Of a stretch of DNA of 64,000 nt, positions 1-64,000 are shown in pieces. Below the pieces are notes generated by a model, which did not search any database, was not told the DNA's origin, and saw nothing but the letters and a program-made list of their open reading frames with translations. The stretch lies in contig OZ242320.1 in the NCBI GenBank assembly GCA_965208125.1, positions 4,192,001 through 4,256,000 of the forward strand, in the 5' to 3' direction. Origin of the DNA: Candidatus Latescibacterota bacterium. Lineage in GTDB: Bacteria > Latescibacterota > UBA2968. How positions within the stretch are numbered: position 1 is the stretch's first letter; every line of letters starts with the position of its first letter. The position numbers and the translations under genes were made by a program.

Positions 1-94
1 GTGAAGGGTTCTGGCCAGTTGCGGCCTGTGGGTAGAAAATGGGAAGATGGAAAAGAACCTTTTGCATAGGCTGTAGTCAGGATACCAGTGAGAA

Positions 95-1321
95 ATGAGT
101 GAGATTGAGTTCAGGCGAGCGATGGTGGGGGATGCGGAGGAGGTCCTTCGCGTAATGGCGCAGGCGTTTGGGAGGGTGCCGGGATCGGAGAAGTATGAGC
201 GCGACAAGGAGAGAATTACGAGGGAGACTGACGCGCATTGGGTGCTTGTGCGAGAGGGGGAGATCGTCGGGGCGGCGCATGTTCGGCGGGAGGAGATTCA
301 GGTGGGGCAGGCGGTCGTGGCCAAGGCGGATGTCGGGGAGGTGTGTATTGTGCCGAGTTGTCAGGGGGTGGGGCTTGGGACGGCGTTGATGAGGATGGTG
401 GTGGAGCAGTTGAGGGTGGACGGATATCCCCTGTCGCGGTTGGGCGGGTATCGGCGGTTCTACGAGCGGTTCGGGTGGGTGCCGTTTCCGCGGGGCTACA
501 TCGACTTCGCGCTGCGGGGATTGACGTCGCGGGGCGGGTTCACCGACCCGGTGAGCTATCTGGATCGGCCGGAGGAGGATGCGCGGATTCGGGCGTACGA
601 CGGACGTCGGGATGCGGCAGCGTGCGAGGCACTTTACGCGGCGTTCAACACGGGGCGGACGGGGGCTGAGCCAGCGCGGTCGTTTGGGGAAGGTGCCGGG
701 AACCCGTGGCGGGTGGTATATGAGGTGGGTGGAGCGGTCCGGGCCTATGTTTTCGCGTCAGAGAATGCGCCGCCTCATACGCGGTTTTCGTCGGCGGTGT
801 CGATCTCCGACGGGGCGTGCGATCCGGGTGATACGCGACCGCTTGGCGCAACGCTTCGATACGTTCTGCGTCAGGCGGCGATCGCGGGGGCGGAATCGGT
901 CAGGGCGCGGCTACCGCTGGACCCGTCGCTCTACGATCTGTATCGGGATTCGAGCTGCGGGTTCGTGCCGTCGCTCTGGCAGTCGTCGGAAGGCGGGAAT
1001 ATGCTACAGGTGCTGAGTCTGAGGGGGCTGCTTGAGGCGATTGCGGCAGAACTGACGGAGCGGCTGCGGACGGCGGAACAGGCGACGGGCGAGGTCGGTC
1101 TTCGCGTGCGGGGGGAGACGGTTGGATTGGCGTGGGATGGGGCGCGGTTGACGGTGGAAGAAGGGAAAGGGGATTGGGTGGAACTCGGGCAGGATGGGGT
1201 GATGAAGATGGTGCTGGGGTTGGTGCCGGTGGAGCAGGTCGTGGTAGGAGAGAGGGAGGATGTGGCTATGCTGAGGGCGGCGTTTCCGGTACAGGGGACT
1301 GCGACGGGAGTTTGGGGGTAA
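95..1321 (+). CDS. GNAT acetyltransferase, Eis-like (tandem GNAT plus SCP-2-like C-terminus)
   Basis: 408 aa; acetyl-CoA motif QGVGLGTALM and FYERFGW; C-terminal region resembles the Eis SCP-2-like tail. Confidence 0.8.
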   Translation: MSEIEFRRAMVGDAEEVLRVMAQAFGRVPGSEKYERDKERITRETDAHWVLVREGEIVGAAHVRREEIQVGQAVVAKADVGEVCIVPSCQGVGLGTALMRMVVEQLRVDGYPLSRLGGYRRFYERFGWVPFPRGYIDFALRGLTSRGGFTDPVSYLDRPEEDARIRAYDGRRDAAACEALYAAFNTGRTGAEPARSFGEGAGNPWRVVYEVGGAVRAYVFASENAPPHTRFSSAVSISDGACDPGDTRPLGATLRYVLRQAAIAGAESVRARLPLDPSLYDLYRDSSCGFVPSLWQSSEGGNMLQVLSLRGLLEAIAAELTERLRTAEQATGEVGLRVRGETVGLAWDGARLTVEEGKGDWVELGQDGVMKMVLGLVPVEQVVVGEREDVAMLRAAFPVQGTATGVWG

Positions 1322-1376
1322 ATCCGATACAGGGAAAGCGCCCCAGATACACAACATCACTAAACGGGAGATCATC

Positions 1377-2249
1377 GTGTCATCAAACATCCACTTTGCT
1401 ATGGGCGGCGCCATTTTCGGAGCCTTTACGACTGAATCCGTGGAGCTGATTGCCAAGCACGGTCTGCCGGGCGTCGAACCTTACCGCAGTGGCTTGATCG
1501 CCTGGCTCGACGACCCGCAAGCTCTGAAGGCCCTCCTCGACGAGCACGGTATTCGGCTCATTACCGCTTCGAACGGCGGGCCTGGTCAGTCGATGGAATT
1601 TATCAATCGATCAAAACGTCAGGAAACAATCGCCGACCACGTCGCCTTCTGCCGCGATTTCCTGAAGATTTTCGGCTGCACGCATTTCAAGATCAACATG
1701 GGGAGCCGCCCGCAGAACGGAACAACGGCGGATGACATCAAAGCGATTTCGGAGACTGTGTCAGAACTCGGCAAGCGAACGCTTGAGATGGGTGTGACGA
1801 TCGCGCCACACCCGCATATCTGGGGGCCGATCGAGCGGCCGGAGGAAGTTCGCGCCCTTCTCGATCAGACCGACCCTGATATTGTGTCCTGGATTCCCGA
1901 TACCGCACAGCTCAACCTCGGAGGAGGCGATCCCGTTCAACTCATCGACGATTATTACGACCGACTGGCCGCCGTCCATTGGAAGGATTCGAAGGCGTCG
2001 TATCGCGGTTATACTGGCCCGACACCGACGAAGGAGATGCACGCGGAGGAAATTCTGTACAAAGACCTGGGATCCGGCGGCGTCGATCACCCTGCGATTT
2101 GGGCCATGCTGAATGAGCGAGGCTACGACGGATGGATCACGCTCGATCTCGATCCCCCGCGTTCAAATGAAGGCGAAGGTTCAGTTGACGACAAAATGGG
2201 GATCAACTGTAGATATCTGATGGAAACATTGAAAGTTTCCCGCTTTTAG
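1377..2249 (+). CDS. Sugar phosphate isomerase/epimerase (IolE-like TIM barrel)
   Basis: HPH, PDTAQ, VHWKD and LGSGGVD motifs of the AP-endonuclease-2/xylose-isomerase-like family; GTG start. Confidence 0.8.
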   Translation: MSSNIHFAMGGAIFGAFTTESVELIAKHGLPGVEPYRSGLIAWLDDPQALKALLDEHGIRLITASNGGPGQSMEFINRSKRQETIADHVAFCRDFLKIFGCTHFKINMGSRPQNGTTADDIKAISETVSELGKRTLEMGVTIAPHPHIWGPIERPEEVRALLDQTDPDIVSWIPDTAQLNLGGGDPVQLIDDYYDRLAAVHWKDSKASYRGYTGPTPTKEMHAEEILYKDLGSGGVDHPAIWAMLNERGYDGWITLDLDPPRSNEGEGSVDDKMGINCRYLMETLKVSRF

Positions 2250-2313
2250 TGTGTCAATTCCGACAGGGTTGAAGAACATGGTCTGACTTTATCGAGAAAA
2301 AAATTGATTTACC

Positions 2314-2571
2314 GTGCGGCGTCCCCCACACAGAGACGTATGGGAAAAGGTGTTAAAAGATATAGGGGAGAAGATCCTCCCTCAGTCTTATGAGAATTGG
2401 TTTCAGCCGCTTTTCATCGCCGATATCGGAGATACGGCTGTTATATTTGATGCCCCGGATCAGATGGTTGCCGACTGGGTCGAAGAAAACTACATTGGAC
2501 TATTGACATCAGCACTCAAAACCGCTGGTATATTTGATCGATCAATCGCTATCGAATATTCGAAGACTTAG
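2314..2571 (+). CDS. Stand-alone DnaA N-terminal (domain I) protein
   Basis: 85 aa: VWEKVL..I...I..QSYENWFQPL...APDQMVADWVEENY..LL matches the DnaA domain I pattern; stops at the domain end, with no AAA+ or DNA-binding domain. Confidence 0.75.
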   Translation: MRRPPHRDVWEKVLKDIGEKILPQSYENWFQPLFIADIGDTAVIFDAPDQMVADWVEENYIGLLTSALKTAGIFDRSIAIEYSKT

Positions 2572-2628
2572 TTGGACGAGTCTGAAAGTGGGAGAGAGTG
2601 TGAATTTGATGACATTCTCAATGCTTGC

Positions 2629-2657
2629 TTGACGACTCGCTATTAACTGAGTATAAT
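2629..2657 (+). promoter_or_regulatory. Sigma70-type promoter for the mod-abi-res operon
   Basis: TTGACG (2629-2634), 17-nt spacer, TATAAT (2652-2657). Confidence 0.75.
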
Positions 2658-2774
2658 TGATCACTCTCCCATTTCAACTCAGGTCATTGGATCTCAATGC
2701 ACTCCCCCCGAGATTCGATGTCTGAAGCATTGCACGATTTCTAATCTTTTTCACTCCAGCCAAAAATTCCCATC

Positions 2775-5700
2775 ATGAACGATTCTATCTCATCCCATTC
2801 GACATCAAACGATGTGCAGCCAGCCCCGGGATCCGAAGGAAAACTCGACCTACTGAAGACCTTGCTGCGCGAGATGTTTCAACTCGACCGCGGCGATCTG
2901 GACTTTGGCCTGTACCGCATCATGAACCTGAAGACCGCTGAGATCGCGGCATTTCTTGACAATGATTTGTTGCCACAGGTGCAAGAGAAGCTGAACCTCA
3001 CGGACAATCAAGAGCGCGTCAGGCTGGAAGAGGATCTAAAGGACGCCAATCAAAATGCCAGACGGTTGGGAGTTGATCCCGATACTACACCTTTAGTTCA
3101 GGAGTTGCGAGAGAGGCTTGCCGAGATGCAAAAAGACGCGGACTCTGAAGCCGATGTGTACAACCATCTCGCCAATTTTTTCGCACGCTATTATGCTGAA
3201 GGCGATTTTATCTCGCAACGCCGTTACTCAAGCGGTGGCCGCTCGGCCTATCTGATTCCCTACGATGGAGAGGAAGTCAAGTTACACTGGGCCAACGCAG
3301 ACCAGTACTACGTCAAGACGACAGAGAACTACGCCTCTTATGTCTTCACAGTTGGTACAGGCGAAGCAGAGAGGCGCGTGCGTTTTGAGATTGCGGCAGC
3401 CGATAACGAGAGGGACAATATTAAGGAAGCCGACAATAAGCAACGTCGTTTCGTAATCTCAGGTGATGATGCTATTGCTATTGAGGATGGTGTGCTCATT
3501 GTGCGCTTTGAGCACCGGCCGCTGACCGATAGCGAGAAGCAAACGTGGACGGGCAATGGTGTTAGACAACAGGGTAGGATCAACGAGACAACGGTCAAGC
3601 AGATTCTCAAGGCGGTAGCCTCCGACTGGCTGGCTCTGCTGGCTGTACCGGCACCAACAGACACGAATGAAGAGCGCACGCTGCTTGAGAAACACGTCGA
3701 GCGATACACGGCTAAGAACAGTTTTGACTACTTCATCCACAAGGACCTTGGTGGTTTCTTGCGCCGTGAGTTGGATCTGTACCTGAACACAGAAGTGCTG
3801 AACTTAGACGATCTGGAACAGGGCGATGCCCTTCGGCTGGACCGGGCACTGGCGCGCGTACGTGCAACCCGTCACATCGGTGGGAAGATCATCGATTTTC
3901 TGGCGCAACTGGAAGACTTTCAAAAGCAACTCTGGTTAAAGAAAAAATTTGTCCTCGAAACTAACTGGTGCGTCACTTTGGATCGCGTCCCGGAGGCTTT
4001 ATATCCCGAGATTGCTGCCAACGCGGCGCAGTGTGAGGAATGGGTTGAGTTGTTTGCCGTTGACGAGATCCCAGGCGATCTGATAAACGGAGGTGCGACC
4101 TGGAATCATCCGCCGAGTGTAGATTTCCTCAAGGCCAATCCCTATTTGGTGCTGGATACACGGCATTTTGACAGCGACTTCAACGATCAGTTGTTGTCAG
4201 CACTCTCCGACGCTGGACCGCTGGACGAACAGTTGGACGGGCTGCTGGTGCATGGCGAGAATTTTCAGACGTTGAATCTGCTACGAGCGCGATATCAGGG
4301 GCAGGTGGATTGTGTCTATGTCGATCCTCCTTTCAATACTGATGCGTCTCCCATCCTCTACAAGAATGGATATAAGTCCTCAACCTGGGTATCCCTCATG
4401 GAGGGTAGCCTTCGCGCTGCTCGAATGCTGCTTACGGACAGTGGCATTCTAGTTGCCGCAATTGATGATGAACAACAAAAAGAGCTGAGTTTTCTGCTTT
4501 CTACTGTCTTCAACAAGAAACTACTTGGGACAATACTGGTCCGTACAAACCCTTCAGGGCGACCAACACAAAGCGGATACTCTGTAGCACACGAATACCT
4601 TTTGTATGCAGGTGAGGGGCAAGACGCCGCAATTGAACGAATGCCACCGACAAAGGAACAGGCAGCGCGCTTCTCAAAACGAGACGAAAAAGGGGTGTTC
4701 GAGTGGAGAAACTTACGACGAGAAGGGTCAAATTCAGATCGAACGGCACGTCCCGCACTCTATTATCCTATATACCTGAAAGGCAAGGCTATACGTATTC
4801 CTCAAATGACCTGGAATTCAGTAAACGAAGAATGGATTATAGAGGAAAAACCACATGCCAGAGAACAGGTAGTTTTTCCAGACAACGAAAAGGGAATTCA
4901 GAAGACTTGGCGCTGGGAAGCAAAGACAGTGATAAGTGCTTTGCAAGACATTGCTGTACGCAAGGATCGCTCTGGCCGAGATTATGTTTACTACAAAAGA
5001 CGTCCTCATAATAAAGGTGTGATGTCTATGTCTTGCTGGTTTGATGCAAAATACTCATCGGTTGAACACGGTACAGTGCTTCTCAACGCGATGTTTGGAA
5101 AGACAGTTTTCTCATACCCGAAATCCATTCACGCGGTGATGGATTCAATATATACGGCGGGTGCTTCGAGGACAGATGCACAAGTTCTTGATTTCTTCGC
5201 TGGTTCCGGTACCACTGGCCATGCGGTCATCAACTTCAACCGCGAGGACGATGGACAGCGCAAGTATGTTCTCGTGGAGATCGGCGATTACTTCGATACA
5301 GTTCTGTTGCCACGGATAAAGAAGGTCGTCTATTCACCGGACTGGAAGGATGGCAAACCAATTTCGCGCAAAGGAGTCACGCAGTTGTTCAAGTGCATCC
5401 GGCTGGAATCCTACGAAGATACGATGGACAGTCTTGAAGTGACACCACCTTCAGAAGCACAGCAAAATTTGTTGACCGATAATCCCGCGTTGGCTGAGGA
5501 TTATCGGTTGCGCTACGCACTCGGTGAAGAGACGGCTGGTAGCGCGTGTCTGTTGGGCAAGGCGTTCGCCGACCCTTCCACCTACACACTCACCGTCGTA
5601 CGCGATGGTGTGCGTCGTGAAGTCCAGATTGATCTGCCCGAGACTTTCAACTACTTGCTCGGTCTGCGCGTGACATCCCGCCAGCGAATTGACGGTGTGC

Positions 5701-5954
5701 TCGCGATCACAGGTACTGACCCCGAGGGGCGCAATTGTTTGATTCTCTGGCGCAATCTCGACAAGACGGACTGCGCCGCGCTGGACGCCTGGTTTGATCA
5801 CAACCGTGAGCAATTCGGGTCACTGGACATCATCTACGCCAACGGCGATCAAACTCTGAATGCCATGCAACAGCCCGGCGATAATTGGACTGCTAAGACC
5901 ATTGAGTCGATTTTTCGTGAATTGATGTTTGGAGAGACCAGCGATGAGCGATAA
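2775..5954 (+). CDS. mod: Type III restriction-modification DNA methyltransferase (Mod, beta class)
   Basis: 1059 aa; motif IV YVDPPFN precedes the TRD and motif I DFFAGSGTTG; N-terminal DLDFGLYRIMN and DYFIHKDLGGFL typical of long type III Mod; followed by res. Confidence 0.9.
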   Translation: MNDSISSHSTSNDVQPAPGSEGKLDLLKTLLREMFQLDRGDLDFGLYRIMNLKTAEIAAFLDNDLLPQVQEKLNLTDNQERVRLEEDLKDANQNARRLGVDPDTTPLVQELRERLAEMQKDADSEADVYNHLANFFARYYAEGDFISQRRYSSGGRSAYLIPYDGEEVKLHWANADQYYVKTTENYASYVFTVGTGEAERRVRFEIAAADNERDNIKEADNKQRRFVISGDDAIAIEDGVLIVRFEHRPLTDSEKQTWTGNGVRQQGRINETTVKQILKAVASDWLALLAVPAPTDTNEERTLLEKHVERYTAKNSFDYFIHKDLGGFLRRELDLYLNTEVLNLDDLEQGDALRLDRALARVRATRHIGGKIIDFLAQLEDFQKQLWLKKKFVLETNWCVTLDRVPEALYPEIAANAAQCEEWVELFAVDEIPGDLINGGATWNHPPSVDFLKANPYLVLDTRHFDSDFNDQLLSALSDAGPLDEQLDGLLVHGENFQTLNLLRARYQGQVDCVYVDPPFNTDASPILYKNGYKSSTWVSLMEGSLRAARMLLTDSGILVAAIDDEQQKELSFLLSTVFNKKLLGTILVRTNPSGRPTQSGYSVAHEYLLYAGEGQDAAIERMPPTKEQAARFSKRDEKGVFEWRNLRREGSNSDRTARPALYYPIYLKGKAIRIPQMTWNSVNEEWIIEEKPHAREQVVFPDNEKGIQKTWRWEAKTVISALQDIAVRKDRSGRDYVYYKRRPHNKGVMSMSCWFDAKYSSVEHGTVLLNAMFGKTVFSYPKSIHAVMDSIYTAGASRTDAQVLDFFAGSGTTGHAVINFNREDDGQRKYVLVEIGDYFDTVLLPRIKKVVYSPDWKDGKPISRKGVTQLFKCIRLESYEDTMDSLEVTPPSEAQQNLLTDNPALAEDYRLRYALGEETAGSACLLGKAFADPSTYTLTVVRDGVRREVQIDLPETFNYLLGLRVTSRQRIDGVLAITGTDPEGRNCLILWRNLDKTDCAALDAWFDHNREQFGSLDIIYANGDQTLNAMQQPGDNWTAKTIESIFRELMFGETSDER

Positions 5955-6843
5955 CCGATACCAGTCACAAGATCATCTCCCATTCTCGCAGCGTTACGTT
6001 TATGAACCTTTACCAGAGCCGATGCAATTGGAGGAGCTTTCGGATGATCTAAGGCGAGAAATATGGAACGCAATGCGAAGATACCTTAAGAATGTACTTA
6101 TGAACATATATACAGGTGCTAGTGGCTACCATAATGAAAGAGGATATCAACTTTTCGAAAATATCTTAGGTGAGATATTGCGAGAACCTGAAGATGAAAT
6201 CGATACTTCTCATGATGGAATACTTCATCAGTTCAAATCATTGATTCTGCGAGACAATTTCAATGTGGTTCTCGACCTTATTGAAATCATAGTAAACAGA
6301 GGGTGGCAAGACGAGGAATTTATCAACCGTATCTGTAAATCGTTTGAAAGTTATGCTGCTGCTTACTATCTGGATATGTCACGCCGTCCCTATCAATTTT
6401 TTCCGCGCAGTAATAAAGCGCAAGGTGAAGCAACGCGAGCAGCTATCAAAACGATCCACGATGGCGGTATGAAAGGTGCAGAGACGCATTTGCGCCAGGC
6501 GGCAGAACATATCAACACACGACAATTTGGAGATTCAATTAGCGATAGCATCCACGCGGTTGAATCTGTTGCTCGGCAAATTGATCCAAAATCAAAAACC
6601 CTTGGTCCCGCGCTAAACTCCCTCGAGAAAGCCGGTTTGGTCAAGCATCCAGCACTCAAAGAAGCGTTCGCTAAGCTGTATGGCTATACAAGTAACGAAC
6701 AAGGGATTCGGCACGCGCTACTCGACAAGAACTCGCCGGATGTTGACCTGGACGAGGCCATGTTCATGTTTGGAGCCTGTGCATCCTTTGCTGCCTATCT
6801 CGTAAACAAACACCATAAGATGCAAGAAGAGGATGACAAATGA
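5944..6843 (+). CDS. AbiJ-like abortive-infection protein (AbiJ N-terminal domain plus HEPN-like helical C-terminus)
   Basis: FSQRY..EPLP..MQLEELSDDLRREIWN N-terminus; C-terminal AVESVAR..TLG.AL..HPALKEAFAKLYGYTS..GIRHA; overlaps the mod stop and the res start (ATGA). Confidence 0.65.
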   Translation: MSDNRYQSQDHLPFSQRYVYEPLPEPMQLEELSDDLRREIWNAMRRYLKNVLMNIYTGASGYHNERGYQLFENILGEILREPEDEIDTSHDGILHQFKSLILRDNFNVVLDLIEIIVNRGWQDEEFINRICKSFESYAAAYYLDMSRRPYQFFPRSNKAQGEATRAAIKTIHDGGMKGAETHLRQAAEHINTRQFGDSISDSIHAVESVARQIDPKSKTLGPALNSLEKAGLVKHPALKEAFAKLYGYTSNEQGIRHALLDKNSPDVDLDEAMFMFGACASFAAYLVNKHHKMQEEDDK

Positions 6844-9800
6844 CCCGCCTACAAAGTCGCCTCGCTCTGCATCGCTTTATCTGTCGGGAGTTCGGCTACG
6901 ACGATATGGACAGGATGCTCGAACGGTTGGACTATGCCCAAGGCGAACTCGTCTCAGAAGGTACGAGCGACTATGCTCAGGCACTGAGTCCGCCCCCTGC
7001 ACGCGCACGCGTTACCCTCGACCAGTTTGCCGAATACGACGCCAACATCGCGGCGCACAGCCGCCAGTTGCGTATGACAGAAGAACACGGTCGGACCTGG
7101 AAACCCCACCAATACCTCGCCCTGCTGTTCACCGAACATTATTTGCACCGCTATTTCGACGATCCCGATTCCCTGTGTGCCGACTTGAACGATGAGAAAG
7201 TCAGCCATCGTCCTACCTCGTTCTTGCCGGATTATACAGTAGAAGACCTGCACATACTCGCTTTCCAGAGCGCGACGGGTTCTGGTAAAACGCTCCTTAT
7301 GCACGCCCATATTCTGCAATACCAGCACTATCTGGAACGTGCGGGCAAGCAGCTAAACAATATTGTGCTGGTGACGCCGAATGAGCAGATGTCCGTGCAG
7401 CACGAGCGCGAAATGCAAGAAAGCGGTCTGCGGGCACGGCTGTTCTCCAGCGAGGCCAGTTCCGATTTGTTCCAAACCATCGAGATCATTGACCTGAATA
7501 AACTGGCCGAGAAAACGGGCGTGAAGCGCGTTGCAGTGACGGATTTTGGCGACGACAATCTGGTTCTAGTTGACGAAGGGCACTTGGGTGCATCGGGCAA
7601 TGTTTGGCGCGAACGCCGCCGGGAGTTGGCGAGCGGTGGCTTTACTTTTGAGTACTCCGCGACCTTCAACCAAGTAGCAGGTACAGGCAGGGACAACGAC
7701 CTGCTAAACGCCTACGGCAAGTGCCTGTTATTCGACTACTCGTACCGTCGATTTCACGCAGATGGCTACGGTAAGGACTACGCCATCCTGAACCTGCCTG
7801 GTGGGGTGCAGGACGAGAACAGCAAGATGTACCTACTGGGTTGCCTACTGACCTTCTACCAGCAATATCGTATCTGGCAGGACAAGGGCGCGTTGTGGAA
7901 GGCGTTCAATCCGGCAAAACCACTGTGGGTATTCCTCGGCAAGACAGTAACGGGATCGAGCAAAGCGGACCGGGAGACCCGATCTGACGTTATCCGCATC
8001 TTAAAGTTTCTCGGTTGGATGCTGGCCCACAGGGAAGATGTACAGCACATGATCCAACTCCTGTTAGCCGGAAAATCGGGATTGCTCGATAGCACCGGCA
8101 ACGATTACTTTTCTGGTCGCTTTTCTCATTTGCCCAGCGGAGTAGACCTCTACGCCGATCTCTGCGAGACCCTATTTCACGGATCGGGGCGGCTGCACGT
8201 CGTCTATCTGACCGCAGGCGAGGGTGAGTTACATCTTCGCACCGCGGACCATGATCCTTTTGGCGTGGTCAATGTCGGGGACTCGGCGAAGCTCTACAGC
8301 CTGCTCACGGAAGAATCTAAACCCGATTTCGACGTTGACCGAGAGATGGGTTTTGCCGCACGGCTATTCGCCGATGTAGATCGTCAAGACTCAACCGTGA
8401 ACATCGTCATCGGCGCGCGTCGATTCATCGCGGGCTGGAACTCATGGCGCGTGAGCACAATGGGGCTGATGCACGTCGGCGTGGGCGAAGGTCCTGAAAT
8501 CATCCAGATGTTCGGACGCGGTGTGCGCCTGAAGGGCTATAACATGAGCCTGAAGCGGCACCGCGAAATTGAAGGGGAACTGCCGGAGGATAGCGATGAA
8601 CTGGCAGAATTAGAGAAGCTATATATCTTTGGGCTGCGTGCCAACTACATGCAGTCCTTCCGAGATCTTCTGGAAAAGGAAGGGATGCGCGCAGAACAAG
8701 AGACATTTAGCTTGCCCACCACCTGGAACTTTGCCAAAAAGACTGACCTGAAACTGATCCGACTCAAGGATGATCGAAAATACAACCTCTCCGCTGAACG
8801 CCCCATCTTGCCGGGACCAAGGGATGGTGGTAGCTCCGTTGTGACACTGGATCTGTATTCACGGCTTCAATCCGTGGCATCCAATGGCGCTGCATTCAGT
8901 GAGGAAACAGAACCAAATTCGGTCAACCTCACGTCACACGCCGCCTTCTTCAACACAGCCCGCATTTACGAGCGGCTGTTGTCGCGCAAGCAGCAAAAAA
9001 GCTGGCACAATCTGGTTATTGAGCAACGGACGGTGGAGCAGCTATTGCAAAGTCAGGATTGGTACGAACTCTATATGCCGCCAGATCGGTTGAATCCCAC
9101 CGGATTCAGGCAGATGCGTGAACTGGAGAATATCGCCGTTGATTTGATCACCGAATACGCCGATGACTTCTGGCGCAGGCAACGCAGACGTTGGGAACAC
9201 GGTGAACTTGAGGTCGTCACTCTGAATGAGGATGATCCAAATAATGCCGTAACCTACGATTTATCTGTGGATATAACCGAAGATCAGTTAGTCAGGGATG
9301 CGAGTGAACTGGCGTACAACATCCGCGAAGGCAGGTGCGACGAATTAAAAAACTGGTATGAGCACTTGAACATCGGCATCATCATATCACAGGCTCATGC
9401 GTATCAGCCCTTGCTACATGCCAAAGAGGACCGCGTTGTTACGGTTCAACCTGTTCCCTTGGATGCAAACGAGAAGCGCGTTGTCGATCGGCTGGAAGAA
9501 CTGGCTCGGACAGGCGATCCCTGCCTGCAAGGCAAAGAGTTGTTTCTAATTCGCAATCTGACGCGTGGTCGGGGGGTGTCCTTTTTCGACGACTTCGGTT
9601 ATTACCCGGACTTCATCGTCTGGTTGAAGGACGACGAACAACAGCATGTTCTATTTCTCGATCCCAAGGGCTTGAGCAGGTTCGGCCAAAGAGCACGTAA
9701 AAAAGTGCAACTGCATCACGAAATTGTAGAAATTGAAGAGCAAGTGCGCGAGCACGACCCGGACCTGTATCTGCGTGCCTATATTCTGTCTGTCACACGA

Positions 9801-9929
9801 GCCGCGGAAATTGATGATGGCGGGCGTTCCCCGAGCGACTGGAAAGCAGATGGTGTTTACTTCCTGAACGAGAATGATTGTCTGCAACAGGTCATCACAC
9901 ACGCGCTTGATGGCGACGCGGTGACATAA
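6840..9929 (+). CDS. res: Type III restriction endonuclease subunit (SF2 helicase plus PD-(D/E)xK nuclease)
   Basis: Walker A ATGSGKT, Walker B VDEGH, SATF, QMFGRGVR; nuclease YPDF...LDPKG. Confidence 0.9.
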   Translation: MTRLQSRLALHRFICREFGYDDMDRMLERLDYAQGELVSEGTSDYAQALSPPPARARVTLDQFAEYDANIAAHSRQLRMTEEHGRTWKPHQYLALLFTEHYLHRYFDDPDSLCADLNDEKVSHRPTSFLPDYTVEDLHILAFQSATGSGKTLLMHAHILQYQHYLERAGKQLNNIVLVTPNEQMSVQHEREMQESGLRARLFSSEASSDLFQTIEIIDLNKLAEKTGVKRVAVTDFGDDNLVLVDEGHLGASGNVWRERRRELASGGFTFEYSATFNQVAGTGRDNDLLNAYGKCLLFDYSYRRFHADGYGKDYAILNLPGGVQDENSKMYLLGCLLTFYQQYRIWQDKGALWKAFNPAKPLWVFLGKTVTGSSKADRETRSDVIRILKFLGWMLAHREDVQHMIQLLLAGKSGLLDSTGNDYFSGRFSHLPSGVDLYADLCETLFHGSGRLHVVYLTAGEGELHLRTADHDPFGVVNVGDSAKLYSLLTEESKPDFDVDREMGFAARLFADVDRQDSTVNIVIGARRFIAGWNSWRVSTMGLMHVGVGEGPEIIQMFGRGVRLKGYNMSLKRHREIEGELPEDSDELAELEKLYIFGLRANYMQSFRDLLEKEGMRAEQETFSLPTTWNFAKKTDLKLIRLKDDRKYNLSAERPILPGPRDGGSSVVTLDLYSRLQSVASNGAAFSEETEPNSVNLTSHAAFFNTARIYERLLSRKQQKSWHNLVIEQRTVEQLLQSQDWYELYMPPDRLNPTGFRQMRELENIAVDLITEYADDFWRRQRRRWEHGELEVVTLNEDDPNNAVTYDLSVDITEDQLVRDASELAYNIREGRCDELKNWYEHLNIGIIISQAHAYQPLLHAKEDRVVTVQPVPLDANEKRVVDRLEELARTGDPCLQGKELFLIRNLTRGRGVSFFDDFGYYPDFIVWLKDDEQQHVLFLDPKGLSRFGQRARKKVQLHHEIVEIEEQVREHDPDLYLRAYILSVTRAAEIDDGGRSPSDWKADGVYFLNENDCLQQVITHALDGDAVT

Positions 9930-9952
9930 TTTTAGTTGATTTTTACCAGATC

Positions 9953-9983
9953 AACCGGCTTTTGCCGGTTTTTTTATTTTTTT
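9953..9983 (+). terminator. Rho-independent terminator after res
   Basis: AACCGGC-TTTT-GCCGGTT followed by a long T tract. Confidence 0.8.
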
Positions 9984-10040
9984 CTCCTGTTTAGGCAGCG
10001 AAAATCGAAAATGCTGCCGATGATCGTTTTTAGATTTTTA

Positions 10041-10069
10041 TTGACAAGAATATGATTAACACATATATT
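10041..10069 (+). promoter_or_regulatory. Sigma70-type promoter pointing toward the CBASS operon
   Basis: TTGACA (10041-10046), 17-nt spacer, TATATT (10064-10069); GGCAGC..GCTGCC palindrome at 9994-10018 just upstream. Confidence 0.6.
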
Positions 10070-10227
10070 CGAAGGCTTCTTAACTCTAAAGCATTTTTCT
10101 CCCCGCTATGCAGTACCTTCTCCCCTACTGAAACTTCTCGTTTTTTTATTTGCAAAGACATATGTGCTTGAAGTTTAGGCTTATGACCCCTCGGATAGTC
10201 TGATGGAACATTTTTCATATTTCTTTA

Positions 10228-10302
10228 CAAAAAACCTCGGCAGCTGCAACTGCCGAGGTTAGAAGTCGCCGGAACATCCGGCAACCCCTTTTATAGTAAG
10301 AT
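10228..10302 (-). ncRNA. Candidate ~75-nt small RNA antisense to the CBASS leader
   Basis: 12-bp hairpin at 10262-10288 pairs fully only on the minus strand (G-U pairs); then a perfect 11-bp stem at 10233-10260 plus U6; own promoter at 10309-10338. Confidence 0.5.
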
Positions 10303-10308
10303 GGTCGG

Positions 10309-10338
10309 AATATACGGTCACATCGGGGATTATGTCAA
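10309..10338 (-). promoter_or_regulatory. Sigma70-type promoter for the candidate sRNA
   Basis: Minus strand TTGACA (10338-10333), 18-nt spacer, TATATT (10314-10309). Confidence 0.55.
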
Positions 10339-10573
10339 CGAAAATCAAATTTGGAAGGAGGGATAACATATCTGATTTGATGTCTGACTGTAAAGCTGCT
10401 GCATAGGCAAGCCGGGTCTGCGGCCACCTGGGAACCGAAGCGTCGCATATTCTGATGATATATACATATTACCTGCCGGTAAGATGCTTAGAGTTGCAGG
10501 AATGATGTGCTGAAGAACCCCATAACGATTTGCTAATTGAAGAACAACCGGCATTACCTTATTGAGGAAAATA

Positions 10574-11581
10574 ATGACAGAGGAAAGACAATATCAACAA
10601 GGACCGAAACGCCGCATTCTTTCTATTGACGGTGGGGGTATTCTCGGCACCTTTCCGGCGGCCTTTCTTGCAGAACTGGAACAGCATCTCGAACATCCAA
10701 TTGGTGCGTATTTCGACCTGATTGCCGGTACATCAACCGGCGGGATTCTCGCCCTCGGACTGGCTATGGGCCTTCCTGCCTCAAAACTTCTTGACCTTTA
10801 CGAAAAACGCGGGCCTGAAGTCTTCGGCCAGAATCATAGTGCGCTACCAGGATTTGTCTATAGAACACTTCGTGGTATCCAGTGGCTCTATCGACGGAAA
10901 TACGATTCTAATGCGCTGTGTGGTGCCCTTCAAGACGTCTTCGGCAACAAGCGCATCGGCGAAGCAACGACCCGCCTTATGGTTCCTGCATGGAATCCGG
11001 TTGAGCGGAGCGTTTATATCTATAAGACAGCCCATCATCCCCGTCTGAAGAATGATTATCGATCCCCGGCCATTGATGCCGCCCTTGCCACATCCGCTGC
11101 GCCAACCTATTTCCAACACCACATCACGCAGCACGATGTTGGGCTCCTTGATGGCGGGATCTGGGCGAACAACCCGATCGGCATTGCCGCGGTTGAAGCC
11201 ATAACCATGCTGGACTGGCCAAGAGATTCCCTTCACATCCTGAGCTTGGGTTGCCTGGCAGAGACCTACACCATTCTAAAATGGGCCGGAATCGGAACCC
11301 TTGGTCGGAATATCCTGCGGTTGTTCATGGATGGTCAGTCGCACGGTGCGATGGGCATTGCCAAACTAATCACCGGCCACGAACACGATCGACGTGCCAT
11401 ATATCGGATCGATCACACCGTCCCCAAGGACACTTACAAGATGGACGACACGCGGGTTATCCAAGAATTGAAAGGTCTCGGTCACACGAAAGCTCGTGAT
11501 CGACAACCCGTTCTTGAACCCGTTTTCTTTGATCAGCCGGCGGATGAATTCACGCCGGTTTACCAACTTAAGAAGGAGTAA
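10574..11581 (+). CDS. capV: CBASS patatin-like phospholipase effector (CapV-like)
   Basis: SIDGGGILG, GTSTG nucleophile elbow, SAAPTYF, DGGIWANNP; stop overlaps the CD-NTase start; GAGGA SD before ATG 10574. Confidence 0.88.
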   Translation: MTEERQYQQGPKRRILSIDGGGILGTFPAAFLAELEQHLEHPIGAYFDLIAGTSTGGILALGLAMGLPASKLLDLYEKRGPEVFGQNHSALPGFVYRTLRGIQWLYRRKYDSNALCGALQDVFGNKRIGEATTRLMVPAWNPVERSVYIYKTAHHPRLKNDYRSPAIDAALATSAAPTYFQHHITQHDVGLLDGGIWANNPIGIAAVEAITMLDWPRDSLHILSLGCLAETYTILKWAGIGTLGRNILRLFMDGQSHGAMGIAKLITGHEHDRRAIYRIDHTVPKDTYKMDDTRVIQELKGLGHTKARDRQPVLEPVFFDQPADEFTPVYQLKKE

Positions 11582-12789
11582 TGATGATGGTTGATACAAA
11601 TAGTTATTCAAGATTTTTAGAGAAAGTTGCGGAAACTATCGACATTCCGCCGAGCAAATATCAAGACGCGGTTGATCGCTATCAGGTTGTTGGCAAATAT
11701 CTTGAGGATGGAGAGTATCCGGGTTGCACCGGTGAACTCAGCATTTATCCGCAGGGGTCCTTTCGCCTTGGCACTGTCGTCAGGCCCATAAGAGACGGTA
11801 TCGAAGCCAGCTACGACATTGATCTTGTGTGTGAATTGCCGATAGAAAAGTACCGGACAAGTCCCCGATCCGTGAAATTGATGGTTGGTGATCGCCTCAA
11901 GGAACACGGCACATACCGCAAGTTGCTGGATGAGGAAGGCAAACGGTGCTGGACACTTGAGTATGCCGAGCAGGATGAGATTGGGTTTCACCTTGACGTC
12001 CTACCGTCGATTCCTGACCCCCGATCTCCTTTCGATACCGCCATCGCTATTACGAACAAAAAAGAAAATGTTTATACGTGGTCGGCCAGCGATCCCAAAG
12101 GCTACGGCCTTTGGTTTGACCGCCAGAACCAAGCAGCATTTGAACTCGCACGAACCGACCAGAAGCGGGCCATTCTGACGCAGAGTTCCCATATCTATGC
12201 GAGCATTGACGATGTTCCGGATGCGCTCGTCCGTACGCCACTCCAGCGTTCTATCCAACTCATGAAGCGCCACCGGGATATAATGTTCGACAATGAACAG
12301 AACAACAAACACGCACCTATCTCGATCATCATCACTACGCTCGCCGCGCAGTTCTACCAAAACGAGCCTGACATCTACTCGGCACTCTACAGTATTGTCA
12401 CTCAGCTACACGCACATGCAGTTCTCGTTGAAAACGGAACTGTAAATCGAAGCCTGGCCCCCCACAGTCCCATTAAGCGCAGTCCTGATGGTGGGTGGTA
12501 TATTGGTAATCCGGTTAATCCCGAAGAGAATTTCGCCGACCGTTGGCATGAGGATAATCATGCGCGTGCAAGGGCCTTTTTCCATTGGGTTGCGGCGTTG
12601 AAAGAAGCCCTCTTCGATATTTTGGAAGAGCCACACCTCAATGTTCTGCGCGAACGGCTTTCTGCGACGCTCGGTGCGGCGGTTGCCTCCAAACATTTTG
12701 ACCTGATCGCATCTGGCGTGGCTGCGGAGAGTAGCGTTCCGAGAATCCATATCTCAAAGTCGACGTCGACGAGGCCGTGGAGAGCATAA
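11581..12789 (+). CDS. CD-NTase (cGAS/DncV-like cyclic oligonucleotide synthase)
   Basis: PQGSFRLGT...YDIDLV, FHLDVLP, LQRSIQLMKRHRD, PISIIITTL, NPVNPEENFADRW; flanked by patatin and E2 genes. Confidence 0.9.
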   Translation: MMMVDTNSYSRFLEKVAETIDIPPSKYQDAVDRYQVVGKYLEDGEYPGCTGELSIYPQGSFRLGTVVRPIRDGIEASYDIDLVCELPIEKYRTSPRSVKLMVGDRLKEHGTYRKLLDEEGKRCWTLEYAEQDEIGFHLDVLPSIPDPRSPFDTAIAITNKKENVYTWSASDPKGYGLWFDRQNQAAFELARTDQKRAILTQSSHIYASIDDVPDALVRTPLQRSIQLMKRHRDIMFDNEQNNKHAPISIIITTLAAQFYQNEPDIYSALYSIVTQLHAHAVLVENGTVNRSLAPHSPIKRSPDGGWYIGNPVNPEENFADRWHEDNHARARAFFHWVAALKEALFDILEEPHLNVLRERLSATLGAAVASKHFDLIASGVAAESSVPRIHISKSTSTRPWRA

Positions 12790-13524
12790 ATGAAAGAAGA
12801 ACTTGTTGCCGAGATTGCCGAATTGCAATGTGTACACCGTGGGCTGACGGCAATCACGAGAGCAGAAAACGCGACAATATTATCAGGTCCATTGCCGTTT
12901 GAGGCATCGGCTAATGGACATAGCACAATCGTAGAGTGCTTCGAAATTGAACTCACCATCCCCGATATTTACCCGGAGAATCTTCCGTACGTCCGTGAAA
13001 CCGGTGGGAAGATCGATAGCGATTATGATCACCTGAACGGGGACGGTACGTTATGCCTTGGGATCCCTATCGAAAAGCACCGCGTCTTCTGGCAACAACC
13101 CTCACTCTTGGGATTTGTAAACCGTCTCCTCATTCCGTACTTCTTCGGATACAGCCACTACAAGAAATATGGTACGCACCCCTTTGGTGAGGCAGAACAC
13201 GGTGCAGTAGGCATCGTTCAGCACTATATGGATACTCTTGAATTGGTCGACGAACGAGCGGCATTGGCTGTCATTGCCTTCCTTATTGAGCATGGTTACC
13301 GGGGACACCATTCCTGTCCGTGCGGCAGCGGCAAAAAAGTTCGCAAATGCCACGGTCAAGCTCTGCGAGACCTCCACAAGCTACACACGGCACGTACCTT
13401 ACAGAACGATTTTGTTGCGTTACTTGATGTTTGTATTGCTATGATCAAGTCGAAAAATCTACAAATTCCTGAGCCGCTTCACCGTCAAATTCGGCGCATT
13501 CTCAACAAAATGATTAGACGGTGA
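12790..13524 (+). CDS. CBASS E2-only ancillary protein with SEC-C Zn-binding motif
   Basis: E2 pattern FEIELTIPDIYPENLP...HLNGDGTLCLG (putative catalytic Cys); C-terminal CPCGSGKKVRKCH SEC-C motif; starts immediately after the CD-NTase stop. Confidence 0.8.
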   Translation: MKEELVAEIAELQCVHRGLTAITRAENATILSGPLPFEASANGHSTIVECFEIELTIPDIYPENLPYVRETGGKIDSDYDHLNGDGTLCLGIPIEKHRVFWQQPSLLGFVNRLLIPYFFGYSHYKKYGTHPFGEAEHGAVGIVQHYMDTLELVDERAALAVIAFLIEHGYRGHHSCPCGSGKKVRKCHGQALRDLHKLHTARTLQNDFVALLDVCIAMIKSKNLQIPEPLHRQIRRILNKMIRR

Positions 13525-13701
13525 ATGGCTTGTTGAAACTAATTTGGAAAATTTCGTCCCTGTCTATAACGCATACCTGCCTTGTCGAGTCCGCAAGAAG
13601 GTGAACAGCTTGAGATACAGCCAGTTGTAAACCATCCATAGTATAGGCTATTACAGTAATGCACTCTTGTCGATATTTAGACCAAATAAGAGGGACCTTG
13701 C

Positions 13702-13893
13702 ATGTCTGATCAATTGGATAAAAACTGGCGTGACAACATTGCACTCGTCACGAAGACCGCGGCAAGCCTTGTGCCCGTTATTGGTGGGCCGCTGGCCGAA
13801 CTGATTACCGAAGCAATTCCTCTATACAGGCCGATGAGTTTGTCTTGTCGGTCCATCCCTTTACCCCTATTTTCAAGGGTGCTCTTTACTTGA
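13702..13893 (+). pseudogene. Probable 5' remnant of a hypothetical gene
   Basis: SD GAGGG; MSDQLDKNWRDN...SLVPVIGGPLAELITEAIP looks protein-like, then degenerates. Confidence 0.4.
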
Positions 13894-13976
13894 ATTTACA
13901 TCATAACTCCGATCTGAATGACGACGGCGACCCTGATCCCAATTTTGCAATAGTAAAGAAAAAAAAGGACAGAACG

Positions 13977-14291
13977 ATGATTGACCAAACAATCCTAGAC
14001 AACATCATCAGTCGTATTGTGGAAGTGGCTGATCCCGAGCGGATTATCCTTTTTGGGTCTGCTGCCCGAGGTGACATGAACCGCCATAGCGATGTCGATC
14101 TGCTCGTTATCGCGGATGTCGATGATCGCCTCGCCGCAATGGCGCAAATTCACCGGAGATTGCGCGGAAGGCATCTGGCAGTTGATGTGATCGTGGTTAC
14201 GCCAGCAGATGTCGCCCGATACGGCAAGAGCCATGCCTTAATCATTAAGCCGGCATTGCAGGAAGGAAAGGTGGTGTATGAAGCAGCCTGA
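13977..14291 (+). CDS. Minimal nucleotidyltransferase (MNT antitoxin)
   Basis: IILFGSAARGD...SDVDLLVI..., VDVIV, EGKVVYE; 104 aa. Confidence 0.88.
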   Translation: MIDQTILDNIISRIVEVADPERIILFGSAARGDMNRHSDVDLLVIADVDDRLAAMAQIHRRLRGRHLAVDVIVVTPADVARYGKSHALIIKPALQEGKVVYEAA

Positions 14292-14361
14292 ACGCTTTCC
14301 ACCGGACGACCCGCGCGAGTGGATCAATCGTGCCCGGAGCTACCTTTTTACAGAACTTTAA
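14278..14361 (+). pseudogene. Truncated HEPN toxin (27-aa N-terminal stub)
   Basis: Overlaps the MNT stop; MKQPERFPPDDPREWINRARS resembles HEPN partner N-termini, then YLFTEL-stop. Confidence 0.7.
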
Positions 14362-14378
14362 GGACGCTATCGTCTGGC

Positions 14379-14430
14379 AAAAAGAAAACGGGTAAAGAAT
14401 ATTATAATTCTCTACCCGTTCTTTTTTCTT
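14379..14430. terminator. Probable bidirectional terminator
   Basis: AACGGGTA.AGAAT / ATTCT.TACCCGTT stem flanked by A-rich and T-rich tracts, between convergent genes. Confidence 0.55.
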
Positions 14431-14591
14431 AAACCGATACCCTCACGTCAATCAGGGCTCAACTCAATATTGAGCCGACAGCCTACGGTCACACTATATT
14501 TCGCCAATCATATCCTTGACCTTACATACACCATACTCGCTTATCTTCCAGGTCAATCCAAGTCGTGAACCGATCTTTATCGGTGTATTAC

Positions 14592-15494
14592 TCAGTTCGG
14601 CGCTTGCGCAAAAGACGTGATAGATGACGTGTACGCATGGCCTCTTGCCAGTCTTCGCTTCTCGAGACTACTACGAAGTTCATCATACTCCCAATTCCCG
14701 CTCTCGGCCTCCTCACGCCACTTCATGTTGTATGTCTCTCGCTTGCAAACGTCCAGGTGTTTCGGGGCCAGCGTGAGCCACGTCTTCCCTGAAGTAACAC
14801 TTCCGAAGCCGTTAAAGCATGGGGAGTGCAGGTAGAGCAAGTTCTTCGCCATGTACGTCAGATAGTCTTCTGAGCTGTACCTGGCTCCATTGTAACTCAG
14901 TTCGTTGTTGCAGAAGATGGTTTTGTGTCGGCAAAGTCGGTCCCTGGTCTCCCATGGGCTCAGGATCAGTCCTTCAGAGTCACATAGAAACGCATTGTAC
15001 GAGGGGTCAACCATCACCCACTTCGAGCGAGAAGTACACCAAACCACCGTAACTACATGATTGTCATAGTCGTATGGATTCAGAGGATTCAGAGACACTA
15101 TTCGGCTCTGCAACCCCAGAGATAGGCAGGCCTCTGTTAGCACGATAGACAGCATGTAGCAGTTGATGCCATAGTCCTCACCTTTGCCGAACGAATAGCT
15201 CAGAAGTCCCGAAGCGTTCATGGGCAGTACTTTGCAGACCTCGGGCAGCGCTTTGCTTATGTCACCTCTGTGGCATATGCCTTCAGACATCCACTGCATT
15301 AAGTTCAGGATTTTAGACCAGTCGTCTCCACCTCCTGCAACCTGATCAAGTCTATATGCTTCGCGCAGACGCTCGAGTTCAGGATGGGAGAGTTCATATT
15401 GGAAGCCAGGTGCCAATTCGTCTGGTAAGGAATCAAACTCGTCAAACAAGCGTAAGAGCCCGCAGTTTAGTCTAAACTGATAATTCATCGTCAC
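14592..15494 (-). CDS. Transglutaminase-like domain protein
   Basis: Cys-His-Asp pattern GINCY...NHVVT...WVMVDPS. Confidence 0.75.
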   Translation of the reverse strand: MTMNYQFRLNCGLLRLFDEFDSLPDELAPGFQYELSHPELERLREAYRLDQVAGGGDDWSKILNLMQWMSEGICHRGDISKALPEVCKVLPMNASGLLSYSFGKGEDYGINCYMLSIVLTEACLSLGLQSRIVSLNPLNPYDYDNHVVTVVWCTSRSKWVMVDPSYNAFLCDSEGLILSPWETRDRLCRHKTIFCNNELSYNGARYSSEDYLTYMAKNLLYLHSPCFNGFGSVTSGKTWLTLAPKHLDVCKRETYNMKWREEAESGNWEYDELRSSLEKRRLARGHAYTSSITSFAQAPN

Positions 15495-15730
15495 TACCTC
15501 AAGATATGTTGATTCTCTTTTCCCATTTCATCTACCTACGTTATTCACGCACCAGTTCAGTTATACCATAAATATACAGGTACTAAACGAAAGTGTGCAA
15601 TCGTATTTTCGGAGAAGGAATTTGTAAACGGGGCTTAAAGACCTAAGATAGAATCAATCTTTTGGATCCTCGCATTGAGACATTTTGAAGGGATTAAATT
15701 TTGCAATAATCTTTATACGCCAAAATGCCA

Positions 15731-15759
15731 TTGCAAACCCCTGTTTTTTCGACTAAATT
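15731..15759 (+). promoter_or_regulatory. Possible sigma70 promoter upstream of the AAA stub and the plus-strand gene array
   Basis: TTGCAA, 17-nt spacer, TAAATT in an AT-rich intergenic region. Confidence 0.4.
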
Positions 15760-15798
15760 GCAGATAATTGTAAATATTGAAAGACAAAGGTGCATAAT

Positions 15799-15900
15799 AT
15801 GACCAAACGCAGACTGCCCATCGGCATTCAGACCTTCCGCGAGATGCGAAAGGAAAACTGCTACTATGTCGATAAAACGGCCCACATGCGGCGGCTTTAA
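15799..15900 (+). pseudogene. 5' stub of an AAA-ATPase-like/PD-(D/E)xK family gene
   Basis: MTKRRLPIGIQTFREMRKENCYYVDKT is the characteristic N-terminus of this family; stop after 33 aa. Confidence 0.8.
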
Positions 15901-16039
15901 TTGCGCACTCGCAGGCGCAACAGATCCCTATGGTTCTTCTGAAATCGCCGAATTGGATGAAAATCTGTGCCGCGTCAGAGATGAGGTCCACAAACATATT
16001 CGTTAGATACGAGAGATCAGTATGTCATCCTGTTCAGGG

Positions 16040-16850
16040 ACACTACACTGGAGGAGTACAGGTTATGGGACAAGCATTGACGGAGCTTGAAATCGAATCG
16101 ATCGTCCGGGAGGTCACAGACGAAGAAGTGGCTTTTTACCACGAATACGGGTGGGTCATGATGAAGCAACTCGTGGACTCGGAGTTCGCAACGGAGCTTC
16201 TGTGTGTTGGTCAAGAGTGGTTGAAACGCAATGGCGAAGAGAAGGGCGGCAGACGGGCTGTCGGCCTGGCGCGGCGGGAAGAGACCGAGCCGTTCCGTTC
16301 GTTCATGTTCAGCGAGCGCATGTCAAAGAACGCAACACGACTCGTGAACAGGAAGCGGCTCAAGGGCGTAGATATCCCACTTCGCTATCGCATCGACATC
16401 CTCCAACACAAGCCCCCAGGGGCAGCCGGAGCCACTTATCATCAGGACTCGTCAGAGCACGGCTCTGATCGCGTGGGGGAACTCCAGTTCTGGCTTGCAC
16501 TGGTGGAAGTGCCACCGGAGATGAGTGCCATGCGATTCGTCAGCCGCTCACATCGCGAAGGACCGCTTGGCTCGGTATTCAAAGATGACCGGGGCAACCT
16601 GCTCGAGCAGTACCCAAATCTGACGTCTGTGCTGGAGCTCTCTCCTCCGTTCCATTACCAGCCGGGTGACTGCACTGTGCATCACGGATACACAGTCCAT
16701 GGCGGTCCACCCAACAGCACCGACAAGTCGCGCTGGTCATACCTCTTCTCATACTCCCCTTCTGACACGCGATACTGGAATGGTACCGCAGCCAACTGGG
16801 GCAGCGAGCGGAAGCGTTTGAGTGATTCGGACAATCCCACGGTCCATTTT
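16040..16850 (+). repeat. Direct repeat unit 1 (paralogous to ~19049-19860)
   Basis: Shared upstream ACACnACACnGGAGGAG..CAGGTTATGGGACAAGCATTGAC and long identical blocks such as CAACAGCACCGACAAGTCGCGCTGGTCATACCTCTTCTCATACTC. Confidence 0.9.
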
Positions 16851-16859
16851 TCCGAATAA
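16065..16859 (+). CDS. Phytanoyl-CoA dioxygenase (PhyH) family Fe(II)/2OG dioxygenase, copy 1
   Basis: FYHEYGW, HQD...TVHGG..N...RW; GGAGGAG SD. Confidence 0.88.
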   Translation: MGQALTELEIESIVREVTDEEVAFYHEYGWVMMKQLVDSEFATELLCVGQEWLKRNGEEKGGRRAVGLARREETEPFRSFMFSERMSKNATRLVNRKRLKGVDIPLRYRIDILQHKPPGAAGATYHQDSSEHGSDRVGELQFWLALVEVPPEMSAMRFVSRSHREGPLGSVFKDDRGNLLEQYPNLTSVLELSPPFHYQPGDCTVHHGYTVHGGPPNSTDKSRWSYLFSYSPSDTRYWNGTAANWGSERKRLSDSDNPTVHFSE

Positions 16860-16876
16860 GGTTTCAGGGGGTTGAA

Positions 16877-17611
16877 ATGATTTCTGTACAACAATGGGAT
16901 TTTTTTCAAGAACACGGTTATCTGATCGTTGAAAATGTAATCTCTGTTCAACGATTGGCAGCGTTGCGAGAGGCCCTGGAAAAGAGGTATGATCTGGAGG
17001 GCGAAAAGGCAGGGACAGAAGGATCGACACCTCCGGGCGTTCGCAGGTTGTGCAATCTCATTGGTAAAGGCCGCGTCTTTGAAGAGCTGGCAATCGAGCC
17101 GATTGCATTAGAAATGGCCAGGCTGGTGATTGGAGAGGATATGCGCTGGCAGGCCATGAATTTTCACGATCCCATGCCCGGTGATCCGCGTCCTATTCAG
17201 GAAATCCATGCCGATCGATCGTTCTTTAAGAATTGTACTGCATACCTCAATGTGGTGTGGGCTCTTGATGATATGACAGAAGAAAACGGTGCGACTCGCC
17301 TTGTGCCGGGATCGCATAAAAAACCCTGGCCCCGAGATGTTCTGGACGATCTCAAAGAGGCAGTTGCTGGAGAAATCTATGCGACCTGTAAGGCTGGAAC
17401 TGGCATTTTTTGCCACGGTGATATCTGGCATGGCGCACGAGCAAACCTTTCAAAATCGTCCAGGCGTGTGATCCATATGGGATACAGTTGTACAAACACT
17501 GCGCCTCAATATGAAATTGCAGGCTCTTTGACGCAGGATATTCGCGAGCGGTTGGGCGAGCATTGTGCGCTCATTCCAGAGCCCCTATCGTCATTTGGTT
17601 TGGAGAAGTAA
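16877..17611 (+). CDS. PhyH family dioxygenase
   Basis: FQEHGYL, HAD, ENGATRLVPGSH, IWHGA..N...RR. Confidence 0.88.
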   Translation: MISVQQWDFFQEHGYLIVENVISVQRLAALREALEKRYDLEGEKAGTEGSTPPGVRRLCNLIGKGRVFEELAIEPIALEMARLVIGEDMRWQAMNFHDPMPGDPRPIQEIHADRSFFKNCTAYLNVVWALDDMTEENGATRLVPGSHKKPWPRDVLDDLKEAVAGEIYATCKAGTGIFCHGDIWHGARANLSKSSRRVIHMGYSCTNTAPQYEIAGSLTQDIRERLGEHCALIPEPLSSFGLEK

Positions 17612-19044
17612 TGGCCAATCAAAAACCATTGAATTTTATATTTTTTCAACCAGACGAAATGCGAGCCGAAAGTTTGGCATGTTATGGTCATCCATTGATC
17701 CAAACCCCCAATTACGATCGCCTGGCGGCAGAAGGGGTTCGCTTTGACCAATGCCATGTGCAAAACGCGCAATGTACGCCTTCCAGAGTTTCGATGATGA
17801 CGGGGCTTTATCCCCATTGTGCTGGGCATCGCTCCATGTGGCATCTGATAAGGCCTCATGAACCCCATCTTTTTAAATATCTGTATGAAGCTGGCTACGA
17901 TATTCACTGGTATGGCAAAAATGATTTACTCGCACGAGATAGTTTGTTCTGCATAAAAGAATATTATGAACACAAAGATGACAAAAGGAAGAATCGCTGG
18001 CAAAGGGGTGACAAGGAATTCTATAGTTTTGATTTTGAGCCTTTGGATTGCGAGAGGGAAGAGGTCGCTGATTATATTAAAGTCAAAGCGGGGATCGATT
18101 TTCTGCACAATCGCAAAGATGATGACAATCCCTTCTTTTTGTTTTTGCCGCTTCTACAACCCCATCCAGGCTATACCACCCACCGCGATTTTTATGACAT
18201 GTATGATCCCAGAGATATACCGGACTTGAGACCCGCAGGGCTGGACAAAAAGCCAGACTTTTACACGCTCATCAGAAAGTACCGCCGCTTAGATGAATTG
18301 TCGGAGAATTTCTTTCGAAAATTGAATGCTGTTTATCTCGGTATGATCAGCTATACGGACTGGCTTCTGGGGGAACTGATGAATGTTATGGAGGAGAAGG
18401 GGCTTTTTGAAAATACGGTTCTGATCGTTTCTTCTGATCACGGTGACTGGGCAGGGGATTTTGGTTTGGTGGAAAAATGGCCAAGTGATTACAGTGATGC
18501 GCTGACGCGGGTGCCTCTATTGGTAAAAGCCCCCGGTAGCAAAGCGGGTCATGTGGTGGAAGGTCCGGTTGAGATGTTCGATCTCATGCCGTCTGTTATG
18601 GAACTGGCGGGTCTTTTACCCACACACACGCATTTCGCCAGGTCCTTTGTACCTCAACTCCGGGGTGAAGCGGAAGATAAGGATCGATTGGTATTCGCAG
18701 AAGGGGGTTATGAGACTTGTGAACCCCATGTGTTTGAAGGGCGATGGGACTGGAGTAATCCCAACGAGGATGGTGTCTATTTTCCCAAGGGCAAACTGCA
18801 ACAAGAAGTGCGCGAAAGTGTTTGCCGTACGACGATGATCAGGAGCTTAAATCACAAGCTCATTCGACGCACAGCCGGTCAGGACGAATTATACGACCTC
18901 AAAAATGATCCCCAGGAGTTAAAGAATTTAATTGATGACCCGGGTATGCAAGAGACAAAGTTAGATCTGGAAAGGTCTATGCTTGATTGGTTTATGAGAA
19001 CTTCTGACACCGTCCCCGTCGGAGGAGATCCAAGGGGATTTTGA
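17611..19044 (+). CDS. Sulfatase (formylglycine-dependent, choline-sulfatase-like)
   Basis: CTPSR motif, SDHGD, ELYDLKNDPQE. Confidence 0.9.
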   Translation: MANQKPLNFIFFQPDEMRAESLACYGHPLIQTPNYDRLAAEGVRFDQCHVQNAQCTPSRVSMMTGLYPHCAGHRSMWHLIRPHEPHLFKYLYEAGYDIHWYGKNDLLARDSLFCIKEYYEHKDDKRKNRWQRGDKEFYSFDFEPLDCEREEVADYIKVKAGIDFLHNRKDDDNPFFLFLPLLQPHPGYTTHRDFYDMYDPRDIPDLRPAGLDKKPDFYTLIRKYRRLDELSENFFRKLNAVYLGMISYTDWLLGELMNVMEEKGLFENTVLIVSSDHGDWAGDFGLVEKWPSDYSDALTRVPLLVKAPGSKAGHVVEGPVEMFDLMPSVMELAGLLPTHTHFARSFVPQLRGEAEDKDRLVFAEGGYETCEPHVFEGRWDWSNPNEDGVYFPKGKLQQEVRESVCRTTMIRSLNHKLIRRTAGQDELYDLKNDPQELKNLIDDPGMQETKLDLERSMLDWFMRTSDTVPVGGDPRGF

Positions 19045-19073
19045 TGGAACACGACACGGGAGGAGCGCAGGTT

Positions 19074-19889
19074 ATGGGACAAGCATTGACAGAGCGCGAG
19101 ATCGAAGCCGTCGTCCGGGAGGTCACAGACGAAGAAGTGGCCTTCTACCAGGAATACGGGTGGGTCATGATGAAGCAACTCGTAGATCCGGAGTTTGTCA
19201 CGGAGCTTCTATCTGTCGGCCAGGATTGGCTGGACCGCTACGGCGAAGACAAGGGCGGCAGACGGGCTGTCGGTCTGGTACTGCAGGAAGAGGCTGAGCC
19301 GTTCCGCTCGTTCATGTTCAGTGAGCGCATGTCAAAAAACGCGATGCGACTCGTGAATAGGAAGCGGCTCAGGGGCGTGGATATCCCACTTCGCTATCGC
19401 GCTGATGTCCTCAGAGAAAAGCCCCCGGGGGCAGCCAGAACCCATTATCATCAGGACTCGGCTCAGCACGGTTCTGATCGCGTGGGCGAACTCCAGTTCT
19501 GGCTTGCGCTGGTGGAAGTGACACCGGAGATGAGCGCCATGCGATTTGTCAGTCGCTCACATCGCGAAGGGCCGCTCGGCTCGGTAGGCGGCGATGGCCA
19601 AGGCGACCTGCTCGAGCAATTTCCAAATCTGACGTCTGTGCTGGAGCTTTCTCCGCCGTTCCATTACCAGCCTGGTGACTGCACTGTGCATCACGGGTAC
19701 ACAATCCATGGCGCTCCGGTCAACAGCACCGACAAGTCGCGCTGGTCATACCTCTTCTCATACTCGCCTTCCGACACCCGATACTGGAACGGCACAGCGG
19801 ACAACTGGGGCAACGAGCGAAAGCATCTGAGTGACCGGGATAATCCAACGGTCTATTTTCCAATAGAAAGGAACAACAATGTCAATTGA
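19074..19889 (+). CDS. PhyH family dioxygenase, copy 2
   Basis: Close paralog of 16065-16859; HQD...TIHGA. Confidence 0.88.
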   Translation: MGQALTEREIEAVVREVTDEEVAFYQEYGWVMMKQLVDPEFVTELLSVGQDWLDRYGEDKGGRRAVGLVLQEEAEPFRSFMFSERMSKNAMRLVNRKRLRGVDIPLRYRADVLREKPPGAARTHYHQDSAQHGSDRVGELQFWLALVEVTPEMSAMRFVSRSHREGPLGSVGGDGQGDLLEQFPNLTSVLELSPPFHYQPGDCTVHHGYTIHGAPVNSTDKSRWSYLFSYSPSDTRYWNGTADNWGNERKHLSDRDNPTVYFPIERNNNVN

Positions 19890-19953
19890 GCAATTACAAG
19901 AAAATGGCCTAACCGGTCCTTTGAGATCCAAACCAGAGAGAGGTCAGTTATGA
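19879..19953 (+). pseudogene. Probable 5' stub of another gene (PhyH-like start)
   Basis: SD AAGGA then MSIEQLQENGLTGP..., stop overlapping the next ATG. Confidence 0.4.
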
Positions 19954-21083
19954 AACACAACGGTCCTGCCGAACTCACCCACGAGCAAAAACGAACTTTC
20001 TATCGGGATGGATTCATTATTCTCAAAAATATCGTACCCAAAGAGCTGACCCACCGTGCCCGACGACTGGTCAATATCACCGCAGGTCAAATTGTGAATG
20101 GTACGATGGATGCGCCCAAAAGAAGAAACCGCTTCGTCGGCAGCGAAGACATCATCACAGATCTCATTAACAAAACGGCACTAACCGAATTGCTCACCAA
20201 CACCATGGGGCCATTTGATCCTCCGACAAATGGCTTTGCGCCGATTCTGTATCCGCGCGAGCCAACCAGAGAAATCGGCATCCACGGCCTGCCGGATGAT
20301 GAAGTGCCCAATCATGCATTTTTCCCGCATCTGGACGGCCAGTGGACGGGCCCCATTCCCAAAGCGGCGGACGAAGTGGATGATTGGTACGCGCCCAAAA
20401 CACCGCACTTTGGTGATCGCAGTGCCAACGTGATCGGGATAAACGGTTCGCCTTTGTTTCAGGACCCGGATTGCACGCTCTCCCTCGGTAGCTTTACCAC
20501 ATTCGTCGGCGTGATCCTGAGCGACCAATCCAAATTTGGCTACGGCAACTTTGCCGTCCTCCGCGGTGCCCATCATCACACAGCGGAATTCTTTCGACGA
20601 CAACGCGCCCAGGGCGGCGTCATCGGCCCCGAAGGCCATGATTGGCCGCGTTTAAAACGCGTTGGCGATAAGGGGGTCGGCATTAATTACATGCCGGAAT
20701 GGATCGCTAATCATTATCGAGAAAGCGCGCAATACACGCCCGATGGCCTCATGTGGCCGGAGCCTACACCCTTGCTCGTTGAAGAGGGCGATGCCTTTAT
20801 TACGGCTCACGGCATCCCACATTGTGGCACCCGCAACGACCTGGGTGCCGATCCCCGCATCAGTGCCTATTTTCGGCTGCGTCGCCATCGCCCGGGAGGG
20901 GCAAAAGTGCGAGGAGACAGCGATCACCCCGACCGCGGTTGGGAAGGCGAGTTTCTCGAATATCCCGATGGTTATAATCCCTGGCAGGTCGCAATCGATA
21001 AATTGTGCGATCCCTGGAGTGAATGGGACGGCATGCAGGAAGTCGTTGCCGAGGCAAGGGGTTTGGGAGATCAAAATAACTAA
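19950..21083 (+). CDS. Divergent PhyH family dioxygenase
   Basis: FYRDGFIIL, HLDG, GNFAVLRGAH, IPHCG..N...PR. Confidence 0.75.
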   Translation: MKHNGPAELTHEQKRTFYRDGFIILKNIVPKELTHRARRLVNITAGQIVNGTMDAPKRRNRFVGSEDIITDLINKTALTELLTNTMGPFDPPTNGFAPILYPREPTREIGIHGLPDDEVPNHAFFPHLDGQWTGPIPKAADEVDDWYAPKTPHFGDRSANVIGINGSPLFQDPDCTLSLGSFTTFVGVILSDQSKFGYGNFAVLRGAHHHTAEFFRRQRAQGGVIGPEGHDWPRLKRVGDKGVGINYMPEWIANHYRESAQYTPDGLMWPEPTPLLVEEGDAFITAHGIPHCGTRNDLGADPRISAYFRLRRHRPGGAKVRGDSDHPDRGWEGEFLEYPDGYNPWQVAIDKLCDPWSEWDGMQEVVAEARGLGDQNN

Positions 21084-21105
21084 CTGTGCGACAAAGGAGT
21101 GCCAC

Positions 21106-22290
21106 ATGCCCCCAACTCAGAAATTTGAAGAGCGCGTCGTTCGCGTGGAGAAACCTTCCGCTCATTTCACGCTGTTGAGAAACGAAAAGGGTGATTTTCT
21201 GGGCGTATCGGAAGGCAAGATATCCGTCTTTGACCACGCCGACGACAAAGCGATCTGGAAAGAAGAAGGCGACACCTATTGCCATGTGGTGTCAGGGGTG
21301 ACTCTCGATGTGTCTGCCGCGAATAACGAAGGTGTGCATCTCGCCCTGAATGGAAAATCACTGGGCGAAGACGGCTCCGAATCGTCCGTACCGGGGCGTT
21401 TTCAGCCGGGTCACGGTCCTGCCCATCTTCCGTCCGAATACCTCCAGCAAATCCGCGAGAACGGATGGGTCTGCCTTCCGAGCATCCTGTCGCCCCACGC
21501 GATCAAAGAACTGCAAAGGGTGAGTTGCACTGGCAAGTGGGACCATGAAGAATTAGACAGAAGCCTGCCGACCCTCACGCAGTCTGTGGAAGTGTCGAGA
21601 GCCGCAACCGAGCCTGTATCTCTCTGGGTGATGCGGGAGTATATGCAGTGTCGGGAAATTCGGCTGGCTCACAGGCCCGGTTTCGCCGTCGTGGCTCCGG
21701 ACGACGGTGAACGCCAAGTGGGGGGGTGGCATTCGGATTATCCCTACCTCTGGGGGATCGCCAGGAATTCCTCCGATGGTAATCGGATCGTACCGCACAA
21801 TGCGCTAAATCTCGTTCTTGGCGTTCAGCGAAATTTATGTGTGACCGAATTTAAGAGTGAAAATGGCGCAACCTGTTTCAAACTCGGATCGCATACGTTT
21901 GGGCAAGGACCTCCTCCAGAATGGGGGAGTGGGAATACGTACAGGGAGGAGGGATCTCGCCAGGCAAAAGGCCTCCCTTATACAGGCTCCGAGGCAGATG
22001 TCGTTGAGGCGCCGGCGGGCAGCTACGTCATCTATGATGCCCGAACCTGGCATCGGGCAGGCGTGAACCGCACGGACAAAAAGCGGGCGGCGATGCTTCA
22101 GTCAGTCGTTCCCATGTATATCATGCCTTTTATGGAGACCGCTCGTCCCTACAAGGAATTCCTTGCGAGCCCTCTGGCGAGTCAACTTACGGAGCGGGAG
22201 CATATCGAGCTGGAATCCCTTCTGGTAAGCCGAATTGATGGGCCTCAAGGGCGTTTGGCGATCACTATGGATGAGGAGCTTTCCAGATGA
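21106..22290 (+). CDS. PhyH family dioxygenase with extra N-terminal domain
   Basis: About 110-aa beta-rich N-terminus, then RENGWVCL, WHSD, ENGAT..LGSH, TWHRAGVN..KR; SD AAGGAG. Confidence 0.8.
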   Translation: MPPTQKFEERVVRVEKPSAHFTLLRNEKGDFLGVSEGKISVFDHADDKAIWKEEGDTYCHVVSGVTLDVSAANNEGVHLALNGKSLGEDGSESSVPGRFQPGHGPAHLPSEYLQQIRENGWVCLPSILSPHAIKELQRVSCTGKWDHEELDRSLPTLTQSVEVSRAATEPVSLWVMREYMQCREIRLAHRPGFAVVAPDDGERQVGGWHSDYPYLWGIARNSSDGNRIVPHNALNLVLGVQRNLCVTEFKSENGATCFKLGSHTFGQGPPPEWGSGNTYREEGSRQAKGLPYTGSEADVVEAPAGSYVIYDARTWHRAGVNRTDKKRAAMLQSVVPMYIMPFMETARPYKEFLASPLASQLTEREHIELESLLVSRIDGPQGRLAITMDEELSR

Positions 22291-23051
22291 ACGAATACAA
22301 GACGCATTTTGATACCCCGGAAGATGCCTACTTCGGCTTTTTTGAAGCCGATGCATCCCAAAATGGAGATGCCTGGGCTGCCGTGATGAGCTATCCCCAT
22401 GTCCGCGTTGACGCATCGGGGCGGACCGCCTACTACGACACGGCACGGGACTACGCGGATAATGCCGACTGGACGTCGAGAGTAGCCACGGGTTGGGTCC
22501 TGACGAGGGGGCGAGACCCCGTCCGGCTGCACGAATCTCCCAACAAGGTCCACCTGGTAGGCGGGTGGACGCGATACAATGCAGACGATGATCCCATTCT
22601 GTGGAACCGCGTCACTTATATTGTCACCAAACCCGCTGATTCGTGGGGGATCCAGGCGCGGTTTGCGCTCGGTACTTATTACGACGGGAGGGACGACGAA
22701 ACAGCTATCGCCCAGGCTACCGAGACAGCAATTAATCAGGTGCGACGCTATTGCGATGCACTGGACAAAAGCGATGGCGATGCCTGCGCCAGCCTCTGTC
22801 GTTTTCCGCTGATTGAGGTCGGCGTTGGTGCGGTGACACGGATCGAAGATGGCACCAAACTGGCGCAACAGGTCAACGAAAGAACCACATCGGTCAGCAA
22901 TAGAGAAGTCGAGGCAGCACAATCTGGTCCTGAAGGCGTCCTTGTGGCAGTGACTGCTGACGATGTCTCTGGCAACAGTGAGGAATCCATCGTGGTGGTC
23001 AGCAGATCGGCTGACGCATGGCAGATCGCTGGCATTTCGAGAATGCTGTAA
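22287..23051 (+). CDS. Hypothetical protein, possibly tandem NTF2/SnoaL-like domains
   Basis: Two similar halves (YF.FFEA..D.DAWA.V..YPHV / Y.DALD..D.DACA.L..FPLI), each ending W.I. Confidence 0.5.
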   Translation: MNEYKTHFDTPEDAYFGFFEADASQNGDAWAAVMSYPHVRVDASGRTAYYDTARDYADNADWTSRVATGWVLTRGRDPVRLHESPNKVHLVGGWTRYNADDDPILWNRVTYIVTKPADSWGIQARFALGTYYDGRDDETAIAQATETAINQVRRYCDALDKSDGDACASLCRFPLIEVGVGAVTRIEDGTKLAQQVNERTTSVSNREVEAAQSGPEGVLVAVTADDVSGNSEESIVVVSRSADAWQIAGISRML

Positions 23052-23075
23052 AGCCCCGACACAAGGAGGAATATC

Positions 23076-24230
23076 TTGAAGATTACATCGGTAAAAGCAG
23101 TTCCCGCATCATCTTCACCGCAAGGCCGCCCGCCACGCAACTACATGTTTGTGAAGATTGAAACCGATGAGGGCATCACAGGCTGGGGGGAGGCGACCGC
23201 CGGTCCGCTTAGCGTTGCTACCCAGATCGACGAGGTCGGTCAGGTGCTGGTGGGCGAAGATCCCTGGCAGATCGAGAAACACTGGCAGACACTCTACCAT
23301 CACTTTTTTGTGCGGGGCGGTGTCGTGCAGATGTCAGCCATAAGCGGCATAGAAATCGCCCTGTGGGACATCAAAGGCCAGGCCGTGGGACTGCCCATAT
23401 ACGAAATGCTGGGCGGAAAGATGAGAGATCGGATCTGGTGCTATGGCAGGTGGGATGGGCCGACACCCGAAGGGGCTGCTGAAACTGCGATGAACAACGT
23501 ATCAAATGGATTGACGGCGCTCAAGGGGGACCCGTTTGACCATTGCGGGCTGTTTATTCCGGCAGAAGCCGAACGTGTCGCCATCAAAAAACTGGAAGCT
23601 GTTCGCAAAGCAGTGGGTGACGATGTTGAGTTGCTCGTTGAAGTACATGGACGGCTTGCCCCGGCAGACGCCATCCGCATCGGCAATGCGATGGCCGACT
23701 GTCGGCCCTTTGTGTACGAAGAACCTGTGCCACCAACAAACCTCGACGCGATGCAACGGGTTGCCGAGGCCGTAAGCATCCCACTGGCGACTGGCGAGCG
23801 GCTTTACACGAAGTGGGAATTTACCGACTTGCTGAGCCGACAAATTGTGAAGATGATTCAACCCGACATTGTTCAGGGGGGCGGTATATTGGAGTTGAAG
23901 AAGATTGCGGCGATGGCAGAAGCCCATTATGTCGGTTTCCAACCGCACAATCCCTACGGCCCGCTGTGCACGATCGCGTCTTTGCACCTCGACGCGTGCA
24001 CTCCAAATTTTATGATTCAGGAAGGCGGAATCAGCCCGTGGTTTCAAGACGCTTGCACAGGCGACTTCCCGGTTCAGAAGGACGGCTTTCTGCCAATCCC
24101 GGCCGGCCCTGGGCTGGGCGTGGCCATGAACGAAGCGTGGCTCAAGGCAAATCCCTGGCGTGATGACGCAAATATTTGGCGGCCCCGTCCAGGTACGATC
24201 GCATCATTGCAAGATACAAAATGGGTCTAA
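23076..24230 (+). CDS. Mandelate racemase/galactonate dehydratase-like enolase superfamily enzyme
   Basis: ETDEGITGWGE, ALWDIKG, EVHGR, EEP, ATGE, QPD, PHNP. Confidence 0.88.
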   Translation: MKITSVKAVPASSSPQGRPPRNYMFVKIETDEGITGWGEATAGPLSVATQIDEVGQVLVGEDPWQIEKHWQTLYHHFFVRGGVVQMSAISGIEIALWDIKGQAVGLPIYEMLGGKMRDRIWCYGRWDGPTPEGAAETAMNNVSNGLTALKGDPFDHCGLFIPAEAERVAIKKLEAVRKAVGDDVELLVEVHGRLAPADAIRIGNAMADCRPFVYEEPVPPTNLDAMQRVAEAVSIPLATGERLYTKWEFTDLLSRQIVKMIQPDIVQGGGILELKKIAAMAEAHYVGFQPHNPYGPLCTIASLHLDACTPNFMIQEGGISPWFQDACTGDFPVQKDGFLPIPAGPGLGVAMNEAWLKANPWRDDANIWRPRPGTIASLQDTKWV

Positions 24231-24260
24231 TCATCAGCACCAAGTATAGGAGAGACGTCT

Positions 24261-25667
24261 ATGCCACAACCGACTCAACAGCCCAATATCCTGTTTGTGT
24301 TTTCCGACCAGCAGCGTGCATCGGCAATGGGTTGCTACTACGGCGATGAAGATCTGGAGACACCGCACTTCGACGCATTCGCCAGGCAGGGAATGAAATT
24401 GGAAAGTGCCGTGTCAACGACCCCGCTTTGTTGCCCCTACAGGGCCATATTGATGACGGGATTACACGGCCATCGCCTGGGGATAACGACCAACGGGTAT
24501 CATCCGGATCTAAGTGAATATGCCCACATCGGCAAGGCTTTCAAAAACGCAGGGTACCGCTGTGGTTATATCGGCAAATGGCATTTAGGAGATGTACAAC
24601 TCGATTCGGGTCATCCGATGCGTCTGGGATTCGACGATGAATGGTTTGTACCTCTGGTATCGAGTCACGCGAGTCCCAATCGAAACTATGCGGTGAACAG
24701 CACTGAGACTGTGGTTGGAGAAGGGTTCGACAAGCCGCAGATCGAGGCCAACAGGGCCATTGAGTTCATTCGAGGACAGGACGGTGGGGCGCCCTGGTGC
24801 CTGTTTCTTTCATGGTATCCCCCTCATCCCCCACTGGTATCTCCAGAGGTATATCTCGAAAAATATCGGGGACGGGACCTGAAGTTTCATCCCAATGTGA
24901 AGACCGTAGATGCAGAGGCGCTCAATCGCTTTCAGGACCATTATGCACATTATTACGGTCTCGTAACGGGCCTGGATACTGAGTGGGAACGCTTGATGCA
25001 GGCCCTGGAAGACAGTGGTCAGGCGGAAAACACCATTGTGGTGTACACCTCGGATCACGGTGAAATGCTAAACAGCCAGGGCTGGCGAGGCAAACGATGG
25101 CCTCATCGCGAATCCACCCAGGTTCCTTTTCTGATTCGATGGCCAGGCAAGATTGAAGCCAACGCCACACTGGACATGCCTTTTGGTACGCCAGACATTT
25201 TTCCCACGCTATGTGGACTCGCAGGGATCAATGTGCCATCGGGGTTGGACGGGGCCGATCTGTCCGGCGTCATCCTCGGTAGCGATTCCAATGGGCACCA
25301 GCAAGAGTACGCCTATATGGAGATGCACCACGGCTTCATTCCGTGGCCCGGCTGGCGCGGGATTCGCACAGCGAAGTACAATTACGCGCGAATGGAGGAA
25401 GGACCATGGGTGTGTTTCGATCTTGAAAACGATCCCTACGAACAGAACAACCTGGTCGAAGAGAATGGCGCGATCGTGTCGGAACTGGATGGGCTTCTTG
25501 TAGATGCGATGAAAAAAGCGGGCGATTCCTGGCGCGATGTCGGCAGGGAAGTAGGCGATTGGCAGGAGTGGCACGGCAATAAACAGATTGGGCAACTCGG
25601 ATTGGATGCTGAATACCCGGGTTCCGAGGCCATTCGAATCTGGGCAGAACGGAACAATCTTGTGTAG
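24261..25667 (+). CDS. Sulfatase
   Basis: PNILFVFSDQ, CCPYR, GKWHL, TSDHGE. Confidence 0.9.
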   Translation: MPQPTQQPNILFVFSDQQRASAMGCYYGDEDLETPHFDAFARQGMKLESAVSTTPLCCPYRAILMTGLHGHRLGITTNGYHPDLSEYAHIGKAFKNAGYRCGYIGKWHLGDVQLDSGHPMRLGFDDEWFVPLVSSHASPNRNYAVNSTETVVGEGFDKPQIEANRAIEFIRGQDGGAPWCLFLSWYPPHPPLVSPEVYLEKYRGRDLKFHPNVKTVDAEALNRFQDHYAHYYGLVTGLDTEWERLMQALEDSGQAENTIVVYTSDHGEMLNSQGWRGKRWPHRESTQVPFLIRWPGKIEANATLDMPFGTPDIFPTLCGLAGINVPSGLDGADLSGVILGSDSNGHQQEYAYMEMHHGFIPWPGWRGIRTAKYNYARMEEGPWVCFDLENDPYEQNNLVEENGAIVSELDGLLVDAMKKAGDSWRDVGREVGDWQEWHGNKQIGQLGLDAEYPGSEAIRIWAERNNLV

Positions 25668-25670
25668 CGA

Positions 25671-25769
25671 GCGGCGACTATCGAGTACGAGCCCGGTCGT
25701 CTCTTCGTCATTTACTGGGGACATGAGCCTGGCGAGGTGAGTTGTATCCAGGGGGTTAGTCTAACATAA
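25671..25769 (+). pseudogene. 3' remnant of a gene, possibly BNR/sialidase-like
   Basis: Open frame with no start, ATIEYEPGRLFVIYWGHEPGEVSCIQGVSLT-stop, ending at the SD of the next gene. Confidence 0.4.
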
Positions 25770-25780
25770 AAGGAATTGAA

Positions 25781-27028
25781 ATGAATCGCTCTGTTCTGGA
25801 CTGGCCAACAGGTGTTACCGTCTATCACCCTGACCGATGTTACAACGGGTACACGCTCGTTCACGGGCGAGGGCCCTGGGATCCCGTGCGTGGCATCTCG
25901 GCTGAACAGGTTGATCGATGGCACTTGATAGACATGGAAGGTCAGGTGGTTCACGAGTTCTACGGAAATCCGGCGACGCAGCGCGGCTCTCAGCTATTTG
26001 AACGCGTTGCAAACGGCCACTATATCAGCAATGGGGCCTCGATCACAGAACAAGACTGGGATGGAGATATTGTCTGGTCTCTGTCCTCGGACTTCCGCAA
26101 GGATGCACGACCAACGGGTTTCCATCACGACATCCAGAAGACTTCTGAACACACCTATCTCGCTATGGTCGCGGATCGCATCGATGCCCCCCGGGTATCG
26201 CGCGTCACACTCAAAGACGATCACATCATGGAAATAACTTCGGAGGGCGAGATCGTCTGGGAATGGTGGGGGCATCACCACCTACAAGAATTCGAATTCA
26301 GCGATCGTGCGAAGCAGATCATATTTGAAACTGGCGGGGGACAACAGCCGGGACAGGAAGGAGACTGGCTCCATCTGAATACGCTTCACACACTTCCCGA
26401 CAATCCCCTATATGATGAGGGCGACACGAGATTCAAGCCGGGAAATATTCTCAGCTGTTCCAGAAATGGGAATCTGATATTTATCATCGAGAAATCGACT
26501 GGAAATATCGTCTGGAAGTGGGGCTATTTGGATCAGATGGAAACCATGTGGTTAAACGGGACCGAAGGGCAGAATCAATACCTGGTAGGTCCACACGATC
26601 CCAAAATGCTGCACAACGGAAATATTCTGATCTACGACAATGGAGGCGGTACGGGTTATCCTCCGATTAATCGATTCTACACCCGGCTTGTAGAAATCGA
26701 TCCCGTGAGCGGAGAAGTCGTATGGGAATATGCTGCGGGTCCTCAGGCCAGCAAATTTCTGAGCATTGTTACAGGCGGTGTACAGCGTCTCCCGAATGGG
26801 AACACGCTGAGTCTGGACACGGACAAGGGACGGATTTTCGAAGTGACCTGGGAAGGTGAAATCGTGTGGGAATACATCAACCCGAGAGGCGGATTCTACA
26901 GAACCCAGCGCATTGCCTACCCCGATTGCCCACTGGACCCTCCTGACCCGCAGCCCGCAGACCTCCCGGTTCCCGACCACCTCGGCCTGCCTGTATCAGA
27001 CACCCTGGATTACTGCCCCTCCCTCTAA
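25781..27028 (+). CDS. Arylsulfotransferase (ASST family)
   Basis: HHD, DWLHLN, PHDPK..NGNILIYDNG, VQRLPNGNTL, GEIVWEY propeller repeats. Confidence 0.85.
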   Translation: MNRSVLDWPTGVTVYHPDRCYNGYTLVHGRGPWDPVRGISAEQVDRWHLIDMEGQVVHEFYGNPATQRGSQLFERVANGHYISNGASITEQDWDGDIVWSLSSDFRKDARPTGFHHDIQKTSEHTYLAMVADRIDAPRVSRVTLKDDHIMEITSEGEIVWEWWGHHHLQEFEFSDRAKQIIFETGGGQQPGQEGDWLHLNTLHTLPDNPLYDEGDTRFKPGNILSCSRNGNLIFIIEKSTGNIVWKWGYLDQMETMWLNGTEGQNQYLVGPHDPKMLHNGNILIYDNGGGTGYPPINRFYTRLVEIDPVSGEVVWEYAAGPQASKFLSIVTGGVQRLPNGNTLSLDTDKGRIFEVTWEGEIVWEYINPRGGFYRTQRIAYPDCPLDPPDPQPADLPVPDHLGLPVSDTLDYCPSL

Positions 27029-27063
27029 AATTCGATGTCACCCTTCATCCCGACTACAGGATT

Positions 27064-27996
27064 ATGCCCATGTCCGATTACACGTTTAAACTCGCCATGT
27101 TCACGACCGAACTGAGACTGCCCTATGACCGGGCATTTCCCAAAGCGAAAGAGATCGGCGCAGACCGCCTCTGGTACGCGCCTTCGGCGGACGACCTTCC
27201 GTTTGAAGCCATGACCGACGCGGATATGGACCGCATCGGCGCGTGCGCCGAGCAGCATCAAACGGAGATCTTCCTGCTCTGCGGAGGCCGTAAGTTTAAA
27301 ACCGTGCATCTCAGCGATCTGGATCTGGACGATATGGCCGAACACCCCGAATTCCGGGAAGCCCGAGAGGAACTGACCGCCGCCATGAAGATGGCCGCGC
27401 GGCTCAAAATTCCGGCAGTTGCCACGTTTACATTCGCCTGGCCGGGTGAATATACTGCCGGTAAGCCGACCTGGCCCATGCGATGGATGACCCGCGGCGG
27501 CGTCATTTCCGATCTGGATATGGACAAACTGGTCCGGGCGTTTACGCTGCTGGTCGAAGACGCTGACCGCTACGATGTGGATCTGCCGCTGTGCATGATG
27601 CCGTGGAATTACACGAATACCACGGAACACATGCGGCAGGTGATCGAGGCGGTCGGTTCACCTCGCCTGAAAACGGTCTGGGGGCCAGCGGATACCATGA
27701 ATTGCGGCGAATCGGACACCGCTACCCGCGGATTTCAGAATGTCCGTCCGTATCTTCATACGCTCCACATAAAAGATCTGCAAGTCATAGACGGTCTGAA
27801 ATGTGAGTTTGAATACTGTCCCATCGGCGAAGGAGACGTGGATTTTCCGACGGTACTGCGGAACCTGCGCGATTATCAGATCGACGCGGTGATATCCATC
27901 GCCACCCACTTCAAGCCGGAAAGCGGATCGGCGGAAGAAGCGATGCGTATCAACTTTGCCAATATGAAAGCGTTGATCGGTGGGGTAGGGGACTGA
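27064..27996 (+). CDS. Sugar phosphate isomerase/epimerase family TIM barrel
   Basis: LHIKD, PIGEGDVDF motifs. Confidence 0.75.
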   Translation: MPMSDYTFKLAMFTTELRLPYDRAFPKAKEIGADRLWYAPSADDLPFEAMTDADMDRIGACAEQHQTEIFLLCGGRKFKTVHLSDLDLDDMAEHPEFREAREELTAAMKMAARLKIPAVATFTFAWPGEYTAGKPTWPMRWMTRGGVISDLDMDKLVRAFTLLVEDADRYDVDLPLCMMPWNYTNTTEHMRQVIEAVGSPRLKTVWGPADTMNCGESDTATRGFQNVRPYLHTLHIKDLQVIDGLKCEFEYCPIGEGDVDFPTVLRNLRDYQIDAVISIATHFKPESGSAEEAMRINFANMKALIGGVGD

Positions 27997-28003
27997 TTCT
28001 CGA

Positions 28004-29056
28004 TCATTGCGGTACAGCGTCGCTGATGAACCCTTCGTTTCTCACCAGGACCTGGAGATCCAGATTTGTCATAGGAAAATCCACCCGGGCGTTGCCCAAC
28101 CGCTCCGATTCGTGAAGAGATAGCACCATTTCCAGTGCCGCTCGTCCATCTTCTCCAGTGGATATTGTATCCCGATCGCTGTCGAGGCTTTCTGCAATCT
28201 CCTCTACTGACAACGGGATCACACATCGGCCCCTGTCCGTTGTATTCAGCTTGTGTTCCTCTGGTATTTCGGGGAATTTTTCCTCTTTATTTTTGGTGAA
28301 GAGCTTGAACTGACGTGGCCGTGTATTGGCCACCGTTATCCGTCCCCTGGATCCCAACAATTCAAAGAGGTGTTGGGCGCTCCCTCCGGTGGATCCGTTC
28401 ACAATGCATTGTACGCCATTTTGAAAATGAAAGTACCCGGCGCCACGGGGATCCAGAGCATCCGGATCCAATAGGTGACCGGTTGCCCACGCAACATCGC
28501 CTGCAAAGAATCGCAGCATGTCAAAAAAGTGGGTTCCGTTGTTGGCAAGCCCGGCGCTGTACTGGAGTGTCATCGCCTGAAGGGAGCCGATTACCTCCTG
28601 ATCGATTAGCTCCTTAATTTGGCGAAATTGCCAATCCCATCGGCGTGTGTGGTTAATGCTCAGCTTTACGTTGTTTCTCCGGCAAGCATTAATCATTTCG
28701 TCTGCCTCTCGCAACGTAGTCGCCATCGCCTTCTCGCAGAATATGGCTTTTACTCCTGACTGAGCCGCGGCAACAACGATATCCCGATGCGGAATGGGAT
28801 AGGTGCAAACACTCACGATATCCAGTTTCTCAGTATCCAGCATTTCCCGCCAATCTGTGTACAGACCCGGAACATCCCATTTGCCTCCAAAACTCTGTCG
28901 GCGTTTATCGTCCCGATCTGCTGCTGCGACAATACGGGTTCGATCACAGTGATTGTAACAACCCGCATGGGTGTTCGGCGTTCCGCGATGTGTTTCCTGC
29001 TCCAGTAGGCTTGAAATCCTGCCACAGCCGATAACACCAACGTTATAAACTTGCAT
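28004..29056 (-). CDS. Gfo/Idh/MocA oxidoreductase
   Basis: VIGCGRI, CEKAMA, NHTRRW, GTHFFD. Confidence 0.9.
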   Translation of the reverse strand: MQVYNVGVIGCGRISSLLEQETHRGTPNTHAGCYNHCDRTRIVAAADRDDKRRQSFGGKWDVPGLYTDWREMLDTEKLDIVSVCTYPIPHRDIVVAAAQSGVKAIFCEKAMATTLREADEMINACRRNNVKLSINHTRRWDWQFRQIKELIDQEVIGSLQAMTLQYSAGLANNGTHFFDMLRFFAGDVAWATGHLLDPDALDPRGAGYFHFQNGVQCIVNGSTGGSAQHLFELLGSRGRITVANTRPRQFKLFTKNKEEKFPEIPEEHKLNTTDRGRCVIPLSVEEIAESLDSDRDTISTGEDGRAALEMVLSLHESERLGNARVDFPMTNLDLQVLVRNEGFISDAVPQ

Positions 29057-29136
29057 AGAAAGCTCCAGGAAAAATTGTGGGAAGAAATCGTTTTCAAGAT
29101 CTCAGATCACAATCCAAACAAAGATTTCTACCTTCA

Positions 29137-30264
29137 TCATTGTACCTTCTCGCCTACTTTCCCGCGGTCTTCCTGCCGCTCCAGCGGCAGTTCTTGCATA
29201 AATGTCCACTGACGGTCCCCCAGCTTTTGAAGCTGCGATTCGTCGAGTTCCATCCCTAAACCCGGACCTTTAGGCACGAGAAGGTAGCCATTTTCGTACT
29301 GGACCCGGTGTTTGACAACGTCGTCAATGTAGAGTTGCGCGCCAGCCGCATCGCCGGGGTAATCGAGGTTGGGTACCGATGCGCCCAGATGCGCCTGCGC
29401 GGAGGTCCCAATAGAAAGTTCCTGAGTTGTGCCAATCAAGGTGGAGATTCCGGTGGCCTGTGCTATGGCGAAGATCTGGCGCGATCGTTTGATGCCCTGG
29501 TGGCAGGTCGCAATATTGAAGATGTCGACAGCCTGTCCTTCCGCGAAAGCAATGGCCTGGGTCTCGTCGCTGACATGCTCACTGACCGGGAACCGGATAC
29601 GCTCACGCACCTTTGCTTTGCCCGGGATGTCGGGTGCGGGACTTTCAACCAGGATCGGCTCGACCCACTGCAGACGCTCAACGGCGGCTACGCACGACTT
29701 CCAATCAAGTCGGCGGCTGAAGTCCAGTGATTTAACTTTGAATCGATCTCCATAACGATCGCGACACTCATGTAAGATCTGATTGTCGATTTCGAGGTTT
29801 CCACCCACGTAAAATCGGAACAGGTCGAATCCCAGCTCGAGCATTCGACCGACTCGCTCGACGTTGGGTGCGACGTCCGCCTCTTCGAATTGTCGAAAGA
29901 TGGGGTAGCAGATTTTGTAGCGATCTCGGTAAGCACCTCCATAGAGGTCGTGAATTGGAATGCCCAAGCTCTTGGCCCGAAGGTCGTGAATCGCAATGTC
30001 CACACCTGCGCCAATCTGTCCCTTATATCCGTCGACGATCGGATCGATGGCGGATGGATCGGATGGATCGATTCCGATCAACGATTTCCGAAGTATATAC
30101 TCGAGATGGTTGATGTCGGGTATGTTTCGGATACTGAGGTCGGACATTTCGCCCGCACCGACTATACCATCGTCTGAGATGATACGGATGATAATGTGAG
30201 GACTAAGCGTACCGTTCTCTCGTCTTGTTCCGACTGCAAATAGATCGAGCTCTTTAATGGTCAA
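29137..30264 (-). CDS. Muconate/chloromuconate cycloisomerase-like enolase superfamily enzyme
   Basis: GAGE, DIAIHDL, VESP, PKGPGLGMELD. Confidence 0.8.
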   Translation of the reverse strand: MTIKELDLFAVGTRRENGTLSPHIIIRIISDDGIVGAGEMSDLSIRNIPDINHLEYILRKSLIGIDPSDPSAIDPIVDGYKGQIGAGVDIAIHDLRAKSLGIPIHDLYGGAYRDRYKICYPIFRQFEEADVAPNVERVGRMLELGFDLFRFYVGGNLEIDNQILHECRDRYGDRFKVKSLDFSRRLDWKSCVAAVERLQWVEPILVESPAPDIPGKAKVRERIRFPVSEHVSDETQAIAFAEGQAVDIFNIATCHQGIKRSRQIFAIAQATGISTLIGTTQELSIGTSAQAHLGASVPNLDYPGDAAGAQLYIDDVVKHRVQYENGYLLVPKGPGLGMELDESQLQKLGDRQWTFMQELPLERQEDRGKVGEKVQ

Positions 30265-30347
30265 AGCAGACTCCTTTCATCGACCGTCTCAGGAACACCA
30301 ATACGAATAGAGCGACCCTTGTCGGCATCTTAATTTCTCACACCAGT

Positions 30348-31199
30348 TTATGTCTCATTATAATCGTAGGGCCGGTTTCGGAAGAGGTAGTCTATTGGTT
30401 CATCTACAAAAATTATGTTCGGGTCCAGGTCGCTTTCTGCAAAGGCGGTTTCACAGCCGGTATTGAACCGGAGAGGGGGAAGGCGACGCATCCAGTGGCA
30501 GCAGTAGATCGCTGCGATCATGAACCGCGTTTGGTCGGAGAGATTTGGCATTCCCCGGTGCCAGAGCCGGGGATCGCGGATCAGAATGCTTCCCTTTTTT
30601 GTATTCCCCCGGACCGGCGGTGCCACTTTCCGGCGTGCTTCATGCAGGTGTTCTTCTACCTTGATATCATCTCCATCTACCTTTTGCGTTTCCAGATGGG
30701 AGCCGGGCCAGAGTTCGATACTTCCGTTGGCTTCGGTCACCTCGTCCAGGGCAATATTGACAATGACTTTGGACGGCGGGTGCGCGACATCCAGGTTCGG
30801 CCAGAGTTGTCCCGAGTCAACATGTACCGGCTGGAGCTCGCTACCCGGCAAGTTGGTGTTGCCGGTATAGCGATTGTTGAAGATCCCTTCGCCGAGCAGG
30901 GCTTTCGAGACTTGGACCACATAGGGGTTCGCCATAACGTCGCGAAAGACGTACGGGGGGAAGGGGGGCGGCTCCTGCTGGACGTTTCCCCAAACGAAGT
31001 TATGGGGTGGCGCAGGGGCGTTCATGATCTTCTCTATGTCTTCGGTCATCCGCTCACAGAGAAGATCGAGGTGTTCGTGCGCGACCACTGCATTGAGGAT
31101 GATGTAGCCCTCCGTTCGAATGGCATCGAGGGCCTGTTTCAGGTGCGCGTCGATGAGAGATTCGGCTGCGCGCTCTTCCGGTGTGACGGTGATTTCCAC
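30348..31199 (-). CDS. PhyH family dioxygenase
   Basis: QPVHVD, NGSIELWPGSH, LWHRGMPN..R. Confidence 0.88.
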   Translation of the reverse strand: MEITVTPEERAAESLIDAHLKQALDAIRTEGYIILNAVVAHEHLDLLCERMTEDIEKIMNAPAPPHNFVWGNVQQEPPPFPPYVFRDVMANPYVVQVSKALLGEGIFNNRYTGNTNLPGSELQPVHVDSGQLWPNLDVAHPPSKVIVNIALDEVTEANGSIELWPGSHLETQKVDGDDIKVEEHLHEARRKVAPPVRGNTKKGSILIRDPRLWHRGMPNLSDQTRFMIAAIYCCHWMRRLPPLRFNTGCETAFAESDLDPNIIFVDEPIDYLFRNRPYDYNET

Positions 31200-31237
31200 G
31201 GTTACTCATCTCCATTTGAGAAATGTTGGACTCTTTC

Positions 31238-32083
31238 TCAAATTCGTGCGAATTTTTGCAGTCGGTTGGGTTGGCGGGGCACTTCGGTGACGTAAATATC
31301 ACCGCGACTATCAACGCAGATGCCGTGCGCAGGATCGATAAACTGCCCGGGATCTGAGCCTTCCTCGCCCCATCTTGCCAGCAGAGCACCATCCAGGTCA
31401 AAAATGCTGACGCGCTGGGGCGATTCGGCAATATAGACAATATGATCTGCATCGATGTGAATGTTATTCGGAGATTGGATATCTGTCCACTCTTCCAGAA
31501 AGTTACCATCAAAATCGAAAAGCTGAATGCGGTGGTTTTCCCGGTCGCTTACAAGCACGCGGTCGCGTGGGTCAATGCATAAATCGTGCGGCAGGGCAAA
31601 CTGGCCGGGTCCCGTGCCTTCCTCGCCCCAGGAAAGAATCCGTTCGCCGTTCGCTGAAAAACGATGCACCCGGTGCTGGCCGTATCCATCCGAAACAAAA
31701 ATCTCACCTGAGGGAGCGGCCATTGCCTTGGTTGGCCTGTTGAACGGCTCGCCCGGTGAACCTGTCTGGCCTGGCATTCCCAGGGTCTGAAGCACTTCTC
31801 CATCCGTGCTGAAGATACGCACAGTATGATCGTCAACATCCGCGCAATAAATCCGATCCGCTGGATCGATCCAGATATTATGCGGATTTGAGAGCACATC
31901 ATCACCCCATGAACCGAGAAAGCGACCTTCCGAATCATAGACCAGAATACCCGCAGGCTCTCGCAGGGTGACATAAACGCGATCCTGCGAGTCAACTGCC
32001 ACATCGGGCACGACCCCACCCATCTCTTTCCCTTCGGGACCTCGCCCCCACCCATCGACAACGCGGTATTGATAAGTTGTCAT
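31238..32083 (-). CDS. NHL-repeat beta-propeller (peptidyl-alpha-hydroxyglycine lyase-like)
   Basis: Repeated PGQF..PH, YVSDGYG, DRENHRIQLFD. Confidence 0.88.
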   Translation of the reverse strand: MTTYQYRVVDGWGRGPEGKEMGGVVPDVAVDSQDRVYVTLREPAGILVYDSEGRFLGSWGDDVLSNPHNIWIDPADRIYCADVDDHTVRIFSTDGEVLQTLGMPGQTGSPGEPFNRPTKAMAAPSGEIFVSDGYGQHRVHRFSANGERILSWGEEGTGPGQFALPHDLCIDPRDRVLVSDRENHRIQLFDFDGNFLEEWTDIQSPNNIHIDADHIVYIAESPQRVSIFDLDGALLARWGEEGSDPGQFIDPAHGICVDSRGDIYVTEVPRQPNRLQKFARI

Positions 32084-32109
32084 TGTGTACTCCTTTCAAA
32101 TATGCCCGA

Positions 32110-32937
32110 CTACCTGTCCAGTCTAACCCAATCGGGCCAAACGCTGGCAAAAAATGCTCGCTGGATGCCTCGTACGCTCTCCCCGCCGTCAACAACGAGA
32201 TTGGAGCCTACACTGAAGTTGCCGGCTTGCGAAGCGAGAAAGATGGCCATGCCTGCGATGTTTTCCTTCTCCCCAACCCGCTTGCCCGGAATGTTCTTCT
32301 TCATCTCGTCTGTGTGATCCCGAGCCACCTTATTCAAATCGCTGGGAAAATCGCCAGGGGAGATGGTGTTGACTTGAATCCCTTCCCAGGCCAAACTATC
32401 ACCCAGGTGCCGGCCCAAATGGATCACACCTGCTTTGCTGGCTCCGTAGGCATAATTGTAAGCTGTGTTGAGTTTACCACAGCCGTCGATAGACGCGATA
32501 TTGATCACATTGCACGGTGTTTCTGGCGAAGCCCCCACGCGCAGGAATGGCAGAAACGCCTGGGTCATAAAAAAGATGCTTTTGAGATTGAGATCCATCA
32601 CCGCGTCCCATGTTTCCTCCGTCACATCCTCGATCTCCCTGCGACCATCGCTGATTCCAGCATTGTTGATCAATATATCGAGCGACTGTTCTCGTTCACC
32701 GTAGGCCTTTGCCAGCGCCTTGATTCCGGAGACTGAACTTACATCGGCTGCGATATACTCGCAGGAGCCGATTTTTGCCAGCTCCGCCTGTTTCTTTTTC
32801 AAGACCTCTTCTCTGCGCGCGACAATGTAAACCTTCGCCCCAAAATTGACAAAGCCTTCAGCGATCATCGCTCCGATGCCAGTCGAACCACCAGTCACCA
32901 GTGCGGTTTTTCCCTCCAGTGAAAATAGATCTCTCAT
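32110..32937 (-). CDS. Short-chain dehydrogenase/reductase
   Basis: TGGSTGIG, NNAG, YGASK. Confidence 0.92.
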   Translation of the reverse strand: MRDLFSLEGKTALVTGGSTGIGAMIAEGFVNFGAKVYIVARREEVLKKKQAELAKIGSCEYIAADVSSVSGIKALAKAYGEREQSLDILINNAGISDGRREIEDVTEETWDAVMDLNLKSIFFMTQAFLPFLRVGASPETPCNVINIASIDGCGKLNTAYNYAYGASKAGVIHLGRHLGDSLAWEGIQVNTISPGDFPSDLNKVARDHTDEMKKNIPGKRVGEKENIAGMAIFLASQAGNFSVGSNLVVDGGESVRGIQRAFFASVWPDWVRLDR

Positions 32938-32984
32938 TTTCGATTCTCCGTAAGTTGGGCAATCTGTGTTCATGTAAATGTCGT

Positions 32985-34223
32985 TTATTTTATTTGTGTA
33001 TAGTCGGAGGTGAGCGTTAAATCACCCGACTTCACATTAATAAAGCATGCGGTTGTCCCCTCGGGCTGCGTGGCGGTTACCACCCACTGATCGGCCATCC
33101 TCTCCAGCTTTGCAGGTGATTCGATCCACTTCCTTTTGCCGGTTATCCCGGTATCAGCCGTTGATATCAGAAGGACTTCATCCAATGGCCTTGACGATTC
33201 AAAAATCACTGTGAACTGTCCGCCCTCAGTTCTGGACGAAATTTGCCTGGCCCAGGGTTTGCCGTCTTTGACAACGCTGTCTGCAAAGGCATAGCTGTCT
33301 GGAGGATTCATGCCGGCCTGATGCCCGTGTTTCATGCCGGGGATCAGACATACCATGTAGGGCCCAGATACAGTGCGATAGCAGGAGGCCTGCTTGTCCA
33401 ATGGAAAGTGCTGGTCTCCCGGCCAGGAGAGCCAGAGGGTCGGAATTTTCACTTTCTTTAAGCGTAGAATAGGATCCCAGACCTTCTTGTAAAGGTCATT
33501 ATTTCCAAGCGCCCTGCCGTATTGATTGGCCGCCTGGGATAGGTTCCCGCATCCGTACGTGGGAATGGCAAAAGCAAAGCGGTCGTCGATACCGATAATA
33601 GTGCTTGCAATGATGCCGCCCCAGGAGATACCCATCAGACCGACGCTCGTACTATCTACCTGTGGCAAGGAACGAAGGAGCGAGTTCGCCAGGATTGCAT
33701 CGGCAACGGCGTGATACATCCACTGTTCTTCAATCGGTTTGTCGGAGTCACCGTAAATGCCTGTGCGAGTTGGTCCTGGCCAGGGATGTTTTTTCCATCT
33801 GTTGCGCCTATTGTCGCCGGGTTTCCTGGGCACCCGTTCATCTATCTGTCCTTCCACTGCGATACTGATTGCCGCGTATCCGCGGGCATTCCACTTTTCA
33901 ACCCACTCCTTAAAGGCGGTTCCGCCACCGCCATGGACTAATACGATCCCCGGGACCTTGTGGCTCGGCGATGCATCCTCAGGGATACCGATCCATGCAT
34001 AGACGCGGGTTGGTTTTCCCTCGTACATAAGCGCATCAAAGTAGATCGTCTTCAACTCACCAGCATCAATACTGACGATTTGCTCCTTTTCATTGCGGAC
34101 AACTGGCGCATTTGTCAGTTCAGCCAGTGCGCGTATTCTCAATTCCTCATCACGGTAATCAGCTTGCACGTTCAAAGTCCTCAGCATTGCTGTGAAAATA
34201 ACCGTCAATGTAATCATTCTCAT
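32985..34223 (-). CDS. Secreted alpha/beta hydrolase (acetyl-xylan-esterase-like)
   Basis: Signal-like N-terminus, VHGGGG, GISWGG nucleophile motif. Confidence 0.78.
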   Translation of the reverse strand: MRMITLTVIFTAMLRTLNVQADYRDEELRIRALAELTNAPVVRNEKEQIVSIDAGELKTIYFDALMYEGKPTRVYAWIGIPEDASPSHKVPGIVLVHGGGGTAFKEWVEKWNARGYAAISIAVEGQIDERVPRKPGDNRRNRWKKHPWPGPTRTGIYGDSDKPIEEQWMYHAVADAILANSLLRSLPQVDSTSVGLMGISWGGIIASTIIGIDDRFAFAIPTYGCGNLSQAANQYGRALGNNDLYKKVWDPILRLKKVKIPTLWLSWPGDQHFPLDKQASCYRTVSGPYMVCLIPGMKHGHQAGMNPPDSYAFADSVVKDGKPWARQISSRTEGGQFTVIFESSRPLDEVLLISTADTGITGKRKWIESPAKLERMADQWVVTATQPEGTTACFINVKSGDLTLTSDYTQIK

Positions 34224-34227
34224 TTGA

Positions 34228-34938
34228 TTACACATCCCATCGCCACGTATTGCGACAGGCAAGCCGTGGATACTCATTCACGTTCTTGCTTCCCGCGTGT
34301 ACAAAAAAGTTTTGGTAAAACAGAATGTCTCCACGCTTCGCCACCACTTCCACACCTTCGCCAATATCCACCTTATGCATATCCGAATTCACGTCCCACA
34401 GATAGGGATACTTCTCTGGATTGCTCTCTGCAAGACCCCGCATCTTTTTATGTGAACCCGGCCATCCAAACGTGCAACCTCCATGCGATTCTGTATCACT
34501 CAAATACAAAATTGAATGCACACTGATTGGAATCGGAAACGTCACATTAAACTTCTCCCGGTTGGTTCCGCCATCGAAGTGAGGTTTCTGGTGGCTCCAT
34601 TCACCTTCCGTGGGAAACGTGTTCTGCGTCAGAATATCCTTCGGCGCGTGGATTTCCTCGCGATCCTCATCCGTCAATTCGGAAAGTGCGGTTAAAATAT
34701 CATCCGTATAACACGCTAAGATACCCGGCGCGCCCAATCTTCGATTTTCCGGCAATGCGCGATGCCGTTGATTAATCGCATGCGCTGACACGCGGTCCCA
34801 GGTTTCAGGATCGTCACGGTCCATTCCCAGAGCCGCCCACATCGCGTCTTCACCCTTGCGAGCTACATCCCCAGGAATCAAACCCGACGCCAGCAAATAC
34901 CCTTCTTCGCGAAACTGCTTCTTCTGCTCATTTGTCAT
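34228..34938 (-). CDS. PhyH family dioxygenase
   Basis: FREEGYL, PHFDG, GWPGSH, VHAGSKN..PR. Confidence 0.82.
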   Translation of the reverse strand: MTNEQKKQFREEGYLLASGLIPGDVARKGEDAMWAALGMDRDDPETWDRVSAHAINQRHRALPENRRLGAPGILACYTDDILTALSELTDEDREEIHAPKDILTQNTFPTEGEWSHQKPHFDGGTNREKFNVTFPIPISVHSILYLSDTESHGGCTFGWPGSHKKMRGLAESNPEKYPYLWDVNSDMHKVDIGEGVEVVAKRGDILFYQNFFVHAGSKNVNEYPRLACRNTWRWDV

Positions 34939-34947
34939 TATTTTCTC

Positions 34948-36294
34948 CTAATTTTGTTGCGCAGGTCTGTTTCTATTTCTCCGACGTCTTCTAATCCTTG
35001 GTGCCATCTGGCTTCTCCAGGCCTTGAATTTTTTTTGTAGCCGCTGAACCATTTCCGGTTGTTGGTTTGCCAGATCGTTTTTCTCACCTATATCTGCATC
35101 CAGATCGTACAATTCCAGCTTCTTAGACCTGCTAAATGTAAGCTTCCATTTCCCTTCTCGAATCGCCCAGGTTCCCGAATCGCCATCCCAATACAACGCA
35201 TCGTGCAATGCCCCTTCTGTTTTACCTTGCAAGACTGGCAACATATTTTTGCCATCGTAGATACGGTCTTCGGGCAATGGAATGCCAACAGCTGCACAGA
35301 CAGTCGGCAAAATATCCATACAAATAACTGGTTCATCACACACACCACCTGCTTCCAAATGCCCTGGCCAGGACACGAGAAACGGCACGCGTAGCCCTCC
35401 CTCATAGACATTCTGCTTGTAACCGCGCAGGGGCATATTGTTTGCATTTGTGGCCCTTGCACCACCATTATCTGAAAAATAAAAGATGAGTGTATTTTCC
35501 CACACGCCATTGGTCTTGAGCGCTGCCACCACATCGCCAACAGCGATATCCATTCTTTTGAGCATGCCCATCAAAATATCGCGTTTGGAGTCTCCTGTAT
35601 TAAATTGTTTGATATCCTCTTCGGGAGCTTGCAATGGCGCATGCACGGCATTAAAGGGAAGATAAAGAAAGAATGGGTCGTTTTTGTTTCGTTCAATGAA
35701 GCCAACAGCCTCTCGAGCCAGATTATCGGTCAAGTACCCGGTATCATTGATGATCTCTTTATTTCGATATATCGCATTATGGGCTCTGTCTTCTTTATAA
35801 TTCAAATCAAAATAGTCGTGCCCCCCATGCCCTAAAAAGCCGTAAAATTCATCAAATCCACGGTTGTTCGGATGATATTCAGGCGTCAAACCCAAATGCC
35901 ATTTTCCAAATACCCCCGTCCTGTACCCCGCTTTTTTGAGTAGATCTGCAAGTGTAATTTCATCAACCGGCATACCGGCGCGTGAGTCACTGGCCGTATA
36001 AAAACCAAAGCGCTGTTGGTATCGACCGGTCATCAAACCCGCCCTGGTGGGCGCACATACAAAGGCACTGGCATATCCATTTGTCATTCGAATGCCCGAG
36101 TTGGCCAGTGCGTCGATATGTGGTGTATAGACTTCCGGGGGATGTGCCTGGTAACTCACATCTCCAAAGCCCTGGTCGTCTGACAAAATCACCACAATAT
36201 TTGGACGTTTGGCATCTTCGGCCCATATAAAAGGACTTGCTATCATTCCAGATACTCCTATTCCCAAAGTTTTTAAAGCGGCGCGTCGATCCAT
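34948..36294 (-). CDS. Tat-exported arylsulfatase
   Basis: MDRRAALK twin-arginine signal; CAPTR, GKWHLG, SDNG. Confidence 0.9.
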   Translation of the reverse strand: MDRRAALKTLGIGVSGMIASPFIWAEDAKRPNIVVILSDDQGFGDVSYQAHPPEVYTPHIDALANSGIRMTNGYASAFVCAPTRAGLMTGRYQQRFGFYTASDSRAGMPVDEITLADLLKKAGYRTGVFGKWHLGLTPEYHPNNRGFDEFYGFLGHGGHDYFDLNYKEDRAHNAIYRNKEIINDTGYLTDNLAREAVGFIERNKNDPFFLYLPFNAVHAPLQAPEEDIKQFNTGDSKRDILMGMLKRMDIAVGDVVAALKTNGVWENTLIFYFSDNGGARATNANNMPLRGYKQNVYEGGLRVPFLVSWPGHLEAGGVCDEPVICMDILPTVCAAVGIPLPEDRIYDGKNMLPVLQGKTEGALHDALYWDGDSGTWAIREGKWKLTFSRSKKLELYDLDADIGEKNDLANQQPEMVQRLQKKFKAWRSQMAPRIRRRRRNRNRPAQQN

Positions 36295-36373
36295 ATTGTA
36301 ACGCTCCTTGCTCGTATGCGCATCTCCACCGGCCAGCCAGCCGGCAACACGGTATTTTTTCATAAATTCTCTC

Positions 36374-37045
36374 TTAGACTATCAGCCATGTAATTGCGTT
36401 GTCAATAAGCTTCGCAGTCATTGGATGCATAAGAATAGCCTGATCGTGCCCAGGCACCAGCACCATCACACGTCCACTTCCATACTCGTGACACCAACCT
36501 TGCACATGCCGTCCATTGGTCACAGAATAGCTCTCAAGAAATACAGATGTTTGCGATTCATCCAGGTCCATAATATACTCTTCTTCTTGAACACAATAGG
36601 GTTCAACACCATCGGTCAGTTCGGGTAATACGCCTGTCGGACGGATTTCGACATCGATCCGCTTTGGGTGGTTGTGAAAACGAGACTTTGAGACGCGCTG
36701 AATACCGCCGCCTTCGGAATAAAACGCAACGGCATCGTGGTGAAGAAATAGTCGGCCGCCATTTTGTGCATATGCCTCAATGAGCGTTTCCTCATCTTCA
36801 GAAAGCCACTTGTGTTTATGCCCTTGGTGAAGGGTAAACTGCAACTCACGAGCATTTCGTACATCGTCGAATGCATATCGGCTAATGAGCACCATATCAA
36901 AAGATGAGAGATCGTCCCAGGGCACCGCATTGTCAAATACAATTGTCGGATCATACCCTCGCACATGTAGTGGTCTCACAAGCGCAGTAACCAAATGTGC
37001 CGGGCAGTGGTAAGCGTCTCCAAGAACTGCGAGTAATTTTTTCAA
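36374..37045 (-). CDS. ThuA-like (class I glutamine amidotransferase-like) protein
   Basis: GDAYH, GGRLFLHH, EEEY, YGSGRV..PGH. Confidence 0.75.
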   Translation of the reverse strand: MKKLLAVLGDAYHCPAHLVTALVRPLHVRGYDPTIVFDNAVPWDDLSSFDMVLISRYAFDDVRNARELQFTLHQGHKHKWLSEDEETLIEAYAQNGGRLFLHHDAVAFYSEGGGIQRVSKSRFHNHPKRIDVEIRPTGVLPELTDGVEPYCVQEEEYIMDLDESQTSVFLESYSVTNGRHVQGWCHEYGSGRVMVLVPGHDQAILMHPMTAKLIDNAITWLIV

Positions 37046-37092
37046 AACTTGCTCCTTTTGGCGGTCAGGACGGCAACCGCATAACTAAAGCC

Positions 37093-38253
37093 CTACTCAT
37101 AGACCATCTCCCCGGTCTTGTGGTCCTCGATCCAGTCCCGGTCGAACTCCACTCCCAGCCCTGGTCCCTCCGGCACTTCGACGCAGCCGTTCTCGTCAAC
37201 CGAATCCAACTCGTCGAGCCAGCGTCTTTCTGAATAGACCGCTGGCTTGGTATTGGGCACCAGGGGATGCACCAGGCCCAATTCGTAGTAATTGGCGTTG
37301 CGCAGGGTCGCCATGATATGCCGGTGTGCCAGATTGCCGCCGTGCAACTCCACGTCCAGCCCGTGCGCCTCGGCCATAGCAGCGATCTTCATTACCCCGG
37401 TGATGCCGCCGTCGGTCTGGACGTTGGCGCGCACAAAGTCGGTGGCACCGGCAGTAATGGTATCGGCCTTGGCTTCAAGCCCACGCACGTGTTCGCCCAT
37501 CAGCATCGGCGTATTGATCAACTCGCGCAGCTTGGCGTGGGCAAAGCGCGAAAAGCCGCCGCCCCTGAACGGATCTTCGTACCACATATAGCGCGCCTCG
37601 TCACAGGCGCGACCCACCTTGAGCACGTCCTCGAATGTGGGGAAACACCCGGCCGGATCGAGCAACAGATCCATATCGTCGCCCACCGCTTCGCGAATGG
37701 CTAATACCGCTGCCACTTCGCGGTCGATCGGCCCGTTGATCCAACCGTGGATTTTAAAGGCTGGATAGCCGTATTGCTCCTTGCAGCGCAGCGCGAATTG
37801 CGCAAAGTCGTCCGGTGTCGTCAAACCGCCGTTTTCGTCGCCGTGGTAGGTCGAAGCGTAGGCCGGCAACTTCTTGCGCCAACCCCCGCCCAAAAGCTCG
37901 TAGATCGGCGCGTCGTAGAGTTTGCCGGCGAAATCCCACAGCGCGATATCTACTGCGCCCGGCGGCGTGCCGTCCTGCCCGCGACGCGAGCGCTTGAGGT
38001 CGTGCCAGATGATCTCGCGGTCCAGCGGGTTGCGGCCGAGCAGGTACTGCGCCGGGCGGGAATCGATGCCACCGGACGCAATGCCGCTGATGCCGACGCT
38101 GGTCTCGATGGTCAGCAAGCCGCCGCCCAGAGTCAGACGGCCGCCCTTGCGATAGACCGTGTCGAAGCCCAATTGCTCTTCCAACTCCATATCGGCGATT
38201 TCATAGGCGAAACTCGTCGAGGTGATGCGGGTGATCTCAATATCTCGCGCCAT
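37093..38253 (-). CDS. Mandelate racemase family enzyme
   Basis: DIALWDFAGK, FKIH, WYEDP, MGE, GPGLGVE. Confidence 0.88.
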   Translation of the reverse strand: MARDIEITRITSTSFAYEIADMELEEQLGFDTVYRKGGRLTLGGGLLTIETSVGISGIASGGIDSRPAQYLLGRNPLDREIIWHDLKRSRRGQDGTPPGAVDIALWDFAGKLYDAPIYELLGGGWRKKLPAYASTYHGDENGGLTTPDDFAQFALRCKEQYGYPAFKIHGWINGPIDREVAAVLAIREAVGDDMDLLLDPAGCFPTFEDVLKVGRACDEARYMWYEDPFRGGGFSRFAHAKLRELINTPMLMGEHVRGLEAKADTITAGATDFVRANVQTDGGITGVMKIAAMAEAHGLDVELHGGNLAHRHIMATLRNANYYELGLVHPLVPNTKPAVYSERRWLDELDSVDENGCVEVPEGPGLGVEFDRDWIEDHKTGEMVYE

Positions 38254-38305
38254 GCTGCTCTCTCCTTCACTGTGTGTTTGATTTAAACTTTCGCTCCACG
38301 GCTAC

Positions 38306-39190
38306 TCATCTCACGATCTGAGGTGACGCATAAAGATCGGGCCTGGCTTCGTTCGCTGTGAAGCAACCGGATGACCGCGCGTTCTCTATTAAATCTCTCG
38401 AGACCTCGGTCACGATCATGCCTTCCACTGGCGCGTGTTCGTCGATGAACTGGCCGTTCGGATCGATCGCGAAGGCGAGCCCTGGAAACCAGGCGTTGCC
38501 GCTTTTTCCCGCCTGGTTGGCGTAGAAAATGTAGAGCGCATTGTCCACGGCTCTCGCTGGCAAGATCTGGGCGGCAAGCTGTCGATGTTCGGCTGCCTGT
38601 TCGGTCTGATCGCCGTCAGGGGTGACGTTGTCAGCGCGGCCGCTTGCACCCACGGCGAGGAGGAAAAAGTCCGCGCCCTCCTGTGCGGCGGTTCGGAAGA
38701 TCTCCGGAAACCTCAGGTCGTAGCAGATCCCCACGCCGAAGGTCCAGCCTTGCGATGTCACAATAGGGAGTTGGCTCCCCGGTTCGAACCAGGCCCGCTC
38801 GGTTTCATTCGGGATGTGCAGTTTGGTGAAGGTCGCGAGGTAACCGCTGGGGCCTACGATGTAGGCGCTGTTGCGATAGCGTTCGCCCGCTGGCTCGATG
38901 GTACCGACGACAAGGGTCATGTCGAGTTCGCTGCAGAGCGATTCGAGGAACGGAATTGATTTCTCGGCCGCTGCTTCTGCGATCCGCACGGACTCCTCGG
39001 GAAGAATGTCCGATTTGTTCATCGAGCCCGTGATGCACTCTTCGGGAAAGAGCGCAAACGCGGCACCTTGCCTGTGAGCCTCTCTCGACCACTTGGCAAT
39101 TCGGTCGAGGTTGGTCGTGGGGTCGCCCATCGCGCTGTGCATGGCGACCGATGCGATACGTGTTTTTGTGTTGTTCATGGGATATGCCAT
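38306..39190 (-). CDS. Carbon-nitrogen hydrolase (nitrilase family)
   Basis: E-K-C triad: FPEE, KLH, ICYDLRFPE. Confidence 0.9.
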   Translation of the reverse strand: MAYPMNNTKTRIASVAMHSAMGDPTTNLDRIAKWSREAHRQGAAFALFPEECITGSMNKSDILPEESVRIAEAAAEKSIPFLESLCSELDMTLVVGTIEPAGERYRNSAYIVGPSGYLATFTKLHIPNETERAWFEPGSQLPIVTSQGWTFGVGICYDLRFPEIFRTAAQEGADFFLLAVGASGRADNVTPDGDQTEQAAEHRQLAAQILPARAVDNALYIFYANQAGKSGNAWFPGLAFAIDPNGQFIDEHAPVEGMIVTEVSRDLIENARSSGCFTANEARPDLYASPQIVR

Positions 39191-39227
39191 TCGACCCTCT
39201 CTCCGATGCGTGGTTATTCATGTGTAC

Positions 39228-40193
39228 TCATACAGCCGAACGAACCGAATAAACCGCTTCGAGAGAACCGACATTCGGGCGGCGGTTCTCTTCGTTCTGC
39301 CGGATGTTGCGGGCGAAGAAATCGTCGAACAGTTCCAACTCAAATTCTCTCGCAATGTCTATGGCCGAGCGCTTATCCGAATTGCTGTGGATCAAGGCGG
39401 TCCCGAGATAGCTCGGCACGTCGATCGTGACCTCATCCTGGTATTTCTTCTCGATCAGAGGAAACTTGCCGGAGTTTCCAGTGCGTTTGACCAGCACGCG
39501 GTCCAGGTTGATCGTTGCGCACATCGTGCGTGAATAGTTGGTGTTTAGTTTCACGGGCTGGCCGAGAGGATCGATCACCCCGCCTCCGTAGAACCGAAGT
39601 GCGGTCAGATAGTAGCACTGGCATTCGTACGCCCACTGCTGCTGAAGGAATCCGCCGTGATAGGCACTGGGAAATGTGAGGATGTCCGGTTTCAGGTCCC
39701 GGTAATCGAACCGAAGCTGTTCGAATTTCTGGTCGAAACAAACCACCCCTCCAAGGCGACCGATCGCGGTGTCGAAAACTTTGGGGCCGTCACCCGAGCG
39801 CAGCCCTTGTTTTCGCTCGTTATCCGTCAGGAACGTCTTGTGATAGGCACCGATCACTGAACCATCAGGGCCGATATACACAATCGAATTGAACACGTCG
39901 TCGCCTTCGCGGAGCTTGATAGATCCAGCCACGTGGCATGACTCGGCCCTGGCGAAATCCCGGTACATTGACAAAAACGGACCCGGCTGTTCCACGGTCT
40001 CGGCCGTTTCCAGGGTCTGGCCGTATCCTTCGACCAGCTCACAGGTCAACACGAGGTCCAGGTTGTATCCTTTCAATGAATTGAGGTCGTTTCGGGTCAT
40101 GCGCAGTACTTTTTCCATGCTTTCGGGTTCACCCCGCTGCAAATCGGCAAATGCACTGAACTGAATCGATCCAACTCTTACGAATCGTGCCAT
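39228..40193 (-). CDS. Carbon-nitrogen hydrolase (nitrilase family)
   Basis: TCE, YHKTFL, VCFD; start placed at MARFVRVG after a GGAGAG SD (the longer ORF overlaps the upstream gene). Confidence 0.82.
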   Translation of the reverse strand: MARFVRVGSIQFSAFADLQRGEPESMEKVLRMTRNDLNSLKGYNLDLVLTCELVEGYGQTLETAETVEQPGPFLSMYRDFARAESCHVAGSIKLREGDDVFNSIVYIGPDGSVIGAYHKTFLTDNERKQGLRSGDGPKVFDTAIGRLGGVVCFDQKFEQLRFDYRDLKPDILTFPSAYHGGFLQQQWAYECQCYYLTALRFYGGGVIDPLGQPVKLNTNYSRTMCATINLDRVLVKRTGNSGKFPLIEKKYQDEVTIDVPSYLGTALIHSNSDKRSAIDIAREFELELFDDFFARNIRQNEENRRPNVGSLEAVYSVRSAV

Positions 40194-40228
40194 ATCTCTC
40201 TCCTTTTCAATCACAATGCTAATGTCCA

Positions 40229-41518
40229 TTAGAGCGCGGCGTCGCCCGCCTCCGTCCGCAAGCTGTGTCGGCCCTCTATATGGGCGTGCCAGTCCATGCC
40301 GATCTCCGGTCGCAGTCGGGTCGGTCTGGGCAGCGCATTCACCTGCTCCGCCACGATCGACGGCAGGCCCACATCGCTCAGCAACTGCGCCAGATACGCC
40401 ATCCGAACCAGCGTCTCGCTCTGGTACAGGCTCATGCCATCGACCCCCGCAGCGTACTGTCGCGCTGCCAGTGCATAGGCCGGTTGCGCCGCGTAAAAAC
40501 CCGTATTCTTCTCTACCCGGTTTTGGATCAGCCCTTTGGATCCCACACCGCCAATGCACAGTTTACCGTGTCGGTGCGCCACCGCTGCGTGATAGCCGAC
40601 GTGCAGGTCCAGATCCTCGCGGGTCAAAGGAAAGGGACTCAACATCAATCCGTCGATCAGATCCTCCTCGCACCAGCGCTCGCTGTCCAGTCCATAGGCC
40701 AGCATCAGCCATCGCGCGTTGTCGGGCACCCGGGCGATGATTGGGCAGCGCCGACCCAATTTGCCCTCCTGGACGCGCACCGCCCGCCGCAGTTCGTTCA
40801 TAAATCCGGTCAGCACATCGGCCCGGTACTGGAACCACGCCCGGTACTGTTCGAAGTCGTCCGAGTCGATTTCGCGCGGATCCACCCCCGTCTCCGCCAT
40901 AAACGGCTCGACCAGCGCCGGATGGTATAGCAGCATCGGCATCTGCCGGCAGAAGTCGAGCACCAGCCCATCGACGCCGATCCTCTGGCACTCGAGCAAA
41001 ATATCGATCCGCTCGCGCCGCACTTCCGCCAGTGCGTAGCACAGCCGGCTGGCATCCTCGTTGCCCGGCTTGGTCACCTCCCTGAAGGCCGGATTGTCCA
41101 GCGCGAATTTGGACGTGACCCCTATCCAGTCCGTCCGGCCATAGTGGCGGTTCATCCCCAGACGACCCCATAGTTGCGCCCCACGATCGCGGCACAGCGC
41201 CAGCGTGTGCCGCAACGGACACACCTCGTCCATCACCTTGCGAACGAAGCTCCAGGATATGCCGCCGACCTGGTCGCCATTTTCGCACATCCGCGTGATA
41301 TGGGGCAATTCGGACCAGTAGTCCACCACCGAACGCCCCAGATTCCAAACCAGATGGTCGCAGCCCGTTTGCAGGTGCAGATCGACGCACTCGTCCAGTG
41401 CTTTGGGTCCCGGGCACGGCTTGTCGTAGTTGGCGTAATAGCACATCCACTCCGAGATGCCGAACACCGGTTTTTCGTTGCTGCTTGCCTCGCGCAATTC
41501 GAGTTGCTCTTGCGCCAT
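40229..41518 (-). CDS. Glycoside hydrolase-like TIM barrel (GHL10-like) protein
   Basis: LCYALAEVR..RID, VDGLVLDFCR, W..EDLID patterns. Confidence 0.55.
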   Translation of the reverse strand: MAQEQLELREASSNEKPVFGISEWMCYYANYDKPCPGPKALDECVDLHLQTGCDHLVWNLGRSVVDYWSELPHITRMCENGDQVGGISWSFVRKVMDEVCPLRHTLALCRDRGAQLWGRLGMNRHYGRTDWIGVTSKFALDNPAFREVTKPGNEDASRLCYALAEVRRERIDILLECQRIGVDGLVLDFCRQMPMLLYHPALVEPFMAETGVDPREIDSDDFEQYRAWFQYRADVLTGFMNELRRAVRVQEGKLGRRCPIIARVPDNARWLMLAYGLDSERWCEEDLIDGLMLSPFPLTREDLDLHVGYHAAVAHRHGKLCIGGVGSKGLIQNRVEKNTGFYAAQPAYALAARQYAAGVDGMSLYQSETLVRMAYLAQLLSDVGLPSIVAEQVNALPRPTRLRPEIGMDWHAHIEGRHSLRTEAGDAAL

Positions 41519-41557
41519 CTAAGGTGCCCTCCTGATCGGGTGTATTTATCGAAAGCA

Positions 41558-42493
41558 TTAAGCGGGCCATCGCGCGGTGCCGATGGCGTAATACTTGTGT
41601 ACAAAAGGTGGTTTGGTGCGCGAAGCGTACCACAGGCGCAGGGAGCCGTCGGTTAGGCGCAAGAGCGAATGGCTGGTGGTAAAGTGCGATTCCCATGGCC
41701 GCGAAGGGTCGGGGCCAAAGATCGGATTGTGAGGGCTTTTAGTCCAGTTGAAGCCGTCTTCGCTGATGGCAAATCCGATGGAGGTTTTCATGACCTCGGG
41801 CGGATAGCTGCTATAGCTGCCGTACCACATCAGATAATAACCGTCTTCTTTAAGAACGGCTGGATAGACCAGGCGCTGGAACTCCCATTCCTGGTCCAAT
41901 TCCAACACCGGCTGGGGATGGACTTGCCACTGAAAGCCGTCGTCGCTGTGGGCGGCGCATATGGTCCAGGGGTCGGCGGTCACATCGGTGTACCACAGGC
42001 GGTAGCGGTCGTCTTCCCAAAACAGGGTGGGGGCGTAGGCGTTTTCCAATAGGGGCTCGGAGGGCGTATCCCAGCGAAGCCCGTCGTCGCTGGTCATGGC
42101 GTGCAGGGTGTGGCGTGTGTCGCCAGAGGGAAAATCGGTCGAGGAAAAAAACATACGCAGCTTGCCCGCCTCGCGCCGCAGGGAGCCGTCCGGGTGGCGC
42201 ACCAGGGTAGGGGTGAGGATGGAGTGGTCGGTCATCAGGGTGCAAACCGGGGAGGCAGGGTGTCGTGTAAAATGCAGGCCATCGTCGCTGGTGGCCAGCC
42301 CCAGAGCAAAAACCCGCAGATCTACTTCGCCGCGCGAGCCGCTGTACCACATGTAATAGCGCCCGTTTTCCAAAGCGACACAGGGAGCAAAAATGTGGGT
42401 GTCGTCAAATTGACCGGCTGCGCCCAGGGACAGACAAGGTGCATCAATGTCTCGCTCCCAGGGTTGTGGATCCAGCCATTGGTTTTTGTTCAT
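41558..42493 (-). CDS. Five-bladed beta-propeller glycosidase-like protein (GH32/43/130-like)
   Basis: Repeated P.V..E.GRY.MWY and ATSDDG..W/F blades. Confidence 0.7.
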   Translation of the reverse strand: MNKNQWLDPQPWERDIDAPCLSLGAAGQFDDTHIFAPCVALENGRYYMWYSGSRGEVDLRVFALGLATSDDGLHFTRHPASPVCTLMTDHSILTPTLVRHPDGSLRREAGKLRMFFSSTDFPSGDTRHTLHAMTSDDGLRWDTPSEPLLENAYAPTLFWEDDRYRLWYTDVTADPWTICAAHSDDGFQWQVHPQPVLELDQEWEFQRLVYPAVLKEDGYYLMWYGSYSSYPPEVMKTSIGFAISEDGFNWTKSPHNPIFGPDPSRPWESHFTTSHSLLRLTDGSLRLWYASRTKPPFVHKYYAIGTARWPA

Positions 42494-42510
42494 GATCTGT
42501 TTTCCTCATT

Positions 42511-43929
42511 TCACCTCGCCGTATAATCCCCCTCCAAAATACAGGGGAGACCATCGCGGGCCATCAGCGCAATCCTCGCCAATCCATGCTGTAAAAAACT
42601 CGGTCCCATCTGCGACTCGTACCAATCAATTCCCGACGCACCCCTCGGCAGATTGCCGTCCATATAAATGGCCATAAGCTTCTCGGCAAGGGCCATGCCC
42701 CCGTCCAGCCACCTGGTTTCTCCCGTCAGATCATATAAATCTGCCAATAGCTCCAACCCCAATCCGGCATCCATCGCCGGTACGGCAATGTCATCCGGGA
42801 AATCGGTTTCCAAATAGCTCTTTCCAACCGCGACGGCCCACTCAAAAAGCCCTTGATGGGGCCGAATGCGATGGCCACACAGGGCAAATAGTGCGGCATA
42901 ACAAGCGGGCCAGTTTCCATATACGCTGCCCCAAATCGGCATCGTTCCTTTCGCTTCGTTGGAACCCCGGTGAAAGGAATTCACATAAATACCCCGTTCC
43001 AGATCGTGGGGGGCTTTTAAAAATCCGTCGATATAAACGGCGGCCCGTTCTCTCATGCGAGTGGCCAGATCTGGTAACGCACCTGCAATCAACTCGGCGG
43101 ATTCAAGCAGGCTCACCCCCAGGGAGAGCGTCTGCCCAGGCGCATTGATTCGATAAAAATCCACATCGTCCTCGGGCGATCTGCTCTCCGTTTGCAGCAG
43201 GCCCAGGTCGTCCCGCTTCTCCCACCAGTAGTCCAGCATGGTTTCGATCTGTTGTACAAAATCCGTTCGACCCGTCTTCAAGTAAGCAAATGCCCAATCG
43301 AAAATGTAAAATCCCCCATGCCTCGGGAAATCGCAGGACCGCTCGCCCCGGGCATAGGGTCGTTTCTCATCGATATATGCATGCCGAATGTATTCCAGCG
43401 GCTCCCCTTCGGTCCAATGTCCGTTGATCCCCTCGGCAAAGCGCTCGACGCATGGCGGATTGAAGGTATACAGTTTTTCCCACAGCCAGAGCGGTGCCTG
43501 TCGCAGGTGATCGTGTGTCGTCTTGCTGGACCTTGCCCCCTCCCGCAATTGATAGCTGTCTGCCACCCGATCTTCCAATAGATGCCAGTACGCGTGTTCT
43601 CCCCAGGGGAAAATACCCGTTATTGTATCTGTACAGTGGGTTGCAAACCGCTGCAAATACCGGTCTGCCGCCTGTGCATAATCCGGGCGGTCCAGCGCCT
43701 CGGCAAGCGCGTACATCGTCTTCAGCGCCGCCTGATCGTGGATCAAATTGCTGCCCAGATGTGACCGGTCGCCGTCTCGCTGTCCCGCAATCCCCGGCGG
43801 CATTTCCGTCATCATCTGATGGGTCGATCGATCAATAATCGAGGGGAACAACCCCTCATAGATCTCTCCCAATGCGATCAGAATATCCAGCGAACGGCAC
43901 ACTTTCTCAAGCATGGTTTCGGGGTTCAT
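42511..43929 (-). CDS. Hypothetical (alpha/alpha)-barrel protein, possibly PL2 pectate-lyase-like
   Basis: SNLIHDQ..L..LA....Y..AAD.YL, TGIFPWGEH, FPRHGG. Confidence 0.45.
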   Translation of the reverse strand: MNPETMLEKVCRSLDILIALGEIYEGLFPSIIDRSTHQMMTEMPPGIAGQRDGDRSHLGSNLIHDQAALKTMYALAEALDRPDYAQAADRYLQRFATHCTDTITGIFPWGEHAYWHLLEDRVADSYQLREGARSSKTTHDHLRQAPLWLWEKLYTFNPPCVERFAEGINGHWTEGEPLEYIRHAYIDEKRPYARGERSCDFPRHGGFYIFDWAFAYLKTGRTDFVQQIETMLDYWWEKRDDLGLLQTESRSPEDDVDFYRINAPGQTLSLGVSLLESAELIAGALPDLATRMRERAAVYIDGFLKAPHDLERGIYVNSFHRGSNEAKGTMPIWGSVYGNWPACYAALFALCGHRIRPHQGLFEWAVAVGKSYLETDFPDDIAVPAMDAGLGLELLADLYDLTGETRWLDGGMALAEKLMAIYMDGNLPRGASGIDWYESQMGPSFLQHGLARIALMARDGLPCILEGDYTAR

Positions 43930-43955
43930 CCGCGTCCTCCGATCTAAAGAAAAGA

Positions 43956-43986
43956 ATTATATATAGCCTTTTAGGGGTCAGGTCAA
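43956..43986 (-). promoter_or_regulatory. Possible sigma70 promoter for the minus-strand run starting at 43929
   Basis: Minus strand TTGACC...TATATAAT upstream of a GGAGG SD; spacer 17-19 nt. Confidence 0.4.
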
Positions 43987-44026
43987 GTGGTGTAAGGCGT
44001 GGATTGAAAGGCAGAATTGTAGAGAA

Positions 44027-44055
44027 TCCCCACTGGACAACCTATCCAGTGGGGA
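44027..44055 (-). terminator. Hairpin after the RND operon
   Basis: TCCCCACTGGA-7nt-TCCAGTGGGGA perfect 11-bp stem; weak U tract. Confidence 0.55.
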
Positions 44056-44087
44056 CCTGTATCCCAATTTATTCACCATTCTGTTTT

Positions 44088-47000
44088 TTAAAATCCGTCC
44101 GTCGAACGGCTCAAGCTGTACCGGGTATTTGTGACCAGAGAGACAGCATCCTCCAGAATCATATACAGACAGGGCACTAACAAAAGAATTATAGACGTCG
44201 CGAAAACAATACCAAATCCGAGAGAGATTGCCATAGGAATGAGATAATAAGCCTGACGGGATGTCTCCAAAATAATCGGTGTCAAACCACCAAATGTTGT
44301 CAATGTAGTCAAAATAATAGGCTTGAAGCGCCGAAGCCCAGCAGTATGAATTGCCTCAAAAGCCGAACTATGGGCACGCCTTTTATTTGCATAATCGATC
44401 ATAATCAGTGAGTCATTTACCACAACACCCGACAGGGCGATCACCCCCATCAAACTGATAAGCGATAAATCATAACCGAGCAAAATATGACCGATCACAG
44501 CGCCCACAATCCCAAACGGAATTGCCGCCATCACAATTAAGGGCTGGACATAGCTACCAAATGCAATGGCGAGTAACATATACACAATGGCCATCGCCAT
44601 GGCAAACCCGCCCCATAGCGCCTGCGTAGATTCACGCATCTCAGCCTGCGTCCCCTGAAACGTCCAGATTAATCCCGGATACTCAGCGCGAATTTGTGGC
44701 AACACATCGGTTTTAATCGCTTCCATAACGCGCGTCATCGCTCGCTTGGGCTCCACATCCATACTCACCGTCACCACGCGCCGACCATCTCGCCGATTAA
44801 TACTTGTAAACGCTTCGCCACGCTTAATATCTACCACATCCATCAAAGGTGCTTCTGTGCCATCAGGTGTACGCACAACAAATTCTTCGAGATGGCGAAT
44901 ATCCTTTCGCTCTGCCATTGGTAATTTCACGCGCATTTCAATTTCATTTGTACCGCGCAACTGACGCATCGCCAGTGCGCCGTAAAACGCATCGCGCAAC
45001 TGACGCCCTACCTCAACCGCCGTCAATCCCAAATTTCTGCCTTCCGGACGCAACACAAAATCAAACTGCGCTTTACCTTTGTTGTAATTGTCACTCACAT
45101 CGTGCGTCTCTTCAAACCCTTCGGCGCGCTCTAAAAATGCCCGACTGGCTTTGGCCAACACGTCAATATCCGAATGGCTCAAATCGACGCTGATATCCTG
45201 TTGCCAACCGCCCGGCCCACTCTCGGCCTCAAACGTAATCTGACTGACACCATCAATATCCCCGATGTTATCGCGCCATAGTGAGATGATCTCTCCTGTC
45301 GTCATATCGTGTTCATCGGGCGGTTTCATCACAATTTCTACATCGATAAAACTCCCCCCGCGCACATTGGTTTTAATCCCTTCGGCCACGCGATAAAGGT
45401 TGTGCGCTTCAAACATGCGATGGGTCGATTCGGTCACATCATGTGCAACCCGCGCAGCTTGGTCCCGCGTGGTCCCCACAGGCAATCGGATACCCGCCTC
45501 AATCTCATCGGCAGAAACTTCGGGCATCATAATCATACCCATATGATCGCTGTATCCATAACCGCCCACCATCATCAGCAAAGCAATAGCAGATGCAATT
45601 GTAACGTACCGATGCCGAATGCATACATCCAGAAACCTGCGATAGTGTTGGTCGATAAACCGATTGAAATGGCTGGCAATAGATCGTTGCCAGCGATGTG
45701 CAGTGCCATTTACCGGCGAAACAGCGCGTTTTGAAAGGTGCCCGAGATGCGCAGGCAAAATAAATAGCGCCTCCAAAAGAGACACGGCCAGCACAGTGAT
45801 CACAACCGCAGGCAATGGCCACCAGAATTTTCCCGTGGTGCCGGGCATAAACAAAAGCGGTAGAAAGGCCACAATCGTAGTCAAAATGCTAAACGTAACC
45901 GGCCTGGCAATATCATGTGTACCCGCAATGGCCGCCTGCATCGGGCTCATACCTTGTTCCCGATATTCATGTACATTTTCTCCCACAACAATCGCGTCAT
46001 CCACGACAATGCCGAGCACCACCAAAAATGCAAACATAGAAACCATATTGATGCTCACATCAATAGCAGGCAGAAACACCAGTCCGCCAATGAAAGAAAT
46101 GGCCATCCCCATCATCACCCAAAATGCAAGCCGAAACTCGAGGAACATCGCCAGAATAAGCAAAACAATCACGACAGCCAGCATCCCGTTTTCGATCAGC
46201 AAAAACAACCGATCTTTGTAATCCTCTGCACTGTTGCTGTCGATCCGATACTTCACACCAGGCGGCAGGGTGGTCTCAAAGTCTGCCATGATATTTTTAA
46301 CAGCCTCGGCAATCTCAAGTGGCGATTGACTCCCAATCCGATAGATATCCACACCAACTGTAAGCTGCCGATTAAACCGTTCGTGAAATCCGCCTTCTTC
46401 AAAGCCATCCGTGATCTTTGCCAGGTCCGCCAGTGTAACCCCACCACCTCCTTCTGAAGGGATAATCACAATACGACTATATTCATCGGCCCACTGCTTG
46501 CGCTCTTTCATGCGCAACAAAATTTCACCCGTACCCGTATCCACAGAACCCGCGGGAATGTCTTCACTCGACGCAACAATCACGCGTGCCACATCGCGTA
46601 GTGTAAGACCGTATTCACGCAACCTGTGCTGAGGAATTTCAATATGCGTCCTGTATTCTGGCACATTGCCAAGCTCAACCTGTGTAATGGTCGGATCGCT
46701 CAGCAATCGATCCCTTAGCTGTTCGGCCAGACTTCTCAGCGTACCGATATCTACATCGCCATACAGCCCAATATCCATCACATTGCGCTGTTGTGCCCTC
46801 AAGCTGACTTCGGGTTGTTCTATATCATCGGGAAATGTCCGAATCCGATTGACTGCCTGATCAATATCCTGAAAGGCTTTCCCCCGGTTGGTGCCAGCCA
46901 CCAGTTCGATGGTTACACTCCCACGCCCCTCGCGAGCCTGCGACGTCATTTCCATGATCCCCTGCACACCGCGCACAGCTTCTTCTATCGGCTGTAAAAT

Positions 47001-47222
47001 CCCCTGCTCCACCTCCGCAGGTGCCGCACCCGGATAGCCCACACTGACCGAGACGATATCCAGTTCATACTGTGGATAGACCTCCTTCTGAATATGAAAA
47101 GCCGTCCAGATCCCGCCCCCAACGAGGATGATCATAAACAGATTAGCCGCAATAGCATTGCGCGCCATCCAGGCAATCGGACCTCGTGCTTCTTCAAATG
47201 TATCCTGTGTGTCATTCATCAC
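44088..47222 (-). CDS. RND efflux transporter, AcrB/AcrD/AcrF family
   Basis: 1044 aa; [33 protein letters not shown]. Confidence 0.93.
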
Positions 47223-48418
47223 CGGGTGTCTCCCAGGGTTTTAGGATCTTCCTTCCCAACACTTTTCACACGCAATTCTGCACCATCAGCAACTCGAGAT
47301 AAATTGGTCGTAACCACCCGATCCTTATCCTGCAACCCATCCGATATATAAGCATAGTCGGCATCTTGAAAAACGATCTCGACAGACCGAATCCGCAACA
47401 GACCGTCTTTCATCACCCAGACCGTATTGCCAGCCCGGATATAATCGCGTGCCAGACGCACCACATTGGGAATTTCTTTGGCCTCAATATACGTCTCAAC
47501 AAATGCGCCAATCATCAACGGAGACAGATGATCAGATCCATCCTGATGAGCAAGCGGATCAGAAACAGAAACCAGCACCCGCGCCATACGCGTCTTTTCT
47601 GCCAAAGCACCAATGAGTCTGTGAAGAGAGCCTGTGCGATAAGCACCTTTCTTTTCCGTCACACGATTGCGAATCTGCACCAGCGATCCCTTTTCTTCCT
47701 CGCTGTTGGGAAAAGAAAGCCACGGAATTTTGGAAAGCGGAATGGTCGTCACCACCCAGTATGTATCCAGACCAACCAGACGCCCGAGATTATCGCGTGG
47801 AGAAACCAGAGAACCCACATTGGCATTGCGACTTAAAATGTGCGCGTCAAAAGGCGCTTTAATGGTTGTTCTCTGCAATTCCAGTTCAGCCTGATTCACT
47901 GCCGCCTGCGCCGCTTCTACCCGTGCCCGAGTTGCATTGAGTTGAGGTTGGCGCAGCACAAGCGCCTCAAGCTCACCCGACAGCGTCTCATTCAGAATCT
48001 GATAATCTTTCTGCGCCACATTCTGCCGTCCCATCTCAATATTCAAATCAGCAGTGGCACGACGCAGATCGCTCTTTTTTTGCAAAAGTGCATTCTGATA
48101 ATCTGCCGGATCAATCTGCAACAGTACCTGACCCTTTTTGACAAACCCACCCGGCGTAAAAGTTGATGACAGCGAAAGTACCCGTCCACCGACTTGTGGA
48201 CTCAAGATGATATCCTGTTCTGCTTCAACCGTCCCCGTCGCCACAATCACGGGGCGATACGTACCGCGTTGCACCTCAAACACATCGACGAGCATCGCGG
48301 TTTTCTTAGTCGCCGCAACGCGAGTCGCCGTAGGCTCCGTCATAAAAATCAACGCAGTAATACCTGCACCCACAACCAGAATACAAAAACAAATAATCAG
48401 CCCTTTTTTGCTATCCAC
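47219..48418 (-). CDS. RND membrane fusion (periplasmic adaptor) protein
   Basis: N-terminal TM helix, [27 protein letters not shown]. Confidence 0.9.
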
Positions 48419-48425
48419 GTTATGC

Positions 48426-49787
48426 CTATCCGTTTATGTTATTACGAGCAATTTCAAAACCACCTGCGAGCGCCCGATAAAGCGCAATGCGGAATTCCAG
48501 CAAATCGAGTTTCGCAGAAATCAACGCTCGTCGGAGCCTCTGTTCGTTTGTCAGCGCGGTAAGCACGTCGAGATAATCGCTGATGCCATTTAAATACTCC
48601 AGCCTTAACTGATCATACGTCTGCCTCACCAGAGCGACCTGCGCTTCGAGACTCGCGATGCGTTCAACCTGTTTTTGTTCTTGAACCAATGCATTTTCCA
48701 CTTCGACAAATGCCGTCAAAACCGTCTGCCCATAAGCCGAGAGTTGCGCGCTTTTGTTGGCTTTATTGCGCTTGATTTCTGCCCCCCGTTCACCACCATC
48801 GATAACAGGTAGCAAAAGATTGCCTATCAGATTGCCTACCCAATCTTTAAACAGACCACCGCGATCATCACCCGATGCCAATGCTGTCAGACTCAAACGC
48901 GGATACCGATTGCTGATAGCAACCGCCACATCGCGATCCGCCGCCAGCAGCAGGTTATAAGCCCTTTTGACATCTGGACGTCGCTGAATCAACTCAACAG
49001 GCAAACCCGTATCCGGCAGAGGTGGCAGATCTGGCAAAGCGCGATGCGTATAGGCAATTCCATCCTGAGGGGCATAGCCCGACAAAACAGCGAGTTGGTG
49101 TTCTAACACCTCGATTCTGGATTCTGTCGCGATTTTTTGTTCGCGTGTGGATTCGATCAATTGCCTTTGTCGCAAAATATCCACACTGCGAATCTGCCCA
49201 CTGCCAAAACGCGCTCGAATCAGACTCAGCACTTGCTGATTGGTCTCGATCTGATGCTCAAAAAGTTCGCGCTGACTTTGTGCTTCCATCAACTGAAAAT
49301 AAGTACGCACGACCTCTGCTGAAAGCGACAATGCCGCAGTCTGATAATCAGCCTCAGTCGCCCGCATTCGATAACGCGCGGCATCCACACCCGAACGAAT
49401 CCGCCCCCACAGATCTATTTCGTATTCGGACGTGATGCCCAAACGGATCTGTGCATTATTTTCAGAATCGGGACGTTGAACCTCACCGCGCCCAGATACT
49501 TCCAGCGTTGGAAACCGACCAGCCCCTTCGCGATCTACAACAGCCTGTGCACTTCGCAACCGATGCCACGCCGTCTCCAAATTGAAATTGGACTGCAATG
49601 CGCGATTGACCAGGCTGTCCATACGCGCATCTCCAAAAGCGGTCCACCACCGTTCAGAAAGTGCCTGTGAGGCATGACTGGAAAAAGCTTTGGGAGGTTC
49701 AAAAGGAAGGGTAAGATTTGCAGACCTGGGCGAACACCCAAAAACAAACACGGGCCAGATCAAAAGAAACAAGCGAACATATAGCAT
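48426..49787 (-). CDS. Outer-membrane efflux lipoprotein (NodT/TolC family)
   Basis: Lipobox VFGC, WWTAFGD, YEIDLWG, RRPDV. Confidence 0.9.
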   Translation of the reverse strand: MLYVRLFLLIWPVFVFGCSPRSANLTLPFEPPKAFSSHASQALSERWWTAFGDARMDSLVNRALQSNFNLETAWHRLRSAQAVVDREGAGRFPTLEVSGRGEVQRPDSENNAQIRLGITSEYEIDLWGRIRSGVDAARYRMRATEADYQTAALSLSAEVVRTYFQLMEAQSQRELFEHQIETNQQVLSLIRARFGSGQIRSVDILRQRQLIESTREQKIATESRIEVLEHQLAVLSGYAPQDGIAYTHRALPDLPPLPDTGLPVELIQRRPDVKRAYNLLLAADRDVAVAISNRYPRLSLTALASGDDRGGLFKDWVGNLIGNLLLPVIDGGERGAEIKRNKANKSAQLSAYGQTVLTAFVEVENALVQEQKQVERIASLEAQVALVRQTYDQLRLEYLNGISDYLDVLTALTNEQRLRRALISAKLDLLEFRIALYRALAGGFEIARNNING

Positions 49788-49916
49788 GTGTAGGATAATT
49801 TCCAAATGGTCACAAACATCCGTTTCAATACAAAATGACAGCCTGTAATGTAAACCGTCACAATATAATAACCAAATAGGATTATGGGATCAAGTAACCA
49901 CTTACTTATTTGCCAA

Positions 49917-49991
49917 TTATTTTCCAGGCGGGCAGATCGGGTCTATCTTGTCCGCTTTATCGAACTCGCCGTCGGCAACATTCTGTTTGGA
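49917..49991 (-). pseudogene. 3' remnant of an aldo/keto reductase gene paralogous to 61906-62844
   Basis: Translates SKQNVADGEFDKADKIDPICPPGK-stop versus KQNATAADGELDQATLKKIDAICPPGKSA-stop; nucleotide match to ~61915-61996. Confidence 0.8.
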
Positions 49992-49997
49992 GCGGCC

Positions 49998-51086
49998 TTA
50001 CCTGGCCAGGCCTTGCTCGACCTTCTGCTCAAAATCGCGCATCTGATCCGCCCCATCTAACACGCCGATTTCCATGTTGAATTCGCGCACTTCGCCCGGT
50101 TCAATGTACTGCAAGGTCCCGTGCTTGCGGTTCCAGGCGCGACCAAGTACCGAGCAGTTGCCCGGTTCAATGCCGGTGACGTAGGTGCCTTTGTGGAAGT
50201 GCTGCCAGTGGTTGACGATGGGGATCTCGCTGTGCTTGAACCGCCAATACAATCCCAGGCCGAGCTTTTCGTTGAGCAGGCCGATGTAGATGCGTCCCTG
50301 GCGATCGGTGCGGGGCCGATGTACGTACACATCGTCGTGGGCGCGCGGTTGCGGTCCTTTGGCCACGGTGTAGTCCTCGGGGCCGACAAGGCGGTCCTCG
50401 GTCCACTCGGTGCTCCCGCGGCTGTGGAGGACGAGGCGCGTTCCTTCGTCGAGGAGGGGGAAGCCAGGGTTGCAGTGATACACGAACATGAGAGGTGAAC
50501 GGTCAACGGCGAGGTTTTCGATGCGGTCGCGGATGTGGATGCTCCGCTCGCCGAGTACGGTCGAAATCTCGCGCGACAGTTCTAAATTTTCAGCAAAGAC
50601 CTCGGCCTGGCGCATTTGGCCGCGGATGCGCACGACGTAATCCGAGCCCTCCCAGCCCGCCTCAATGCCGACGTTCTTCGCGGGTATGTAAGAGAGGCGA
50701 CCGTGCAGTGGCATCTCGGCGTTTTCTTCTTCGGGATCAACCTCTGGGTGGCCGACAAAGTCGAGGCCGCAAGAGGTTACCAGTCCGCCGAACCAGCCGC
50801 GTCCCCATTTGAAGCCCTCTGGCTCGTAGAAGGCCGGCCCGACGTCTCCGGGTCCGGAGCGGAAGCACAACGACTGGCCCTTGTAGTGGGCCGAGGCAAT
50901 GTCGAGGGCGCGGCCGGGCAAGACGGAAAACCCCAGGCCCGAAGCGTTGAATACGTCGATGAGGTCGGCGCCGCGCTCGAATCCTTCGCTGCGCTCGGCG
51001 CGGCGGGCGTACATGAGTTGGCTGATGTCGCCGACGCGGTTGAGCAGTTGGCGGCGAGTGAAGTTGCGGCCAAAGAGCCTGGGCAT
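49998..51086 (-). CDS. Aldose 1-epimerase family protein (DUF4432-like)
   Basis: LPGRALDI, LHGR, YHCNPGFPLL, GIEPGN. Confidence 0.85.
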   Translation of the reverse strand: MPRLFGRNFTRRQLLNRVGDISQLMYARRAERSEGFERGADLIDVFNASGLGFSVLPGRALDIASAHYKGQSLCFRSGPGDVGPAFYEPEGFKWGRGWFGGLVTSCGLDFVGHPEVDPEEENAEMPLHGRLSYIPAKNVGIEAGWEGSDYVVRIRGQMRQAEVFAENLELSREISTVLGERSIHIRDRIENLAVDRSPLMFVYHCNPGFPLLDEGTRLVLHSRGSTEWTEDRLVGPEDYTVAKGPQPRAHDDVYVHRPRTDRQGRIYIGLLNEKLGLGLYWRFKHSEIPIVNHWQHFHKGTYVTGIEPGNCSVLGRAWNRKHGTLQYIEPGEVREFNMEIGVLDGADQMRDFEQKVEQGLAR

Positions 51087-51119
51087 GGGGGACCTCCTGT
51101 AGCAAATGCTGATCGGTAG

Positions 51120-51944
51120 TTAACGGACAAGGATCTGAAATTCGACCTGAACCGGTTTATGGTCGGATGGATAAACACCGTCGATATTGTAGTCCACGAC
51201 CTCATACGAGCGGACCTCAACGTCCCCTCTGAACAAAATCCAGTCGATTCCGTTGCCGCCTTCTATACTGTCTGTCAGTACGCCAGGCTCTCCCGAGCCT
51301 TTATCCCCGACAAATGTTCTATAGACATCGCTCCCCGGTCTTGCGTTGAAATCTGCCAACAGAAATACAGGGCGGGGCCTGGTCCACTCACCAAACCGGT
51401 CGAGCGCATGGACCCGCTCGACAATTAGTCTTGCACTATTCAGCCTTGCCAGAGCCATTCCCTCGCCTGGGGCCAGATGCGTGTTGAAGACATAAAACTC
51501 CTGAGTATTCTCCCAGTGCCCCCTGTAGTCCATTGGGTAGGGACTCGTTTCTCTATCTGCCGGTCTGTTGATGATCGCGAGACGGGCCCATGTGACCATA
51601 CGGGGATTGTTAGCAGGGCCGCTACCGATGACTTCCGGCGTTTCCGATAGCTGAAAACTGCCCATTTCCCTGAGTCGGAATCTATCTCGCTTGAAGAAGA
51701 TGGCCATATGCTCGTCATCATCCCCTCCCTTTCGGCCTTCTCCGATGACCACGTATTCAGGCAAATGATCCATCAGATAGTCTATCTGCTCCTTCAAGCC
51801 TTCCTGGCTACCAATGATGTCAGGACTGTGTTTGCGAATCAGTGCCACTTGCATATCGCGCCGCACTTCCCAGGGCGGCTCAAACGTGGGACTGGCATAT
51901 TTCAGGTTGTAAGTCATAAACTTGATCGTCTTCTCGTCGGTCAT
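51120..51944 (-). CDS. Endonuclease/exonuclease/phosphatase family protein
   Basis: MTYN, GSQE, NTHL, DFN, IDWI, PSDH. Confidence 0.9.
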   Translation of the reverse strand: MTDEKTIKFMTYNLKYASPTFEPPWEVRRDMQVALIRKHSPDIIGSQEGLKEQIDYLMDHLPEYVVIGEGRKGGDDDEHMAIFFKRDRFRLREMGSFQLSETPEVIGSGPANNPRMVTWARLAIINRPADRETSPYPMDYRGHWENTQEFYVFNTHLAPGEGMALARLNSARLIVERVHALDRFGEWTRPRPVFLLADFNARPGSDVYRTFVGDKGSGEPGVLTDSIEGGNGIDWILFRGDVEVRSYEVVDYNIDGVYPSDHKPVQVEFQILVR

Positions 51945-51957
51945 CGGATTTCCTCAT

Positions 51958-54063
51958 TCAATCTTTGATTAGCACGGTGTCCATCGCCGGAACCTGGACC
52001 GATCTGCCCGCCAGTTCTATGGACTCGGACACTGTGGTGAAGTTTGCAATGGCGATTACGTCACCCGTACGGGACCGGAAGCGATAGGCTCTGACCCCGT
52101 CCTGAGTTGTTTGCAGTCTCTCTACACCTTGGCCTATGCGGCGCGTTCCGGCACGTCCCTGGCGTATGACACATGCGTAGTCCCGGACGTTTTCTCCGCT
52201 TGATCCGGGACGCAGGAATACGCGGTCCTGTAGTAGATTCCTCCACCGCTCGGGTGTATTTCTCTCCGAGGCATCTTCATAGAAAAGCTGCTCGCCGCAC
52301 GTCTCGATCCCCAAACATCCCGCGATCTTGATCCAGGTCGAACCGGTTTCGATCACCCGTGCTCGTCCGCCGACGCCTCGTATGGTGCGACGACCGCCTT
52401 CGAAGGAGATCGGGACCCGGTTGCCGTTCAGGAAATCGTTCATGATATAGACGCCAAATCCCTCGTTCAGCGAGAGCGCGACATCCGCGACGGTCCAGTC
52501 TATTACGAACGAAGTTTCCCCGTCTTCGAGCGCGACGACGGCGATTGATTGTCGAATGCGGCCGTCCGCGTACTCGATTGCGCCCGTGGTTGTGAAGCCT
52601 TTCTCCGATGTGTGATCGGTGTGGAAGAGCGGTGTGGGATTCAGTCGCTCGCCGTTGACTTCGAAACGTCCTGTGAAGGCGTCCTGGTCCGATCCCAGCG
52701 TGTCCTCTCCGCCGGCTGGTACGACCATCCCCATCACGCTGTGCGCGAGGGATCGCCAGGCGAATGAGAACAGGCCCTGCTTGCTGCGGCGAACCTGCAG
52801 CCAGACATAGGGATAGGTCTCAGTTCCGACCTGCTCGCGTCTGAATTCCTCGACGGATATCGGCGAGACATCGGGTACGCCGGCAATCACGAGAGCGCCC
52901 AGCTGCCCCATGATGCCCGTTTCGAACTGAAAGTAGCGCCCCCCAGCCGCGTGAGGCATTCGGGCGTTGAATCGGCCGTCTTCTGCGTCCCGCATTGACC
53001 CGTCCAGATACACGAAGTTCTGCCACAGCATATGACCTGCAAATCGGTCGCCGAATTCCTCGAACATGACGGCGTGCTGGAAGTTGATGTCGGGTTCGTG
53101 GTAGGTCCAGTCCTGGCCGGATGGGTAGGCCGTAAATCCGTTATAGAGAAAGAAACGTCTCAGCACCTTCCAGGCGTCGTGGACGTGGTGCAGGTAGTGG
53201 GGGGGAGGTGTCTTGCCTGTCAGTGTAAAGGCGAGGCGCCCCATCATCAGGAGGACGCCACAGGCGAGGTACCCCGGATGGAAGGAGCCGTGGTTCTCCA
53301 CGGTGAGGTCGGGGTGGGACGTTTGCGTGCAGATCCAGTCTTTCAGCGACCTACCGTCAAAGAGTCGCGTATCGACTCGATCGAGGTCGGTGGTGAAGGT
53401 GTTGATGGCAAATAGCTTGCCCCGATAGAGCCATTCGTCCGCGTGGGGATGGTCGGGAAGGAGGCAATACGCCCAGGCGAGAAGATAGCTGTCCCACGCA
53501 TTTTCCTCCTCCTTTGTGTCGTGCCAGCGTCCGTCCGGGGGATCGACCCCGAGAAATCGGTCTGCTTCAAAGGCGAGCACGCGATGGACGGCTTCGAGCA
53601 CGTCCGGATCCAGTTCGTCTGCAACGTGGTTGGCTGCCATTGCGATGTCCGCGATCCAGAGGGACGATTCCCAGTCGTCGCCCCACTGGCCATTCCATTC
53701 GAGCGGCTCCGTTCTTCGCGATCCGCTCAGGTGATGTGCGCAGATCCAGCGGAGGCATCGGTTCAATCGGTCGAGCAGGACGGGTTTTTCGATTCCGGCG
53801 ACCGAGGGGTCGAAGAACGCGCTTTGATGGAGGGCGGCGTAGCCTCGAAGTTCATCGCCCAGGGATCGGATGATCATTTCGTTGATCGGTCCGCCCGGGG
53901 GTTGAAACGCGTTCTCATTGAGGGTTCCGAAGTAGCCGTGTTCCTCGTCTTCATCGACCCAGTACTTCTCGATGTAGGGCACGTGCCGGCACATCAGGTG
54001 AACGAGGTCGGCCTCGGACGGAAAAGTCGGCGCGCTCGTGTCGAGTGGGGGGTAGTCGATCAT
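51958..54063 (-). CDS. Hypothetical 701-aa protein (helical N-domain plus beta-rich C-domain, lyase-like architecture)
   Basis: Long ORF; motifs DTKEEENAW, VENHGSFHPGY; no confident family. Confidence 0.55.
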   Translation of the reverse strand: MIDYPPLDTSAPTFPSEADLVHLMCRHVPYIEKYWVDEDEEHGYFGTLNENAFQPPGGPINEMIIRSLGDELRGYAALHQSAFFDPSVAGIEKPVLLDRLNRCLRWICAHHLSGSRRTEPLEWNGQWGDDWESSLWIADIAMAANHVADELDPDVLEAVHRVLAFEADRFLGVDPPDGRWHDTKEEENAWDSYLLAWAYCLLPDHPHADEWLYRGKLFAINTFTTDLDRVDTRLFDGRSLKDWICTQTSHPDLTVENHGSFHPGYLACGVLLMMGRLAFTLTGKTPPPHYLHHVHDAWKVLRRFFLYNGFTAYPSGQDWTYHEPDINFQHAVMFEEFGDRFAGHMLWQNFVYLDGSMRDAEDGRFNARMPHAAGGRYFQFETGIMGQLGALVIAGVPDVSPISVEEFRREQVGTETYPYVWLQVRRSKQGLFSFAWRSLAHSVMGMVVPAGGEDTLGSDQDAFTGRFEVNGERLNPTPLFHTDHTSEKGFTTTGAIEYADGRIRQSIAVVALEDGETSFVIDWTVADVALSLNEGFGVYIMNDFLNGNRVPISFEGGRRTIRGVGGRARVIETGSTWIKIAGCLGIETCGEQLFYEDASERNTPERWRNLLQDRVFLRPGSSGENVRDYACVIRQGRAGTRRIGQGVERLQTTQDGVRAYRFRSRTGDVIAIANFTTVSESIELAGRSVQVPAMDTVLIKD

Positions 54064-54299
54064 ACGGACGCTCCCGACTCTACGGTTTCGTGTGGTTCGT
54101 CGCAGCGAAAAACGACGAGTTTGCCGCTGTCGATGCGGTTTTTCACATCCCGCACAAATTCACGGGCGAGGTTGGTGTCGTAGAGTACTAGAGCACCCGG
54201 TGACTGTATGTGGGTTTGGAGGCGCTCCGATTTTTCACTCCAGGTCGATTGAAGTGTGTCGGATGCATCTCCTTCTGCGATAAGTATGACGAATGCCAT
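54060..54299 (-). CDS. Small hypothetical protein
   Basis: 79 aa with SD, stop overlapping the downstream ATG. Confidence 0.45.
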   Translation of the reverse strand: MAFVILIAEGDASDTLQSTWSEKSERLQTHIQSPGALVLYDTNLAREFVRDVKNRIDSGKLVVFRCDEPHETVESGASV

Positions 54300-54332
54300 G
54301 TGGTTTCTTCCTATTGTGTCCTCATAGAAGCG

Positions 54333-55175
54333 TCAGGTGAGGTAGTGCGAGGGTGTCCTGAATTCGTGAGATTTCTCGTATTCGCTCGAGGGATTCGCAT
54401 TCCGAACCTCCTCGGGTACGTCACCTTCCCACCAACTGGGTGGATCGGGAAATGAAAAGACGTCGTGCCAGGCAAGGAGTAGCGTTCGGCGTTCAGCCGT
54501 CTGGTTGGGCCACGCACCGTGGAGGACGCGCGCGTCTGCGATGACCAGATCTCCTGCGTTTAAGGGGATATCTACCGCATCGGGGTAGTCTGCGAACGCG
54601 GGATGCGACAGGTCGTTGATCGCCTGAATCTCTGATCCGTGAGCCCTGGGCAGGATATCGTGCAGTTCGTGGCGTTTCCGATGGCTGCCGGGGATCATGC
54701 GCAGGCATCCATTCTCGCGCGTGGTGTCCGTCAGGTAGTAGGACAAGAAGATGCGTATCGGCCAGGGAGTTGCGGCTTCGGGGCTCTGCCATTTCATGAA
54801 GTCCTGATGCCAGTAGAGGGGCGGACCATATCCTGGCTTGGACAGGATGATCACGGTGTCGTCCGATACGAGATTCTCGAGCCCAATTTGTCGGCAGGCT
54901 TTGAGTTGCGCAGGCTGATCGATGATCTCCTCGGCGATCGGGTCGGGAAACCGATTCTCGGCTGTCGGTCTTCCCTCTTGCCATCGGCGTTCCGTGCTGA
55001 CGAAGATATCGCTGCCCTGGTACCGGATTTTGTGGGGAACTGTCACGCGTTCGAAGATGCGGTCGGACCATGTCCTGAGCCTGTCCAGCAGATCCTTATC
55101 CATCACACCAGGTACGATGGTGTAGCCCAACTCGACCAACTCCCGCCGCTTTGCCAGCGCCTGCTCACTCGTCAT
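54333..55175 (-). CDS. PhyH family dioxygenase
   Basis: WHQD, ENGCLRMIPGSH, VLHGAWPN...RR. Confidence 0.9.
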   Translation of the reverse strand: MTSEQALAKRRELVELGYTIVPGVMDKDLLDRLRTWSDRIFERVTVPHKIRYQGSDIFVSTERRWQEGRPTAENRFPDPIAEEIIDQPAQLKACRQIGLENLVSDDTVIILSKPGYGPPLYWHQDFMKWQSPEAATPWPIRIFLSYYLTDTTRENGCLRMIPGSHRKRHELHDILPRAHGSEIQAINDLSHPAFADYPDAVDIPLNAGDLVIADARVLHGAWPNQTAERRTLLLAWHDVFSFPDPPSWWEGDVPEEVRNANPSSEYEKSHEFRTPSHYLT

Positions 55176-55361
55176 GTCTCAATCCTTTCGGTTATCAGGG
55201 GTATTATACCTAATTATGCGAATCTGTGTTCAAAAAATACGTCGGTTGCATGATGGATCAAAAAATGGCAGCAGGCCCGTCAAAAGTCAGTTGGTAGCCA
55301 ACGCCATTGAGCGTATCTTCCGTACGAAATGAGCCGTCTTTAGCCATTGAGGAGGTCAACT

Positions 55362-57215
55362 ATGGAAGCGGATACAGAACTCCGCAAACAGCACCAGCGT
55401 GATGCGATCCTGCGAGATCGTATGCGGAAGGCATTTGATATGGCGTACGACACGGACGCTGCGCTGATTGTCCGCTGGAATCCGTTCTTTCCCCGTTTCA
55501 ACGGCCACACCGTCGCCCAGCAATCCCTGGACTACGCCATCCTCCTGCTTCTGTCCGACGACCGCACCTACGGGACGGACGATGCCGGTGAGGCCAACCG
55601 AATCATTCGCCGAATCCTGGACCACCAGGACCTGCGACCGAAGTCCGAGACCTTCGGCAATTTCTTCTGGATGACCCACTGGGACCGGGTCAAAGACAAA
55701 AACGCCGTCTCCTTCCTCACGATCGGGCTGGTCTTCACGTACGTCAACTTCCAGGACAAGCTGGAGGATGACACGAAGGCTGCGCTCGAGCGCGCCTTTC
55801 CAAACGTGTTGCTCGGCATCCGTGACCACAAAGTCCGATGGCAGTACACCAACATCTACTTTCTCAACCTCGGCGGCCTGGTCGGTCTTGCCCGCGTGCT
55901 GGACGATCCATCGATCCACGCCGAAGCGGTGGCCGACTTCAACACCTGGGTCGAAGGCACTTCGGAGGACGGCTTCCACGAATTCAACAGCCCGACGTAC
56001 ACACCCGTTACGCTCTCAGGTATGGAAGCGACGTGGGCTTACACGCCAGATGGCGAGTTCAAAGACAGACTGCGGCGCACCATGGATTTGATAACCTATC
56101 AGATGGCGCTCAATCTGATGCCCGGTGGATTTCTGGCGGGTGCTGCCGCAAGGGCTTACCAGGGAGATGTGCTGAACGGTTCAATCGGGGCTGCTTCGTA
56201 TGCCCACGTTAAATTCGGCACCCCTGCTCCGGCCGAGCCTGCGGTCCTGATACCGAGCCTGTTCGACTACGTGCCGCCGGAACCTGTTCGATCCCTGGCG
56301 AACGAGATGGCGGACGGAGCCGAGATACTCGATCGGGGAATCTCGCTGGGTAGCCGACGAACCCACGTCATTACGCAGGCTTATGGGCTGGCATCTCAGA
56401 GTTTACAATCTGTGGGCGGCCACTCGCCTCCGTCGTATATCCTGCTGGTCCGGAACAGCAAGACCCTGCGACCCAGTGTCCCGTTCCTTCCGGACGAATC
56501 CTTTACGCATCAGCCGTGCGCCACATTCCTGTCGCGTCAGAACGGCAGTCAGGTGGTCGGCAGACTGTACTACGATCTGCAGGAGGAGCAACGAAGTAAG
56601 TTTCTGGACGATCCTACGTTCATTTGTGAACCTCGCGTCCTGTTCGGACTGAGGGACCAAATCGAGTCCGTTCGCATCGGCAATGTGGATTGGGGCGGAA
56701 AACCCGTGAGCCTTTTGCCAGGACAATCCGTGGCTGTTTCCTATGGAGATATCTACCTGGGTGTTGTCGTCCTGCTCCTAGACTGCGACGGTCAAGCGAT
56801 TCGTGGTCGCGCGACGCTGGCCTATGGCGAAGACGGTGAACTGCGCCTGCGAGTCAGACTCCACGGGGGAGAGGACATGCAGCAGGAAGATAACCCGCTC
56901 GTCGCTCTGCTCTACGTCGAAGTTCAGGTTCCCAAGGAGAGACATCCGCTCGAGACATTTGCCGACCAGTTGTCGGGCTGGCAGCTTTCCGATCAGAGCG
57001 ACGGAGAGACGGTCTCTTTCTTGGCCGAGCACGAAGATGACGCAACCATCGCCTATCCCTACACAGAGGCGGATCCGGATCCGATGGGCGATGCTCTGCA
57101 CCTATCGCCCTGGCTCGCGCTCCAGCCGGGAGACTTTGTCAAGCTGGTGAACGGGGAGAAGCCTTTGCTTTTCGACTCTGCACAGCAAAACCGGCTTTTT
57201 CGAGAAAGTGTATGA
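55362..57215 (+). CDS. Hypothetical protein, possibly heparinase II/III-like fold
   Basis: GGAGG SD; YTNI, HEFNSPTY motifs in a helical N-half and beta-rich C-half. Confidence 0.55.
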   Translation: MEADTELRKQHQRDAILRDRMRKAFDMAYDTDAALIVRWNPFFPRFNGHTVAQQSLDYAILLLLSDDRTYGTDDAGEANRIIRRILDHQDLRPKSETFGNFFWMTHWDRVKDKNAVSFLTIGLVFTYVNFQDKLEDDTKAALERAFPNVLLGIRDHKVRWQYTNIYFLNLGGLVGLARVLDDPSIHAEAVADFNTWVEGTSEDGFHEFNSPTYTPVTLSGMEATWAYTPDGEFKDRLRRTMDLITYQMALNLMPGGFLAGAAARAYQGDVLNGSIGAASYAHVKFGTPAPAEPAVLIPSLFDYVPPEPVRSLANEMADGAEILDRGISLGSRRTHVITQAYGLASQSLQSVGGHSPPSYILLVRNSKTLRPSVPFLPDESFTHQPCATFLSRQNGSQVVGRLYYDLQEEQRSKFLDDPTFICEPRVLFGLRDQIESVRIGNVDWGGKPVSLLPGQSVAVSYGDIYLGVVVLLLDCDGQAIRGRATLAYGEDGELRLRVRLHGGEDMQQEDNPLVALLYVEVQVPKERHPLETFADQLSGWQLSDQSDGETVSFLAEHEDDATIAYPYTEADPDPMGDALHLSPWLALQPGDFVKLVNGEKPLLFDSAQQNRLFRESV

Positions 57216-57345
57216 TTCGGTTGGCAGCTTTAATGTAGTTCTCTCGGCCGGATCAAAGCCCTTCGCCATGCGACCCAAAACTAAAGCATTGGGACTTACG
57301 GGCTTAAAGTTAATTTTTGAGGTCAGTAGCGTCTTCAGCAATCCA

Positions 57346-58917
57346 CTAATGCGCCCCGATCACCACCAGGTCACGTGGTGGTAGCGGGAATTCCTGGAGC
57401 ATGACGCGGTGCATCATTTCCTTTATCAGTTGCTGACGCGTCTGCTGGTACGCCGGATCATGCACGACGTTGACCAATTCGTCGGGGTCCCTGGTGAGAT
57501 CAAAGAGTTCTTCCCCGTCATCGCGCCCCGGCGTGACCGAATAGCGGAACTCGCGGTTTCGCAGTGTCTCTTTCCAGGGGAACTTCATGATCCCTTCATG
57601 GAAGGGCGACTCGCACAGGCCGCCGAATGACTCGGAGAATGCCGCCAGCCGCCAGTCTGAAACCCGCTCTCCCTTGCACAGGGGCATCAGCGAACGGCCG
57701 GCACATAGCGGATGGCCATCGCCGACTCCACGCCGCGACAGGGGCCTCGGGTGCTGTGCCAGAAGTGTTTCGTGCATATCCAATATGGTCGGACAGATGT
57801 CCTCGTGCTGCACGATGAGGTCGCAAGTGCTGTCCTGCTTCAGGCCTGGTCCGGCTACAATCAGCGGGATGCGGATGACGGCGTCGTAGTGTCTGGCGGA
57901 TTTTCCGCCCAGATTGTGGTCCATGAGCATCTCGCCGTGGTCAGACACAAAGATGAAGTAGCTGTTCTCCATCCTGCCGACCTGTTCCAATCGCTCCAGG
58001 ATGCGGCCGATCTGTTCGTCGAGGTGGATAAAATCGGCAAAGTAGAGCTTGCGGTAATAGCGCCAGTTGGGGATCCTGTCAGGTCCATTCCAGTGGTCCG
58101 TGTCGTAACCGACAGGATCGGGGATGAGATCCTCGTTGACCCTCTCCAGAAATCGCTCCGGCGGATGGAATGGGGGATGGGGCTGTACATAGCTGATGTG
58201 GGTGTATAGAGGTTGATCGGCGGGCGTTTCATCGATGAAATTCAGGGCATGTTCCGTGATCCAGTTGGTCTGCGAGATCTCTTCGGGGAAGGGCAGGGGG
58301 TAGTAGCCTTCGGTTCGGGTTTTGTTCCCTCCGTCATCGCCTTTAGACCACGCCATTTTCTTCTTTGCCCGGCGCATCCTTTCGGTCAGGTTGACTTTCC
58401 GCTCGCCATACGAATCGTAATAAGGCAACTGAGAATTCCAGTTTGCCGGGGTTGCCATGATTGCATCATAGTGTTCGGGATGCTCTCTTTCGATCCAGTC
58501 ATGCCACTCGCCGGTCCGGTTGTCCTCGGTGTTGTGGACAACATCCCAGCCGTACTCCCGGTAGTCCGGGTATGGGTAGTATTCAGAGTCAAAGGGATAG
58601 AAGTGGATCTTGCCGAACGCGCCGGTTCGCCATCCAGCCATCTGCAATGTCTTCATGAAGGTGGGGATGTCGGGATTGAGCCGGTAGCCATTGGAGAGCA
58701 GGCCGTGGCCGCGGCTGGTGAGTCCCGTGGCAATGCCCGCCCGGGCCGGGCAGCAGACCGGGTTGTTGGAAAACGCATTGGTGAAGGTTACGCCCATGCT
58801 CTGGAGGCGTTTCAGGTTGGGCAGGTCGCAGATGCCGTTCATAGCCGCTTCCAGCCACTTGGCCCCCATCTGATCGACCATGAGGAAGATGACGTTGGGT
58901 TTGTTCTTTGAGTTCAT
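57346..58917 (-). CDS. Sulfatase
   Basis: CCPAR, FGKIH, PHPP, SDHGE. Confidence 0.9.
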   Translation of the reverse strand: MNSKNKPNVIFLMVDQMGAKWLEAAMNGICDLPNLKRLQSMGVTFTNAFSNNPVCCPARAGIATGLTSRGHGLLSNGYRLNPDIPTFMKTLQMAGWRTGAFGKIHFYPFDSEYYPYPDYREYGWDVVHNTEDNRTGEWHDWIEREHPEHYDAIMATPANWNSQLPYYDSYGERKVNLTERMRRAKKKMAWSKGDDGGNKTRTEGYYPLPFPEEISQTNWITEHALNFIDETPADQPLYTHISYVQPHPPFHPPERFLERVNEDLIPDPVGYDTDHWNGPDRIPNWRYYRKLYFADFIHLDEQIGRILERLEQVGRMENSYFIFVSDHGEMLMDHNLGGKSARHYDAVIRIPLIVAGPGLKQDSTCDLIVQHEDICPTILDMHETLLAQHPRPLSRRGVGDGHPLCAGRSLMPLCKGERVSDWRLAAFSESFGGLCESPFHEGIMKFPWKETLRNREFRYSVTPGRDDGEELFDLTRDPDELVNVVHDPAYQQTRQQLIKEMMHRVMLQEFPLPPRDLVVIGAH

Positions 58918-58945
58918 CGATAAATCTCTTTTTTGTAAAATTTTT

Positions 58946-60580
58946 TTAGTGAATACCAAACCAGAACAGATCACGCGGAGACACAGGATAATCCTGACGG
59001 ATAATCTGTTCCATCAGGCGATCTTTCATCTCCCGGCGTAAAGCGGCATGCTCCGGATCATTGACAAGATTCTTCTGCTCGTCCGGATCCGACTCGAGAT
59101 CGAAAAGCTGCTCGCCGTGTCCATTGGGGTAAAACGTGTATCGGTATCTGGATGTGCGTACGGTGCGCGCCCAGGCTCCCAGAGTCCCTGGACCGAAGCA
59201 TGGAAAAGATTCAACATACGCCTCCTCCCGCCAATCGTCCGGCATCTCTCCACGGCAAAGCTCGACCAATGACCTTCCTGAAATCGCTGGCGCACTGTCA
59301 TCCAGGCGGCCACCAAAATGGCGAAAGCGCAGGTGAGGCAGGGGCACGCCGGTCATGTTGAGAATAGTGGGACAGACGTCTTCCAGTTGCACGATTTCCT
59401 GGCATATGGCGTTCTTCTGCAGGCCGGGACCCACAATGATTAGTGGCACCCGAATACCGCCATCGTAGTGGCGCTCCTGTTTTTGCCAGAAGCCGTGATC
59501 ACCGAGAAATTCACCGTGATCAGACACAAAAATGATGTACGTGCTGTCAAGACGCCCGGTGTCTTGCAAAGCCTTCCTGACCCGACCCAGTTGTTCGTCC
59601 AGGTGGGTAATGTCGGCGAAGTAGCAATGACGCTCGTGGCTGAGATCCGGTATCACGGGGGGCTGTCCATCCGAACCGGATGTAACAGCTATATCTTTCA
59701 TCCAGGATGGTCGGTCGTCGCTCTCGCCGTGCAACACCCGCGCCACTTTCTGAAAGTATTCGGGCGCGTCAGCATCGTTGAGCCAATCCGCCGGGACAGG
59801 AGCAGGGATTTTCTCCGGGTTGACGCGATCCATGAATTCGCTTGGGGGACAAAACGGGCCGTGGGGTGCCACGTAGCTGATATGGGCAAAGAAAGACTGC
59901 TCCGAATGGGTGTCGCGGATGAAATCCAGTGCCCTTGCGGTTATCCACGATGACTGCGATACCTCCTCGGGAAACGGCAGCGTATAGGCCTTGGGAGAGT
60001 TCCTGGGCCATGCCTCAGTAGGGTGTGGATAACGCTCTTTAGCGGCGCGTATGGCCGGTCTCAGATCGACGCCGTCGGGACCGTATTCGGCGTAACCCGG
60101 AACAGCGGGCCAGGCCGTTGAAAGGGCCGCTTCATAATGTTCAGGATGCGCCTCTTTGACCCAGTCGAGCCACTCGCCGGCGCGGTCATCCTCAGTGCCG
60201 TGTACGACATCGAAACCATAGGGGTGGTAGTCGTGTACGAGGCTTTCGTGATGCGGCCTGAGGTGTAGCTTTCCGAAAGCGCCAGTCCGCCACCCTTCCT
60301 TTTGCAGCGCTTGCATAAAGGTTGGAATCTCAGGGTTGAGCGCGTACCCGTTCATGATCAAACCATGCGCTCTCGAACAAAGCCCGGTGGCAATCGTTGC
60401 CCGGGTAGGTGAGCATACCGGATTGCTGGAGAATGTCCGGGTAAAGGACGTGCCGTTTTCACGCAGCCAGTCCAGGTTCGGCAGGGCACAGATTCCTCTG
60501 TCCCGAGCCACTTCGAGCCACCTGGCCGACAACTGATCGACCATAAAAAGGATGACGTTGGATTTGTTTTGTGACTGCAT
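58946..60580 (-). CDS. Sulfatase (paralog of the adjacent gene)
   Basis: CSPTR, FGKLH, SDHGE; shares MVDQ..A.WLE, TED.R.GEW, LPFPEE.SQ with 57346-58917. Confidence 0.9.
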   Translation of the reverse strand: MQSQNKSNVILFMVDQLSARWLEVARDRGICALPNLDWLRENGTSFTRTFSSNPVCSPTRATIATGLCSRAHGLIMNGYALNPEIPTFMQALQKEGWRTGAFGKLHLRPHHESLVHDYHPYGFDVVHGTEDDRAGEWLDWVKEAHPEHYEAALSTAWPAVPGYAEYGPDGVDLRPAIRAAKERYPHPTEAWPRNSPKAYTLPFPEEVSQSSWITARALDFIRDTHSEQSFFAHISYVAPHGPFCPPSEFMDRVNPEKIPAPVPADWLNDADAPEYFQKVARVLHGESDDRPSWMKDIAVTSGSDGQPPVIPDLSHERHCYFADITHLDEQLGRVRKALQDTGRLDSTYIIFVSDHGEFLGDHGFWQKQERHYDGGIRVPLIIVGPGLQKNAICQEIVQLEDVCPTILNMTGVPLPHLRFRHFGGRLDDSAPAISGRSLVELCRGEMPDDWREEAYVESFPCFGPGTLGAWARTVRTSRYRYTFYPNGHGEQLFDLESDPDEQKNLVNDPEHAALRREMKDRLMEQIIRQDYPVSPRDLFWFGIH

Positions 60581-60611
60581 AATGACCGCCCTAATGCGCT
60601 GTTTGAGCTTT

Positions 60612-61766
60612 TTAGTCGATAATCTTTGTTCCTACAGTCATTTTATTTATTGCATCCCAATTCCACTCTACGCCCATCCCGGGTCCATCTGGTACATCTA
60701 CATTACCATCTGCATCCACCGCTTCAAGCCCATCCTCATATCCTTCGAGAAAAATGTCAGAAGTCAGTTGCAAACATTCTGTATCGGGATGGACCCAAAC
60801 CATTTCATAATAATTCGAATTGCCTATGGCAGACATCACATGTCTTTGCGCTGGACCAACGCCGTGAATTTCAATATCTGCGCCTACCGTTTCAGCCGCT
60901 GACGCCAGTTTCTTCGTTCCCGTGATTCCATCTCCATTTACATTGCCCCTGATAAAATCTGTTGATCCGGACAACAGCATATTCATCTTTCCAGAGATGC
61001 CCGTAACTTTTTCCCCTTGAAGAAGTGGTGTATCGAGAAACTCTTTTAGTCTCTGGTGTCCGTTCTCAGTCGTGCCGTCCCCAACAAAATAAGGATCCTC
61101 TATCCAATAAAAACCGGCTTCATCGCAGGCTCTTCCAACCTTTAAAGCATCCGCAAATGTTGAATAATAGTTAAATGCATCCAGCATTAAATCCATCTTT
61201 CCTCCGACTCTATCGGCCACAGCGTGTATCAAGTTTATATGGTCTTGGATATCAGGTCTGGGAAATGGATGGATCTTAAATCCTTTATAACCGATTTCTA
61301 AGCATTGTTCAGCAAAATCAGCGTACGATTCTGGCGTGGATAAGCCCCCTTTTAATCCTTCTTCTCCTCCGTTCATCGTACTGGCATAAGCGGGCAATTT
61401 TTTTCTATATCCTCCCAATAACTCAGATACGGAGAGGTCCGTCATTTTTCCAAGGATATCCCATAATATGATGTCAACAGATGCGTGCAACCCACCCAGA
61501 TGAAACTTATTGAAATCTTGCCATATTTCTTCCCTTGCAAGCGGATTTCGTCCCAATAAGTCGTGAGCAATGCGAGAAATATCATGGCTAATCGGATAGG
61601 TTCCGACGACTCCACAATCAGTATAAATACTGGTCATGTGTTTACCCATTGAAAGATTCACGCCCGGGTTATAGGTCATCCACGAAGAATATGTGCCAGG
61701 TCCACAATCTTTGATTTGCCACTGAATCCTTTTTATTTCAATCTTTTTTATTTTAGGCGATTTCAT
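60612..61766 (-). CDS. Mandelate racemase family enzyme (related to 37093-38253)
   Basis: RKKLPAYAST, FKIH, WIEDP, QGE, GPGMGVE. Confidence 0.88.
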   Translation of the reverse strand: MKSPKIKKIEIKRIQWQIKDCGPGTYSSWMTYNPGVNLSMGKHMTSIYTDCGVVGTYPISHDISRIAHDLLGRNPLAREEIWQDFNKFHLGGLHASVDIILWDILGKMTDLSVSELLGGYRKKLPAYASTMNGGEEGLKGGLSTPESYADFAEQCLEIGYKGFKIHPFPRPDIQDHINLIHAVADRVGGKMDLMLDAFNYYSTFADALKVGRACDEAGFYWIEDPYFVGDGTTENGHQRLKEFLDTPLLQGEKVTGISGKMNMLLSGSTDFIRGNVNGDGITGTKKLASAAETVGADIEIHGVGPAQRHVMSAIGNSNYYEMVWVHPDTECLQLTSDIFLEGYEDGLEAVDADGNVDVPDGPGMGVEWNWDAINKMTVGTKIID

Positions 61767-61905
61767 TTCTATCTCCTGGTCTGAAACTATCGCAGGAAAG
61801 ACGGTTAGCTTTAGCAGGTTTTTCAATCAACCTGCATAGGTAACGGTTAAACGTTGACAAATAACCTTATACTGAGTATGGACTTGACCCGTTTTGGTGA
61901 GTATC

Positions 61906-62844
61906 TTATGCTGATTTTCCGGGCGGGCAGATCGCGTCTATTTTTTTCAGAGTAGCTTGATCGAGCTCGCCGTCGGCAGCGGTAGCGTTCTGTTTTGCCT
62001 GCTCGGGTGTCTTCATTCCGGGAATGGGGCAGGTAACGGCAGGATTGGCGAGGGTGAACCTGAGCGCGAAATTAACCATGTTCATGCCTTCGGGTACTAA
62101 CTCGCGCAGTGCCGCGACCTTGTCGAGTTTGGCGAGGAAATCATCGCGTTGACTTCCCCCTGGATTCCAGTGATCTCGAACCGAGTCTTCGAACCTTGTA
62201 TCTGCCGTGAATTTATCCGCCAAAAGACCCTGAGCGATTGGGCCTCGCAATAACACCCCGATATTGTTGTCCAGGCAGTAGGGGAGGATGTCATTCTCAG
62301 GTCGCCGGTTAAAGAGCGAGTAGTTGATCTGACACGATGCACATGCGCCCTCTGAGTTGAGCGCTTTGAGCGAATTTAGGTCGTTGGTAGATATCGCGTA
62401 GTGACGGATCTTTCCCTCTTTCTTTAACAACTCAAAGGCTTCGACAAAGATCTCGGGATGTTCCGGGGTTCCGATGTGACATTGATACAGATCGATATAA
62501 TCTGTATCGAGACGGTAAAGGCTTGCGTGACAGCAATTGATGATGCTGTATATCGTCTTGTACCCAAGAGGATCTCCCTGACGGCGTCCCCAGTTGCCGA
62601 CCTTTGTCGCGATATAGACCTCAGATCGTTTGCTTTTCAGTGCTTTGCCTGTGTAGATTTCACTCTGACCACAACCGTAGCCATCCGCGGTATCAAACAA
62701 ATTAACGCCCGCATCGAGAGCCGCGCTGATGGTGTCGAGGGCCTGCTTTTCTTCAACCGGCCCCCACTGTCCGCCGATGCCCCAGCATCCCATGGAGACA
62801 GCGCTTACATTCCACCCAGTTTTCCCAAGCGTTCTATACTGCAT
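61906..62844 (-). CDS. Aldo/keto reductase
   Basis: MQYRTLGKTG, FDTADGYG, IATK, IDLYQCH. Confidence 0.92.
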   Translation of the reverse strand: MQYRTLGKTGWNVSAVSMGCWGIGGQWGPVEEKQALDTISAALDAGVNLFDTADGYGCGQSEIYTGKALKSKRSEVYIATKVGNWGRRQGDPLGYKTIYSIINCCHASLYRLDTDYIDLYQCHIGTPEHPEIFVEAFELLKKEGKIRHYAISTNDLNSLKALNSEGACASCQINYSLFNRRPENDILPYCLDNNIGVLLRGPIAQGLLADKFTADTRFEDSVRDHWNPGGSQRDDFLAKLDKVAALRELVPEGMNMVNFALRFTLANPAVTCPIPGMKTPEQAKQNATAADGELDQATLKKIDAICPPGKSA

Positions 62845-62857
62845 GGTATTCCTCCGT

Positions 62858-63706
62858 TTATGATTTTTCCCGACGAGGCGTCACGCGCCAGTCGGTTCGC
62901 AGTTTGGCAACGCGGTCGGCTGACGGCTGCAGGAAGCGCTTGACCCTTTCACTGGCTTTCGCTTGCAACTCAGGCCCGGCCAGTTCCCAGGCATTGTAGA
63001 ACAGCCGGTCGCTGTTTGGTACGATGCGGATGTTCAGGGTGCGTCGGGGCTTGTGAGTCTGATTTACGCCTGCGCAATGCAGGCCCCCCGCGTTTACAAT
63101 CAGTAAATCACCCGGATCGCCGGTCGCCTGGATCTTGTTGCTGTCTGAATCCGGCTCGGGATCCATCATTTCGGGTTCGTCGGCTTTGAAACAATGCGTG
63201 CGCGGAATCAACCGGGTGCCGCCATTTTCCGCTGAATAGCCGTCGAGCATAAAGAAGAACCACAGACCGTTGTGCTTGCCTTCGTCCGTGAGGCCGGGCC
63301 TGAAGTCGCGATGGAAGTGCCCCTGTCGCGCTTCCGGGTGATAGCGTACGGTGTTGGCAACGAGATCTAAAAAATGGTAGGTGCCCAGAGCGCGTTCGCA
63401 GATCCCGTGAACAGTGTCGTGGTCGAGCAAATCCATGGCTGCTTTACCCCACATGAAACAGGCGCGGGCGTTCGGATTGATTGTGAAGTTGCGTTTCCCC
63501 TTTCCGTCGAGAATACGCACTTCGGGCAACTTCATTCCTCCTCGCCACTCGGCGATGTAATCATCCGCAGCACGCTGGGCGATATCCCGAAGAGGGTCGA
63601 GATACTCGGGTGCGATTTGCTCCCGCAGAATGACATAACCGTTTTCTTGCAGATCGGCTACGCGTGCGTCCAATTCCCCGTCGCTTATTGAATGGACTGG
63701 TTGCAT
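62858..63706 (-). CDS. PhyH family dioxygenase
   Basis: LQENGYV, FHRD, ENGGTRLIP, LHCAGVN...RR. Confidence 0.88.
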   Translation of the reverse strand: MQPVHSISDGELDARVADLQENGYVILREQIAPEYLDPLRDIAQRAADDYIAEWRGGMKLPEVRILDGKGKRNFTINPNARACFMWGKAAMDLLDHDTVHGICERALGTYHFLDLVANTVRYHPEARQGHFHRDFRPGLTDEGKHNGLWFFFMLDGYSAENGGTRLIPRTHCFKADEPEMMDPEPDSDSNKIQATGDPGDLLIVNAGGLHCAGVNQTHKPRRTLNIRIVPNSDRLFYNAWELAGPELQAKASERVKRFLQPSADRVAKLRTDWRVTPRREKS

Positions 63707-63744
63707 AGGTTGACTCCTTATTGTTCGTCCACAATGTTTGTCCT

Positions 63745-64000
63745 TCAGTCTTTTTTTAACTCGGGAATATTGTTCGGCATAAAAGATATCTCTCGCATAC
63801 CTTCGTCGCCCAAAAACTGAATTGTAACACCACCTATGGATAGCATGTGCTGCAAATCCTCAATATTTCTCACCTTCTCATTGTCCACAGACAAAATCAC
63901 AGTATCGCCTAATAACCCTACTTGAGCGGCTTCTGACTCTGCTGGAACATCAATTACCAAAACACCATCATTGTGCTCTAATTCCACAGCCCCGCTCACC
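63745..64000 (-). CDS. Partial CDS running off the window, C-terminal PDZ-like domain
   Basis: GVLVIDVPAESEAAQVGL..DTVILSVDNEKVRN. Confidence 0.6.
   Translation of the reverse strand, partial: VSGAVELEHNDGVLVIDVPAESEAAQVGLLGDTVILSVDNEKVRNIEDLQHMLSIGGVTIQFLGDEGMREISFMPNNIPELKKD

Follow-up and report, generated by a model that had tools for sequence, protein, structure and literature searches.

The spacer in front of a CBASS operon of this Candidatus Latescibacterota bacterium holds a discrete module of ~410 nt (10041-10447), made of two facing promoter-like sequences, a candidate small RNA on the strand opposite to the genes and, at its end, a candidate pseudoknot of the type that closes tmRNA. 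We read it as a portable promoter-leader module, in which the embedded antisense small RNA and the tmRNA-type pseudoknot would gate the expression of the defence operon; to this reading as a whole, including that the module is self-contained and horizontally shuffled between defence cassettes, we give a probability of roughly 0.45. Since the conserved module precedes CBASS here and a different defence gene, Upx, in two congeners (hereafter G002 and G007), it may represent an RNA-based switch of immune genes. All positions are those of the window, which is the whole stretch of 64,000 nt that was analysed, and the features are collected in Table 1.

The spacer and its place in the defence island

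The spacer has a length of 645 nt (9930-10573), is single-copy in its 5.75-Mb genome and lies within a defence island, downstream of the genes of a type III restriction-modification system and upstream of CBASS. The CBASS operon (10574-13524, plus strand) combines an effector, a CD-NTase and an E2-like Cap2 and is, by PADLOC and Pfam, of type II with the E2-only composition. The AbiJ-like gene is inserted between mod and res, and both its ends overlap the neighbouring genes; in G002, a 288-aa ORF, which had no match to a PADLOC family, adjoins the Res gene. Judging from its sequence, the intrinsic terminator of the Res gene marks the module as a unit of its own, apart from the R-M operon. Between this terminator and the gene-sense promoter there is also a 6-bp hairpin (9995-10019, GGCAGC .. 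GCTGCC, with a 13-nt loop).

On the other side of the operon, an MNT-type nucleotidyltransferase gene (13845-14291) was observed 3' of CBASS, and up to 14592 it has no obvious HEPN partner; in G007 the counterpart of this region, 70% identical, is located immediately 5' of the module (L099 10737-11320). A palindromic element of ~50 nt follows (14376-14427), which also closes the Upx cassette in G002 (L098 4598-4650, in both orientations) and is present in G007; it resembles REP/MITE-like boundary elements that occur in multiple copies. The depth of the sequencing runs climbs several-fold from 14212 onward, and many contigs end there. Further on, a transglutaminase-like gene on the minus strand (14592-15494) is flanked by the segments 14485-14574 and 15532-15766, which are 97% and 78% identical to G007, respectively, with 15694-15766 also matching a third congener, G008 (88%). 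From these identities, the two segments are probably the conserved chromosomal flank of an island hotspot.

Table 1. Features of the window in and around the spacer, with strand and main attributes.
Feature	Position	Strand	Remarks
Type III methyltransferase gene (mod)	2775-5954		upstream of the spacer
AbiJ-like gene	5929-6843		upstream of the spacer; Pfam AbiJ_NTD4; PADLOC PDC-S32, E 4.5e-58
Type III restriction subunit gene (Res)	6840-9929		upstream of the spacer; PADLOC/Pfam
Intrinsic terminator of the Res gene	9953-9970	+	7-bp stem and T-run (region scan)
P_sense, promoter-like TTGACA-17-TATATT	10041-10069	+	from scan; start predicted near 10076
C-rich box CTTCTCCCCTAC	10116-10127	+	alignment A5; ten invariant columns TCTCCCCTAC
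Gene-sense hairpin, then U-run	10186-10226	+	possible attenuator; directly before the terminator of the small RNA
Candidate small RNA, ~75 nt	10226-10302	-	ends in a U-tract
Terminator hairpin of the small RNA	10233-10260	-	12 pairs (7 G-C), loop of 4, then T-run
Hairpin 1 of the small RNA	10262-10288	-	12 bp
5' tail of the small RNA	10289-10302	-	variable
ORF of 21 aa	10301-10366	+	
P_as, promoter-like TTGACA-18-TATATT of the small RNA	10309-10338	-	-35 at 10338-10333, -10 at 10314-10309
Small ORF	10332-10406	+	
Variable spacer	10339-10395	.	67-71% identity, with indels; holds AAGGAGG and the ends of the small ORFs
AAGGAGG	10355-10361	+	read directly
Candidate H-type pseudoknot, tmRNA-terminal type	10406-10447	+	last 42 nt of the module; loop GAACCGAA between
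Pseudoknot stem S1	10412-10417 with 10426-10431	+	invariant save one U-A to U-G change
Pseudoknot stem S2	10419-10424 with 10442-10447	+	two double compensatory changes, window versus G007
Own leader of the CBASS cassette	10448-10573	+	SD GAGGA before the ATG at 10574
Residual -10, CATATT	10465-10470	+	remnant of the G008 promoter
Site complementary to the 5' end of the small RNA	10478-10486	+	9 nt
Patatin phospholipase effector, CBASS	10574-11581	+	PADLOC Effector, 4.4e-99
CD-NTase, CBASS	11581-12789	+	PADLOC Cyclase, 8.8e-118
E2-only Cap2-like protein, CBASS	12790-13524	+	PADLOC E2, 3.7e-81

Facing promoter-like sequences and a candidate minus-strand small RNA

P_sense and P_as each match 11 of the 12 positions of the promoter consensus used in the scan, which may not be the consensus of the host phylum. 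A match of at least 11/12 occurred in 32 out of 2000 dinucleotide shuffles of the 645-nt spacer, and one on each strand in none of the 2000; in the region scan, 6 promoter-like sites were found against 1.7 ± 1.3 expected. The original prediction had placed convergent TTGACA/TATATT promoters on the plus and the minus strand, and both were found at those positions; moreover, the scan showed that the layout of P_sense, facing promoter and terminator is kept in all three genomes. The counterparts of P_sense, assigned by position, read TTGACT-16-TATATT both in G007 (L003 1902-1875) and in G002 (L004 1897-1870), and those of P_as, detected by scan together with the minus-strand terminator of a short RNA opposite the leader, read TTGACC-16-TATATT in G007 and TTGACT-16-TATATT in G002. 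When the window is compared with the two Upx-linked copies, the -10 of P_as is conserved at 6/6 positions, the -35 at 5/6 and the promoter spacer (16-18 nt) at 56-75%. In a variant contig assembled from an RNA library, none of the differences listed falls in the hexamers of P_as and six fall in its promoter spacer.

The segment that P_as would transcribe folds better in the minus sense. As an 83-nt minus-sense RNA it reached -42.6 kcal/mol (z -7.4), a value equalled by 0 of 200 shuffles, and formed a 12-bp hairpin with three G-U pairs followed by the terminator; the plus-sense fold of the same segment reached -31.9 kcal/mol (z -5.1) and its 12-bp hairpin was interrupted. The three G-U pairs of hairpin 1 are kept in all copies; read in the plus sense, they would turn into A-C mismatches. 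In the same way, both changes in the terminator arm of G002 and the variant 10260 T>C of the RNA-library contig result in G-U pairs in the minus sense only. One compensatory change, from G-C to A-U, was also observed in hairpin 1 between copies; the covariation counts are small, the module being confined to three related genomes and a few strain variants. On these sequences, the wobble pairs favour the minus sense for the ~75-nt RNA. Identity between the window and the Upx-linked copies amounts to 88-91% in the terminator and 86-89% in hairpin 1, the two hairpins being separated by 2-5 nt, and drops to 4/10 in the 5' tail of the RNA. The minus-strand RNA of ~75 nt that had been predicted, with a 12-bp hairpin (three G-U pairs) fully paired only in the minus sense, is thus upheld as a sequence design and conserved in two other species; the terminator described there, with 11 bp in its stem and 6 nt in its loop, corresponds to the hairpin that came from our scan as a stem of 12 pairs with a 4-nt loop.

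An Rfam scan and a covariance model had been proposed as checks, with different outcomes. Rfam 15 returned no family at the gathering score in permissive scans over 2.5 kb and 300 nt, the best matches below threshold being 22.1 bits, for a plant miRNA model on the terminator hairpin, and 14.9 bits, for alpha_tmRNA. The covariance model of the small RNA (R1), run over 151 genomes of the phylum, scored 90-102 bits in the genome of the window (G000), in G002 and in G007 only. At E values up to 0.01, 13 of these 151 genomes were matched; the 15 other matches (22.5-29.5 bits) proved on inspection to be generic terminator hairpins and were discarded. The pattern of hairpin 1 retrieved no locus in either metagenome or viral contigs. 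In two further congeners, G018 and G016 (L128, L130, L139 and L140), we observed a repeat unit of ~90 nt beginning with AGCAGAGAC, with two hairpins and a U-tract, which occurs twice per genome and may be an unrelated small RNA or repeat family.

Close to where the native CBASS mRNA is predicted to begin, the leader site at 10478-10486 can form 9 bp with the 5' tail of the small RNA. This pairing, found post hoc, gives a duplex of -10.8 kcal/mol, which was equalled by 2 of 1000 shuffled tails; in the Upx copies the pairing of the tail was not significant, being equalled by 91 and 765 of 1000 shuffles. The modelled contact of the tail with the CBASS leader is to be taken as a lead only. Predictions of duplexes between the entire small RNA and the leader were uninformative, because long G+C-rich sequences always pair.

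Distribution of the module and its junction with the CBASS cassette

In a comparison with 61 related genomes, the core of the module (10187-10440) matched G007 and G002 at 74-75%, amid otherwise unrelated DNA, G008 matched 10451-10574 only, and the remaining matches were confined to the stretch of the Res terminator. Including the genome of the window, the element is carried by 3 of the 21 genomes of the genus and by 3 of the 168 of the phylum. An element profile searched over 99 loci, 80 of which are CBASS, matched in the window, G002 and G007 only, and searches of E. coli genomes and of the records of phages and plasmids gave no match to the module, or chance matches of 24 nt only.

In G002 and G007 the module precedes not CBASS but an Upx gene encoding 1225-1242 aa (PADLOC PDLC02221, E 1e-172 to 1e-176). 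The view that it is a CBASS leader as such had to be abandoned on this account, and the module ends 3 nt before the CBASS cassette. The gene on the 5' side changes too, with a different type III Res gene in G002 and the MNT-like region in G007. Upstream of a more distant Upx homologue (G043, 29% identity) the module is absent. G002 and G007 are 85% identical to each other from Upx to ~30 nt past their gene-sense TTGACT-16-TATATT; since this shared stretch ends beyond the gene-sense promoter, we take the unit to run from P_sense to 10447. In G002 (L098 coordinates) 138 nt separate the right end of the module from the start of Upx, in the window 127 nt separate it from the start of the patatin gene, and G007 aligns with no offset.

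The comparison with G008, the closest CBASS relative, locates the junction. The window is 93% identical to G008 over 10451-13822, so that the homology of the CBASS cassette begins 3 nt past the end of the module. In G008 a TTAACA-17-TATAAT promoter precedes CBASS and, because the homology with the window begins inside the spacer of this promoter, the window keeps a weakened -10 and has the end of the pseudoknot in place of the -35. Directly 5' of CBASS, and in the same orientation, G008 carries two genes (L017 1592-2638) for an HTH protein of 119 aa and an M78/IrrE peptidase of 222 aa, which we call CapH/CapP-like from their Pfam domains and position only. No CapW, CapH or CapP gene adjoins the CBASS operon of the window, whose neighbours are the type III Res and the MNT-like gene; their absence, already noted in the original prediction, was confirmed, and it is the module that stands where G008 has its CapH/CapP-like pair. 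Judging from the mosaic junctions, the module has replaced the CapH/CapP protein regulators together with the native -35. Since it took their place, the CBASS operon probably depends on it, while CBASS transcription might also start without the module, given the residual -10 at 10465-10470. The window and G008 form a natural comparison pair for the regulation of CBASS.

A possible mode of action

In the mechanism that we propose, P_sense (10041-10069) would start a long untranslated leader, which would pass a weak hairpin with a U-run (10186-10226) and then the region opposite the small RNA gene, before crossing the pseudoknot (10406-10447), the short leader of the cassette and the CBASS genes. 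The facing promoter (10338-10309) would produce the ~75-nt RNA, ending at its own terminator (10260-10227), and this would limit the operon both by head-on transcription and by full antisense pairing on the transcripts that read through; a further contact may form between its variable 5' tail and the beginning of the cassette mRNA (10478-10486). Direct observation extends to the sequence features and how they are conserved, to the strand-specific pairing, to the mosaic junctions and to CapH/CapP having been lost; we infer promoter firing, transcript read-through and repression by the small RNA.

A sense attenuator downstream of the antisense region, of the pT181/pIP501 type, was not found in the leader: the sole sense hairpin with a U-run lies upstream of that region and in the window it is worth -6.5 kcal/mol (z -0.3, like shuffles), against -15.7 in G007 and -14.8 in G002 (z -2.7). 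Thus, attenuation of the type described for plasmids does not fit. In the first section of the leader, the C-rich box at 10116-10127 is the sole well-conserved part.

The same features could instead belong to independent small transcription units, which share the island by mosaic recombination only and do not regulate the neighbouring operon, a possibility that we consider unlikely. In such a case the P_sense RNA would stop at 10186-10226, the small RNA would be trans-acting and CBASS would be transcribed from the residual promoter past 10450. The two terminator-like structures, which stand back to back as in convergent genes, the residual -10 and the build of the small RNA (hairpin, terminator and U-tract), which is typical of trans-acting small RNAs, all speak for it, and the module is optional, given that the CBASS of G008 and the Upx of G043 do without it. 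However, independent units would not easily account for a module whose end is separated by 127-138 nt from the start codon of a defence operon in the same orientation (as measured in the window and in G002, with G007 aligning without any offset), nor for its having replaced, here, the native -35 and the protein regulators; moreover, the sense hairpin, at which the P_sense RNA should stop, is weak in the window.

A pseudoknot resembling the 3' end of permuted tmRNA

The regulatory reading proposed above gives a role also to the last block of the module (10396-10447), which is conserved to the same degree as the body of the small RNA. In this block lies the candidate H-type pseudoknot, a feature absent from the original prediction, and the G-U pairs of its stems S1 and S2 are compatible with the plus sense only. 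The sequence of S2 differs among the window, G007 and a phage copy, and pairs at the same place in each. Among the strain variants listed, 10422 G>A would disrupt a pair of S2, and no change of its partner is among them; the nested folding of the pseudoknot region was no better than that of shuffles.

A pattern scan for the pseudoknot in metagenome contigs retrieved 3 loci. Two of them are related copies of the phage type, in which S2 has an entirely different sequence and still pairs; the third lies within a CAG-rich sequence and was set aside as chance. In viral contigs the pattern occurred at one locus, which is the same contig as L100. L100, one of the two metagenome contigs, is a phage contig with ribonucleotide reductase genes, and there the motif constitutes the 3' end of a genuine permuted tmRNA, which scored 57.6 bits with alpha_tmRNA (cut-off 50) and 46.2 bits with tmRNA_permuted and was called as a permuted tmRNA by ARAGORN. 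The gene (L100 1829-2081, minus strand) adjoins those for ribonucleotide reductase; ARAGORN gave 'tag not identified', and a frame ending in ..LALAA* before the pseudoknot looks by eye like a real tag. The phage region around it had no match in phage records. Marine phages carry two-piece tmRNA, according to a portion of a published account (PMC9004378).

The module shares with permuted tmRNA (Rfam alpha_tmRNA, RF01849) the H-type layout and the letters GCCGGGU .. ACCUGG .. AAC.GAA, and in both cases the pseudoknot is at the 3' end of its unit; the spacing from GGGG to the pseudoknot is 81 nt in the module and 83 nt in the phage tmRNA gene. The matches of the module copies to alpha_tmRNA are in the same sense, but weak (14.9 bits in the window, 17.9 in G007 and 19.4 in G002), and remain far below the cut-off of 50. 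The tRNA-like domain (acceptor stem and T-arm) is absent, ARAGORN finding none in the window, L003 and L004, and tmRNA_permuted (RF04321) had no match in the module copies at E values up to 5; both searches detected L100 as a positive control. Because of the weak matches and of the missing tRNA-like domain, we speak of a likeness to one part of tmRNA rather than of family membership. A possible tag frame ends with ..KAAA* at 10404-10406 in the window, has no stop there in G002 and G007, and may not be conserved; finally, unlike that of permuted tmRNA, the pseudoknot of the module is followed by a protein-coding operon. The tmRNA of the host is a standard one-piece gene located elsewhere in the genome (188.7 bits), and was rejected as the source of the element since there is no sequence similarity. 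A second model, R2, searched in 40 genomes with CBASS relatives, gave one match of 29.8 bits, which is neither a tmRNA by ARAGORN nor the motif by eye and was discarded.

The likeness raises the question of whether the module is merely a decaying remnant of a permuted tmRNA gene, or a tmRNA-derived attachment site, whose promoters and hairpins would be left over or due to chance, with no regulatory effect. We regard this as quite unlikely. The genuine phage tmRNA that shares the pseudoknot (57.6 bits, called by ARAGORN), the weak matches in all three copies and the parallel spacing (81 nt, against 83 in the phage) would be natural for a remnant, as would the change of cargo exactly at the 3' end of the pseudoknot, and tmRNA genes serve as integration sites of islands, as stated in parts of two articles (PMC11915505; PMC4383910). 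Against it, there is no tRNA-like domain by ARAGORN or by tmRNA_permuted (E up to 5), the one-piece tmRNA of the host is dissimilar to the element, and the attachment site was dismissed because the pseudoknot occurs only once in the window and the flanking ORFs that were scanned include no integrase. Moreover, the left half of the element pairs best in the opposite sense, and the structure-preserving changes, together with the intact -10, argue for selection and not for decay.

Small open reading frames and environmental contigs

Besides these elements, the original prediction had pointed to a strong Shine-Dalgarno sequence and to a 21-codon ORF on the plus strand. Both AAGGAGG and the ORF are where it had put them, but neither they nor the second small ORF are conserved in the copies of G002 and G007, in which indels (5, 2 and 3 nt) disrupt the reading frames, and no ORF is common to the three copies of the module. 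It follows that a SymE/SymR-like layout of type I toxin does not apply, and for the suggestion of a module captured from a deleted toxin gene no conserved ORF was found in the copies. A type I toxin-antitoxin locus, or its remnant, with the small RNA as antitoxin and a small plus-strand ORF as toxin, is highly improbable: a convergent or divergent small RNA beside small ORFs (10301-10366 and 10332-10406) and a strong SD-like AAGGAGG recalls such loci, but ORFs and AAGGAGG vary as just described and the encoded peptides are not hydrophobic.

A search of sequencing runs listed 23 of them, from 14 studies, and many are labelled sponge metagenome. Contigs of two runs from other samples, presumed to be of DNA (a kind that was guessed), span Res, module and CBASS. 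The RNA-library contig mentioned above (2325 nt, ~88% identity) covers 10230-10812 and continues leftward with 1735 nt of unlike sequence, and 16 among its differences listed fall in 10339-10395; such contigs carry no strand, ends or level, and the RNA library may hold DNA. Among the RNA-library contigs, those of run X23 do not cover 9928-11151 and those of run X22 do not cover 9928-10131, a lack of cover which, for contigs, cannot show absence. In one further RNA-library contig, with a depth of 5.5, position 11243 is followed by two other letters and then by 12295. The 1051 nt left out extend from within the patatin gene into the CD-NTase gene, and the join may reflect either a deletion variant or a chimeric assembly.

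Comparison with known regulators of defence operons

According to the portions available of three sources, the described regulators of CBASS and of most other defence operons are the proteins CapW, CapH/CapP and CapK/CapS (10.1101/2022.04.27.489752, PMC11662680, PMC13373217). The module resembles them as a small unit directly 5' of diverse defence operons and exchanged between them, and the CapH/CapP-like pair of G008 even occupies the exact place of the module in the window. By contrast, these proteins are DNA-binding repressors with sensor partners, whereas the module has no conserved protein or evident signal input and would act via RNA or transcription.

Leaders controlled by antisense RNAs are known from the plasmid countertranscripts of the pT181/pIP501 type, from lambda OOP and from type I antitoxins such as SymR. 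Our candidate is similar in being a short and highly structured RNA, with its own promoter and terminator, inside or opposite a leader and with the promoters facing each other. It differs in lacking both an attenuator downstream of the antisense target and a conserved toxin ORF, in being linked to defence operons rather than to replication or toxin genes, and in the addition of a tmRNA-type pseudoknot.

As regards RNA in defence, crlRNAs and solitary repeat units have been described, by which CRISPR-Cas represses the promoters of defence systems (10.1101/2024.12.27.630466, from the part of the text available). The likeness lies in a small RNA beside defence genes that would lower their expression; as far as that part describes them, crlRNAs have repeat-like hairpins around a spacer-like stretch and are found in cas operons, whereas the hairpins of the module are 2-5 nt apart, with no spacer-like segment. 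Among the matches listed in the literature on CBASS and antisense RNA or promoters, as far as their visible text goes, no antisense RNA controlling CBASS is described, and the term 'cis-antisense' is absent among the matches listed for small RNAs in anti-phage defence, with the same restriction to excerpts. In the searched literature on the regulation of defence, again as represented by excerpts, the RNA-based exception is that of the CRISPR-like RNAs (10.1101/2024.12.27.630466).

In its most far-reaching form, our proposal would be that of a portable regulator made of RNA only: a promoter-leader cassette whose 3' pseudoknot was built or borrowed from two-piece tmRNA and which brings its own antisense small RNA, with a fast-evolving tail re-tuned to the mRNA of each cargo, able to swap between CBASS and Upx and to replace CapH/CapP. 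We put this forward as a possibility that is more doubtful than the regulatory reading itself. Should the module be inactive, it would still be a clear case of defence cassettes re-joined at precise non-coding junctions. If, on the other hand, it does act in the proposed manner, a small, exchangeable RNA cassette could hold toxic immune operons in check, and a part of tmRNA would have been reused outside trans-translation.
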